From positions 372,001 through 436,000 of the forward strand of contig JAPETS010000017.1 of assembly GCA_026023565.1 (NCBI GenBank): 64,000 bases of DNA, written 5' to 3'. A program made the translations under genes and the position numbers. The stretch is from Cirrosporium novae-zelandiae. Lineage: Eukaryota. Every line of letters begins with the position of its first letter. Within the stretch, counting starts at the first letter, position 1. Shown one piece after another: positions 1 through 64,000 of this stretch. Below the pieces are notes generated by a model that saw only the letters and a program-made list of their open reading frames with translations, did no database searches and was not told the origin of the DNA.

Positions 1-600
1 TGCAGTTTGTTACTGGAGCCTGAGCTTAAGGCAATACTAATCCATATAGTCCGAGGTAATTTAACAATAACCCCCCTATCATTCCTATTTATCAGACTGT
101 CTAGATTGAGTCGGCCCTCGAACGTTACCTTGCCTTTTCAAGTTTTATCGAGACTATTCCTCTAGCTCCATGTACCCCTCAATACTATGTTTCTAACCCA
201 TCTGTTTTCATTTATCCCCACAATCTTCTCCGCAAACCAGTTCCACGTACATCCAACGTTGCGAACGTTGCTGTGGAGCCGAAACGGGCCGATCCTTGGC
301 GGCGATCGATCGGTTGGGGATATACTGGCCAGGATGAGAGCACGTTCATTCTCCAGGGGCAAGTATTTTGTTCTTTCTCTTCATCTTTTCTAATATCTGC
401 TTGTTGCCTTCATCCGATCATAAACAGTCAATCAATATTCTCATGGATTTTTCTTCCCGAGATTCATTGATGGGAGAGCAATTCTCGGCTCCACTAACAT
501 GTCGTCAAAATCGAATTGTACTGTATCTTATGGCCTAGAATAGTATAAATAGAGCTATACGCTACCACGATGAACCGCTATCCTTCTGCATCGTCCCGCA

Positions 601-1905
601 ATGGCTTCTCAGATTCTGTCCCTTCGAGTGCTTCCCGCTCTCTGCATCTTGGCCTGTTCCCTCGGCCGCTCCATCGCAGCAAACACAACGACAACAGCGA
701 CGTCTGACCTCATTTCAGCAGCTTACACTATCAGTGCCACGACGACTTCATTCTCAAGCACAACCCTCACAGCGACTGGCACAGACGAGAATGTTATTCT
801 CGTTGAAGAAACCGGTGCTGCATATCTAACCGACGTCACTATCATCAAGACTGGAGACACCACAAGCAGTGACGACAGCTCATTCACGACTTTAAACGCA
901 GCAATTGGAGTTGAAACCAATGGCACAATTTATATGTACGGGTGCAACATCACTACAGACGGTCTGAGCGCAAATGGCCTCCACACTTACGAGGACGGTG
1001 CATCCGCATATCTCTATGACCTCTACATCTCTGCCACGGGTGACGGCTCCCATGGAATTTATACCGCCGGTGGCTACATATACGCCGAAAATCTCGTCTG
1101 CTCTACGTACGACTCCAAGGGTAGCGCCATCGCAACCGACAAAGGCGGAGGCACTATCGTCGTCGACACCGCCACAGTCCACACGTACGGCACGCAATCT
1201 GCACTCCTCTACTCTACGGGCAACATCACCGTCGCAAACATGACCGGGGCCAGCGCCGTCGCCCCCGCCGCCTGCATCGACGGCTCCAACTCCTTCACCA
1301 TAACCGACTCCACCATCTCTGCGGGCCCCGAACTCCACGGCGTCTTCCAGGTCGTCAGCACCGTCAGCTCCGGAACCGACGACGAAGCATACGTATACGT
1401 AACAGGGGGCTCCGTGGCCGAAACCCGCGGAACCTTCGGCCTCATCTACGTCGGCAACATAAACGCCCACATCTACCTCTCCAGCGTGGAAATCACTATC
1501 ACCTCGGGGATCCTCGCCAACGCCTCCGCAGATTCCGAATACGGAACCTCCGGCGCCAATCAAGGCGTCGCCTACATAACCCTCACAAACGAAAAAAACA
1601 TCACGGGAGACGTATACGTCGACGACATCAGCACCATCTCCCTCTCCCTCCTCTCAACAACAACTTACTCCGGAGCCATCAACCAGGATAATAGCGCGGG
1701 GAACGCGACGTTGTATCTCGATTCCGAGAGCTCGTGGACAGTCACGGGGACTTCGTACCTGCAGGGTTTGGTTGATGAGGATGAGTCTGCGGGGAATATT
1801 TATAGTGGCGGGTTTACGGTTTATTATAATGGGAGTGCCAATGCGTGGTTGGGGAATCGAACGGTTGAGCTCAGTGGAGGGGGGTCGCTGAAGCCGGAAC
1901 CGTGA
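601..1905 (+). CDS. Secreted Thr/Ser/Gly-rich right-handed beta-helix (autotransporter passenger/adhesin-like) protein
   Basis: Intronless 434-aa ORF with signal peptide; repeated IxTxGxxS/AxG beta-solenoid turns (ITTDGLSANGL, ISATGDGSHGI, VHTYGTQSALL); C-terminal LDSESSWTVTGTSYL motif; TATAAATA at 544-551. Confidence 0.75.
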   Translation: MASQILSLRVLPALCILACSLGRSIAANTTTTATSDLISAAYTISATTTSFSSTTLTATGTDENVILVEETGAAYLTDVTIIKTGDTTSSDDSSFTTLNAAIGVETNGTIYMYGCNITTDGLSANGLHTYEDGASAYLYDLYISATGDGSHGIYTAGGYIYAENLVCSTYDSKGSAIATDKGGGTIVVDTATVHTYGTQSALLYSTGNITVANMTGASAVAPAACIDGSNSFTITDSTISAGPELHGVFQVVSTVSSGTDDEAYVYVTGGSVAETRGTFGLIYVGNINAHIYLSSVEITITSGILANASADSEYGTSGANQGVAYITLTNEKNITGDVYVDDISTISLSLLSTTTYSGAINQDNSAGNATLYLDSESSWTVTGTSYLQGLVDEDESAGNIYSGGFTVYYNGSANAWLGNRTVELSGGGSLKPEP

Positions 1906-3007
1906 AGTGTAGGCGTGGGGTTAGGTTCGGGGGAGTCGGGGGGGCGGGGGGGTTATAGGGTTATAGGGGATTTGAACTGTGAGAGAGGATGGGATGGAGG
2001 GGTGGAGGGCTTGGGAATCTGAGTCTGAAGAAAATTAGGGGGAGGGGGGATAGGATACTGAGGTGGAGCAGGAGGTGGTGGAGGCGGGACAAGCTCAATT
2101 GGTCATATTCATTAAGTTAGATAGGTACAGTACATGTACATGTACTAGACAAATGGCAATATTAGCTTGACCATCCATCCATTATTCCATCCACCCACTA
2201 AATATCCATCATCATCATCATCACTATAATAACAAAACCACCCATTATCTCCTACGTATCTCCCTAACCTCTCCCCCTATACACCCATCCCCAGCTTCAG
2301 CTTTGACATATCAACTTTTCTCCCTCCCTCCCTTACTTACTTACTTGCCAATATGAACCCTTACCATCTCCAATGCTGCCACTCCTAATCCCAACTACCT
2401 GACCATATATCTATATACATACATAGCCCCCTCTTCTTTCTTCCTTCCCCAGTCAAATAAATATAACATATAATACATACCTGCTTAGTAGATAAATAGA
2501 TTAGCACAAATTCAAGAATCATTATTACCGAGACGTTTACTGACTCCTTCAAGGGCCTCTGGATGGTATTGTATTGTGTTGGATTGTAAAGGTTTAATTT
2601 GAGACCATGTCTTCTATAAACAATCTATAGCGAGAAGTCCCCTTTTGAACTAATACTAATACTAATACTAATCAAAGAAAGTTATTAGAAGATTCTCGAC
2701 TTCTTTCTTGTCTAGTTCATGTCCAGTCCAGTCCAGTGTAGTCTAGTGTGCGGTTTAACACATTTCGTGGGGGGGGGGGGAGAGAGAGATTTCGTATAGA
2801 ACTACCTAGGTACCTATTCATTGCATGCCGTCAAACGTAGGGGAATATTTTAGGGAGTGCTAGTGGAGTGGTGGAGTTGTGATAATGTCGATTCTACATG
2901 TGAATATGGATCTCTTCCTTCTGGTACAGCCATGTACTCTCCTGATCCAGATTCAGGCCTCTTTTCCGAATCCAAACAGAAATTCATCCATTCATCCATC
3001 TAGCCAG

Positions 3008-3876
3008 TCACTCCTCCATCTCCTCCACACTCGATCCCATCTCCACATCCATAGAATCCTCATCCTCATCCCCCTCCCTCTCCACCTCGATAGAATCCAC
3101 CCCACTAAAACCCTCACCATATCCCCCCTCCTTCACACCCTCCTCCGCACCCTCATTATAATCACCATTAACAAGATTTTCCGGATCGAGGATATCTTTC
3201 CATATAGTTGAATATGGAGAGGTTACTTGTAGGTCTGTGGGTTTAATGGTGACGCGACCAGATAGTTTGGCTGCGGTGTTCGCGTCTGAATTTTTTAGTA
3301 AGGGGGAAGGGGGGGGTTATGTTAGTCTTGTCCATTTAATTTGATCTGATCTGAGGGTCGTAAATGCGTAGGAATAAGGAAGGGGGTCATGGAACCAACA
3401 AACCAGACTCACACTGAAACCACGAAATCAAAAACCACTCCGCATATTCCTGCAAGGTCTGAAACGCGCCCTCCTCGCACTCGAGCTCAGGGTTTATATC
3501 CGCAATGAGTTGGCGTATGAGAGTGCTGAATTTATCCGGGAAGATTGTGAATTGTGAGGTTGTGGGGAGGATGGGGTTGTGGGTTTGGAGAAGGGCGGTT
3601 ATGGCTATGGTTTTGGCTTTTGGTGGGAGGTGAGTTATGCATGTATGTGTGCATGCGTATGTATGGGGAGGGCAGGGGGTAGATGGATGTAGATGTTATG
3701 GATATGGACGTACCGGATGGGTTTGGAGGGGTGGTGGTGGTAGTAAAGTTGTTGCTTGAGGCAATAAGCACATCGTCGTTCGTTGCAGAGGTCTGGCTTC
3801 TTCTGTCTGGCATGGTAGGATTCATGGTATCGGTGGAATTTGTATTTGCTATTTCTGCCGGAACTTGATGAGACAT
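3008..3876 (-). CDS. Divergent histone H3-like (histone-fold) protein, 210 aa, 3 exons
   Basis: Exons 3876-3714, 3604-3413, 3285-3008; GTACGT and GTGAGT donors, both phase-1 introns keep frame. TSQFTIFPDKFSTLIRQLIADINPELECEEGAFQTLQEYAEWFLISWFQYANTAAKLSGRVTIKPTDLQ aligns without gaps to the H3 histone fold. Confidence 0.75.
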
Positions 3877-6800
3877 GATATTTAGAGGATGATTGTGATT
3901 TGTTGTTGTTAGGAGAGATTGTTATGAGAGAAGAAGGGAAGGTTAGTTGTTAGGTACTGGTCTGGTGGCCTCGAAAAGTCAGCTTTCAAGGTGAGGTTGG
4001 CGTCTAAGATGAGAATGCTCATTTCTTGACTTGGGGTCGGGACGTAAAGAAGCTGAAGGTTGTTTGAATAAAGTAGAAGGTTGAAAAGCTAGTAGTACAT
4101 GCGTTGTGTTGGGATATGAATGACAATTCTGCCTCTATCCAATTTACAAAAGTCATTGTACTGTATATTCCGAGGTAGCGAGAAAATGTGGGTTTGTTTG
4201 TTTAGATGGAAGAGCAGTTTCAATACGTTTGCCATAGCTAGAAACGAAATTGAATACAATGAAAAATTCTTGATTTATCGATGCCATTTGCTGGCTGTGA
4301 GCTCACACCCATACTGTTTAGATATGGCACCAAGGAGAGTTCACCGTAAACTAACCCTCCCGTCCACATTAGCATACCTGAATGACCGCTTCAAGAAATA
4401 ATAATGAGAAATGAATGGCTAGGCTGACCAAAGAAATACCGTAGAAACCGTGAAACCGCAAAGCTATAGGAACCGCCAGTAGTAACATTATTCAAGTTCA
4501 TCTCGAGCAAGGGTCAATGGTATCTGTCATAAGGCTGAACTTTGTTAGGCCTTTACAGGGTTGAATCAGGTACTAATCTGCATCATCCCGAACACGGGAA
4601 ACCCTTTGAGCTTCCAGACAAGCACAGTAAGATCTGAGATAGTCCAAAATTGCGGAGTCGATACCAAAGTACTACCTTGAGATACTTACCATAAATATAA
4701 TCTAATATTTACAGATGCAGAGGAGCCAGGAAAAGACTATGCGGCAGACTAGTACTGTCAATACCGCGTCTTGTTAATCCTGTGCTAGGTCAATTCTTCA
4801 TTGAAGCCATTAGTATCACACAATAAGAGGTAATTAGGATATGGATCGGCTAGTCCGGGGTTAGCATCTGTTGGGGATGATGATAATTTATTTTATTGTC
4901 TGCATGTTGCTTTCGGATTATGGCGGACATATAAGAGATCTATTGGGGATGCTTTAAAAATAAAACATGGGAACGCCAGTCAGAAGTTGTAATGACTTAT
5001 TCAGGAGCTAGGGGAACACTTGATATTGATATAGTAGGATGCGACAATCAGAAGAAACTCCACTCGTGTTCATATGGAGGTTCCACATACTTGGCTGCTT
5101 GCCGACCATCACCAGTGTGGGGATGTGGTAGATGGGACGAACATATCACCTAGTTGCAGAATGAAATTGATATTTGATTTCGATACGTGATTCGGAAGGG
5201 ATAAATTTCAAACCAACTAGGAACTCGATTTGGTGGTTTGTGGCTGAACTGATTTCCATCGTCTGGTTTCAACCTTCAGTCCGATATACCTCACGGTTGA
5301 GACGAGAGCATAATCAAGTAAGCCAATGTTTCAGTTGGTGGTGCTTGAATATTTCTGATATGTCTAGAAAGCTATAGATATTAGCTAGCCTAGAATGTCC
5401 TCAAAGTAGACTTTACTAGCAATTAGTGAATATCGGGTTAACAACCGATTGGAAAGAGTCATTAGCTGAGACTATATAAAGTAGCCATATCATCATAGAT
5501 CTCGAAATGGTTCCTAGCGATGACATGTCCCCATCGGGAAGGCCATCACTACATCACATCGAAATAGCATTTAATGACCTGGACTAATGGGCAATAGAAA
5601 AAGGTATCTCGACCCAGATCGTTTGCTGGTCGTTGATTTTGATTAATGAAAGGGTACTTGTCCTTTGGGGAATTTCATCGATGTAAAGCCTTAATAACTC
5701 AGGAACTCTCCTTGAACTATAGATGTCAGTTTCTGTAAGGTTGCACATAACACAGATCAAAGCGAGGAACGGCTTTGGTAAACCCAGCTACCGACTTAAG
5801 TAACATTGGCTACTGGATGGCTGCAAAGAGCAGATGTATCTTCTGTAACTTACAACCAATAAATCTAATTCCCATCATGTTCAATTACTGCAGGGGGCCG
5901 ATACATAGCTCCAACGCGGCAGCTCGTCCCCAAATCACAAAAAGCAAGGTATTAAATAGTTCGGCGGATAATGAATGCCAAGGACAGAAAGAGAGAGCCC
6001 ATGAACAAAAGAATCAGTACCCGATCCTACTGTCGGGGCGTAGAGTGGAGGTTATCACTAAAGATGAAGACTCGGCGATAAATGTAAGAAGATGATGTCG
6101 ACGACAATTCTGATGGAGGTTCGGGACCTGATTTGTTTTGTGTGGTTGGGCCTTTTGCGGCATGAATGCAATGGGACTTCAAACTGTAGTGGTGGCCAAG
6201 TCGAACCCGAACTACGTAGACAAGGTAGGATGCGTAGGATGTAATTAATTATTACTAACAAGCGAAGGGATTCCCTCGGACTTGTATTGTATTGTTACAA
6301 CTCTGTCAGGTATCCTATATACGCAGTCTGTGCTAAAAACTACTTTATACTTTTCTGTGTCATCAGTCTAAAATTTTGAAATATCTCCGCTGATCTCCGC
6401 TAATCTCCACCTCTACAGTTACCTCCCCCCACCCCCCACTACATCTCACAACTCACAACTCCTTTTTCCTCTTACCTTTCATGGTTACAATACACTACTT
6501 ATTTCTTGCATGCGAGATCTGGGTAGTAATTATCTAGACTACACATGTATCAAATAGGTATGATCGATGGATGGATGTATCGTTTGAACCCCTCCTCTAA
6601 AAAAAATATACGTCGACTTTGTCGCCCACTATTCACTAGTCTCCCCTCCGCTTGCTTGGCATATTTCTTGTTCAGAGGTTCAGCTAAGCATTTGTAGGGG
6701 AAGAATTACCTAGAGCTTTCAGCCTGAGAGAGAATGTCTTAGTGGCTTCTCAGCCTTTAATTTAGAGCCCCCGCCAAGCTTTTCTTATCTTGATGCTTAC

Positions 6801-7303
6801 ATGACATTAACAACAGCTCCAAGATCATGTACTGTACCTACATGGAATGGGTATTATACACTATTATTTATTCTCTATCAATAATGGATTCCCTACATTG
6901 ATGAAGTTATAGAGTCGGGATAAAAAGGAGGCCAATCTTGAATCGAGGATCAAACATCATGGGGCCATGTGCTATGTACCGTCAGCCTTGAGGGATCCGA
7001 AGAACAGTGAAAAGGTAAATTCAGTTCTGACCGGAGTGGAACCAGTCTTGGCAGGAGTAATTCCATGTTGATCTCCACCAAAGTACCCGTTGTGGTTGAA
7101 CGAGGCTTGTCCCTCCTACCAATCTGAGACTACAAACTGTACGAGAATTCTCTGTGTAGGTAGAGATTAGGCAGTATGCCTGGTTCTTACATATAGCATC
7201 ATTTCCCTTGGATAACAATGCTGTGCTCTTTTTATGTTCTTGCGTGATCAGACTAACATCGACAATCCCTTCATTTCCCCAGTTTCTGGATAATTTTTTT
7301 ATA

Positions 7304-9318
7304 ATGTTCTCTATATGGTTCAACACGTTCCTTATCTCCGCTCTTCTATTCCCTGCATGGGCGGTTTCTTCAGAATTCAATGATGATGACGACCTAGCTA
7401 CATTCGTATCAGCAAGTTACCCTTTTGTATTTATTTGCTGTTGTTCCCCTACCAAGCTAACATTCCCCTGCAGCGGCCAGATTTAAGGCCCCCTATTTTC
7501 AGTGTTACCACTCATAAGCATGACATCACGCCTGGATATTGGTTCACTACTCCCTACGACAACTTATATGGAGCTCATGGAGGAGACAGATACGAGACAT
7601 GTCAAGTAGGCCCTCACATATATGATAATGACGGAAATCTCGTATGGAGCGGAGCATGTCTAGACAAAAACCGGCCTGTTGTTGATCTTAAAGTATTCTC
7701 CAAGGAGGACGGCTCATCTTTTATCTCATTTTTGCTAGCCGCCGACAACCATCAAGAGGATAAACGAGGAGTGGGATGGATCCTGGACAACACTTACACC
7801 CTCAACAAGACTGTTTACTGGCGTAAGGAGGACGAACCTGGCAATTTTAATATGCATGAATTCAATATTGTCGATGGGGGGAAATCTGCTCTAGTGATAA
7901 TTAGCGAATTCCGATCGACTGACATTTCTGCCCTTCCGCGAAAATCTGGGGAGGGTTTAATATTCAACAACGGGTTCCGGGAACTCGACGTTGAAACTGG
8001 CGATGTGAAATTCGAATGGATGGCTCTTGATCACATACCTATTACGAGGAGCAAAGCTCCTATGCCTGTCAAATTTGGCGAGAAAAATTCTGGATCCTGG
8101 GATTATATTCACATGAATTCGGTGGATAAGAATGCCAAGGGTGACTATCTTATTTCCGGTCGACACATATGTGCTATTTACAAAATATCTGCAAAAGATG
8201 GGCACATCATATGGCAACTAGGAGGCTACGGTTCTTCGTTTAAATTGGACAAATTCGATTTCTGCTTCCAGCATGATGCTCGACTGCGATATGAGAGCGA
8301 GGATGAGTCGATCGCAATAGTATCATTCCTGAACAATGCGGCCGATAAAACTGATCAAACAGAGAAGCATTCCTCGGCATTACTAGTAAAACTCAACATG
8401 ACCTCGATGGTAGCAACCCTCATAAATGAATGGGACAGGCCGGATCATGGGATAACCAGGAAACGAGGCAATGTTCAATTCCTCGATGAGAGTAACCATA
8501 CTTTTGTCTGTTGGAGTGAGAATAGCTATGTGAGTGAATACACTCCGGATGGTAAGATGGTGCTAGAAGCGCGGTTCAATTCGGATCGTTTTGGAACGTA
8601 CAGGACCTACAAGTTCAATTTCACCGGCCGTCCGACGGAGCCACCCGCCCTAAAAGCTTATACTTATGGGTCACATAGAGATACCAAAACGGTTCATTAT
8701 GTGAGCTGGAATGGAGCGACGGAGGTCGCGTCATGGAGTTTTTACGGCAAACAAGATCATGCAACATCTTCCCCATGGACCTTCATTGGTAGTACCAACA
8801 AAACAGGGTTCGAGACTCGGTTCATCGCTGATGGATACATGAGATATGTGATGGTCGAAGGTGTAGCCAAAGATGGGGAAAGATTGGGTAATTCCACAGT
8901 GGAAAGAACCACCATCCCTCCTTTATTGGTATCTTCTTCTACCCACGCTTCCAACCATATTCCTATCAAGAACAGTACCGAGAACTCTGCATCACAACCT
9001 CAATCCATGATACTTAAACTTCGGATTAGTAGTTTGATTCACGAAGTCCGGACTTGGTTGACCGCATTTGTGGTCGCTTGTGGTCTCTGTGTCCTGATAC
9101 TTTTGGCTGGATTCATTTATTACTGCTGCCTTCGACGCCGGCTGCATATGTATCAGCCATGTGAAGATGGCTACTCGTCGGTGGAGGGTCAAGAACGAGG
9201 AGAAATGGGGTCTCCCGTAGGGGACATGAAATCAAGAGAGAGCTTATATGAGAGCACGGGGCTTTTAAGCGGTGAGAATGAGGATGACCATCATCCTCAG
9301 GGAGAGGTAAAGAGTTAA
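7304..9318 (+). CDS. Arylsulfotransferase (ASST-like beta-propeller) with signal peptide and C-terminal TM anchor
   Basis: Exon 1 7304-7411, GC-AG intron 7412-7473 giving FVS|RPDLRPP; motifs MHEF, WDYIHMNSV, FQHDAR, VSWNGATEV; hydrophobic helix near the C-terminus. Confidence 0.85.
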
Positions 9319-12107
9319 ATATACTGGTGGCTGGCTACTTTATAGACGTGTATAGATATTAAAATGTAAAACTAATTTCAAATCCAAGGGGCTTCGGACC
9401 ATAACCCAACCACCGTTGGGATGATTCTTTTTCGAGCGAGAACCAATCATTTCTCGATCTCTATATAACCCAATAATCTTCACCTACCTTTGATAGTCGC
9501 TAGACTTAAGTTAAGTCGCAGGACCAGCTAGCTGCTGACAGACGGTAATGCAGGGTGCTTAATTATGACAAGCTTTAGCTGTACAACAACGCCTTTTAAC
9601 TGGATCAAGTTGGGTTGGGGTATCCCTTTTCATTTGGCGGTGCCAGTGTAGAGATGGACGTAGAGGAATTAATCCTTGTCTTTTCCATATGATTTTGAAC
9701 CGGTAGACTAACAGACGTCGTTTTCAAGTCTCAAACTTCACCATTTGTTCCCTATCATCGAATATTGCCGTTGCGAACAATCATGACGTCACTAATAAAT
9801 ATCAAACAACAACTTTTTTTTACCCTTTCCATATTTATTTTCTACATTGATTTTTTTTTATAAACTAATTTTTGGATGGAAAGGAGTGGGGTTTTGTATA
9901 CCAATGGAAAAGATGAAAGTTATGTTACATTAATTGAGAGATTATGAGATTCATTGCTGAGGTTTGCTAGTATGAAGGACTTCTAGGTTTTCCAAACAAA
10001 ACTACATGCATGTATGATCAAGTTATTATTTATCATCGAGGATTTAATCCGTTAACCAGCATCTGCAAAAAAAAAAACAAAAGTCTGGCGGGTTTTTGCT
10101 ATGGAATAATTATGTGACAAGAATGTTTCCCGTCCCGTCCCTCAATTGTTTACTTATTAATCTGTTTACTATTAATATATATCTACCTCTCTGCTTATTT
10201 ATCCAAAAATATTTCCAACTTCTAATTCCGCTTAACTGAATTCCCTCCATTCCATTACTGCAGTCGGTACCTCTTCACTGCACACGCCCAACTTCAGAGA
10301 ATCCAAATTCGAAAAAAAAAACACACGCGTGGATGCTGGCTTCTGTAGGGGGGTTTTGTCAGAAAAAGATAATATCTTGACGGGTTCTACAGTAGGTCTA
10401 TACATTAGAGCATCTAGCTAGACCTCCGGCTATAATCGTCCCGTACCATACCATACCGTTCCTTTCATGAAAAAAAAAAAGAAACTCCAACAATCGATCC
10501 CCCGGACCACCGAATTGATATATCTATAGGTACACCAAACAGCGAAATCCACATTCCTACTCACTCATAAAGGCCTCAACTCAAATGTTTACTAGCGCGG
10601 CAATGTTGCAAGAATATTAACTCTTACTCTACGGGTTATGCCATGAGTATGAAGACTAGTCGGGGGCGTGATTTATGACATTGTGTGGATAATCAAAGAG
10701 CTGATCACTCCACTCCATTATAGTACTATATCCTCTAGAGTAGGTACTGTAGCAGTATTAAAGTCATCTTCTGCAGCATAATATGCTCATCTATTTATGG
10801 AGAGAGGAGGAGAATCTTAGATGTCAGGATTGGATTATGTATGCGTCCCTCCTCCCTCCCCCTGCGGTTCTATCCATAATCATAATCATTTGACTCCTCC
10901 GAGGATATCCTACCTAGCCACCACCATCATCACAATATCCTACCAACTGCACACACCGCCAATGGGCGAATGTTATCGAGATCAGTAAAAACACCTGTAC
11001 ACACCAAGGGTCTTAAGACTATGCATATCTCCATAGTACTGTAAACCTGAATATATATATCCAGCAGTCGGCAGTCGTTCGATAGCTAGAGAGAGAGAGA
11101 GACCCAAGAGAGAGAATTAATTCTCTCGTAGAAATAAAATAAATAATATAACATGACATGACATGATACTCCGGGGGATTGGGGATTGGGGATTGCCTGT
11201 TTTTTTTTCTCTTTGATTCTTTGTGTATCCTTAAATAAACCAACCCCCCCTTTCATAATATCTAGATAGATAGATACCTTAGGATGGAATGATGAATAAT
11301 AAAAATTTACAATTCACAACTTAAAACCCCCGAAATGATGGATCTTTAAGGGATCTAAAAAGCTTTAGCTGAGCATATGTATATGCATATTTTCTACCTT
11401 CCTTCGAACCTTCAAACTAGGAGGGGAAGGAAAAACTCAAACTCAAGCTCAACTTTTTCTCACTCCGAGGCTTCTTCTCTTTTCTTCTTCTTCTTCATCA
11501 TCATCATCTAAGTCAGTCGGTTGGTCAACTCCATTTTTGGGGGCCGGGGGGGAGGGGGGTAAATTACACAAAAATGCCAGATATCTATGATAAAAGAAAA
11601 GAAAAGAAAAGAAAAGATTACTGTAGGTATGTAAGTATGAGGGGGGGTGCGGATGACCCAAGATATGTCCAGGTATTCAAGGTTCCCGTACCCGAAGTCC
11701 CGAGGAGCGAGCATCTCATTCGTATCTCGATTAATTATCTTCCGATCCTTGATCCGCTTCCGCTTCCGCACCCGTACCCTCCTTTTTTCCCTCATTCATT
11801 TATCACACACCCTCCACGATGGATATGCAGGCGTGAGAACTTGGGACAGAACAACGCTGCCGAATATGTAGGTAGACGTGAGAACTCGGATAAACCTGCT
11901 ACTTTGTCGGTGGCAATTGAAAAGTGTGATAAGAAAGTGGGTGTGGTCCCCTCACTCAAATAGGCCCAGGTAGAATAGAAGACAATATATACATTTCCAA
12001 CCATTTTAATTTTTTTATTTTTGTGCCTTGTTTGTGTATAGCTTATATCTAAAAGGCCTTTGACTGCTGATACGCCGAGAGGTCGGTATCTAGGCTTTCT
12101 GAGAATC

Positions 12108-13555
12108 ATGCTTGATCCGCTGTATCATCTACTCGAGGAGGTATATGGGGTCTCGAAAAATGGATTCCTTCCGGCTCACCAACCCCTAAAATGCCTTCCG
12201 GATCGGTACTATCAGCCTTGGGAAGCCATAGTCGGCAGACTACCAGCCTTGCTACTTGTTGACGACAGATTGAGAGGAGAGGTTGACGATTTAGAGATAC
12301 TTATAACCTCGAGGCTGCATAGGGAAGAAGAATGGCAGAGAGCATATCTCTTACTTGGACTCCTGACCCATGCTTACATTTGGGGAGGAGAAAAGCCGGC
12401 AGAAGTCAGTAGTTAGGCCCTGGCTATATTAACTAAGGATTTTCTGAATCTGACCAGTGCTTTAAAAAAAGAAATTGCCGCCGTCGATAACCGTTCCGTT
12501 CTTGGAAGTTTCAGCTTATCTAGGTCTTCCGCCAACGGCGACGTACGCGGCTCTGAGCCTGTGGAACTTCCAAAGCCTCTCGTCTGATGATATTGACCTC
12601 ACCAAGCCAGAAAACTTGGGTATCCTGCATACCTTTACAGGATCACCAGACGAAGCATGGTTTTATATAATTTCGGTGGCCATAGAAGCCCGCGGTGCGC
12701 CAGCTATTCCTCTGATGCTCAAGGCGATCGACGCCGCTCGAGAAGATAAGACCGCAGTAGTCGTAGAGAGCCTGAATATGGTCACCACCTGCATTAGGGA
12801 CCTTGAAGTGCTGCTTGAGAGGATGCACGAAAACTGTGACCCGCATGTATTCTACTATCACATCAGACCATATTTGGCTGGAACAAAGAACATGGCAGCT
12901 GCTGGGTTACCTGCTGGGGTATTCTATGATGAAGGTTTTGGAAAGGGCCGGTATAGGCAATACAGCGGTGGAAGCAACGCGCAGAGTTCTTTGATACAGC
13001 TTTTCGATATCTTTCTTGGAGTGGAGCATCGTTTCACCGGAACCAAAGCTTTAGGAAAGGAGTCGAAGAACAAGGAGCATGCATTTATCAAGGCAAGAAA
13101 CAAGCTGAGATTTCGGAAATATGCTGTATATATCAAAGACTGGTTGCTGATTTAAAACACAGGAAATGCGGGATTACATGCCTGGCAAACACAGAAACTT
13201 CCTGCAATATGTTACCTCTGTCGCAAACATCCGCAGCTATATAGAGAGCCGTCCATCAAACCGCGATCTTAAAGAGGCATACAACGCAACGGTAGAAATG
13301 CTTGGCACGTTCAGAAATCAGCACATCCAGATTGTTACACGATACATAATTCTCCCTTCGAGGAAATCTTTGGAAGAGCAGTCGCGTCGTCAGAATATTG
13401 CAAGTGCTTCATCTCGGAAAAAACTATTATCGAAAGAGAGCGAAGAGCCACCATCACAGGATTTGCATGGAACAGGAGGAACAATGTTGATTCCTTTTTT
13501 GAAACAGACGAGGAATGAGACAAAAGATGCAAAGGTAATTCTCAGGCGAGACTAA
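12108..13555 (+). CDS. BNA2: Indoleamine 2,3-dioxygenase
   Basis: Exons 12108-12404, 12472-13092, 13163-13555; motifs NGFLP, LGLPP.ATYA, TFTG..DEAWFY, GGSNAQSSLIQ, EMRDYMP..HR, HIQIVTRYI, GTGGT.LIPFLKQ.R. Confidence 0.95.
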
Positions 13556-13898
13556 GCCATGTCTCTCTAATAAATTAATATCCAATTGTGACTGAGCGGT
13601 ATTTTCGTCCCATAATGCGGTTGAATGGGTCAAAGCTTTAGTAGTGATGCTGGCGTTTCTTGACTTGGAGATCTTTTATGCCTCTTGTTTTCCTAGTCGA
13701 CTATTTCGATAGATGCGGTTTGGTAGATAATGAACAAAGTTCGCTATTATATGATCAATAAGTTTAAAGTGCTATGCCCATATAGAATGTTAATCTACCA
13801 GTCATGGTGAAGCTAGGAGTTAGTAATAGAAATCTAGGGGTTACCAAAATTCTCGTAGGGACCAAATCCAATAGAATTTAGTATATTGAGCAATTGTG

Positions 13899-14915
13899 TC
13901 ACTTCTTCAATTTCTTCACTGCTAGAGCAATCGTCGAAGCTATTTGCTTTCCATTCTCCCACAACTCGTCATGGGCACCTTCTAGGTCTGTCACGCTGAT
14001 GACTTCTAGGGTTGGTTGTTTGGGAGGCAGGTTTTCTAGTCGCGTACGCATCATTTTTATTTGCGCCGGCTCAATAAGCCCATCTGAGACCGAGTGAGCT
14101 ATAATTACTAGCTCACCCGATGGCCATGTCTTATCGAAGGAAGTGTGCCTCGCTGGGGATACGTGATCCCAATCTTCTTCGTCAACACCGAAAGCGCCGA
14201 CTATGAATTCGTGGTAGACCGACGCATCTGCATAGTTATCTCGGAGAACTCTGATGTCATAGATCCCCGATATGCCAACAATCGCTTTGGGCATCGCAAT
14301 CATAGACCTGGTCGGGAGGCAAAGTTCCCTCTCTTCAGATTTATCAGGTTCCTTTTCTTGAAGAATTAGGTCTCCCATGGCTATCTGGAATGCCAATGTA
14401 GCCCCACAAGAATGCCCAACCAAGATGTAATTGTTTTGGAATTCATATGTGTCCTGCAAAAATGCTATAGCAGCATGTACGTCATGTACGTGATCTGGGT
14501 GACGAGCATTGCGGAGGTTGAAAGAGGTTGTTGAATGGCCATGTTGAGGGAAATCTGGATGTTCCGACAAGCGGTAGTCCAATGATGCAACAGCGGCAAT
14601 ATCAGTAAGGACGTCTCCACTATGGGAAGTAAGCAAATGGTTGAGGGTTGGCGCAAAAGAAGTGCTTGTAATTAAAGGATCGCGCCAGGCTCCGCCGTGG
14701 ATATAACTTTGCTCAAATATGTCAGCGAGAGTGAAAATGGGGAGGGAGGAGAAGGCAATTTGGCTATACATTATCCAGAACTTGGATGTGGGTTTGTCCG
14801 AAGATGGGGGGTGAATGAACCAGAGCGATAATTTCTGGAGTTCGTGATCGGTGCCATAACGGTGTTCAACGTGTTTGGGATATTCTGATCCAGGAGGCAG
14901 TGAAGTAGTAGCCAT
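13899..14915 (-). CDS. BNA7: Kynurenine formamidase (alpha/beta hydrolase)
   Basis: YIHGGAWRDP, DYRLS, HPDH..DV, GHSCGATL nucleophile elbow, GIYD, HDE.W; one in-frame intron near 14710-14770. Confidence 0.9.
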   Translation of the reverse strand: MATTSLPPGSEYPKHVEHRYGTDHELQKLSLWFIHPPSSDKPTSKFWIMYSQIAFSSLPIFTLADIFEQSYIHGGAWRDPLITSTSFAPTLNHLLTSHSGDVLTDIAAVASLDYRLSEHPDFPQHGHSTTSFNLRNARHPDHVHDVHAAIAFLQDTYEFQNNYILVGHSCGATLAFQIAMGDLILQEKEPDKSEERELCLPTRSMIAMPKAIVGISGIYDIRVLRDNYADASVYHEFIVGAFGVDEEDWDHVSPARHTSFDKTWPSGELVIIAHSVSDGLIEPAQIKMMRTRLENLPPKQPTLEVISVTDLEGAHDELWENGKQIASTIALAVKKLKK

Positions 14916-15430
14916 AGCAGAGTAGAGTTGAGGGGAGACCAAAATTACACTATTCAAATTGCAAACTCGTTCTTTGTCGATATCATGACCTAATAGCGGA
15001 CCATTAAGGTAAACTGATGGCGTCTTTAGAAGGCCTACAACAATTAATTAATTACAGTGCTGCTACCACAGTATTCGGCCCATGTATGATATCCATGTTC
15101 GGTAAGTTCTCGTCTCTGATAAGATCTCTCGTTCCCCTTCCAAACTTCAACCTCTACACCCTACTAGTAGTTCTCACACCTTCTCACTTTCTAGTTCTTA
15201 ACCGTGTTATCTATCATGGTTGGAAAAGAGGTTGACGTTGCAATTGTTGGTGGTGAAATAACAGGTGTTACCTTTTCGCGTATTGAATGACTGGGGGTAT
15301 CGGCTTACCACTTGTATTGACTTATCGCCCTGCTTACCGTTTCTTCGTCTTTGAATTTCCTTCCATCCAAATTCAATGGTTTCCAATTCATATATATTGC
15401 TACTTATCTCACATATGCAGATGCCATCAG

Positions 15431-17853
15431 ATGCCACCCGAAGAAACTGGAGGAAGGTCGTATGTTAGGCGTCGCGTTGCCGCCGCATGCAGTTCCTGTA
15501 AAGCCCGCAAAGTCAAATGCGATGGCCAGCTACCATGTGCATATTGCAAAAGGCGCATGCGCCCAGATTCCTGCAAATATTTGCCCCATCATCGCCGAGG
15601 TTTTCCATATACGTCGCCAACCTCATCTATTGAGTCCTTGCATCCGTCCAATTCAACTGGCCCTGATATCCTCATAGCTGCTCCGATTGACCCTCCTGGA
15701 GCTAATGGTGATTCCAAAGCCGAGGAGGAGACTATTGTTCCTAGAGAAGGCCGACTATTATGTGATGGCCAGGGAAAACTCAGCGTTTTCATAGGTGATT
15801 CTGCCCCACTGTCATTTTTGCAGACGGTTCGGCAATTGATTACCACTCGAATTGGACAGACGGTCCTCACGAACAATACACCTCGTGATTATATGATTGA
15901 GCATATACCAGCAAAGCAGGCATCAATTCCAAAGCCCAATGACCTCATTGTGACTCCGGAAAGGGCAGAGCCTATGATATTATCTTACTTGTCAGCAGTA
16001 AGTTGCATAGAACCGGTAAACCCTTTTCAAAATACTAATAAATATTTTATCTAGACGAGTGGAATGCTGGATGTTTTCAATTCTACAGACCTAATTGATA
16101 GTATTCTTGCATGGTCATCGGTAGAAAACCAAAAGACCGAGAACCTTACATCTGCTGTTAATTACCTTGTTCTTGCCATTGGTTGTCAAGCTAAAGACGA
16201 ATACCAAGCTGAAATTTTCTTTAATCATGCTCGAGACATTGCTCTTAGAGGTCTTGGTGAAAACCTAAGCATCTCTACTGTCCAGGCCTTCGCCCTTGTT
16301 ACCATGTACATGCTTGCCGCTTGCGAGGGAAATGGAGCCTTTATTTACTTTGGTGAGTAGCATGTTTAGGTTGTAGCTAGAGAGATTGTATGTTTGGCTC
16401 ATTGGTTTGATAGCACTGGCGGTAAGAGCTGCGTACTCTATCGGTATTCACAGAACTGAAATAAATGCTGTTTTCGGTCCTTCGACGCACAAATTAAGGT
16501 ATTTAGGCCAATATCATTCCTTATATCCGGAAATTTTGTTTTCTAACTCTGAATCTTGAAATGACATAGAGATCGTCTTTGGAAAAGCCTCCGTATACTA
16601 GACATATTTCTCAGCTCATCTTTAGGCAGGCCACCGGCAACTTCCGATATTGACTGCACTGTGCTATACAAAACAATGAACAAGGCAGAGGAGAAAACGT
16701 CCATTTTGGATGCTTCTGTGCAAATATTTCTAATCATTGAGCGTGTTATAGTTGAAATTTATTCGAGAAAGCAGATATCTCTACAGTTGGCCGAAAGTAT
16801 ATCCCACCATCTTCGGGATTGGGCAACAAATTGGTTGCAACGACTTAGAAACAGCGTAAAAGTTTGTCCTAGCAGCCCAGAAAGACCGAACCAGGGCGAA
16901 GTTATTGGAGCCTGTCAGGCCTTGTGCTCATACTACTACGCAATAATGCTTTTAACAAGGCCATTCCTGTTGTATGAACTAAATAGACGATTATCAACTT
17001 CGGCAATGTCAACGGGTATCCAAGGCTCCTCGGGCCAACCGAACGGAGACACCGAAAAAGCCAAATTTGCGGATGCCTGCATCGACTCCGCTACTCTCTT
17101 GGTGGATTTGGTTCAAGATCTGATAGAAAGAAGGATGCTACCATGGAGGATGCCGTTGGTTGTGTAAGTTTCGGCTAGCCTTTTTTTGGTTGTTGTTTTA
17201 TATAGCATTGTATCTGAGGTAGTACTAATATCACTAGATCCTGGCTTTTTACCACATCCCTCGTTTTAGGGCTTGCTCTCCTGGGGGATTTTGGCCGTAT
17301 TTTTGAGAAATATGCGGGTGCTTCCATTCATTCTCTTGAATATTTCGCTAAAAGAGACCCACACGCTCTTCAATACTCTTCGATCGCCAAATCTTTAGTA
17401 GCAACCGCCCTAGAACATTTAGAGAAGAAGGAACTTCAAGAGCGTCACCAGAGGATTGAGAGTACTTCGCAACTTTTTGGCCTCATCCATGGACAAGGAG
17501 AAGAACAGCCAGTACGTCTAGCTCCCAAGCAGCTAGAGCCGGATTTTGCGAATGGGGGCAATGAGCAAAATGGGGTCTCAAATACCAGGCGAGGAATTAT
17601 AGAGGCTGGTGTTCCAAACAATAGTCAAGGAAGTTTACAATCGATCCCAGATGTTATACCACCTGACTGGACGGGTCTGGATATGAGCAATCCGGCAGAC
17701 TACCTGACTTTATCGGGAGGTCTAAGCCATCATACCGAGTTTTCGGACGATGTAAATCTCGGCGATGGGCAGCATGATTTGTTCGGAGAGCTGTCTCTTT
17801 TTCCAGTATTTGAAGCGAGTGAGACATTTGATTTTGGTCATACTATCACGTGA
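15431..17853 (+). CDS. Zn(II)2Cys6 transcription factor with fungal_trans middle domain
   Basis: ACSSCKARKVKCDGQLPCAYCKRR...C; exons 15431-15997, 16055-16352, 16414-16498, 16570-17163, 17238-17853 splice in frame; AVRAAYSIGIH, RDRLWKSL, LLTRPFL motifs. Confidence 0.92.
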
Positions 17854-17961
17854 ATGCCATGGTTGTCGTTAAAGCAACCACATTTTAAGCGAATTTTGCT
17901 TCACAAAATGATGTCATGTCAATTGGCAAAGGCAATACACACGATGACGACATAGCCGCCG

Positions 17962-18060
17962 CAGGTGACGACCAACTTGCATAGTCTATCCCGAGTCTGT
18001 CACGCTATTCAGCTAATTAACTCAGTTGTTCTTTTGTATTTGTTCGGGAATTCATGTTAT
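17962..18060 (+). repeat. 99-bp direct repeat, copy 1 (matches endosulfine last codons and 3' UTR)
   Basis: Ungapped match to 18609-18707 with 9 mismatches by manual count. Confidence 0.95.
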
Positions 18061-18134
18061 GCTAGACACAGTGCATTCGCAACCATAACGTTAACCAGCC
18101 ATCAGATTGGATACCGCGATTCATAATTACTGAA

Positions 18135-18631
18135 ATGGAGCCTCACCCACACGACAGTGTCGACACTAATGTATGTCTATGCGTCTAGGGAGTTTTGTAA
18201 TAAAATGGTGCTTATACTCTGATTAAGCCTGTTACTGAACAGGAAAAACGGTTCTTCCACCTCTATGGAAAGAAGCCCAAAGGCTTACTTCAAAACCAAC
18301 TAAAGGTGCTCTCGTCTTCTTCGATCTATAATAACGAACTAATAAATATTCACAGGGAGGGGCACGGAAATATTTCGATTCCGGTGACTTTGCTCTTACC
18401 AGAGCCCATAAGAGTACTGATGTTGGTGCCATCGAGACTGGGAAAGAGCATCCTCTTGCTAAGAACATCTCTCACCCGTTTTCTCCTATACCTAGCGGCA
18501 GCAATGTCAACAAAGCCACAGATGGACAATCTCAAGTTAAAGAGGATACGGCTGCTGTGAAAGGGATCCATCTTCTCCATGGGACGAATCTAAACAATGA
18601 AGTGGCCTCAGGTGGTAACCAACTTGCATAG
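18135..18631 (+). CDS. IGO1: Endosulfine / cAMP-regulated phosphoprotein (Igo1/ENSA/ARPP-19 family), 129 aa
   Basis: Exons 18135-18170, 18228-18305, 18356-18631 (phase 0); MEPHPHDSVDTN|PVTEQEKRFFHLYGKKPKGLLQNQLK|GGARKYFDSGDFALTRAH...GKEHP; family signature RKYFDSGDFAL. Not in the ORF track. Confidence 0.9.
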
Positions 18632-18707
18632 TCTATCTCGAGTCTGTCACGCTATTTAGCTAATTAACTCAGTTCTGCTTTTGTGTTTGTTCGGGAATTT
18701 ATGTTAT
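18609..18707 (+). repeat. 99-bp direct repeat, copy 2
   Basis: Matches 17962-18060; contains the endosulfine stop codon. Confidence 0.95.
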
Positions 18708-19098
18708 ATTTCATAAAGACACGTGCTCTTTCGGCGCCCGAACCAACTTAAATTGTATAAAAGCAATTCTTAGACTTAGATCCTCTACATCTTTACAACT
18801 TCACTTCTTTGTTCTTAACATTTGGTAGCATGTCCTTGGAAAAGTAAAGTCCACCACCATTTCAAACCATCCAACCATCCCCACCACTATCCATCATAGC
18901 GAGGTTTTCCCCTGGTTATTTCATCTATCTCATCTGCAAGAAGTGGTTTCACCTTGCTCGTCACCTTATTGCATGCATATGCATGTGAATGTGACTCATC
19001 CACTCCACATTTCCCATCATTATTACTATACTCGCGCAAAAGGCGAGCCATAAACGAGGCAGTGAACCCTCTAACATCAAATATCAAGCTTCAACATC

Positions 19099-19476
19099 AT
19101 GTCTGAACAATCCATTGCTTGGCCTATTGCCGATCAGGCCGTCGCCCAAACCTTCCTCAATCTTGTTCAACGAGCCTCTCATTACCGCCAGCTTAAGAAA
19201 GGCGCGAACGAAGTTACCAAAACCTTGAATCACCGTACCTCGGAAATAATCATTCTTGCTGCTGATACATCTCCTTTAGCCATTATCCTCCCTCTCTCCT
19301 TAGCCGCGGAAGATAAAAATATATCCTACGTTTATGTTCCAAGCAAGATGGCTTTAGGAAGAGCATGTGGAATTAGTCGACCAGTTATAGCGGCAAGTAT
19401 CACGACAAATGAAGGTAGCGAGTTGAAAAGCCAAATTCAAGCTCTGAAGAATACGGTGAAGGAACTGATGATTTAA
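19099..19476 (+). CDS. SNU13: Snu13/15.5K (L7Ae family K-turn RNA-binding protein), divergent copy
   Basis: AWP.AD, YRQLKKGANE, AADT.PLAI, EDKN..YVYVPSK.ALGRACG.SRPVIAAS; possible upstream mini-exon 18830-18843 with intron 18844-19088 in frame. Confidence 0.9.
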   Translation: MSEQSIAWPIADQAVAQTFLNLVQRASHYRQLKKGANEVTKTLNHRTSEIIILAADTSPLAIILPLSLAAEDKNISYVYVPSKMALGRACGISRPVIAASITTNEGSELKSQIQALKNTVKELMI

Positions 19477-19953
19477 GCTGTTTTCAAAACCTAACAAGTA
19501 GAGCTTGTAGTGTTTTTGGTGAGCAGGAATAAAGGGGTGAACGGTGATTTTGGAGACAATGATTTCGAAGTTCAATACACATAGCAACTTTGGGATTTGT
19601 CTTTGACTCTAATTTGTAATGTTATGAATATCAAATTTGCATTTTACAGAATGAGAGAGCAGTGAAACCAAACAATTGATGATGATAGTTGAATCCTTGC
19701 CAGTGGCGTTTTTATATTTTGCAATGCTCCAAAATGCTAGATAATGGCTCCGGCCCTACCCCGCCCCCCAATATTATTGATAATATACACGCCCCGGCTC
19801 TTAATTATTGATAACGCCGGGATGGCTTTCCGATTCGGACTCCCTTACTAATGTCGACATTGCGACAGAACATGGGTTGCTTTTTCTGTTCCATCTATAT
19901 ATACAATAGGCTCAACCCACGTTAATTGTCTAAGACATTTGCCAACACCGAAA

Positions 19954-21360
19954 ATGACAAGCATATTTCTGTAAGTGCTGTGAAAAAATATTCCTTCTTC
20001 CGCTGGCGTAAGACTAATTTTTTTATGTATTCTTTAGCACAGGAGCCACGGGATACATTGGAGGATCCGTCCTCCAGACTCTAACAACCGTTCACCCCGA
20101 ATACAACATCTCGGTTCTAGTGCGTAATGCGGAGAAAGCAACTCAGATTTCGAACCTGTTCCCTCGAGTGCGGATAGTAACAGGAGACTTGGATGGTCTT
20201 GATTTAATTGAGAAGGAGGTCCAAGAGGCAGATGTCACGATTCGTATGTCTAGATGAGAAAAATATTTATTTACTGTTGTTCCTGTCCCCTTGAGACATA
20301 GGACTGTGCTAACATGTACGATGTGGGATCGTTTACGGTTAGATGTCGCAAGTTCCTCCCATCGGCCCAGCATTGAAGCCATCGCACGCGGTCTCCAGAA
20401 GAGAGCAGCAACCAACAAATCAAACCCAGGTAAGCCAGCCTCTCCATCATCCTCATCCTCATCCCCCGTTTCACATCCACAAAATCCCACTCGTCGCACG
20501 CTCAAAAATCCCAGGCTTCTGGCTCCAGATCTCGGGTGCAAGTATTCTGTCCTACCCAGACATTTCATCAAATAGCTATGGCGAAGCCTCTTCACACATA
20601 TACGACGACCTCACCGGCCTATCCGAAGTTACATCTCTCCCAGACACGTACCTACATCGGCTGAACCAGAAATTTGTTCTTGATGCTTCATCCCCAGCGC
20701 CCTCTCTCATTAAGACCGCATTGATTGCCCCACCGATCATCTATGGCGCCGGCACCGGTATCCAGAAGCGGAGCGTCCAGATTCCGGAGCTAGCACGGGT
20801 GACGATCCAGGAAGGCCATGGAGTGCAGGTTGGGAAAGGATTGAGTGTGTGGCCCAACATCCACATCGAAGATGTAAGCCGTCTCTTTTTGCGGTTAGTC
20901 GAGGAAGCCGTCGTCTCCGGGTCCCCAGAAACGTACAAGGGGAATCAAGAAATATGGAATCAAGGTGGATATTATTTTGCCGAAAACGGCAACGAACTGG
21001 TACGTTTAAACTGAAAAAAAACCCCCCGATATCCCCCCTCCCCTTTCATTTCTTACAATTTTTTAAACGATCCCTCATCCCTCGTCTCACTTACTGTAGC
21101 CATGGACAAAAATCGCAACTATAATTGCAAACTCCGCACACGCGTCCAACCTAATCAAGGATCCCACGGCCATTGAATCCATCACCGCAGAGAGAGCCAA
21201 CGCGCTAACCCCACACGGAGCCCTTCTCTGGGGTACGAATGCTCGCGGGCGTGCATTGAGGGCTAAGGGGCTGCTTGGTTGGAAGCCAATTGGGAAGAGT
21301 TTGGAGGAGGAGATTCCAGAGACTGTGAAGGTGGAGGCGAGGGGATTGGGTTTGGTCTGA
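19954..21360 (+). CDS. NAD(P)-dependent epimerase/dehydratase (extended/atypical SDR)
   Basis: MTSIFL|TGATGYIGGSVL Rossmann motif, PPIIYG.GTG, RSVQIP, W.NIHIEDV, WGTNARGRA..A..LLGW.P; several introns. Confidence 0.88.
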
Positions 21361-22555
21361 TATGATTTTAACGTAAGAGTAACGGTAAAAGCAAAAGTGC
21401 TTGTTTGTTTGTTTGTTATTCGGTGAGACTTTACACGGATTATGGGGTTTTCGGGAAGGGATTTCGAGAGAGAGATGGTTCAAGACGTTGAGGAAGGAGG
21501 ACTTGATGGTTAATGAATGTAGTCAAGCGAGTAGGGTTTTTTTCTTTTTTGTACCAATGAAAAGTCCGGAAGGCTCTAGATATCCATCCACAATTACACT
21601 CCCCATTCCCTATAAGCACACTGGCGACTAGGATACATCCATCACACGAACTACCCATCCATCCATATATGCACACACACACCCAATACCTAACAACCCA
21701 ACCAACAGTAAATTCTCATAGTAACCAGTCAGTCCAGTCACCACATACGACATCCAATATGCAATATACTATACCTAATAATATAAATAAATAACCCCCC
21801 ATCAAAAAAAAAAGCCTAAAAGAGAGGGAAAAAATAAGAAAGGTCAAGTTTAATTACTGTAGCAAAAAATACTATCTAATTATACTCTATATTTATTTAA
21901 CATCATTTACATTTACATCATCAACCCCTAACCTAGCTATTTCATTAGTAGTTAATAAGTAACAATAATCAAGCACCCACTTTAAGAACCAGAAAGAAAA
22001 AAATTAACTGATTAATTAATTACAAACAAGGACTCCCTTTTGTCGTTTCTTCTAACCACAGTAAAGTAGATAAGTAACTAGATAACAAGATAACGAGATA
22101 CAGTAAGCGCAAAACAAACCCCCCGAGGTTGAAATAAATAAATAAACAAATATTAGATAATACCTTCTATACGTAAAATACACACAGATACGAAAAGACG
22201 AAAAACAAAAATTACCATCATGTCATCATAATCTATCCTAGTTACTCTAGTTTAGATACCAGATCTCTTTTCTCTTCGGTGCTTTTCCTTTTTCCCTTTT
22301 CCCTTTCGGTTCTTTTCCCTTCCTTTTCGGTTCTTTTTTTAAACCCGATCCCTACTTCTTTCAGTCAACTGAAAACCAGACAATTAGAGAAGGAAAAGAA
22401 AAATGAGAATACAGAGAGAGAGAGAGTACACAGACCTTACCTACTTACTTACTACCTATACCTGACCTGACCTGTATTTGTTGTATACATACATACTCAT
22501 TTTTTTGATATATATACATACCGAAATTAAAACGAACGAATAACCGAAACCGAGA

Positions 22556-23921
22556 ATGTCGTCGTCGTCTTCTCCCCCCTCTTTCATAATCCAATTCACG
22601 AATTTTGTGAATGATGCTGGTGAGCCCCATCCCTTCTCTCCAAACTCCCACCTTAACCTCCCCTTCCAAACAGCCGGACTAGAAAAAACCCTCCGCCTCC
22701 TCCAAGCAACCTCCCAATTAACCGCTAGCATCCTCTCTTCCCCCACCTTCTCCTCTTTCTTCTCTTCCTTCCTATACTCCTATATTTTCCAATCCCCATC
22801 CCCCACAGATCTAGATCTGATAGACATGCAAAAACACGTCACAACAGCCCTAACACTACGGAAACAATTCGCATTGGGTCGACGATATTTTCGATATTTT
22901 AAATGGATTAATTGTGCGGTTTTGGCTGGGGGGGAGTTGGGGAAGGATGGGGATAGGAAGGGTGGGGGTGGGGAAAGTGGGGATGATGGTGGGATTGGAG
23001 TTAAAGCTGTGCTAAAGGCAGCGAGATGGTCGTTTTTGGGAATGTATTTGTTGGTTGAGGGGTTTACTATTGTAAGTACAAATATGTGCTGCGCATAGCG
23101 TACACCTACCTACCCGAGGGCGTACATGTACGTGTACCTTATGGTGTGGGTGTTTTTGGTTCTCGTTCTTGTTTTGATTTTTTGACCTTCTTCTTTCTTT
23201 CTTTTTCCCCGAGTTGGGAATGGGGAAACCTCATTCGATTATTCCAATCCCATCCTATCCCTCCCATTCTTATTCCTCCCATTCATCATCACCCCTCCCA
23301 AAAAAAGAAACACCAAACTAACCACCATGTCCCCTCCCCTCCCCTGGGCGGTCCCCTAAAAAACAGTTCGATGCAATGGGACTTAAAAAATCATCTTGGG
23401 CACCCATGTATACGATTGAGGCGATGCGGTTTTGGTTCTATTCGCTTTGTTGTTCGATTTTGATTGGGGTTGGGGAGGTTTTGGATGGATGGGGGAGGAG
23501 GAGGGAGATGGAGAAGGGAATGGTGGGGGATGGGGAGAAGAAGGAGATGGAGATGGAGATGGAGATGGATGAGAAAGGGGAAAGAAATGATGACGAAGAT
23601 GAAGATGAAGACGATAACGACCATGCCGATACCGATGAAAAACAACCCCATATCCATCCCCACCACTACACGCACATCGAAACCTCACCCCCCCTCCAAA
23701 AACCCGCCCTCTCTCACCCTCACCTCCAGTCCCACCCCCCAAAACACCCTCAAAACCATCTAACCCCCCTCCACCGACAACTTCTAATAAGCATCTTTGA
23801 CCTTCCAATTCCCGGCTCAGTGGTGGGGTGGATTAATATCGGAGATGGCTTTGTGGCACTGAGTAGTATCACGAGTGCGGTTATTAGTGGGAGGGAGATT
23901 TGGAGGAGGGTTAATAGTTAA
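22556..23921 (+). CDS. Peroxisomal biogenesis factor Pex11-family protein
   Basis: F.ND|AAGLEKTLRLLQA, LRKQFALGRRYFRYFKW, EAMRFWFYSL, DLPIPGSVVGW, REIWRRV; introns after about 22619 and 23071. Confidence 0.75.
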
Positions 23922-24858
23922 TGGGAGGGGGGATGGGGGAGGGAAGAGATGGGGGAAGGGAGAAGGAGGAGAAGGGGGAAAAGGGGGATTCAATTGCAAT
24001 TGCCGAAAAACTACCTAGGTAATGACGCATGTACTGTACATGTAATTCTCATCTATTTGCATGTATGTGGTATATGTGTGTGTGCGTGTGTGTAGGGGGC
24101 TAGTTAATTGATGTAGAACATATGTCTAGCGAAGGAGAAGGGACTGGGAGGAGAGGGGAAAAAGGGGTGTGGGGTGTCTATCTACCTAGAGATGGGAGCG
24201 GGGATCCACCTCCTTGCTCGCCTTGATGCCTCCCTTCTCCAATTACTTCAAACCACCCTACCTACCTACCTACTTCCCACTTCCCCATCTATACTTCCCC
24301 ATTTACCTATCTATCTATGGGTTACCTAAATAATTAATTGATACTTGATGTAGAATATATATCTAGCAAAGGAGAAGGAGAAAGAGAGGGAAAGAAGGGA
24401 AAAGGAGGAAGAGTGGCTATTTGCTGCTGATTAGATTTGTATTAGATCATTGACATTATTACGAGAATGGGAATTGAAATAACCATTCTACCATCCTCCC
24501 ATCCCTTGATCCCCCACCATGTTAACCATCTATTCAAAATATCCAAAAGCTTCATATCCATTACCCATACCCATAGCTCTATGCATAACCCCTATCATAT
24601 ATAGACTAAGATATGTTTATGTTTATAGTCTCTATACCAAATGAGATTAAGATTCGGTATGAGGGTTGAGGGTGTATATATGTATGTATGTATGTATGTA
24701 ATCCCAGTTTAGACGCACAATCGATTATATAATTACGTAAGCCGAGAATCACCTTTCTATGTACGATATGTAGTACTGTCTGTACATGTATACGTATATA
24801 CGTTACACAACCGTGCAGATATATGCAGCCAAGTCCCTTGGTGCTCAGTATTAATTCC

Positions 24859-24942
24859 CCCCATTCCCCATTCCCCATTCCCCATTCCCCATTCCCCATT
24901 CCCCATTCCCCATTCCCCATTCCCCATTCCCCATTCCCCATT
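24859..24942 (+). repeat. (CCCCATT)12 heptamer tandem repeat
   Basis: Twelve perfect units read directly. Confidence 0.95.
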
Positions 24943-25499
24943 CCCCCCCCCCTCTCTCTCCATCATCCCCACCATTTATCCAAAAGCTCATAGATATATA
25001 AGATAACATCTAGACTATGTTTATATATATATATATATACACAAATGAGGGTGCGTGAGATCCCACCCAGCATCCAGCATCCAGCATCCAGCATCCAGTT
25101 TACTCAAGTATCTAAATGTACACAATCGATTGTAATACAAATACGTAAGCTGAGACCCTCACCTTTCATTCGTGATACCATGTATACGTATCCGTTACAC
25201 AAAACCCCACACCCCCATCCATCCACTCACAAACCCCCACAAACTCCAATATTTAATCTCCCCCCCCCCCCCCCCCCCCCCAACCCCTAACAAGCCCACA
25301 AATTCGCTGCAGAAAGACACTGCAGATCTATTGCAGATATATCTACCGCGGATTATGCAACCAAGGTGAAGGATTCGGAATACGGAATATATTCCCCCAT
25401 TCCCTTCCCATTTCTTGGTATGGGGAAGTAAGTAATTACTGTACTGCAAAAAAAAAAAAAAAAAATGACGGGGGGTTCTAGAAAAATTGATGAGAAGTG

Positions 25500-25750
25500 A
25501 TGGAAATGTGGAAGGGTGTGGATATAGTGTTACAAAATATTGGAAATGGTATTACGGAAGTTGTGGAAGTGTTCAAGGGCCTCAAGAAATGAAATGGTGC
25601 AAGTGTTGTTTGTGGAAGTTGTGTTAAGAAGGGGGGTTACGAAGTAATGGACGTGTGGACGTGTGGACGTGTGGAAGTTGTGTTACGAAATATAGAAGTG
25701 TGTGGACATGTTACGAAATAATAGAAGTGTAGACGTGTGGACGTGTGTTA
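25500..25750 (+). repeat. Degenerate GTGGAAGT/GTGGACGT minisatellite
   Basis: Recurrent gtggaagt, gtggacgt and gttacgaa units. Confidence 0.6.
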
Positions 25751-26264
25751 ACGAACGTACGTATGAATGATCTTCGTCAACTATGGCGCGGCGCTGTGAT
25801 AGATGGCTTGTCTTGTTATGGTTGGTGGTGGTGGCGGTGTGGTATATCATCATCGTCATTATTATCATTATCATTTAAGATAATAAATAATAGATAGATA
25901 GGTAGCACACATCGTGTCAAGGGAAATGGAAGATGTATTTATTTCTATAATTAAACAGTAAAGCCACTGACTGGTATTTTATATTTATAAAAAAAACCTA
26001 TTACGCGTTCTAGAATGAAGTACCATACACATTACTGGTTCGTTCAAAAATCTTTTTCCATAGTCATTAAACTTTAATTACATTTTTCATTATGCACATT
26101 TCAAGGATCGACCAATTAAGGCTCTCTCTCCCTTTCTTTCGTAAGAAGTAGAGACGATAAAATGCCGAGTCAATCCCCCCCCCCCCCGAAAACAACCGAT
26201 AGAATAAATTAGTGATTCCATAAGCCCCTCCCCTCCCAAAATATCTGAACATGTTTCAATTCTT

Positions 26265-26867
26265 TTAACCAGTGATTCCGACGTAAAGACCGATGGGACA
26301 TTCGCCTGAATCTTGGAAATAGGTAAAAGTTGTATCGTTGGTGCAGGTACTTCCACTGACGAGGGTACTTTGGCCATTGAGGAGCTGGCAAGGAGCAGTA
26401 TCAAGTACGTATGCATTACCAGGTGTCATGGTAAGAGGTGGGAAAGATCCGTGTTCACCAGCTGCTGGTTGAGTGTTGTATGTTGTATCCACCGTAGCAC
26501 CTGTGCCTTGTTCGTAGCTATTGAAGACAAAGGTTCCGGGACCACTGAATGTGTACGACGACGTTTGCAGTTGAGATTGCGTTGGGAAGAAGAACTCGAG
26601 GCTGCAGTTCTTGCCTTCAGCATCGGCGGGAATGTCAAAGTTGAAGATGGTACAGAAGTCATTTGGTGTGAATTCTGGTGAGTAGACTGTCCCATATGCA
26701 GTATCTGGATTGGAAGCACTAATAGGGACAATGAGGTGAGGAAAGAGGTAGTTGGCCTGAAGTTCAGCTGGGCATCCTTCTCGGGCAGCAAGAGGTCTTG
26801 ATCGCACAACGGGACTAGCAAAGGCGGCCCCGATCAAGGTGACGGTGGTTAAGATAGAGGTCTTCAT
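26265..26867 (-). CDS. Secreted But2-like C-terminal domain protein
   Basis: Signal peptide MKTSILTT..., CPAEL...YLFPHLIVPI...PDTAYG, TIFNFDIP....KNCSLEFFFP, YFQD...CPIGLY. Confidence 0.8.
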   Translation of the reverse strand: MKTSILTTVTLIGAAFASPVVRSRPLAAREGCPAELQANYLFPHLIVPISASNPDTAYGTVYSPEFTPNDFCTIFNFDIPADAEGKNCSLEFFFPTQSQLQTSSYTFSGPGTFVFNSYEQGTGATVDTTYNTQPAAGEHGSFPPLTMTPGNAYVLDTAPCQLLNGQSTLVSGSTCTNDTTFTYFQDSGECPIGLYVGITG

Positions 26868-29434
26868 GTTGGCTTGATGTCTATAGATCAACAGAAAAGG
26901 GACTAGCAACAAAGTCTAGATTGAAATTCCAATGAATGATGAAGATAGAAAGGAATGATAAAGGTGGGAACTCCCAGAGCTTTATATGGCATCCAAGGGA
27001 GGTTGAAATCAGACTGCTAGCAAGGGCTATGGGGATACAATCAAAGCATCCAAACATCAACACGAGAATCATGAGCTTCCATCCTAGCAGCACTCACATG
27101 AGACCAGTGACAGTAGGCTAACCGATCAAGAAAACAGCGGTAACATTCGCCAGAAGCAACACATTGGATCCTAAAAGCCAAAGCTGGAAAATTATCTGAA
27201 TGGCGGGAGGTAACATCAGGCAAAGGTAATGTCGAGATCTGCATGGGTTCTCTGCAAGGACCTCAGCTATGCTCCAGTGGGAATCAACGGTAACCAGGAT
27301 GCTTGTTCAACTGGCCAGAGGATCAGCGGTCCCGGGAATTCCTCTTGTAGACTGGTGGCTCGACACTATGTAAACAGTATTTTGAATAACGTTACTCATA
27401 AAGCGGAGGTTGGAGACGGAAGACGGAAGGCAGAATGTGGTGGTCAAAAAAAGGTTGCCTACTAGGAAGCCTGCAGCATGGTCAAGTGTACCCATCGACT
27501 ATCATCTAATAGCTCAGAGCTACTAGAGTCGTCAAAGAGATGAGAAGTAAGCCGGAAAGATTGTATGCTTTAGCCATGTTTTTTTTTTTCCCGTAATAGT
27601 TCATTGGAGGGAGAAGGAGTTGAAGGAGTCGAAAGGGTGGAGAAGGAATGCAAAGTGACAAAGAGAAGTAAATTAGTTATGTCCAAAAGAGGTAAAGAGG
27701 AAGTCTAATCAACTCACCACCGTTGAAGTCCTTTTCGACTCGAGTACTCTCCTGTTCCTGTTGTTGTTCCTTGCTGGTCTCGCTATTCCCGTTCTTGACC
27801 TTGTTCCTGTCCTTGTTCTTGTGCTTGTTCTTCTCGTTGTCAGATTCCTAATAATAGATGCATCCATTCCCATGAAGATCCAATTAACCATAACTTCAAC
27901 TTCGCTTCTAACGTCTCCACAGTTCTGTCATCTATCTTGTCAAATTATTTCCAAGGTTTCCCTCGGCTCTTTCAACTATACGTAGCTAACTAGAATACAA
28001 CGTAATCAAATACAATAAAATGAAATAAAATGAATGAGTGAATAGATGAATGACACTCCCAAAACACCAAGGTCGTGATCCATCGGCTGGCAAGACCCTG
28101 GGGACTGGTTAGATTATCAGCTGTGGGGGCTTGGATAAGTCATTCCCTCGGCTGTCATTTCTCTCCATCACCATCACAGGACTATGATATCAGAATATCA
28201 GCAATACGAGTGGACTAGTATTAATTAGCTTTTCCTTCCATCCTTGAAGTCTGGAAATAAAAAATAAAATTATCATTATTTTTTTGAAACCAAAGAAGTG
28301 ATGAAGCGATGAATTACTTCCAGACTTGGTATTTGGCTTGTTGACTTGGGCTGTTGACTTGATTGTAGAGATTCTTAGGTCGTCTTTGTGAAATGTCCCG
28401 ACCAAATTGCTTAAACAAACGTTCCGTTTCTTTCATCAAATCAAACTGCGGGGGGGCATGCATAAATCAGGTTGTTGCTCTACACCACAAGTACAACCCG
28501 TTACCGATCGACCAAGTCTTTTTTATCTTACTGGACCTATGTGGATATCACCCCCTCAGTTTCTAGGAGCAACCATGCCAGCTGTTCGTTTTATTATGCA
28601 CCAGTCTGCTGATGATGATTATCAATTTCGTATAGATAATTTCAATTCAAGGGTTCAAATAGCCCTGCATTTTCGCTATTGAATTCTTACGCCCCCCCCC
28701 TCCCCCCCAAAAAAAAAGCCTGAGAGGGAGCATCCGCTTTCTGTCATACAGCTCAAATAGCCTCGTTTTGTTTTAGCTTACTTTGTAAATCCTAGAAGCT
28801 TACTTGCAGCTTTTCAATTTACAAAAAGAGGCTCGTAGAATGACTCTTGACTTGTCCCTCTTAACTGGTGGCTGGTTTCGGTGACCGAGAAACAAGATCA
28901 GAGATCAGGGGAAGCAAGGACAAGTGCAAGATTAGGAGAAAGGAAACAAAATGATCTCCTTTTATGCAAAGATAGATGGATGTAAAGAGGAGTAAACACA
29001 TCAGTCTGCCTGACAATCAAATAAATTTTGTCCTACGTCCTAACCATCAAGCAGCGCCTCATCAATGCCACCTTCTGTTGGGAATTCGCACCCACTTGTC
29101 ACTTCCATATGCTTTTCTGCCCACAATAAATGACACCATCTTTGCAGCCACAATTGCTGCTCTCTCAAGTCTGCCATTATCATTGATATATTATGATAGC
29201 TAATTACCTAATGATAAATCTTCTTCATATCCATTGCTATTAACCCTTAGGATCCAATCCAACTAACAATACCACCCGAGTAGAAGCTCTCGAGTAATCA
29301 GAAACCCTATAAAAATTGTAGTTAAGAAGCCCTCTAGGAACCAATCCCAATCAGGCATTCACCCCGAAAGTCATATTGGATGACATCCCATGCTCTGCTA
29401 CCAATTGACACCACCAAACTAGTAAATATCTTCG

Positions 29435-29445
29435 TCATCCTTTGA

Positions 29446-29488
<43 letters not shown>

Positions 29489-30904
29489 CTCCTCTGACTC
29501 CTCCGATCCCGACTCAACGTCTGGTAGTGGTGGCCGGTAAACAAAACCCTTCCCTGGTTTTTTATAGGGGCCAACTAGTCTATCCTCCCAACTAACCCCA
29601 GTCTTAAGATAGAAGAATTTGCGAAATCCCCAGAAAGCTGTTTCAAAGTCACTGCCGATAGGCGCCAATAACTCCGACCCAACATCTTTGCCTTTGCAGG
29701 AGTGTTTCATGAAACACGCGTATTTGAGTGGCACCATATTAGACTCGTATATCTGGATGCACTGAGCCAACGGGTTCATGACAAAGGCACGTGGAGGAGG
29801 GTGAATGGGACGAATGATATGGGCAATCGGGGCATAGTGATCACGGACAGAGGTGCTGATGAAGGAGGGAAGGCAAAGACCAACCTTCAGTTGATGGCGT
29901 TCGTTAGTATTTGTTGTTAGCTCGATGCGAACTAGAGTTATAGAGTACACAAATCCCGTAGGATCGTGATAAAGGTGGTATCCATCTAGTATGAAGATCG
30001 TTAACTTGAACAAGGAAATGTTTGAAAGAAATGATACCTGCACACATGTCCTCTTTGAACTGTTCAACACCTGCCTTGAAGTCTTTGGCTTCGTTGTGCA
30101 TTTGTTAGTCAGTCACCCAGTTTATTCTGTCTGTATATAGGTGAAATGATGGCATCGCAATATCATGCGAATGAAATAATCCTAGAAGTGAGATACAGAA
30201 TATGGAAGACAGCATTATGCAAAGAACCTTGTTCAAATTATGTCGTCTCGAGAAACGATTAAAAGTCTAGGGTAAATGGGTTCGCACTGAGGAAGTGTCA
30301 AGCAAACGGTATATGAGAATATCACTAAAGCGGCTGGATAGAGTATTTGGAATAATAACATGAAGGTGAGTAGTAGAGTATCATGATCGAAGGAAGCAAG
30401 CCATTGATCAGAGCTCAATATAAGTAGCCTAGCATTGACTTACTAGCCTTCTTTAGCACCTTTTGTTTCTCTTGTTCCCTCCGTCGTTTCCCCTTTTCTT
30501 TCTGCCGTTCCCTCATCTCTTTCTCCTTGTCCTTTGTATTGGTAGTCTGTCCCTTCGTCCTAATTTTCCATAGATAGCTGCGTTCACGCTGTTTGGAGCC
30601 TTTCATTAAGCTATCTTCCAACCAATCAAAAGTGACAACTTTGGTAGGATTGTGGGCAAGAGCAGCTTTAACTATAACCTGATGAATAAGGGAAATAGAT
30701 GTAGACAGACAACCTACCAATCCCGCTTTTCTTTTTGTAGGCATCCTTACTACAGATTAGATGTGTAACACTTTCGTCCCAAGTTTTAACGTAGGTTCCT
30801 CCATTGACCTCGCACCATCTTTTGATGTCCTCGTAAGTTTTCTTCTCACCGAAATTGCCAAAGGCCGCAATGGTGGTGCTTTTCAGACAGTCTTTTTTGC
30901 CCAT
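29435..30904 (-). CDS. BRCT plus WGR-like domain protein with acidic tail
   Basis: BRCT: IKRW...NGG.Y......VTHLI, VVTFDWLEDSL; C-terminal GYHLY.D.TGF.Y.ITL.R, F..FRKFF..KTGVSWEDR; multi-exon, including a ~350-nt intron 30089-30443. Confidence 0.75.
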
Positions 30905-31559
30905 TATGTCAAGATTGGTTGGCACAGAAGTGAGTAAGTAGCAGTCTGAAGGAATAAGTTTCTTGGAGCGAAATAATCGAAACTCCAATAGTGGAAGGCT
31001 GTAGGTGCTTTTAGATACTGAAGTAATGTTGAAGGAGAACGACCAAGCTCAAATGGCTGGGCTGTCTGAAATGATTGTGGCAAAGTGTGTTGGAAAAGTT
31101 TCCTTTCAACCGATAGTAATTGAACCTTCTGAAATGGTGGGTTGTGAAAAGGAGATGGTATGAAACTGCAAGAAAGATTGGTAGTTATTGTCGTTCGAAG
31201 GTTTAATTTGATATTGTGTTAAGATAATAATGAGTTGGGAGAATAAGAATATAAGGGACAGTAAAGAGAAAAATAAGCCAAGTCAGGCTTACAAACAAAA
31301 TAAGATGAAGATAGATCTTGGAGAATCAAGTCCTCCTAAAGCCTATATGAGCGAATGGATATCTTGTTTCGACAGGAGTATCGGCATTCGCCAAAGACGA
31401 GCTATATCCTCAATCCGTGAGGTTCTCAATCCAACTCTGCAAATATTGATATGCCAAGTAGGCCGTGAGCTTTCATTAGTGGAATTAAGTATTTTCTAGT
31501 TTGTTACCCAGAGAGAGACAGAAGGACAATATCATTAGTATCGTCGAGAGTAAAATAGC

Positions 31560-33925
31560 TCATCTAAACTTTTTGGCCGCCGCAATAAACGCCTCAATTT
31601 TCTCAATACTTTGGTTCCCCTCTTGGTCCTCGACTCCACTACTAACATCAACTCCTATAACCTTTGAGCTGTACTCTCCAAGTTCGCTCATAACTTGTTG
31701 CACATTATCGGGGGTGAGACCGCCAGCTAATATAACCCTCAAGCCTTGATCTGAAAGCGTCCTCTGAACCTTTGAAGAATCGGTTTTCTGGCCAGAGCCA
31801 CCTCTTCCAGAGTCAAGAAGTGGCATCGTATGGTAACCGCGCATACCTAGTCCGGGTTGGCCAGGATGAAAAGCACGAATTACTGGAACAGGAATTAATT
31901 TTGCCCATTCAATGGGTTCCTGCCCATGAAGTTGCACAACATCCAGACCAAGGACTTTTTGCTGAAGGAGTACATAATCCAAAGGTTGGTTCTGGAATAC
32001 ACCCACAAGTAGAGCATGGGCTTTCCCAATAAATATTTTTGACGCTTGCTGAAAGTAGCTCTGAGTAGAAATTGTATTTTCTAGATCTTCATGTCCGCCG
32101 GGCTTTGGTAGAGTATGGACAACACTTGATATTTCGAGGGCGACTTCTTTGGAGACGCATCTTTTCCGATCGGGCGCCAATATTATGCCTATCATATCAG
32201 CACTAGCCTGAATTGCGGATTTTGCAGCTTGTGCGCTTCTTGTTCCACATACTTTAACTAAGAGTGAATGGGGATCGTTTAATTCAGTCTTGAGATCTGG
32301 TCCTCCAAGTAGTTCACGGGTGAAGGTCAAAGTATCACTAGCTCGCATGAGGGCTTCTCCAACCAAAACAGCCTTTACTCCTTGGCTCTTGTAGCTTTCA
32401 ACATCTTTTGGTCCAAAGATTCCACTTAATGCGCAAACAACGGTGTCTTTTGGTACTTTATCCATCAATCGGCTAGTTGTCCCTAAATCGACCTCAAAGC
32501 TTGTTAGGTCCCTATTATTAACCCCAATCACCTTTGCACCAAGTTTGACTGCGATATCCATTTCCTCTGCAGTATTGACTTCAACAAGAGGCTCCATCAA
32601 AAGACTGCACGAGTAATTGTAAAGCCTGGACAGGGTTTCTTCGTCGAGCATCTTTACGATCAGTAAGACTGTGTCAGCACCCGCAAGCCTGGCTTCTAAA
32701 ATTTGATACTCCTCAAAAATGAATTCCTTGCGGAGGATGGCTGGACGATTCGGCATCCCCTCTACGGCTTGCCGGGCCCTCCGAAGGTCCTCAATGGATC
32801 CCTTGAACCACTCAGGCTCTGTAAGGACTGAGATCACACTCGCGCCAGCTGAGGCATATAATCTCGCTTGTTCCGGGGCGGAGTGTGTTAACGAAATGGT
32901 TCCTTTAGATGGCGATGCACGTTTGAACTCTGCCATCAAGGATATGGGAAATGGCGATCTCTTTAGCCGTTGGAGAAAGGGAATTGGGGGTGGGCAGAGA
33001 TTGAGGTCATACGCATTTTGGAGATCTATGGGGCGTTGAGATGGAATCTCTTTTTGAGCGGCAATAGCTATCCTCCGACGTGCGTATATTTTTTCCAAGA
33101 TTGAAGTCTTCTTATCTTTCGGCTGAGTGTCAGTGCCATCGATAGCTGCAGCTTGTGTCTTATTTCCTTGAGCCTGTGATGTCAAAATGTGTTTGTTCTC
33201 CTTCCAAGTCCCCCCTTGCATGTGCAGGAAATTTCTAAGCATCTTCCTGCCCTCTTGTGTTAGGATACTCTCCGGATGGAATTGGACGCCTTCAACCACA
33301 AATTCTTTATGCCGGACACCCATTATGATATTATCATCCGGATCGGGTCCTTTCTTTATCCAGGAGCTGACCTCTAGGCATTCGGGTAGGGTTGGGTATA
33401 TACCAGCTAGTGAATGATAGCGAGTAACGGGAAGGTCCTGAGGGAGACCGGCATACATGCCTTTCGAATCATGTTTTAGAGGAGAGGTTTTCCCATGTAG
33501 AATCTCTCCGGCGATATTGACTTCCCCGCCAAACTCGGCGAATATACATTGCCTTCAAGTAGTTAGCTCAATCGATTCTTTAAACCGTAACCGAGAAAGA
33601 CCAACTGTCCCATACAAACACCAAGCACTGGTATCTTTCCGCTAAAGTATTTGATCGCGGCTCTGCTTATGCCCGCATCTGTATCTGGATGGCCTGGTCC
33701 TGGACTTATGACTAGTTGGGTGGGCTTCTTCGCAATAAGTTCGTCGAGCGTAATCTTATCATTTCGATATACGGTGACACTCGCTCCTTCAAGTACAAGG
33801 TATTGGTATACATTCCATGTAAAGGAGTCATAGTTATCGATAAGAATCAAGTTTGATGCGCTTTCCAGCTGTCGAGAGGCCGTTGGATGGTGGGGAGAAT
33901 GATCAATTAAGTCTGGTAGGGACAT
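31560..33925 (-). CDS. trpC: Trifunctional tryptophan biosynthesis protein (anthranilate synthase GATase / IGPS / PRAI)
   Basis: [79 protein letters not shown]; one intron near 33550-33610. Confidence 0.98.
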
Positions 33926-34020
33926 TTTTGCGGTCGTTGAAAAGTGCTATGATTTAAATGGGTTAGAGTATGTATTAACCCATAAATTTGAGGATTGTGA
34001 GGATGTATTCACCCGGATCT

Positions 34021-34088
34021 TGACTCAATCTTCAGTGCGCATAAAGAAAATAATACGAGCTCATACATTGGAATGTAATATTGACTCA
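34021..34088. promoter_or_regulatory. Two Gcn4/CpcA-type TGACTCA elements upstream of trpC
   Basis: TGACTCA at 34021-34027 and 34082-34088, about 100-160 bp upstream of the trpC ATG. Confidence 0.7.
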
Positions 34089-34544
34089 TCCCCCCGCCGC
34101 TAAATTGACCTCCGAGCTAGCCCCTCATGTAACGTCATTACAGGGCTATTTGTTCTGTTTGGTTTCTCCGAGAAATAGAAAATGGTCCAATGTTTCTCCA
34201 CAATCAGTATAAAAATATCTTCTTTGTTATATATTTTTGAGTGATATTCTACGCACTTTTAGAAAAATGAACCAATAGAGAAAATCAGGTTTAAGATGAG
34301 ATAGATCCCACACTAATACCCCCTACAAAATTTCAGAGTTAATGATTAAAAATTAGAAACAGTGGTTTGAAGAATATCCTGATTGAAGCCATAGATGGCG
34401 ATTCAGTTCTATCCATTAATTACCTAGGTAGATAACCATTGTACGAGACTCATGAGGAAACCATGATGATCTTCACCTTGTATACAGAAAAGAACGGCTC
34501 GTCATGCAACAAGTGAGAGAAACGATCCCAAGATGTTAACCTCA

Positions 34545-35174
34545 TCACCAGTAATTTATCCATCCTTGGTCGCATGCCCGACATTCTGTCTGATTTTCCC
34601 GATACCATCCCTCAGTCTCAGCTTCAAAGCCCCATTTGAATTCGCGACATCGACAACAAAACAATGCAGGATAGTTATCAGGATCAAATCGGTTGCTGCC
34701 GTGAGCAATAAAGCTCTTCCAGATTCCATCATAGCACTGTCTACAACACCGCCCATAGGCTTTATCCCCCCCTTTCTTCTTTTCCCACTCTGAAGAATCA
34801 AACTCCGGCCTCGGCAGTAGGCGCAAACATCCATAGCAGGTGAGTGCTTTACCCTTAGTTTCTTGACCAATAGGCGTAGGCCAGTTTTCCGCGAATCGTA
34901 GGTACTCCCAAACCTGCTGTCGTCCAACACTACTAGTTTTCTCGACAAGGAGGCCGTGGAAGTATTGATTGGCTTGCTTGAGTGTTAAAAGAGTGGTGAG
35001 TGGAAGGAATGCGATTATGTGATCGATTAGCTCTTGAGGTAGGTCAAGGAGATCACTCCGTCGTTTTCGTGAAATTATCGTCGAAGACTGAGATGACGAT
35101 GTTTTGGATGATTGTGACGAAAGTATTTTTGATAATTGAGGTGAGGAAATTCTAGATGTTTTGGTGGATGACAT
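34545..35174 (-). CDS. F-box domain protein with Cys-rich C-terminus
   Basis: LLDLPQELIDHIIAFLP...LL.LKQAN.YF F-box; CYGCLRL.P..EF, RCCRQC, CCRC, CRAC motifs. Confidence 0.75.
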   Translation of the reverse strand: MSSTKTSRISSPQLSKILSSQSSKTSSSQSSTIISRKRRSDLLDLPQELIDHIIAFLPLTTLLTLKQANQYFHGLLVEKTSSVGRQQVWEYLRFAENWPTPIGQETKGKALTCYGCLRLLPRPEFDSSEWEKKKGGDKAYGRCCRQCYDGIWKSFIAHGSNRFDPDNYPALFCCRCREFKWGFEAETEGWYRENQTECRACDQGWINYW

Positions 35175-35585
35175 CCTGAATGGCTGCAATGGAGAAGGGG
35201 ATCGAGGGCACTAAAGCATCATTGCTTCAACAAGAAGCTGAGGGAGATCAGACATTTGGAGAGGATATAAGTATTTCAAGTTGATTGAGGTGAGATTTTA
35301 CTGAATACTTATATTTGTCTTTATTCAGAAATTTAAAGTCATTCGTACAAAAAGTGTATGGTGCTCAGGACTAAATTTTATTTTAACAAGCAGGTATCAG
35401 TGTCAATCATTACCAGTCCTTGTACACTCTACTCCATACACCAACATCATTTCAGTAAGGCAATCCTGAAACGTCCTCAGCCAGTATCTCATTTTCATTA
35501 CCCTGTTTAGAATCTTTATACGTGTCTTAATCAGTATGCCAGTCGTCACATATCGAAGTCATGAATTCCTCATACAACTGCCTAA

Positions 35586-38400
35586 TCATGCAGTGACAGC
35601 GCCGGCGGACCTTGAACTCCTCAAACTGCTACTGTTGTTCCTCCCATTTTTGTTCTGTCTTGCTGGTCTTGCAACAGTGTATCTGTGAAAAATTAGTATT
35701 GAAATCCCCATGGCAAGAAAATTATTAGCATACTTAGCAAACGCCCTGGCCAGGGCCTTTTTACAGCTGACTTTCTGACTTCCTACAAAAGAATCCACAG
35801 TGACAGCAATAGCGCGGTCAATATCCTGGGAGGTACAATAATCACCTAAACGCATCTTACTGAATGCTTCACTGATACGCATAATAGCCTCAAGATGTCG
35901 GACCGTGATCGGGAGAGCGCCCGTAGCGAGACTCTCTCGTCGCATATCTGCGAAGAGTCTTGCCACCTTATCTTGATCGATTTGATAGAGCTTAGGTCGG
36001 CAACGCTCTCGTGCATAGAGAATGTATTTGCGGAGTAACTCCTGTGGAATCTGTCCTTCACGCACAGCAGGCTCACCACCATTGACGGGTTGTCGGCTTG
36101 ATCCCGAGTTGTGTTCCGTTTCCATGGCATCAGCACTACCATGAGCAGTATTTGCAGAAGGATGTGCTCGTCCATGAGAGTTCACAACAAACGAAGCGAG
36201 AAGCTCATCTTCCTCTGGATCAACAGTGTCACGGACGACACAAAGAACATCAAAACGAGAAAGGATAGGCTCAGTAAGCTCAACATTTTGAGCAAAGGGG
36301 AGGGTGCCGTTGTAGCGACCACCAATAGGGTTAGCAGCTGCAACGATGGCACATCGAGCTTGCAAAGTGGTGACAATTCCAGCCTTGGAGATGGAGATGG
36401 TTTGCTGTTCCATAGCTTCGTGGATAGAAGTACGATCTTGATCGTTCATCTTATCAAATTCATCAATTAGACAAGTACCACGATCAGCAAGTACAAGTGC
36501 ACCACCTTCAAGGGTCCATTCGCTAGTGAGAGGATCTCGTCGCACTGATGCTGTAAGACCTACTGCACTAGCACCCTGGCCAGTTGCAAATACAGCACGA
36601 TGGGCGGTTTTTTCAATATATTTAAGAACTTGAGATTTAGCCGTTCCGGGATCACCAAGTAAAAGGACATTGATATCACCACGAATTGAGTGTTTTCCCT
36701 GGGCTTCTTTGCTGACACCGCCAAACAGAGACAGAGCAACCGCGGTCTTGATGTCAGTATGACCATAGATGCTAGGTGCAACGGAGTTGATGATCTTGTC
36801 AACAATTTGAGGATCATGCGAAAGGATTCGGATTTCACGCTCATCATCTTCGGTTAGACGGAAACCTGCAAGCTGATCGTGAGATTTGATGACATGATTG
36901 GCTTCAAGAATAGTAGCGAACACAGGGAAGCCGTTTTTGCTGTTCAACTGTGCGTCATAGCTGTTACGGTAGATTCCAGTAATCTCAACTTCTTCACCAG
37001 GTTTCGCAGAATCTATGAGGTCCCAAAGTAGAATCACTTCTCGATGTCGAGGAAGACGACCAGCCGGAACAGTTCCTGGGGATTCTTGTAAAGTAAGTTT
37101 TTGGTAATTTCGATATACTGTTTGCTCTGCATTTAAGGTGAAAGGACCTCTGGATTGGCAATTTTGGCAGAAAGATATCTTAACCTCAACGTTAGAATCC
37201 TGCTGGAAAGGTCCGAGAGTGACACCGCATTTGTTGCATTTGAATTTGATATATTTTAGCTGTGGGAAAACGCCGGTTCTTCGAGTAACGACTCCACTGA
37301 CTCGAACCAAGCAATTGAGATGTGTCTGTCGTAACTGACGGAGGGTATAATGAATGGGCAAATCCGAGATACGTACATGAATCTCGGAGTGGATGCGCTC
37401 GTAATCAGGGTAATGTAGGAGGACAACATCCATAGCAACTTGATCGAATATTTTTAGAATTTCACTTGGAGCATTAGCCAGAAAGTATGCCAAAATAGCC
37501 TTGGAAGCCGCAAGATGGTCATAAGAAACTTCTAGAGACTCGGCATTAACCTCTCCTAGAGTTCTCACACGTGTACCATAGACCGAACTGCCATGCTCGT
37601 CGGTATATTCGGTTAAAAATGCCTTGAACTCTCGAGCGATAGTCCTGTAAACCGATGGAAGGGCAATCCACTCGGTCAAACTCGAAGCTTTTATATCCTG
37701 CAAAGTCTCCAGAGAGAGTTCCTCTTCCATAATATCATCACCCATATCTTCATCTTCCTGATCCTCATCATAGTGATGGCGTCTTCTCCGAGGTTGTCTC
37801 GTCAAATCTAAAGCTCCATCATCATCCTCATCCTCCAGGAAAGCAGCGGGCATGCGACGTCGCCGAGCCAATTCCTGATCTCTGCGATTAAGTTGAGCTT
37901 CAAGTCGTCTTCTCTCGGCAAGATCGAGTTCATCGTATTCGCCTTCATCATCAATGTCTGCGCCTTCATAATTGCCTCTATCTTGTTTCTCGTAATCTGC
38001 CTCGAAGTTGTCGGCAAAAAGATCGATCCCATCAACATCCTCTGCCATCTCTTCCGCATCATCAATATCGCCAATTATTTCATTATCGTCAATTATTTCA
38101 TCTTCATCACCCGCTGGAAGCATAGGAGGGGACGATGGGGGCACTGATTCGGTTAGTTCGTAATCGAGATAGCACTCGAACGAAGGATATCATACGACTA
38201 GATGGCGGGGCCGCCGACGAAGAAGGGAGATCATCATCTGGTTCTCTAGAGCGTTTCCTCGGATTTGATGAACCTAATCCGCGATTCGCCGCTGACATAC
38301 TCGGGCGTAATGGTGAACTATTTAACGAGAAATGAGTTAAGGATATTAAGAGGATAACTCAAGGTAATCCCAATTAGGGGGGTAACCAAACAAACCTCAT
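35586..38400 (-). CDS. MCM2: DNA replication licensing factor Mcm2
   Basis: Acidic N-terminus, C4 zinc finger, Walker A GDPGTAKSQ, IDEFDKM, SRFD arginine finger; short 5' exons starting ATGAG|GT at 38400. Confidence 0.97.
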
Positions 38401-38593
38401 TTGTTAAACCAGAAAAAAAGAACGGTTAAATATAATTGGTAAGGGGCAAGGACTTTGCGATAGATTGGGAGGGTTGTTGAGGTATAATGCGGGAATGAAG
38501 AATGGAGGTGGGTAATTAGTGGAGGAGGAGGAAGATTGATGAGTTTATGCTACGTTGTAATTAAAACTAAAAGAGCGCGCAAGACTAGGAAAA

Positions 38594-38610
38594 ACGCGTT
38601 ATTAACGCGT
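38594..38610. promoter_or_regulatory. Tandem MCB elements (ACGCGT x2) in the MCM2/UBR7 divergent promoter
   Basis: AACGCGTTATTAACGCGTT; ACGCGT at 38594-38599 and 38605-38610. Confidence 0.75.
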
Positions 38611-38817
38611 TGTCAATTATCGTCCAAATTAGGAGTAGTCGGCCTAGTTATGGAGCTTGCACCCTAAGGCTCATCCTCACTTGTCTTGCATCCTCAACAT
38701 CAACCTCAACTAAACTGATATTTCAAAAGCACTCTGCATACCTTTCCATTGTACAATTATCAAAGGCTACCTTTTGTCTCTCCCTATATTTTATAATCTT
38801 CTATCATTGCGATCGCA

Positions 38818-40696
38818 ATGGCCGCGGCCACCAGTTGCGGAGATGCCAACCTTGCTGAGACCCAGACTGGCCATAAAGATCCCAAAGAATCAAATCAGTC
38901 GCAAACTGCTCTAGAGTGAGTCGCTCCATTCATTTGGGTCGGCATCCTTCCTGTTTTGCCCATTTTTCGGCGGCAACTAACAGCTAGTCTCTCTAGATAC
39001 ATTGACAACCAACTTCAACTTGAGGCCGAAGCCCGGGAAGCACTCCCATACGTACGTGCGCTCACTCAATCTTTCCATTCATAGCTTACCACCACCTCAG
39101 TCATTTGATACCTGCACGAAGCCCCTTGGACCCCTCCGTCAAATCCTCTATTCCTGCCTTACATGCAACCCACCGCCGGATTCTCCATCTAAACCATACA
39201 ATCCAGCAGGCGTCTGCTATTCGTGCTCAATATCCTGCCATGGGGAACACACACTAGTTGAACTCTTCAACAAGAGAAATTTCGTATGCGATTGCGGAAC
39301 TACTAGAATGCCGGCCACGTCATGCTGTACCCTTCGAGTAAATGCCGCAACCGGATTGAAGGGTGGCGTTCATTCGGAAGAACCTGCACCAGGGAATAGA
39401 TATAATCGGAACTTCCAGAATAGATTTTGCGGATGTGGTGAGGAGTATGATGCGAATGCAGAGAAGGGGACCATGTTTCAATGCTTGGGGCTGGGAACAG
39501 CTGACGATGGTGGATGTGGGGAGGATTGGTGGCATCCTGAGTGTCTTGTGGGACTGCCCCGGGGCTGGTATAATGATATAACCCAGAGTGAAAAAGACCA
39601 AGTGAAAAAAGTTGCCGGGGGAAGGGCCCGGGACGAGACGAGCCTGAAACCACATGGAGATGCACCAGCTAGCGATGCTAATTCAAACAATCAAACATCA
39701 AACAAACATGAACCTAATCCTCATCAATGTGATGGTCATCACTCCCATGACCACTCAGACCACCATTCTATAATTTCTGATGACGAGCCACCATTCCCTC
39801 CAGGCTTCCCGAATGAGGATGACTTTGAAGCATTCATCTGCTACAAGTGTGTTGAAGCACATCCATGGATCAAACGCTACGCCAGTACAACTGGCTTCCT
39901 GCCTCCCATTTTTCACAAGCCATTAAACACTAATCAACAAGAAAACAAAGACTCCTCTAATCTTTTAGCCCCTCCCTCGAAGAAGAGAAAACTATCAAAT
40001 GCATCCGAAACCACTGTAAGCGATACATCCAAACGACACAAAACAGCTTCTCCGGATCCTCCAACCACAACATCTGACCCCCTTCCTTCAACCACCCTCA
40101 CCTCACCAACCCAACCCTGTAAATACACCATCCTCCCACCACCTCTCTCGGACCAAACCCCATTCTCCCTCTTCTACCTCCCCGACTTCCGAACCCACCT
40201 CTGCCACTGCCCAGCCTGCTTCCCCCTCCTCTCCCCACACCCCCAACTCCTCGAAGAAGAAGAAACCTACGAACCCCCCATGTCAGACTCCAGCTCAGTC
40301 GCTCGCAATAATAATAACGACCCCCTTCACGCCCACGTTCACAGCACCACTCACTCCCGCGGCGGCTCCTCCCTCCTCGACCGCGGCGAAGCTGCCCTCA
40401 GCAACATCGACCGCGTGCGCGCAATCGAGGGCGTCATGGCCTACAACCACCTCCGGGACAAAGTCAAGGATTTCCTGAAACCGTTTGCTGAGAGCGGGCA
40501 GGCCGTAGGGGCGGAGGATATTAAAAAGTATTTTGAGGGGTTGAGAGGGGATGCGGAGGCGATTAGGATGGCGGCGAGTGGTGGGGCTTCGGGCGATGGT
40601 GATGGAAGAGGAGGGGACGATCGGAAGGAAAGCGAAGGTGGTGGTGGTAGTGGTGATGGGCAGCAGGATAGTCGGAGGGAGCAACGGGGCTTTTAG
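38818..40696 (+). CDS. mlo2: UBR-type zinc finger/PHD protein, Mlo2/UBR7 orthologue
   Basis: SQTALE|YID.QLQLEAEAREALPY|SFDTCT..LGPLRQ, CSISCHGEH.LVELF.KRNF.CDCG, WWHPEC, LEEEE.YEP, IDRVRAIEG.MAY. Confidence 0.9.
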
Positions 40697-41232
40697 TATC
40701 AAGGGAGGGATCCTTTTGAATCTATCTGTGAGACTTTGATGTGTTTGGATAAAGATAAATTCTTGGTGCCCATTTTCATAATCTCATGACAAGAAGAGGA
40801 TGATGGTATTCAGTGCATTGTCATGAAATAAGAGACAATAGGCAGGATAGAATACTGGTAAGATGGTAGGTAGGTAACCGGATGGTAATTCACTCTTAGG
40901 ACTTATTTACCAACATATGCTTTTTTTTTACTTTTAAGGAGCTATTAGACTAGACAGTTCATCTTACCGCTTCGTTTTTTACTGTTGTCCATACAATGAA
41001 TTGGGGTCGATTTTTAGCTCTTTCACATAGTACTAGGAAGTGGGCCTTTGATATCAATATGGGTCTTGGATTGCATTTTTCACTGTTCCTAAAGCGGAGG
41101 TCATTCTTTGTGGGAAGAAAGCTTTGGATAAGAACTTTTTTCTACCTACTACTAACATTAATCAATCTATGGACGACGCATATTTCCTACTCTTCCCATG
41201 ATAGCGTAGATGGTCGTCCCTTAGAAAATCAA

Positions 41233-42835
41233 TCATAACTCATTTCTCTTCCTTGTTGAACTCGAAACTTGACGAAGTCTCATTAAGGAAATCCCATGTC
41301 GAGGGACCTGTGTTGTTATAGTCCCCAGTCCCTGAACGCGTGTTACGTATTCGCCAAATAGCCTTGTGTCGTTATTTGCCAGTCCCTGGGCATACGATAT
41401 TGCTGTCGCATTGTAATAAGTTCCATTGACCGCATTCACGAGGGTATCATTGCTTGCGATTGTTAAGTTGTTGTTACCGTTGGAAATGATTTGCGAGGCA
41501 ACGGAATCAGACATGCGATTAGCCCAAAGATCATATACATCCCAAGTTGCAGCAGCTTGGGTGTTCGAAGAGCTTTTCCCACCGTCATCCCAGAAAATGT
41601 CTCTGAGTGTGGCATTCATGGTACGTGCCTCATTGCCAGCGTTCACGAGTGCGACTACTTCGTCACCATTATCGAGGGATCCAGACCACATTTGAATTTC
41701 GCCTTGGCCAAATTCATCTGTGTCATTGACAAAGTATCGCCATCTTCTCACGGCGGAGCTCCCTGATGGATCCTGAGAGATAGCCAGGACAGCCGGATTC
41801 GAAAGAATGGACAAAGTAGAGACTGACATACTCCGGATGTCATTCCCCATGAGGAGAGGGGACTTGACGGCTGCCCACATCGAGAAGTGTATTTTATACT
41901 CGTCATCACTCATCCCGCCATTTCCAACTTGGAGCATATCAAGATCATTCCAACTACCCGGAATACCTTTATCCACGAAACCTGTGACTTTGTTCAAAAC
42001 GTTCATCGCAGAGCAATGAAACCCTGGAAGTGCACAGTCGTATCCCTCATCTCCTGTACATGGACATCTAGTATCGGGCCGATCAAAGCTGTCAGTGAGA
42101 TCGCCGGACATTCTCCAAGAGTTACACATTGTTTGCCCCCATTTCCAAGGGTAATCTTCACCCCAATTGCATACAGAATAGAGTATGGAACGGCCGGTAG
42201 TGTTGAGCGCGTTGGACATGACTTTATAACGGTTGTATGTTATTAGGGGTGTACCGGATTGGCCTTCATTATAACAATTGTCGTACTTCAGATAGTCGAC
42301 ATGCCAATTTGCAAATGTCTGAGCATCAATACGTTCGTATCCAAGGGATCCCACTATTATAGTATGTCAATACTAAAATCATTGGAACATAGAAGGTACT
42401 CTCTTACTATATTTTCCACAAGTCATTTTCCCTGCATCTGAATACATTCCAAACCCAAAGCCCATATCATGCAATTGACCGGCAACGTGTCGCATACCAT
42501 TGGGGAACTTTGTAGTATCGACTTTCAAAGAACCATTGGCAGTTCGTCCGGCCGACCAGCAGTCATCAAGGACTATATAGTGATAGCCAGCGTCTTGAAG
42601 GCCATAGTCGGTTATCTTTCGCGCCGTTTGAAGAAGGAGTTCTTCGCTAACATCACACCCAAAAGCATTCCAGGTGTTCTATTTGTTATCAGTGCTGTAT
42701 CGTCACGGGAGCCCCATAAAGGGCACGCACCCAACCCATTGCAGGCGTTCTTGCGAGGCCATTATCGGAGGCAGCGGATCTGAAAGCGAAAAGGGCAAAT
42801 GAAAGGGTAATTAGAAAGTCAAGATGTCCAAACAT
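41233..42835 (-). CDS. Secreted alpha-galactosidase, GH27
   Basis: Signal peptide, DNGLARTPAMGW|NTWNAF.C, LDDCW, YLKYDNC, SWRMSGD, WNDLDML; two introns. Confidence 0.95.
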
Positions 42836-44082
42836 CTTGCTCTCCCATACAGGTATCGATTTTTCCCGAAAAGAAAGCCAATGGCAAGCTATTTTGTGAT
42901 AGTTGTATTTGCCGGCTGATGTATTTGGGCCAATTTATGAAAATCTAATATAGAAATGAGACGAGTCCGCAAAGTAGTGAGCAAACAACATTATATAGAG
43001 AACAATCGGGCCTTTGATCAACGGCCAAGATATCAATAAGAAGGCCCAAGGCACCTTGATTGGAGGGGGTAGATCTATTGCGCGGCGCAGTGGAGCTTAA
43101 GTCTCGAGAGAGTAGGAAAAGGTAGGAGAAGGTAGGATGTAGGAAAGTATAGGAAAGTGTGGGAGGATGCGGGAGAATGTGGGAGGATGTGGGAGAGTGA
43201 AGGGTCGAGTCATTATTGTAAACAGTCGTTAAGCTCCATCTCTGGAACGGAATGCGGGGAAGGTCGTACTCCGATGATCCCATGACTTTTGCAGGGTTGG
43301 GAAGTCCCAAGGTAGGATCATTACATAGTAATTAATCGGTCCTTTGGTAGTAATTTCGTAAGTAAATCCTAAATAATGAGACCATAGACCGTAGTAGGCT
43401 GTTGGCTGTTGGCTGTTGGCTGTTGGCTGTTGTATGTGAAGAAAGATTTGGGCGAGATGGATACAGCGATATTACCGAGTCAGAGTAAGGTATTTTATGT
43501 TCGTACTGTACTTGGTATCGCGTACTTTGATAAAGCGGATCTTGGTCTTCTCCAGATTCCCCACAGTTCCCACTTTTCCTCACTAAATCACCCCACATCA
43601 CCCAGACCTTACCACAGTGCTACAATCATACACAAAATATATCCCCCACATTGATATCCTTCTACCGTCCCTCTAGAGAATCTCTGAACCAACAATTATT
43701 TCCCTATGTCTAAAAATCCTATTGATTTACAATGAAATAATTACCTATAGATCCAGAGAGATTTTTTATCTATATCCGTTATCGCTATTGCTAACTATAC
43801 TGTTCTTTCTTGTAGACTTGTTTCTATTGAGCCTGAATTGCTCGGTATCTTCAAATGTAGGAACAATAGGACAACACATCATGCGGGACACTGCATTGAT
43901 CCGGTTCAATTCTCCCGGCAGCGAGGAGAGCACCTATGTTTAAAGATGACCATGCCGATACTCCTTCAACAAGTATCATGATTTTTTAACTGAATGCTGT
44001 CAACCATTTTGGCCAGCCTTTCTTAATCCTAACAAATTACAGGACATATCAGAAACATTAGCAAAAACTCACAGTTGTGATC

Positions 44083-46570
44083 ATGAAGTTCACCGAAGGA
44101 ATGTGGTTCCTAAAGGTGAGGAGACCTTTGAGATAGTCAAGCACTGGCGCAGAACATTCATGAACAAGCAGGAGGGGATTCGGCTAGAGTGGATGGGAAA
44201 CGTCGAGAAGATTACTGAACAGGATCCAAATCTGAGATTGCTCTTGACAAAAAATCAACGACATCGTGGAGATACTATCAACAATGGTAAGGGCAGCAGA
44301 AAATAGAGCAAAGCGATAATTTCAATTATTCATAAACCTGTACAGGGACGGTGACGACGACTATTACTTCTCCTGCCGATGATATAATTGGAGTGAAATA
44401 TGTTCATTGGTAAGTCTTTAATTCTCACTAGTTCCTCGTCGCGAGGATTGCCTATCACGTTATCGACTAATCGTACTTTTTAGGGCTGGCCAATACGATA
44501 AAGGACCACATTTCGAGCTTCAGACTCTTAAGAGCTCTCCAACAATATCTCGAAAAGAGGAATCTGTGGAATATAAATCTGGAAATCTCCAACTTTGTGT
44601 GAACACTATCAAAAATAGCTTTGGTGCTGCTTTCTCTGGTAAAAATGGCAAAAAGTTTACGTCCCATTCTTTCAGGTCGGTGGGGTATATTACAGATGAG
44701 ACTAAATCTCCTTATGAAGATGGACTTTATCGTGAAAGAAAAGGGTATATGTTTGCAGCTCTCGACCTTGGTGTAGGAGAGAAGCTTTATGGATTAGGAG
44801 AGCGATTTGGATCATTCATCAAGAATGGGCAATGTGTCGAGATGTGGAATGAAGATGGGGGCACCTCATCAGAGCTAGCGTTGGCCCTTTTCCTCTCATT
44901 GTCCCTCAGACGAGACCTTGCTAATAAACAACCCCTTCAGATATAAAAATATCCCTTTCTATCTCAGCTCTAAAGGTTACGGCGTCTTCGTAAATCACCC
45001 AGGAAAAGTATCCTTCGAGCTCCAATCCGAACGCACCACTCGTGTCAACATCAGCGTAATGGGCGAATCGCTCGAGTACTTCATTATCTATGGCCCCTCT
45101 CCCAAGGACATCATTATCAAATACACAGCCTTAACAGGACGTCCGGCCGTCCCCCCAGCGTGGTCCTACAATCTCTGGCTCAGCACGTCGTTTACAACTA
45201 ACTACGACGAAAAGACCGTTACTAGCTTCCTGGATGGGTTCAAAGACCGCGACATCCCACTAGGAACCTTCCATTTCGATCCCTTCTGGATGAAAGCATA
45301 TCAATGGTGCGATTTCGAGTTTGACGCCGATATCTTCCCGGACGCGGGGGGTTACCTCCAACGCCTGCAAAAGCGCGGCCTCAAAGTCTGCGTCTGGATA
45401 AACCCCTACATCGGCCAAGAATCCCCGCTCTTCGAGCAAGGGAAAGAGCACGGTTACTTTGTCAAGCGGCTCAATGGCGATGTCTGGCAGTGGGATAACT
45501 GGCTCGCGGGCATGGCGCTAGTAGACTTTACCAATCCAGAAGCGTGCAAATGGTACCAGGGATATCTTAGCAAGCTAGTCAAGCTGGGCGTCTCAGCATT
45601 CAAAACAGATTTTGGTGAACGGATTCCCTGGAAGAATGTGCTGTATTTCAATGGGTCTGATCCCTTGCGGATGCACAATTACTACACCTACCTCTACAAC
45701 AAAACCGTCCACGAAGTCATCATAAACGATCTCGGCCCCACAAACGGCTGCCTCTTCGCACGGAGCGCTACAACAGGGAGCCAACAATTTCCCGTCCACT
45801 GGGGTGGAGACTGCGAATCAACCTTCGAAGCCATGGCCGAAACCCTTCGTGGAGGCCTGAGCCTCGCATGTTCCGGGTTTGGTTACTGGGCACACGACAT
45901 TGGCGGGTTTGAAGGAACTCCATCGCCCATATTATACCAACGATGGTGTCAATTTGGACTCCTCTCATCACACTCGCGCCTCCATGGTTCAGGCTCCTTT
46001 CGTGTGCCCTGGCTCTTCGGCGAGGACTCGTGCCACGTGTTAAGGAAATTTGTAAAGCTCAAGCTGTCTCTTCTACCATATTTACTCCCCCAGGCACTAG
46101 AAGCACACGAGAAGGGTATCCCGGTAATGCGGCCAACGTTCATGGAATTCCCCAAAGATGATAATACATGGGGTGTTGATACCCAGTATTTCCTTGGGAA
46201 CAACCTGCTAGTAGCTCCCGTCTTCTCCGAGGAAGGGGAAGTCAAATTCTACGTCCCTGAAAGTGAGGGTGAGTGGGTGTATTGGTTCGACCACTCCAAG
46301 AGGTATAGGGGTGGAAAGTGGTATCATGAGACCTATGGATTTGACACCCTACCCGTCTTAATCCGACCGGGAACGGTTACGGCGATAAACACGGCCGCTT
46401 TTGACCTTGAATGCACGTATTCGAAGGATAGTCTAGAACTCCTGGTAAATGGAATGGATATGCCCTTTGATGTGAAGCTTGTGAGCCCGAAGGCTCCTGA
46501 TAAAGTTGAAGAAACGGTATCTGTTACTGCCGGGGAGACTAACTTCAATATAATTGACCTAACGAAATGA
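44083..46570 (+). CDS. Alpha-xylosidase, GH31 (YicI-like, no signal peptide)
   Basis: MKFTEGMW start, [29 protein letters not shown] nucleophile motif, [20 protein letters not shown]; four 5' introns. Confidence 0.93.
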
Positions 46571-46958
46571 AATGAGAATTTAACGAGATCAAAGTCTGAA
46601 ATAGAGGAGGTATGGACTATATATCTATATGGAATAAAATTTTATGTTGAACTGCCCTTGATATTTTATGTCTAATTTTTATAATGTCTTGAGGATGGGC
46701 TGGAGCCACTAGGCAACATGGCTATTAAAAGCGTTGGAAAATTGCCTATTTTTTTTCGAGACATATGGATATCCCTTCTAATTATAGTTTCCTTTAGCCT
46801 GGATTGGCTAACTAACTATATGATTGTAAATGCATGGAGTTGCATTATGTTGCCTCGGGAGGCTAGTCGTTTTGAAGAACTGAGAAGGGGGTTCGTGCGT
46901 GCCTTGTACTATACGTCTCCCATCCGTCCAGTGCTGTCTGCTTGATCGGTTGATTATT

Positions 46959-48437
46959 TCACGACCAGGATATGCTATACAACGTAAGTATTGAAGCCAC
47001 AGAAATGCACCAGATCAACCAACAAAAAAAACTTCAAAAAATGAAAATGGTAACTCACACAAGCATAATAGCCGCTCCCAAACCCATGGCTGCAAACTGT
47101 GCAATGGTCTTCTTTATCTCTCCTATCTTATTGGGCCCTGTCTCTAGTAGTTCTGGTATTACAGCAACAGTCCCCACATATAAGAATGTACCTGCTGTCC
47201 AAGGCAACAGCATATCCCCCCAGGTCAAACTTGTTCCCCATATACCTTCCCCTTTCCCTAAAGCCTCCGCGCCTTCTTTACCACCACCATACTCTTGCAC
47301 CGCAATTCCAATACATGTCCCCAAGAATGCGCCTACAGCAGTAACGAACTGAGCGCCCATGGCTTTGCGTTTGGAAAACCCAGATTGGATGAGCAAAGCA
47401 AAGTCCCCGACTTCATGGGGTATTTCATGGAAGAATACCGCAGCAGTGGTTGTGGCGCCAATTGTTGGGGAAGCATAGAATGAGGAAGAAAGGGCGAGAC
47501 CGTCAGTTATGTTATGTGTGAAGTCAGCGATCATGTTAAGAAGACCGCCAAGTTTCATGCTGGGCGAAGGGTCGGGATTGGAGGGTGTAGAATCAAGAGT
47601 AGTGGGTGGCTGTGATTTGCGCTGTTTGATATTGCCGTCTCCCTTTTCGTGTGAGACACCGCTGGCGTGAGCGATTGCATGGCCGTCGATTTCAACCTTT
47701 GCATGACCATGATCATGACCGTCTCCACCAGTTGCTATTCTCAGGGCTTTATCCATAGCCACAAAGGTAACAAATCCAACCATTATGGCCACACCCAGCA
47801 GGAGGTTTTTGTTAGGCTCAACCATTACGAACCGCACGTGCTCAGGAGAGTCTTCGCCAACAAAAATTTCCGGTAGAAGGTGGAAGAGAGTATCACCTAG
47901 AAGGCCACCAACAGCGAAAGCGACCATAATGGAGAGAGAGGCGGGGTCGATGTTTGGAGGACATAGAGCAAGGAGGAAGTCTGGCGACATTTGGTTTTAG
48001 GAAATCTTTTGCAACCAATAGAGGGGAATCATTGGGAAAATTTACTTGGTGGACCAGAGATATAAAGAGTCGCAAGCAATGAATTGACAGCAGGGCTTCC
48101 TGGGAAAAGAATGCCAAAGATACGAGCGACGAGACCTGATTCTTCGGGTGCTGTGTCCACTTTGTATTTATTCAATGCTCCAACGAAAGCACATTCCTAT
48201 CAATTGATCAATATACGCTTTATAATGCCATATTCGCATTTAATAACCAAGAATAATGGCATGATATCAATCACCGACCTGAAGTTTTTCTTCGATCTGA
48301 GGAACGCTGAGATGGCTAACAGCTGTCTCGGCTGAAATATCAGCAAGAGCCAATGCGACTTGAGAAGAGAAGACACAAAGTGCTGTGAGGACCATCAGCC
48401 ATGACGGCCTGGTAGTTAATCTCGTCAACATGGCCAT
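46959..48437 (-). CDS. YKE4: ZIP-family (ZIP7/Ke4) ER zinc transporter
   Basis: FAVGGLLGDTLFHLLPE, HDHGH loop, ADFTHNITDG, FFHEIPHEVGDF; multi-exon with signal peptide. Confidence 0.92.
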
Positions 48438-48691
48438 GACAGAACGAGAAAAAGGACAGAAAGTGCGATGCCCTCGAAAGGAATGAGGGATACAAGAGGA
48501 GTGACAGGGTTAATGTTGGAGGGGAGGACGTGAGATCATTGGGGGGATAATACAAGGGCACCGTTGGGGGACACTCAGGGCCAAAGAGCGCCCAGGCTCT
48601 AATTTTAACTTCATGCAAACTTATCAAATCTACCAAAATTTCCTATCAACTTTCATCCTCACATTTTTCATAATTGCTAAATACTACAAAA

Positions 48692-49471
48692 ATGGGTCGT
48701 GAATTACAAAAGAAAAAGAATCGTTCGTCGATTCCTAAAGTTAAGAGGAAGCAGAAATCAAAGAAGCTCAATTTCAAGGGCAACCAGATTATTTCACAGA
48801 ATTGGTAGCTATATAACCTTTCATATCTCAACCTTCTGCCCTCAATCCATAATCTTTAACAAAGATATCCTATGCTCGATTGACTAATACATCTTCATAG
48901 GGATAAGAATCTGACCCTTTCGCAAAACTATCGGCGCCTGGGCCTAACAGCAAAACTTAACTCCTCCATCCCTCATGCATTAAAAATTACTTCTGCTACA
49001 TCTGCACCCAATACCGACGATCCATTCACTATTACCAACAACCCTAAGTCCGCAGTTATAGTCCCCAAAGAAGCTCGCATAGAACGAGACCCAGAAACCG
49101 GCGCAATACTTCGGATAGTAGACCCAGACGAAGAAAACCGCAAACACAATCCCCTCAACGATCCTCTGAATGACCTTGAATCGGACTCCGAATCAGACCC
49201 CCAACCCTCAAACTCAGAACACGGCATCATAGCGCAACTTGAAGCCGAAGCCGCTCTTGAAGCACCGAAGAAACCACGCACACAAAGTAAGAGAGAAGTT
49301 GAGTGGATAGAAGCGTTAGTAGAGAAATACGGCGATGACACTCGGAAAATGTTCTGGGATAAAAGGTTAAATCCTATGCAGCAGACCGAAGCGGATATTA
49401 AAAAAAGAATAAAAAAGTGGAAACAGACAAAGGCTAGAGAGGAGTGCCAGGATATTCGGGTGGGAGCGTGA
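48692..49471 (+). CDS. NOP16: Nucleolar protein 16
   Basis: MGRELQKKKNRSS...II.QNW|DKNLTLSQNYRRLGL..KLN, RDPETGAI, QS.RE.EWI..LVEKYGDD...M..D.RLNPMQQT; one intron. Not in the ORF track. Confidence 0.92.
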
Positions 49472-51271
49472 GAAAACCCATTCATTGGGATTGCTATGTG
49501 GATGGGAAGCGAATAAGAAGGCGGGGTGAATAACCCAAAGAAAGAATATTTCGGCAGTCCTTCAGCAATAAACCATCCTGCTTTGGAGAGAATGAAAGGG
49601 AAACAAAAATAGAGCCTCTATCAATCTTGATCTCAAAAAGACCTACACTAAATACATCGCCAATACTTCGCACACCTTAGTTGCAGATGTCCCAGCTTCA
49701 GCCCCAACTGGCAAACAAAACCCCCTCACCGGACTGACTACACACACATTCCCATCTTTCGCCTCTACCTTACCTACATATAGTTTACAGCATGATTCAC
49801 ATGCACACATCTATATCGCAATATCCCTCACATGCTCTCCACCTACTGAGTATCACCTTCAAGAAAGCCGTCGATTAAGACATCACTTCCGAAGTAACAA
49901 GCAGAAGCTTAAGTCCACGATACCTACAACCACAATAAGGTATACCATCCAACAAGGCAAAAAAAACTCAAAATTCTATGCTATCAGGGAGTGGGGAGGG
50001 GGGGGGCAACAATGGCCGTTCGGCTTCTGGATTGACAAAGATAGGGATATTAGTCAATTTACACACAATGGAGCATATGTTAGGGACGGCAAATGCTAGG
50101 CGATGATGATGATGATGTATGAAGTAGAAAATATGATAAGATAGACAAGTTAGGACTCATTGACACAGAAATAACTCCTGAATGTAAGTGTAAGGATTAT
50201 CGTATCTCATCTACTAGCTATAGATGCGCTGGCTACAAGAACTTGTTGTATTTCCAAAAAAAACAAAAAAATTCATATACCTACTATACACCACTTTTTA
50301 ATATCTCTTTGACCCTTTTTTACTTACTTACTGTAGTCCCTTGGTGAGTAATAGACTATGTATGGATGAAAATTATCAATCCCCCCCCCCCTTTGCTAGC
50401 AAGGTGAAGACAGACAGGTAAGGGCAAGGGCAAGGGGCGCGGAGATTATATTATATTATATTATATAGGCCATTGGGCATTTGGTAATAAATAAATAAAT
50501 AGCCTAGATGTAAGCAAAAGTGAATGAAGAAGAAGTCTATGTGCACAATGTTAATCAAGTTACTGGCTTGATGTGCATCAAAAACCCTCCAAAAATTGAA
50601 TCAATAGCTACTAACAATGACTTTCTCACGTCATCCTTGCTATAGACTATAACAAATTGAGATGCACACACTACCATACATGCATGCATGCCAGTAGTAA
50701 CTAACTAATATCCATCCATCCATCTCATACAAATTGTACAAAAACGGCAAATGATACAATCTCTACCATAATCTGAATCGAGGGTAGCAAATGATGATGA
50801 ACGAGAAAGACAACGATCAAATTTGCACTTTCGTGTACTTAGGAGAATTCTGTGTTGTGTTGCATAGAGAAACTAACCACCCAAGCCCTCTCAGGTCAGT
50901 CCAAGGACATCAAATACCAAACTCTTGTTGGCCCAAATGCAAAAAAAGATTCCCCAAGAGCCATTGATATTCCATCCACAGACAGAACACTAAGAGAGGA
51001 GTTGCCCCCCTTCGTATAAACTGTTCATCGGACATCCAAAAAAATAAAATAACCAGACCAATTCATTCCGAAAAATCCATACATTGCCTGAAGAAAGAAA
51101 ATCCTGTCGTCGAGTTTTAACTTCATGCCGTGTAACCATCCATCATTTCCAATCCATTTAATGGTTATCCATATCCATTCACCGCCGCCGGGATCTGGAA
51201 GGTGACAGATGGGTTCTAATAAGATAAGCGGTTTGAATACCAACGGCAAAAACCAAAAGATGTAGGAATGT

Positions 51272-53032
51272 CTACCAATAGCCACGGCGGTCATAGCTTC
51301 CATAGCCGTCTCTCACTGGACTCCTTCTTACCGGTGGCCGGTCATAGGGACGGTCTGGGCCAGGGACGTAGGGGTCTTCATAAGCTCCACGGCGAGGGGG
51401 GGGTGGTCCACGAGCTTCATAAGGGTCATCATAGGGACGGCGGGGTGGTGGGTAATCTGCTGGAGGATATGGCCGAGGTGGGCTTCGGCCAAATCCTCTG
51501 TCACGGTCATAGTAATCACGACGAGGTGAGCGCTCACGGTAGTCACGACGAGGACTGTACCCGCGAGGAGGTCCACGTCTGTCGTAATCATCCACTGCTG
51601 GATAGCCACGACGCCCAGGAGGAGAACGAGAACGTCCATGACGGTGGAATTGAGGTCGGTCTTCTTGAGGCTTGAGTTGAAGTTAGTATAATTATGGCAC
51701 ATATCGAGTGATTTCATTTACCTCCGCAACGCAGGAGACGCGAGTTCCTTTAAATTCGCGACTGTCGAGCTTTTCGACAGCGGTACGAAGATCTGCCGCA
51801 GTTTCGAATTCCACAAATCTATATCAGATTAGTACGATTCTAAGTGACCATCTACGAACCAATCTCACCCTTTTCCATCACGTTCTCGTGATGTCTCGGA
51901 GTAGACAACATCTAGGCCCGATTGACGGGCAAAATCTTTGAGGTCCTATGGGTCCAGAGTAAGTGCCAAGTTCAAGCCAGTCCTGTCGTGTGTAAATGGT
52001 CCTAAATCTCCGGGAGACCAAAAGTACAACCAGTATCAGAAAAATCAAAGATATCGCAAAGGCCAATTTGGGGAAGAACATGAGCAAGTGAAGCCATGTT
52101 AGGCATAATTCAATGGCTCTTGCTAGGCCTGCTATGCAGCAACTTGAAGTGAATAGTGCAAGGTCCACGAGGGATAAGATCAAGCTTCAGGTGAATCGAA
52201 TATAAGCTAAGGGATGAATGGAGGAGCAAGCCAGATATGAAGATGCTGCACAAAATCTGTGAGGATATAATGCAGGTGCATTATGCCATGAAAGATGACC
52301 AAGGCTTGGATGTGGGGTCCAAGGTGATACAAGTCCGATGAGGGAAACATCTCAGGAATCCAAAAAGAAAGTTGTCCAAGTTTTCCAAGCAGTATTGAAG
52401 AAGGAGGGATATCTAACCTGCCAGCTGGTTTCGCCTGGAAGTCCAGTGATTGTCATGCGATGAGCAGTACGTCTTGGACGAGGCGCTGAGCTACGATCTT
52501 GTTGTTGGAAACCATCTTTTGGACGTGATCCACGAGCAAATTGCACGGTCAAGCGTTGGCCCATGAAATCAGTTCCATCTATGTTCTCTCTTAGTCAAGT
52601 GTTTGATGTTTGAAATCCAGTGTTCGGTGATTGACATACGGAAAGCTAAAGAGCAAAAAAGGTTAGTATTTATTTTTCACAATGCAGCCTTTCGAACACC
52701 CACCAGGTACAATATCCCTTGCATCCAAAGCGTCCTTGTATTCGATGAAGCCGAAGCCATTCATGAGTTTTATTTCGGTGATTTCGCCGGAGCCATGAGA
52801 GGCAAAATGTTGCTCAACATCGGCCTTGGTGGCTAAGACACGGTGTGTCAGTGAGATGGGCGCGGCAGAGAAGTGAAATGTCCAGAATCCATCAGAGACG
52901 CTGTCGCCAGAAGGAACCTTGCGACAGCATGCATAGCTACCAAAACAACGGGAATTGTGGAGGGTTGCGATCCAGCATACCGTTTCGGGGAAGATTCCCC
53001 AGATAAAGTCGCGTCGAGGAGACCTCAGTCAT
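51272..53032 (-). CDS. srp2: SR splicing factor with RRM, pseudo-RRM and RS domain (Srp2/SRSF4-6-like)
   Basis: MTEVSSTRLYLGNLP, GFGFIEY, TVQFARG, SWQ|DLKDFARQ pseudo-RRM signature, RSRSP repeats; many introns. Confidence 0.92.
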
Positions 53033-53762
53033 TGTTGGAAAACCGGACGATGGGGGGTATTGTTAAATAATAACGAAGTGATGGCCAGCCGGTGACCGAA
53101 AGAGCTCGGAAGACTTAGTCCAGAATATGAGAGCAGAGAGCCCAGGTCCTTCCAGTGAAGTTAGGGGAATTGGAGGCTTATATGCTGTAAAAAATAGATG
53201 GGCAAAGTTGTGGAAAATAGATGGAAGGAAGGTGAAGATGGGAAGTAAGAATGAGAAAGGAAGAAGGTGAGTTTTTTTGGTGGAGTTTTCGGTGTTCGCG
53301 CTGGCGCAAGGTAATTTAGGTGTGACCGTGTGAATGAAGGATTGGAAAGGTGGCTGTTAGGCTTCGTGGCTTGTAACTTTTCCTGTAACTTTCCCGTAAC
53401 TTTACTGTACTTTTTTCGCCAAGAAATCTGGAGCTGCACGGGGCTGGAACGGAATAACTTGATAACCGACAACCGACAAGTTGAGACCCCAGCCCTAACT
53501 TAGGTCCGAGGTTCTCTGACTAGATACTAGATACCTAAGTAGGTAGCTAACCTCTTTATTATATACCTTCATTTACAACCTACTACTATCTACCCTCCTA
53601 TCCATCCTATGACTTGTCAATTTCAAACTAACCGTCATGTGTCATTTTCATTTTCATTCTATGCATTCATATCCCCATATCCCAAACCCCTGTAACCTGT
53701 CATCTCCTGCTTCCATAATTTATCATTTCTTTGACATATAATGTTACAGAGTGGAGAGTAAG

Positions 53763-55762
53763 TTAAGTCATAAAGTATTTCGGGCCTTCACCACCTTGTG
53801 GTGTCTGCCAGTTAATATCTTGATCGGGAACCTTGATATCGCATGTTTTACAGTGGATGCAACTATAATCTCATTAGTAGCCGATCAAGTCACATCAAAC
53901 ATCTCGACTCACTTTTGAGCATTAATCTGAAATCTGACACCAATGTCTTTGGATTCATCTTCCACATATTCATAAACCCCCGCGGGACAAAACCGATTTT
54001 CGACACCCTTGTATTTAGGCCACTCAATTTGTGCGTGCTTATCCCAGTCCTTAACCTGGAGATGAACCGGCTGATCTTCTTCGTGATTTGTACCTGTCCT
54101 ACTGACACTGGTTAATATATCAAAACTGATCTTGCCATCTGGCTTGGGATATTCAATCTTCTTGCAACGGTCAGCAGTCTTGGTAGCAGCATGGTCTCCC
54201 TGGCCATGGTTGAAGGTCCAGGGTTCCTTTCCCCTCAAAATAAACGATTCAAGCCCAGAATAAACGAGGCCTCCGTAAAGACCAAGGGGAGTATGGAACG
54301 AAGGACGCATATTTCGAACTTCCATGAGTTCTGACCAAATTGAAGATTTTCTGAGTGCATCCTCGTAGTCATACAAGAAGATTGTACCATCATTAACATT
54401 CGTCAAGGCTGAATATGCCGCTTCGGCAGCCAACATCCCCGACCGCATTGCCGAATGAGTACCCTTGATCTTAGGAACGTTAAGGAACCCTGCGGTATCA
54501 CCAATTAAAGCTCCGCCCGGAAACGCGCATTTTGGTATCGATTGGAAGCCGCCCTCATTCAATGCTCTTGCACCATATGAAATACACTTCCCACCTTCTA
54601 TGACTGATTTGTATATAGGGTGGTGTTTCATCTTCTGGAACTCTCCGTAAGGGGATACCCAGGGATTAGGATAGTCTAAGCCGACGACAATTCCCAAGCT
54701 TACAAGGTTCTCCCCAAAATGGTAGAGCCAGCCACCGCCATATGTATCATATGACAATGGATAACCCATTGTATGAGTTACCTCACCTTTCTTGAAATTC
54801 TCAGGCTTGACTTCCCAGACTTCCTTCAGACCTAATCCATAAGTCTGCGGTTGACTATCTCTTCGAAGATCATACTTCTTAATGACTTGCTTTGTCAAGC
54901 TCCCGTGGCATCCTTCCGCAAACAAGGTGATTCTTGCATGGAATTCCATGCCACGTTCGAACGAGGCCTTCGGCTTGCCGTCTCTAGCGATACCGAGATC
55001 GTTGGTGGCTACACCTTTAACAGAACCATCAGGCTTATAAACAACCTCACTAGCAGCAAAACCAGGATATATCTCAACCCCAAGTTCTTCTGCTCTGTCA
55101 CCTAGCCATTTGCAAAATTCATTCAAGCTTATGATGTAGTTGCCATGATTATTCATTTGTGGCGGGGTCGGAATCCATACTGATTGGGATTTTGTAAGGA
55201 AGCGCATTCGTTCTTTGGAGGTAGGAGTGGCATTTGTAAATCGATTTGGATTATCTTCTGATAGCCAGTCCGGAATAAGATCTTTGATTGCGGATGGTTC
55301 AATGACATTGCCCGAGAGAATATGATCACCAATAGCACCCGCTTTTTCAAGTAATATTACTCGAAGGTCTTCGTTCCCGGCTTCATTGGCCAACTGCTTT
55401 AACCGTATGGCAGCACTGAGGCCAGCAGGCCCTATTAAAATAGTCAGAAGGATCATAGAATTTTGCCAGTGGTCAATTTGGAAGGACTTGCCTCCTCCAA
55501 CAATACAGACATCAACATCATCGCTCTCACGATCCTGCTGTGTTGGGTCAAACGAGTCATCTATAGTTGAAAATGACCGTGTAGAGACGGTTGAGAATGA
55601 TCTTGGCCAAACTCTCAAGGGTAACTTAGGTGTTCGGTACAAGAGTGTAGATATTCTTTGAGGGGAGAAACGAAACAATGGAGCTGGAATTTTAGATATG
55701 GAGCTGGGATAGATAATACGAGAACGCCTAAGGCCAGTTAAAGAGATATTCCTGCCAGCCAT
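53763..55762 (-). CDS. CIR2: Electron transfer flavoprotein-ubiquinone oxidoreductase
   Basis: Mitochondrial presequence, [56 protein letters not shown] 4Fe-4S motif. Confidence 0.96.
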
Positions 55763-58243
55763 GAGAAGATTGAGGGGATTTCCCAATATGCATGTCCGTA
55801 GAAGCTTGGGAGAGAGAAAAATGTAAAAAGACAAAAACAAGTCAATTGGTTTCTTCGAATCATGACGCGCGGATTTCTCAGAGCATATTACCCGAATCGG
55901 TGCGAATTTCGGAGGATGCCCCTCTTGTCCTTTTGTCCTCTTGTCATCTCGTGCATCTCGTGCTTCTCTCTCTGTCTCTCTGTCTTTGTCTCTCTCTCTC
56001 GCTCTCTCTAAATTCATCTCCCCACTTCATGACAAAAACAACCGAGCTAACATGACAGACTAACCAAGGAATAGCCAACAATCAACTACTCTAAACTACA
56101 CCTTACTAACAAATTTCTCCTTTCATCCCCCCAGAGGAAATCAAACTATAGTACCCCGTCAAACCACCGTCAAAATCGCCCATTCTCATCCTTTCTTGGG
56201 AACGCTACCATCGCTAACCCATCGGACATTTCACCAATGATTTACCCTTGGGCTCATCCCCTGAACTGTGCGAGGAAGCAACTGTGCTGTGCTACCATAA
56301 CGGCCACGACATCCTCCCTATCCAACACATGTCAATCAATATACCGAAACCCACTTGATTTGTGTGCTTCAAGATCCAAGTCAATATTCCCTATGTCAAG
56401 CCAAGACTCTCAAGCTTCAGCTCCACGTTCCATCTTCACCTGGTTCACGGTCCCACCTACAGACTCTCCCAAATAGTGCTCGCTCCTTGTGCAATTAATA
56501 TGCAATTAATATACTAATACACGATCCCCGTATGCGACACGCCGTACCACCGTTACTGAACGCCTTCCGAGCCTGAGGCCTGAACTTATTTCCTGGTAGA
56601 CAGGTTGGAAGATGACGAAATAGAGAACAAAAAACAGGTCAACTAAAGCTTTGAACAAGCATACAATCCCAGATACCAACTGTGCTCCAGGCACAGCATG
56701 CATACTGCATGTCGCAATATACCCACCCTACTTAGATCGGGAAGCTTTAAAGGCAATCTTGAGGTGTAAACAACTTGATCACAGCCTGGCTCTTGTACCA
56801 ACTGCGAGCGCTTGGATCAGTACTATATTGCCAGGTACAGCGGAAAGTACACGAATTAACAGGCAGAACAGATATCAGATAGCACAATTTGTGCACGCCT
56901 GGACACTGCTACCATTCCCCTGGCGGTGAAATGCCTATCATAGCCTAAGGATAGGCTTGAAGATCAGGGCCTCGAAGCTTGAGTTAACTATAAGAAAAAT
57001 AGCGCTGCGGATCCTTGAATACTCCCCACAACAATTATCTTACGCTTTTCGATAACCTGAGGCGAATTGAGCAATTAATCTTAAGTGAAAATATTCTTGG
57101 TTAACATCAAAGAACTGTTCTGACAACGGTAACAATAACCTTGATTCTAAAATGATTTTCCACATGGGAGGGGCGGAAGCATGTTGCTGCGAGTGGACCG
57201 ACAGTCAAGCTGTATGCGCCTTGTACCTGAATTATATGAAACTTCCCTTACCCTAGGTGCCAGTGTATTAACATTGTGGGTTCTACAGCTTGGGGAGCTT
57301 ATCGAGCTGCCGCACGAGTAAAGATTGAGATATAGGTCCTGGATTTTTCACATGTCAATCATTGTGCTATATTCCAACAGATAGCCATCTATCGCATCCC
57401 AAGTCCATGCTACGGGTTGGTGGGTTTGTCCTCTCATGACTTGTTCCACTTTCTAAATTTGATTTTCGTCCCTGGTCTTTTTTGCTATGACTTTGCTCCT
57501 TGGGGACATTTGTGCACCTGGAGCTGCTTAGACGGGAACTATTATGATCGACTAGATGATGCTGCATGTAAAGGATTATCAGGGAACTAGTCGGCCGTTG
57601 GAATGGAATTCTGGCACTGATTGGGGAGAGGGGAGAAATAGATGGTTATCGCAGTTTAGCAGTGTATGGTTGGAATTTCCGTTAGAAGGAAAATGTCCTA
57701 TTGGCAGGTTAGCGCCTAAGGCCCCTGAAAAAATGCCAACGGTGGCCAAGATGGATGGATGGATGGATGATGAAGAGTCAAAAGACGACATGGACTGACT
57801 TTTACCTCCACACAGCCGGGTGCCGACATTGGTCAAAGCTACCAATTTAGCAGCAACTAGCAACATCTACAAACATCGCCCTTGATCGAATCCAACCATC
57901 AGATATTTTTTCCATAACCAAAGCTTTTTTGACAATAGACAACCGTTTTCGGATGTGGAACCACTTACGTTTCTGTCATGTTGTCTGAAGGTATCCTTCC
58001 TAATACGGAGCTCCCCGTAAACCCTCTCTTGTCCCCTCACTGTCTATCCAGTCCCCTCCAGCTATCCTCTAGCTTTTGGGATGTGTATATATACCCACTT
58101 GATCCTCTGCTGTTATGTTCTTCACCAGCCAAGCATCGGTCCAGCGGTCTTCAGTTCAATTTGATAATCATCTTAGCAAACGTTCACTAAACGCACTTTC
58201 GCTTTCTTCGATTTTCTAAATCAATCAAAACCAATCAGCCAAA

Positions 58244-59063
58244 ATGCAGTTCTCCAAGATCGTCAGCATTGCCATCTTCGCGGCTCCTTTCGTCGCTGCA
58301 GTTTCCCTTTCGGATCTGCCAGATTGCGCTGTAAGTTTATCTACCGCTTGAATTGGTCCAACCGTTGTCTAATCATCTTTCCACAGCTCACCGACGCCGT
58401 TTCTAGCATTGATGATACTGGTTGCAGCATCACCGATTATGAGTGTATCTGCGAGTCTACCACCTGGATGAGCTCTCTCACTGAGGCCGTCGAAGAAGAC
58501 TGCACTGCCGCGGAACTTGAGGGTAATATCTTCCCTCTGGTTATCACAAGATCATTATGACAGATTTTACTAACAATCTTATAGAAGTCTATACCTTCGC
58601 TGAAGAGTTCTGTGCCGAGGTTGGTGTAACTCTTGATATCTCAGCTATCGCCGCTGCCGCTTCCGCTACCACCGCTGCTACCACCACTGCTGCTGCTACC
58701 TCTGTTGCTGCTGCTACTTCCACTGAAGCCGCAGCCACTTCAGCTGTTGCAGCTTCATCTGCCGCCGCTGCTGTTTCATCTGCCGTTGCTTCTTCCGCTG
58801 CTACCGCCACTGTTGTCGCATCGACCTCCGCTGCTGTTGTCGCCACCAGCGCTGCCGCAGCCTCTAGCGTCGCAGCCACCTCATATGCTACCTCAGCTGC
58901 TACCACCACCTATGCTGCTGCCAGCGGAACCGTCAGTGGCTCAGGCAACTACACTGCCACCTCTTCCCTTGCTGCTTTCACTGGTGCTGCTGTCGCTTCC
59001 AAGGCTTCGTGGACTGGCATCTTCGGTCTCTCCGTCGCTGGTGCTCTCTTCGCCCTCTTGTAA
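58244..59063 (+). CDS. GPI-anchored CFEM-domain cell-wall protein
   Basis: Signal peptide, LPDCA|..., GC..TD..CIC, Ala/Thr/Ser-rich stalk, AFTGAA omega region and hydrophobic tail; two introns. Confidence 0.88.
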
Positions 59064-60618
59064 GCGCCTGGATGATAGAGGTAGCTCGTGCTCGCGGTTC
59101 TCGTCCTGTTCCCTTTTACGGGTCTAATGTTCAAAGCGGTGATGAGGGCGTGTTAATGAGTTCCTCCGGTCGACTCGGTTGGCAAATACCGGGTTTCGAC
59201 ACCACGCTCCCCCCCTCCCTGATGCTCTTCTAATTTGGCTATAATACATCTTGGTGAACGGCAAAGCGCAAATCAGGGCGGAAAATGGTTAGACGGGAAA
59301 GGAATCGGTTGGGTGAAATGAAGATCACTGCTTTGGCTCCGTCTCTAGAGTTGGACATTTGTTATCGCCTGCTCGGGTCTCTAATATCTCTAAAAAAACT
59401 ACATGCAGACAACAAGAATTGACTCTTCACTTGCAAAAAAACTACAACAACAAAACTACATCCGTTCTTTTTAATTTAATGAAGTAGTTAATATAGGCCC
59501 AACTCAAATACAACACTCTTTTCACCCGCTGGTAAATTTATATGTTCAACCGCTAAATTTGTTTTACCTGTCCTTTGTAGATAATATGCGGACTAAAATG
59601 AATAATCATCGTCCTTGTAGATTAACTGATGAGAAGACTAGTAAAGTAAATCCTTTGAACACTATTACTTAGTAATATTCGTAGTTGAAACCACACTATC
59701 CTAAACCCAAACCCCTCCATAAAGCCTTCTTCTGTTATGGTTAGTTAACCTTAGATGCAAGATATTCTTCCACCACTTGAAATTAATAACAGGAACACAT
59801 AGATAATAATAGTTCCATATCATCATCTTCTTCTCTAGACTGATCATAAGGGAAATAATAGATGGATAGATGGATGGATGGATGGATATATCTAGATAAA
59901 TATGTATGTATTGTTATTGAAAAGAAAATGAATGAATTTAGGAATTGGTGGTATTAGATATAATTAGTAGTTAGTCCCTCATATATATATATATATATAT
60001 ATACTAGCTAGTCTTGTTTGTTTATTGGTATTGGAAATATATATACATCTCTCTCCTTCTCTTATTAAAGGAGCTGTTTATGTGGAGGCTTTTGTAGGCT
60101 ATATTATATATATATATATATACTGTTTTGTACTGTAGTTGACTAGTTAGGTTGGTTGACTAATTCTAAGTTAGTCGCTTTTTTTTCTCTTTTTTTTTCT
60201 TTGAAACTGAAGGGTGATATTCTATGATTCAATTATCTATCCCTATCCTTATCCTATATCCTATATATTTAATACCATGCATACATATATCTATAGAGAA
60301 AGAGAGATCCCACACTACACTATATATTTCCTCTTTCCTCCCAACTCTTAAAAAAATGAGAAAAATAAAAATAAAATAAAAACAAAACTAACTTACATCC
60401 TACATAAAAAAAAGGGCAAACGAACAAAGGAACAAAACAACTTGATCATATAATTTATAACGTTTCAAAGTAATAATCAACTCTACGTTGTAAGTACCAT
60501 AGATATTTTAGTCTGTTCTATATTTCCTACATACATTAAAGACTAACCAATCAACAATAACAATCGAAATATCCCAAGTAAGATACCTATGTAGATATCT
60601 CAATCCTTCCATTTCGAG

Positions 60619-60671
60619 CTACATACATACATACATACATACATACATACATACATACATACATACATACA
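60619..60671 (+). repeat. (TACA)n microsatellite
   Basis: About 13 tandem units read directly. Confidence 0.95.
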
Positions 60672-61132
60672 GTAATTACTTGCTAATCGAAACCATTTTT
60701 ATATTACTATTCCTGGTATCTGAAAATTCCTAATATCAATCTCCCACCTAGTTTCCTCCCCCATCCCTCCACCTCACTCCACCTCACCCCGTCAAAACAT
60801 AAGGAAAAAAAAAGCTAAAGTGCATAGATAGACAAAGAATCTGTCCCGCGTGCTGCTGCACGCATATAAATACAACCCATAATCCCCTGTTTTCAATTCG
60901 ATTTCACCATTTCCCATCCCCATTACCCTTCCCAGGCGGTATGCATATATGCTCAAACCATTCCCATCAATGATAATATATGAGATACATAAAATCCACT
61001 AACCACCTTCAAGAGCCTTAATGCAATGCATGTATAACGAGAAGGAAAATATACCTTTTGTCCCGCGCCTGGAAATGCCCTGTCACTATAAGATGCGCCG
61101 CCAACCCCTAGATTCGCTTTAACCTTTAGGTA

Positions 61133-64000
61133 CTAATCCACCATGATAACATCATGATGCTCGCTGCTTCTGTCTTCACGACCATCTTCATGGTCACGGT
61201 GCTCATTTTCTTCGCCCTCTTCCACTTCATCTCCAGTGGCATCTCCCTGCTCCTGCTCCTCTCTATCTTCCCTTTCTTCAGTTTCGGCACCTCCTCCTTC
61301 CCCTCCCCTCCCATCATCGGGGTTGCTACCTTTTCCTCTGCCACTCACATTCCGTCGTCTTGAACTGGAGTACTTCAATAAATTTGGAAATTGTATTTTC
61401 GACTTAGGCATATCCTCCTGGTCCTCGGTTTCATCTTCATCGTCCTCCTGATGAGTCCCTTGCCTGTCATCGTGATCAGAAGAAGAGCTTAAATCGCTTA
61501 GGTCGCTGCTTCCACTTTCATCATCTGCGTCATCATGGACACTTCCGGGGACGTTTGGTGTGTTGGCTCCCCCAGAGGTGGCGACGATGTTAGAATGGTT
61601 GGTAGATGAAGATACGGGGATAACGACACTTTGGAGCTGTTGGGTGTGATGAGTAGGTAGAGAAGTAGAAGCTGAGGCTGCATGTTCTGTGGAAACCTTG
61701 GAGGTACTGGTAGTAGGTTGGATGGGAGGCGGTTTATTGAATACAAGTGCTTCTGCTTTCCGAATGTAAGATTTCCGGCCCATGTTAGGACGCCGCGGTT
61801 TTGCGGTTGTCTGTGGATGAGATTGACCTTCTACTAGATGGTCGGGATGGTCTGCATGCCATGCAGATGACGAAGATGGGCCACCAGAAGGATATATGAG
61901 CTGGCCACCATGCTGATCATTTTCAGTTGGGGTGTTATGACCTGAAGATTGAGCCGTCCCTCCGCCATCACGACCTTCAACCCATTGCAAGTTTCGTGCC
62001 GGAGTGAGCTCTGGGGCCTTGGTTGCGTAGAGCGTGCCAAATATGTCAATGATCAGGTCTTCGATTTGGTCGGGGGGCATGAGGTTGTTATTCAGCTTCT
62101 TAAGCTCTACAACGTCACGAAGAATGTCAAGGAGAGGATGGGACGTTGTTTGCTGGTGTGCCCAGGTCTCCAAAGCCGCAGAGTTGGTTGCAAATTCCCA
62201 CGGGTTGATGACAGAGGAAGTAAAGTAGTTCTCGCCATTGGGACGGCAATGACTTACGTACCGAAGAAGTTTGAGATTGGCATCCAGAACCTCTCGCCAG
62301 ATCTTGTCGAAATCCATAAAGTCGGTGCTTTTCTTTCGGACGCGCTTGGCAAGGGCGTCAAGACCGTTGCGATCAGTGAGCTTGTAGAGTAATTGGGTGA
62401 AAAAGAGAACGTAACGACCGGTGTAAACAAAATGACGACCTGGCCTTTCATGCTCAGGTTTCCAAACCTGGCAGGTCATGGTTTTAGTGAAAATCTGTTG
62501 CGTAAATTCATGTTTTGCACCCATTGCTGCGGTAACGTTTTGGGAGTCGTCGTAAATCACATGTGCGGCTCGAGCAATCATTCGATGGTGCCAGTTGGCC
62601 TTATCAGCGGTTCTCAAATATTTGAGTATGTTCAGCATGTAGTTCTCCCAGTTATCGTCATCCTTGCATTGTGAAACCTTTCTCGCGTAGGGGGTTGCTT
62701 GGAGGATCTCACTCCCTGCTGCGGCCGTTATCTCTCCACGGTGAACAAGCTTGTGGACGACTGAAACTAGTTTGAAATGTGGCTCAAGGATTGGATCTTG
62801 CCTACTATCGCGTTTCTTTGGGAGTGCTTCAATAGCCCCGACAAATTCATCGATAGCGTCACGATAGCTAATCCTTGGGTTGTTTTGGCGCACATCACCA
62901 TCACAACTATACATTTTCCACAAGCATTTCCCCAGCATATAATGAGCCATCCAACGCCTGGGCGTGTCAATCAATGATTTCTGAAGCAGGACACTAGCAA
63001 ACTTCCAGGCTCCATAAAGTTTCAGATTTGGAAACGGCTGCTGTTTATAAATACCACCACCAAGGTGATTGCTACAGAATCTCTTGACATCCTGAAGACT
63101 GAATGCCTCCATTGAAAATGGCTCTCTTGAAGCAGCATAAACCCGGCAACCAAAATGGTAGAAGAGATCTGACATCTCGTTGGCTTGTTCTGGAGTTGGT
63201 TCCGGCGACCTCATTATAATTGCTAGAGCCATAGTGTAACTTTTAATTGTAATGCGTTGGTTCTGTACCAAGACCCCATGCTGATAGCCATTGATCTTAT
63301 CCGCGTTCCATGTGACATCTTCATCAACCTTGGCATCAAATACCTGCCCGTAACGATACCAGGCATTCCAGTTATCTGTATCATGCTCCAGGGCATGAAA
63401 TAAATATGTGCGGGCAAGGTCAAGGTCATCTGTCAAACCGGCCATTGTCCGTTTTTGTGATTGAAATTTTATGAGATGCATCTGGCCTAGCATGTAGTAC
63501 CATCCTCTTTTAGCAATGTATGCGCTATCACCACGGACAGGCGCCGTAGAAAGCTCACCAATACCACTGAGTGCTCTGTAGAGATCGAATGGGTTGATAG
63601 GTGCTTTGAGATAAGCGTTGATAATTCTTCTGTTGAAGGAGTGGCCGCTAGGTGTTTTTGGTAGTCCTAACGCTTCTGACATTTTATCAATCGTCGTCTT
63701 CAATTCTGTCTTCAACACATCTTTCAAACTCATATTCTGTCCATTCGTTATATACTTCACGCAAACCATAACTTGTTCTATCAAATTCATGGCTGTTGGC
63801 CTGTCAAGAGCCACAGACTCACATCCATGATCTCTGATGTCTGTTGGTTGAAAGCAGATTTTAATACCATGTAGGTCAAACAATACCTGCGAAAGCGGTA
63901 GATCAGGAGGATGTCCTTCTTCGTTGGGATTTTCAATCACACGTTGATCCACGAAGCGCATGAGTTCTCCTTTGGAAACTTTGAGGAAGACTTTTTCTGC
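61133..64000 (-). CDS. HIR3: Histone transcription regulator 3 (HIR complex, Cabin1-like); 5' part lies outside the window
   Basis: ILEPHFKLVS.VHKLV, DKANWHHRM.ARAA, QQIFTKTM..QVWKPE.ERPGRHFVYT, ELKKLN; acidic C-terminus; frame open to the window edge. Confidence 0.9.
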   Translation of the reverse strand, partial: AEKVFLKVSKGELMRFVDQRVIENPNEEGHPPDLPLSQVLFDLHGIKICFQPTDIRDHGCESVALDRPTAMNLIEQVMVCVKYITNGQNMSLKDVLKTELKTTIDKMSEALGLPKTPSGHSFNRRIINAYLKAPINPFDLYRALSGIGELSTAPVRGDSAYIAKRGWYYMLGQMHLIKFQSQKRTMAGLTDDLDLARTYLFHALEHDTDNWNAWYRYGQVFDAKVDEDVTWNADKINGYQHGVLVQNQRITIKSYTMALAIIMRSPEPTPEQANEMSDLFYHFGCRVYAASREPFSMEAFSLQDVKRFCSNHLGGGIYKQQPFPNLKLYGAWKFASVLLQKSLIDTPRRWMAHYMLGKCLWKMYSCDGDVRQNNPRISYRDAIDEFVGAIEALPKKRDSRQDPILEPHFKLVSVVHKLVHRGEITAAAGSEILQATPYARKVSQCKDDDNWENYMLNILKYLRTADKANWHHRMIARAAHVIYDDSQNVTAAMGAKHEFTQQIFTKTMTCQVWKPEHERPGRHFVYTGRYVLFFTQLLYKLTDRNGLDALAKRVRKKSTDFMDFDKIWREVLDANLKLLRYVSHCRPNGENYFTSSVINPWEFATNSAALETWAHQQTTSHPLLDILRDVVELKKLNNNLMPPDQIEDLIIDIFGTLYATKAPELTPARNLQWVEGRDGGGTAQSSGHNTPTENDQHGGQLIYPSGGPSSSSAWHADHPDHLVEGQSHPQTTAKPRRPNMGRKSYIRKAEALVFNKPPPIQPTTSTSKVSTEHAASASTSLPTHHTQQLQSVVIPVSSSTNHSNIVATSGGANTPNVPGSVHDDADDESGSSDLSDLSSSSDHDDRQGTHQEDDEDETEDQEDMPKSKIQFPNLLKYSSSRRRNVSGRGKGSNPDDGRGGEGGGAETEEREDREEQEQGDATGDEVEEGEENEHRDHEDGREDRSSEHHDVIMVD

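Follow-up and report, generated by a model that had tools for sequence, protein, structure and literature searches.

An acidic-tailed, divergent histone H3 paralogue of Cirrosporium novae-zelandiae that probably acts outside the nucleosome

On the minus strand of the 64-kb stretch of Cirrosporium novae-zelandiae DNA analysed here (the window), a three-exon gene at 3876–3008 splices in frame to a product that, judged by its sequence, is an H3-derived histone-fold protein and probably a lineage-specific, non-nucleosomal H3 paralogue. Few eukaryotic proteins are as conserved as H3, and most of its known variants still build nucleosomes and depart from it either at a handful of positions or in the manner of CenH3. 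The reading to which we give the better part of our confidence is that selection maintains this paralogue, which would still pair with H4-type partners and would no longer wrap DNA; it draws on the gene structure, the homology to H3, an intron shared with H3 genes, a substitution pattern that is not neutral and gene-like codon usage. With its fold and modelled H4 interface kept, its charge inverted and its tail lysines gone, such a protein would be evidence that the scaffold of H3 can be turned to work outside the nucleosome, and it would offer a natural separation-of-function mutant, in which H4 pairing is uncoupled from DNA binding and tetramerization. The weight of the case is limited to that of a single-genome orphan from a metagenome-assembled fungus.

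The three exons, all on the minus strand, divide the protein into recognizable parts. Exon 1 (3714..3876) begins with the ATG at 3876–3874 and encodes residues 1–54 and the first base of codon 55, an N-terminal region rich in Thr, Ser, Asn and Pro and free of Lys. Intron 1 (3617..3713; 97 nt, phase 1) has the donor GTACGT, starting at 3713, and an annotated acceptor AG at 3618–3617. Exon 2 (3413..3616; residues 55–122) codes for an αN-like helix (55–66), α1, loop 1 and most of α2 of the histone fold. Intron 2 (3286..3412; 127 nt, phase 1) has the donor GTGAGT, starting at 3412, an ACTAAC branch-like site and an acceptor AG at 3287–3286; it splits codon 123 (T|AC, Tyr), whose aligned counterpart is Asp106 of H3. 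Exon 3 (3008..3285), which ends in the stop codon TGA at 3010–3008, codes for the end of α2, loop 2 (GRVTI), a short α3 (138–143) and a 69-residue acidic tail, within which lies a tandem 39-nt duplication (3020..3097, minus strand) of two 13-codon units that are 72% alike.

An initial annotation of this gene, made from the DNA letters, had placed both donors at these sites and had joined three exons in frame to a protein of 210 aa. The donors and the three exons in frame stand, and a product of 210 aa is possible through a second in-frame acceptor AG at 3606–3605, but the publicly annotated protein has 214 aa. Four splice models are in frame and lack internal stops; they differ in the start of exon 2 (3616 or 3604) and of exon 3 (3285 or 3270). 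The acceptor at 3618–3617 gives the 214-aa product (P0001, used throughout), which is letter-identical to the public record M1834_002220 ('MAG: hypothetical protein', Cirrosporium novae-zelandiae), which lies on a contig of 658,914 bases. Because the gene is already annotated as a hypothetical protein, in a record that carries a precomputed PF00125 match, it is not hidden, as it had been called. The source sequence is a metagenome-assembled genome, and the gene is known from a single genome. A literature search, in which subscription journals were thinly covered, found no description of this protein or of any acidic, lysine-poor fungal H3 paralogue.

Homology to H3 was found for the spliced protein. 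The Pfam search that had been suggested as a check returned the Histone profile PF00125 over residues 77–143, at 31.3 bits against a cut-off of 26.4 (E 2.8e-7), a margin of only 5 bits; a canonical H3 scores 155 bits. For each of the three exon translations alone, Pfam listed no histone family, and exon 2 alone reached E 0.028 at best against H3 chains. The spliced protein reached E 1.6e-6 against H3 chains, with residues 79–144 lying on H3 62–127 over 66 residues without a gap, in agreement with the gapless core alignment first proposed. Because this match runs in frame across the splice junction, it lends independent support to the gene model. At E≤1, 172 PDB sequences were matched, and the best 60 of the 172 are all H3 or named H3 variants. 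The elements of the fold follow in the H3 order (α1–L1–α2–L2–α3), and the residues kept include F67, L70, R72, D77, L82, L92, Q93, E94, E97, L100 and F104, as well as N108, A111, R116-V117-T118-I119, P121, D123 and Q125 (H3 numbering). For the spliced protein at E≤10, Pfam listed only PF00125 and one unrelated sub-threshold family, and no match to the CENP-T_C, CENP-S, TAF or CBFD_NFYB_HMF profiles, to some of which a canonical H3 does give weak matches.

Divergence from H3 is not spread evenly over the fold. Compared with the fungal-type H3 encoded by an intronless gene at metagenome locus L003, 22 of 66 fold residues are identical (33%), with 25 of 31 hydrophobic positions retained and only 2 of 10 basic ones (R72 and R116; Fisher p=0.001). 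The basic residues of H3 62–127, which we take to be largely DNA-contacting, are otherwise replaced (R63F, K64P, R69T, K79N, R83E, K115G, K121P and K122T), and the fold carries a net charge of −4, as against +2 in the L003 H3. The substitutions named in the initial annotation are all present: K79 corresponds to N96, RFQSS to ECEEG (100–104) and H113 to L130. This loss of charge in the fold argues against DNA wrapping.

The regions flanking the fold depart from H3 as well. The C-terminal tail (146–214) is 69 aa long, contains 24 Asp/Glu and has a net charge of −21, which bears out the long acidic extension reported earlier; the whole protein has 11 Lys+Arg against 38 Asp+Glu. Residues 1–76 contain 1 Lys and 2 Arg (net charge −2) and no alignable ARTK motif, and K4, K9, K27 and K36 of the H3 N-tail have no counterpart. 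The N-tail had been described as lysine-free, which holds for the 210-aa model only; in the annotated 214-aa model K56 precedes the fold, and K83 stands at the start of α1. In place of H113 the protein has L130, and the modelled α3 comprises residues 138–143 only and is followed by S145-P146; H113 and a full α3 presumably have a role in the H3–H3′ four-helix bundle. Loop 1 has the length of that of H3 and aligns without a gap, as expected from the earlier statement that it lacks an insertion.

From the single sequence, AF2 gave a poor model (pLDDT 39.7). With 24 H3 relatives aligned, mean block pLDDT was 87–94 over residues 81–140, and helices were placed at 55–66, 81–95, 103–130 and 138–143, with Pro146 following the last. 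In Foldseek, the matches shown were all nucleosome or histone-octamer entries (best E 2.9e-5; TM by target 0.57–0.76). Because the alignment given to AF2 was made of H3 sequences, both the model and these matches are partly circular. The nearest clusters in the ESM Atlas are histone clusters, at 0.88, which is below the bar of 0.9 and so no more than a lead.

Pairing with H4 was modelled for residues 55–150 of the protein and residues 20–103 of an H4 encoded by an intronless ORF of locus L003, with a complex tool that did not use our own alignments. The complex scored 0.62 against 0.02 for the best of three controls, with contact agreement of at least 89% and partner pLDDT of at least 68 in the runs, and the modelled contacts are those of the canonical handshake, joining H4 80–84 to residues 99–105 and H4 38–42 to residues 117–122. 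Of 78 solved complexes, 51 reach that mark, as do 2 of 108 mismatched pairs; in a eukaryotic set it is reached by 39 of the 65 solved pairs that have no older complex like them, and by 2 of 126 pairs of unrelated proteins. Complex modelling with H4 had been proposed as a check, and the handshake was indeed placed well above the controls; because H3–H4 complexes have already been solved, this pass shows likeness and may be memory of those structures. We infer that the protein would bind H4 in vivo in the same handshake.

An intron links the gene to H3 genes at the level of DNA. With the fungal-type H3 piece of P0037 as query, we collected 80 H3 loci from metagenome contigs. In two of them, L022 and L015, the Asp106 codon is split (G|AT) by a phase-1 intron, and the other 78 are uninterrupted there; intron 2 of the H3-like gene has the same aligned codon position and the same phase. 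This identity argues for descent from an intron-bearing H3 gene and for DNA-level duplication instead of retroposition. The two Asp106 introns are seen in fungal-type H3 genes at L015:4112–4160 and L022:3205–3275, and that of L015 is only 36 nt long. A further H3 gene, at L009, has a phase-1 intron in its G44 codon, near intron 1 of the H3-like gene, which is also in phase 1. The two sites are the same only if exon 2 starts at 3604 and an uncertain alignment of the αN helix is accepted, so the coincidence is compatible with a shared origin and no more.

In the history that we favour, an intron-bearing fungal H3 gene would first have been duplicated at the DNA level, and the copy would then have diverged to about 33% identity. 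Selection would have preserved the fold's hydrophobic core together with R-V-T-I...D in loop 2, stripped 8 of 10 basic residues from the part that aligns to H3 62–127, shortened α3 and added the 69-aa acidic tail. The product would still form an H3-type handshake dimer with H4 or an H4 variant. It would neither wrap DNA nor enter a normal (H3–H4)2 tetramer, and would thus act outside the nucleosome, perhaps as an H4-binding buffer, a chaperone-like protein or a dominant-negative protein; the role of H4 sink, decoy or destabiliser suggested in the initial annotation might be set beside these. Histone variants outside the nucleosome have a precedent in SubH2Bv (PMC3380720).

A bolder version of this history, possible but in our estimate doubtful, would make the protein an 'anti-histone', kept by selection, whose acidic tail mimics DNA and which captures H4 or the H4 variant H4E in a dimer unable to tetramerize or to bind DNA. 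If it were true, the fungus would have a built-in, histone-derived H4 chaperone, buffer or antagonist of nucleosome assembly, and the protein would represent a new functional class of core-histone variant, with its place outside the nucleosome.

The reading as a selection-maintained paralogue has to be weighed against decay, in which a duplicated H3 would have kept its open frame and splice sites by chance or recency. Several features would suit such a relic: a search of 1.84 billion representatives found no orthologue, the tree gives the protein a terminal branch of extreme length (3.76 changes per column), the Pfam score barely exceeds its cut-off and the N- and C-terminal regions are of low complexity. 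Against it, the gene has a start, a stop, canonical GT..AG sites and all three exons in frame, and it aligns without gaps over 66 H3 residues despite about 67% divergence. The loss is also specific to one class of residue (2 of 10 basic positions kept, against 25 of 31 hydrophobic ones), and the retention of fold-core residues together with the loss of DNA-contacting basic residues argues against neutral decay. In 2,000 simulations of neutral decay to the same identity, with substitutions only, no indels and uniform rates, the 66 codons stayed free of stops in 160 runs and at least 25 hydrophobic positions were retained in 80, and all three conditions imposed coincided in 1 of the 2,000.

Codon usage points the same way. 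With 11 confident ORFs of the window as the training set, the log-odds in the annotated frame were 0.14 for exon 1, 0.18 for exon 2, 0.04 for the fold portion of exon 3 and 0.41 for the tail, and in none of these four pieces did another of the six frames score as high. The mean over in-frame windows taken from known genes was 0.17 (sd 0.08), and the intergenic maximum was 0.013. Every exon is gene-like in its codon usage. Repeat-induced damage of the RIP type was considered and rejected, as the composite index is below zero in the gene (−0.65) as well as across the window as a whole (−0.5). With this evidence on both sides, we regard a decaying relic as unlikely, and the gene would presumably be expressed.

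The protein has no close relatives in the databases searched. An exhaustive phmmer search of the 1.84 billion representatives returned 39 proteins at E≤0.001, the query itself included, and 2 at E≤1e-10; the other 38 are all H3-like. Word-index protein searches with exon 2 and with the whole protein returned only the protein itself, and a metagenome scan with it gave 398 pattern matches, of which 0 were confirmed. Many of the top phmmer matches (P0002–P0016 and P0023) are gene-model artefacts in which canonical H3 copies are run together in twos or threes, sometimes along with parts of H1 or H2A, and this concatenation inflates their scores over those of single H3 proteins. Single-domain matches are 31–43% identical to the protein; for canonical H3 the figure is 35%, over 60 residues. 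A profile built from five divergent members matched 1,057 H3-like proteins among 5,392 candidates. In BLAST against 154 fetched H3-like proteins none stands out, the best reaching 57 bits.

One of these proteins, P0028 from Scytalidium lignicola (Leotiomycetes), is joined to the Cirrosporium protein in the tree with support of 91/78, a grouping flagged as a possible long-branch artefact; because two long branches meet there, the join is not evidence of orthology. P0028 is 39% identical over 82 residues (55.5 bits in BLAST, no higher than many other H3 variants), is likewise a very divergent fungal H3-like protein and shares A-N-x-A-A-K-x-x-G-R-V-T and L-I-S in α2 and loop 2, whereas it has a basic, ART-like N-tail, a loop 1 that is two residues longer and no acidic tail. 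P0028, which we keep as a lead, may be either a distant orthologue or a copy that diverged independently. The public entry for P0028 is a partial hypothetical protein of 134 aa. Among the other matches, P0024, P0041–P0046 and P0048 form a tight family of H3 variants of about 140–145 aa from ENA metagenomes, in which the C terminus L-W-[AS]-R-[ML]-[KV]-G-G-x-Y replaces L-A-R-R-I-R-G-E-R. Cirrosporium belongs to an isolated lineage within Leotiomyceta (PMC6712537), and poor sampling may in part explain why the protein is an orphan.

Set beside known systems, the protein can be compared first with canonical H3, with which it shares the order of the fold, the gapless alignment over 62–127, the phase-1 Asp106 intron of some H3 genes and the modelled handshake with H4. 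It differs from canonical H3 in its 33% identity, in the absence of the ARTK tail and its modifiable lysines, in the loss of 8 of 10 basic residues, in the change of H113 to Leu, in an α3 cut short by Pro146 and in a 69-aa tail with a net charge of −21. Another ascomycete core-histone variant with its own intron pattern and altered Lys/Arg content is H4E, a Pezizomycotina variant of H4 described in Flipphi et al. 2024 (PMC10878826). H4E is conserved subphylum-wide and derived from H4, whereas the gene here is derived from H3 and has no detected orthologue. It is conceivable that H4E is an alternative partner of the H3-like protein.

The protein could instead be the CenH3 (CENP-A, Cse4) of this fungus with an unusually diverged fold, which we consider quite improbable. 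Like CenH3, it is a fast-evolving H3 paralogue whose N-tail cannot be aligned to H3. Ser in place of Q68 and Ala in place of T107 also fit, replacements that we take to be CenH3-like traits, and some of its weak matches look CenH3-type, with 40–43% identity as against 35% for canonical H3. Unlike CenH3, it has no loop-1 insertion and aligns to H3 without gaps, its fold has lost 8 of the 10 basic residues of 62–127, and with them the DNA-contact charges, and is net negative, and it carries a 69-aa acidic C-tail and a proline after a six-residue α3, neither of which is to our knowledge a CenH3 feature. By BLAST it is equidistant from the 154 H3-like proteins. The view that it is not a typical CenH3 was upheld, as none of the CenH3-type features tested for it was found, loop 1 being gapless.

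A still less probable origin is capture by a DNA transposon, for which there is a precedent in the Pezizomycotina. In Pyrenophora tritici-repentis, the H3L gene, an extra H3-like gene that is neither H3 nor CenH3, is carried by a hAT element, is present in 26 nearly identical copies and has an H3-like tail with insertions, as described by Manning et al. 2013 (PMC3538342). A perfect 15-nt inverted repeat (TAGGTACAGTACATG and its complement, at 2122–2136 and 6826–6840) brackets the Cirrosporium gene together with a 3.4-kb ORF-poor stretch that has no recognizable coding sequence, and would suit such an event. The left arm of this repeat, however, sits inside a near-palindromic GTACATGTAC tract, no target-site duplication was found at the repeat, no transposase or hAT family matched any of the 46 ORFs of at least 45 aa at 1906–7400, and no second copy of the gene lies within the 64-kb window. 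The absence there of a target-site duplication and of a transposase remnant leaves the Pyrenophora transduplication model unsupported for this gene, and we rejected transposon capture on these two findings. The Pyrenophora copies are also described as much closer to H3 and as having a basic tail (PMC3538342); the gene here is single in its window and shows no transposon signs.

We give next to no credence to the idea that the protein belongs to another histone-fold family (CENP-T, CENP-S, TAF9 or an NF-Y/Dpb type) and resembles H3 in fold only: some H2A/H2B-like histone-fold proteins do bear acidic C-tails, and rows 8–10 of the Atlas structure search are TAF12 clusters (TM 0.34–0.35 by query), but the Pfam result at E≤10, which agrees with the earlier expectation that it is no CENP-S or TAF, the best 60 of the 172 PDB matches and the intron shared with H3 genes all stand against it.

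The window yielded no further histone. A tblastn search of the 64 kb detected no second histone or copy of the gene, and no histone was recognized in 70 ORFs of at least 110 aa beyond 9400 (E≤1e-5) or in 46 ORFs of at least 45 aa at 1906–7400, scans that could miss short genes with several introns. The stretch of about 3.5 kb upstream of the gene (3877–7390) contains no ORF longer than 131 aa, in a window that is otherwise gene-dense, and none of its scanned ORFs of at least 45 aa has a Pfam match. It is followed by an arylsulfotransferase-family gene at 7390–9318, a neighbour unrelated to the H3-like gene.

The rest of the window contains ordinary fungal housekeeping genes, among them IDO, TrpC-type, MCM2, GH31, ZIP and ETF-QO genes. 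The MCM2 gene, which encodes an MCM2_N domain, lies at 35589–38189 on the minus strand, 32 kb away from the H3-like gene. Its product is an H3–H4 chaperone, and the nearness of the two genes is probably a coincidence. An ORF of 955 codons at 61136–64000 (minus strand), with no Pfam family at E≤1e-5, runs off the end of the window. At the other end, next to the H3-like gene and likewise unrelated to it, an ORF of 443 codons at 574–1905 on the plus strand, with no Pfam match at E≤0.1, encodes a Thr/Ser/Gly-rich product with a hydrophobic N terminus, which by its composition may be a secreted or wall protein.

What the first reader, a model, noticed from the sequence alone, without database searches (positions are those of the whole stretch)
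12108..21360. Candidate regulated cluster coupling tryptophan/kynurenine catabolism to an endosulfine and a Snu13 copy
Seen: IDO(+), kynurenine formamidase(-), Zn2Cys6 TF(+, divergent from the formamidase), endosulfine(+), divergent Snu13(+) and extended SDR(+) are packed with gaps of about 0.3-0.5 kb and flanked by longer AT-rich spacers. Established: IDO and formamidase catalyse consecutive steps (Trp to N-formylkynurenine to kynurenine); endosulfines are Rim15/Greatwall substrates that inhibit PP2A-B55 and promote quiescence; Snu13 binds K-turn RNAs. Inference: a TF-driven module linking O2- and Trp-dependent metabolism (NAD precursor supply or Trp depletion) to dedicated copies of quiescence and RNP proteins, i.e. 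a dormancy, hypoxia or self-protection cassette. I do not know of a characterised cluster with this content.
Basis: partly seen in the sequence, partly recalled or inferred. Interest (0 to 1): 0.8.

Follow-up and report, generated by a model that had tools for sequence, protein, structure and literature searches.

The report
Eroded tryptophan-breakdown cluster with passenger genes
This fungus keeps two genes of a known tryptophan-breakdown cluster and a likely regulator, has lost the cluster's third enzyme, and has picked up unrelated neighbours, one of them a reverse-transcribed copy of a housekeeping gene, so there is no sign of a special dormancy module.

Summary
All six genes are real, but they are not one module. 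The same order (KYNU, IDO, formamidase) is intact in a Helotiales-like contig, and IDO-beta and formamidase carry consecutive accessions in 8 of 15 named taxa (all 8 Helotiales). The Zn2Cys6 gene is a plausible pathway regulator: its relatives lie beside formamidase plus 2,3-dihydroxybenzoate decarboxylase, or beside an intradiol dioxygenase, but at about 30% identity. Snu13 is a processed retrocopy of the three-intron SNU13 on another contig, changing at near-neutral rate at conserved sites. The endosulfine belongs to a widespread second paralog class, sits between 103-bp direct repeats, and canonical IGO1 lies elsewhere. Neither appears beside formamidase in 80 other loci. No expression data were available. 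Verdict: variant of a known catabolic cluster plus passengers; the quiescence/RNP cassette is unsupported.

The parts
10470..10557 (-). Kynureninase (kynU2) relic: 15 in-frame codons of the DFAVWC(T/S)YKYLN motif with K read as R, then a frameshift; the rest of the gene is gone. The 10470 end is approximate.
   Evidence: tblastn with the L031 kynureninase 41.6 bits against at most 25.4 in 100 shuffles; 31-nt match at 87%; also found by the whole-genome search, E 5.5e-4
12108..13555 (+). Indoleamine 2,3-dioxygenase, beta type; introns 12405-12471 and probably a GC-AG intron 13093-13162
   Evidence: PF01231 526 bits; tree; proximal His and GGS.AQS loop align to human IDO2; splice options
13899..14915 (-). 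Kynurenine formamidase (BNA7 type), only close copy in the genome; 63-nt in-frame intron 14707-14769
15431..17853 (+). Zn2Cys6 transcription factor, divergent from the formamidase; candidate regulator of aromatic/Trp catabolism
   Evidence: PF00172; relatives' neighbourhoods
17958..18060 (.). 103-bp direct repeat, copy 1; a copy of the endosulfine's last 8 codons, stop and 3' flank
   Evidence: 90% identical to copy 2
18135..18631 (+). Endosulfine of the second fungal class (FDSGDF), 129 aa, exons 18135-18170, 18228-18305, 18356-18631; only 74 bp of unique DNA between repeat copy 1 and its ATG
   Evidence: P0241; PF04667; 57% to the genome's Igo1 over 67 aa
18605..18707 (.). 103-bp direct repeat, copy 2, overlapping the endosulfine's end
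18996..19491 (+). Processed retrocopy of SNU13: 103 nt of 5' leader, intronless ORF 19099-19476, 15 nt of 3' flank
   Evidence: three introns (53, 63, 79 nt) of the G000:C97 gene precisely absent; 331 of 378 nt and 93 of 103 leader nt identical
19954..21360 (+). Extended SDR (NmrA-like), one of a multi-copy family; probably unrelated neighbour
   Evidence: five other matches in the genome at 29-44%

Best explanation
Two unrelated things sit side by side. (1) An old tryptophan-catabolic cluster, originally kynU2 <- -> idoB -> <- formamidase, that turned excess Trp into anthranilate. Here kynU2 has decayed to a ~90-bp relic, so the linked genes make only kynurenine, and the unlinked kynureninase on contig C1 must take it on towards anthranilate or NAD. 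The divergent Zn2Cys6 gene most likely regulates this or a related aromatic-catabolic step (about 0.4; inferred from neighbourhoods only). (2) Passengers between the TF and the SDR: a second-class endosulfine at a site rearranged recently enough to leave 103-bp repeats at 90% identity, and a reverse-transcribed SNU13 mRNA now drifting with little selection. Shown: gene content, relic, conserved IDO-formamidase adjacency, retrocopy origin. Inferred: Trp induction, the TF's role, common ancestry of the order, lack of function of the passengers.
For: Relic at the expected place and strand: motif 1553 bp from the IDO start, against 1405 bp in L031. L031 has KYNU, IDO and formamidase in the same order and orientation. 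Consecutive accessions for IDO and formamidase in 8 Helotiales taxa. idoB-kynU2 is a widespread Trp-induced divergent pair (PMC11530996, section 15 part 1). TF relative in L084 lies between formamidase and 2,3-dihydroxybenzoate decarboxylase, and its best match in G000 is the window TF, E 1.7e-20 against 6.3e-6. The TF's own paralog on C118 lies beside an intradiol dioxygenase. SNU13: precise loss of three introns, homology ends at transcript-like limits; 31 reverse-transcriptase matches in the genome; 24 replacement and 23 silent differences fit omega 0.7-1.0 on the copy, not 0.3. Endosulfine or Snu13 near formamidase in 0 of 80 loci.
Against: TF identity to L084 is only 30-35%; for exon 4 the C118 paralog scores as well (89.4 against 89.7 bits); orientation differs; L031 has no such TF; L084 and L085 are one lineage. 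The IDO tree is a quick tree and gives the window IDO no strongly supported clade. The SNU13 copy's frame is still open (chance about 0.35 under neutrality, indels not modelled), and no poly(A) tail or clear target-site duplication was found. No close relative of this fungus could be examined.
Confidence: 0.75

Rival explanations
1. One reading: the TF co-regulates IDO, formamidase, endosulfine and Snu13 as a dormancy, hypoxia or self-protection module.
For: Tight packing; separate housekeeping IDO-alpha, IGO1 and SNU13 exist; endosulfine keeps the FDSGD serine; Snu13 frame is open; A. fumigatus idoA and idoB are hypoxia-induced (PMC7844877 passages).
Against: Snu13 is a retrocopy: at 11 of 23 changed positions the parent matches both Chaetomium and yeast Snu13 and the copy differs, and at none does the copy match both (my count). 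Endosulfine class is widespread. 0 of 80 other formamidase loci carry either gene.
Confidence: 0.05
2. The enzyme cluster is real but the TF is only a neighbour; IDO-beta is controlled from elsewhere or has become weakly regulated after kynU2 loss.
For: Low identity to L084 TF, different orientation, absent from L031; no CGG pair in the 503-bp stretch scanned between formamidase and TF; the genome's closest 2,3-dihydroxybenzoate decarboxylase has other genes beside it and no match to the window TF.
Against: All three contexts seen for this TF family are aromatic catabolism; only 2 members of the family in G000, so chance linkage to formamidase in two lineages is unlikely.
Confidence: 0.45
3. 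Formamidase joined idoB-kynU2 independently in this lineage and in Helotiales (convergent clustering) rather than by shared ancestry.
For: Adjacency missing in Eurotiales and Sclerotiniaceae examined; window formamidase does not group with the Helotiales ones, which also argues against recent transfer.
Against: Same side and same orientation as L031 (1 in 4 by chance); patchy loss is equally compatible.
Confidence: 0.3
4. The intronless Snu13 is a young functional retrogene with a changed role (relaxed or positive selection).
For: Open frame, start and stop kept, no indel in 378 nt; pairwise dN/dS 0.29; omega 0.7 fits slightly better than 1.0 (0.25 against 0.19).
Against: Pairwise 0.29 is what a neutral copy and a constrained parent give once transitions are allowed for; changes include R45H, G46R, H65P, P67S, P76S at sites shared by parent, Chaetomium and yeast.
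Confidence: 0.2

Closest known systems
idoB-kynU2 divergent gene pair of filamentous ascomycetes (A. nidulans ANIA_01858/01857; PMC11530996)
   Same: IDO of the beta grade with kynureninase sequence upstream on the opposite strand at a matching distance
   Different: Kynureninase reduced to a relic; formamidase tail-to-tail with IDO and a divergent Zn2Cys6 gene, neither mentioned in the section read
Helotiales KYNU-IDO-formamidase locus (L031; Cadophora, Leptodontidium, Rhexocercosporidium, Drepanopeziza, Phlyctema accessions)
   Same: Same order and orientation in L031; IDO and formamidase consecutive in the named genomes
   Different: KYNU intact in L031, no TF of this family, no endosulfine or Snu13; KYNU not checked in the named genomes
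3-hydroxyanthranilate catabolic cluster of Aspergillus terreus (PMC7842363)
   Same: Fungal cluster of kynurenine-pathway steps
   Different: Holds the lower steps (3HAO, ACMSD, AMSDH), none present here
Processed retrocopies (review PMC5470649)
   Same: Precise intron loss, transcript-like limits, new location
   Different: No poly(A) or target-site duplication seen; the review says retroposition is little studied in fungi
Igo1/Igo2, ENSA/ARPP19 endosulfines
   Same: PF04667, K-Y-F-D-S-G-D core with the serine
   Different: FDSGDF class, a second paralog beside canonical Igo1; function of this class not found in the one search made (listing only)

Membership tests
idoB-kynU2 locus | IDO of the beta type, not alpha or gamma | tested here: met
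   Outside the 99%-supported clade holding the long IDOs and the C38:244k copy; the C98 copy is far distant; placement among short IDOs not strongly supported (quick tree); beta label seen on a short Sclerotinia IDO
idoB-kynU2 locus | Intact kynureninase gene divergent from IDO | tested here: not met
   Only a frameshifted ~90-bp relic at the right place
idoB-kynU2 locus | Induction by tryptophan from a shared promoter | not testable with these tools
   No RNA run listed
Kynurenine formamidase (BNA7 type) | HGGAW motif, GHSCG nucleophile, Asp and His of the triad | tested here: met
   Invariant columns in alignment A1; homolog names; activity not tested
Processed retrocopy | Precise absence of the parent's introns | tested here: met
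   3 of 3 GT-AG introns absent
Processed retrocopy | Homology limited to the transcript; no parental promoter | tested here: met
   93 of 103 nt upstream, then 29 of 97; ends 15 nt after the stop; true transcript ends unknown
Processed retrocopy | Poly(A) tail and target-site duplication | tested here: not met
   Only three 6-nt chance-level repeats, no tail; copy is 3'-truncated or old
Endosulfine (Greatwall/Rim15 substrate) | FDSGD(Y/F) phospho-acceptor motif | tested here: met
   FDSGDF; F in 64 and Y in 51 of 149 relatives
Endosulfine (Greatwall/Rim15 substrate) | Phosphorylation and PP2A-B55 inhibition | not testable with these tools
   needs biochemistry
   0 of 80 loci; 28 loci in 23 lineages had at least 5 kb on that side; no close relative available
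Pathway-specific Zn2Cys6 regulator | Conserved linkage of an ortholog to the pathway genes | tested here: inconclusive
   2 of 80 loci, one lineage, 30-35% identity, one-way best match

The most novel reading that the evidence does not exclude
After kynU2 was lost, the TF-driven IDO-formamidase unit captured two young neighbours, a second-class endosulfine whose own promoter was replaced and a SNU13 retrogene with altered RNA-binding surface, so that Trp or kynurenine now feeds directly into PP2A inhibition and ribosome-biogenesis slowdown. Nothing here shows this, and only expression data can exclude it. A milder and likelier novelty (about 0.4, interest 0.5) is that this Zn2Cys6 family is the so far unnamed regulator of fungal Trp-to-anthranilate catabolism.
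Probability: 0.05. Interest if true: 0.7.

Novelty: new variant of a known kind. Interest (0 to 1): 0.3.

Why it matters
It extends the known idoB-kynU2 pair to a three-enzyme cluster in at least two distant lineages, catches it in decay, and names a testable candidate for the regulator of Trp-induced IDO expression, which I did not find described in the papers searched. The SNU13 copy is a clean fungal retrocopy. It also shows how passengers next to a real cluster can mimic a regulatory cassette. None of this is very surprising to a specialist.

Tried and rejected
RNA: no RNA holder listed, so expression is untested. Run X1 contigs gave no cover for most of 9300-11626, including the relic and the end of the neighbouring ASST gene; the tool says a hole proves nothing. 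Endosulfine search for longer relatives: 0 of 38 candidates. Earlier findings: nothing in 4 look-ups. SDR linkage to formamidase: seen in 6 of 80 loci, all one lineage, 22-39% identity, below the 43-44% of the genome's own paralogs; rejected as evidence. Recent horizontal transfer from Helotiales: not supported, best hits Xylona 44% and Capronia 66%, no grouping in either tree. CGG-pair scan: 7 pairs upstream of IDO, 5 before the SDR, 0-1 in the other gaps, no control run, uninformative. ESM Atlas named only endosulfine and generic fungal TF clusters. Assembly artefact for the 103-bp repeats: not supported. Paper searches returned 0; terms written with a space in place of the comma in '2,3-' may not have matched, so searches are weak.
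Full report
Setting. The window is G000:C38:372001-436000 in a 31.4-Mb, 128-contig fungal assembly. A database protein identical to the window's IDO carries a Cirrosporium label, class Xylobotryomycetes. No close relatives were reachable: best formamidase homolog 44%, best IDO homolog 66%.

Observation. All six genes exist as described, with gaps of 0.28-0.52 kb. The left flank is not especially AT-rich (GC 0.40 against 0.40-0.42 for internal gaps; right flank 0.35). A contig of run X1, possibly the same source, spans 11627-19202 without differences.

Other copies in the genome. Three IDO loci: this one; one at C38:244k that falls in the 99%-supported clade of long IDOs and has a class-V aminotransferase gene 2.8 kb away (Nfs1-like by my reading; idoA neighbours such a gene in Aspergilli per PMC11530996); and a distant one on C98. 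Two endosulfines: canonical Igo1 on C37 and this one. Two SNU13. One close formamidase, the next match 33-34%. One intact kynureninase, on C1 between an Fe-S assembly gene and DNA polymerase alpha.

The real cluster. A scan with a formamidase alignment gave 207 confirmed stretches, of which the best 80 loci were returned, in 48 lineages at 85% nucleotide identity. One locus, L031 (formamidase 86% to Cadophora), has formamidase tail-to-tail with IDO and a kynureninase divergent from IDO. Searching G000 with that kynureninase hit window 10427-10558 on the minus strand. There, 15 codons of the conserved DFAVWC(T/S)YKYLN motif survive, with the lysine (the PLP lysine, recalled) read as arginine, followed by a frameshift: 41.6 bits against at most 25.4 in 100 shuffles, closer to L031's enzyme than to the C1 enzyme (31.6 bits), and 1553 bp from the IDO start against 1405 bp in L031. 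This is the partner of the published idoB-kynU2 pair, which shares a promoter, is Trp-induced and is common in ascomycetes (PMC11530996; I read passages and part 1 of 2 of section 15). Locus tags or contig lengths show no adjacency in 6 more (Paecilomyces variotii, Rasamsonia, Thermoascus, Botrytis porri, Sclerotinia borealis, A. nidulans). Among the 80 loci IDO was adjacent in 1, though 47 had at least 2.5 kb on that side. So the linkage is real but patchy. Trees give no sign of recent transfer from Helotiales (both quick trees).

The transcription factor. G000 has two members of this family. A relative lies next to formamidase in L084 and, as a fragment, in L085; these two formamidases are sisters, so this is one lineage. 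In L084 the TF sits between formamidase and a 2,3-dihydroxybenzoate decarboxylase (E 5e-92), a later step of the Trp-anthranilate-catechol route (PMC7842363, passages). L084's TF matches the window TF best in G000, but identity is 30-35%, orientation differs, and for exon 4 the C118 paralog scores equally. That paralog lies beside an intradiol dioxygenase and a family III CoA-transferase. The family looks tied to aromatic catabolism; control of this IDO is inferred, about 0.4.

Snu13. The window copy lacks exactly the three introns of the C97 gene; similarity covers 103 nt before the start and 15 nt after the stop, then stops. Identity is 331 of 378 nt, with 23 residue changes, dN 0.09 and dS 0.31. 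Against Chaetomium and yeast Snu13 (counted by eye) the parent matches both at 11 of the 23 sites, one of them at 6, the copy alone matches one at 1, 2 are mixed and 3 match neither. Simulation with a constrained parent fits omega 0.7-1.0 on the copy (best match rates 0.25 and 0.19; 0.07 for 0.5; 0.003 for 0.3), and a neutral copy would still be stop-free about 35% of the time; indels were not modelled. The genome has 31 reverse-transcriptase matches. No poly(A) tail or target-site duplication was seen. It is a retrocopy under relaxed or no selection.

Endosulfine. P0241, 129 aa, keeps the FDSGD serine. It is 57% identical to Igo1 over 67 residues and belongs to an FDSGDF class: 167 representatives were found, 150 listed, and 99 of the 149 other than itself score closer to it than to Igo1, a count biased by the query. 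Of 10 looked up, 2 had organism names, Paraphaeosphaeria and Aspergillus. It is therefore an old, widespread paralog. It is bracketed by 103-bp repeats at 90% identity, the second overlapping its last 8 codons, leaving 74 bp of unique upstream DNA. Tandem duplication with later loss or integration of a circle would both explain this; I cannot tell which. Neither endosulfine nor Snu13 occurs in any of the 80 formamidase loci (28 with at least 5 kb on that side).

Mechanism. Most likely: excess Trp induces IDO-beta; formamidase, which also serves NAD synthesis as the only copy, yields kynurenine; the unlinked kynureninase continues. A. fumigatus idoB answers to Trp and hypoxia (PMC7844877, passages; PMC5786828, passages). 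The endosulfine, retrocopy and SDR are neighbours by accident.

Literature. I saw no paper describing IDO-beta-formamidase linkage, this TF, or a fungal SNU13 retrocopy in searches (listings only, except the five papers named; PMC5470649 passages). The library lacks most subscription journals; the Yuasa and Ball papers on fungal IDO types were not read and no supplements were opened, so prior mention of the three-gene order is possible.

Verdict. Observation confirmed; interpretation partly supported. New variant of a known kind; interest 0.3.

Noticed in passing
window 13093-13162: IDO intron 2 is probably GC-AG (70 nt); the database model P0121 uses a 37-nt GT intron and so carries 11 extra residues.
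   Followed up: partly
window 14707-14769: The formamidase has an in-frame, stop-free 63-nt intron that the database model P0001 reads through.
   Followed up: yes
window 17958-18060 and 18996-19098: The endosulfine repeats and the SNU13 leader are both about 10% diverged from their partners, so both events may be of similar age, making the TF-SDR gap an insertion-prone site.
   Followed up: no
L084:1712-14681: Cupin, formamidase, Zn2Cys6 TF, 2,3-dihydroxybenzoate decarboxylase and ABC transporter in a row: a possible separate Trp/anthranilate catabolic cluster.
   Followed up: partly
L122:702-7424 (G000:C118): The TF's paralog lies between a family III CoA-transferase and an intradiol dioxygenase.
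   Followed up: partly
G000: Most of the 31 reverse-transcriptase matches are broken by TAA stops, as RIP would leave; one on C3 has a 1080-residue open frame.
   Followed up: no
window 7390-9318 and 22544-23921: Flanking genes are an arylsulfotransferase-like gene and PEX11; no link to the cluster was seen in the 80 loci.
   Followed up: partly
L078, L081, L082, L089, L101, L102: One lineage has an extended SDR and an MFS transporter upstream of formamidase; orthology with the window SDR not shown.
   Followed up: partly
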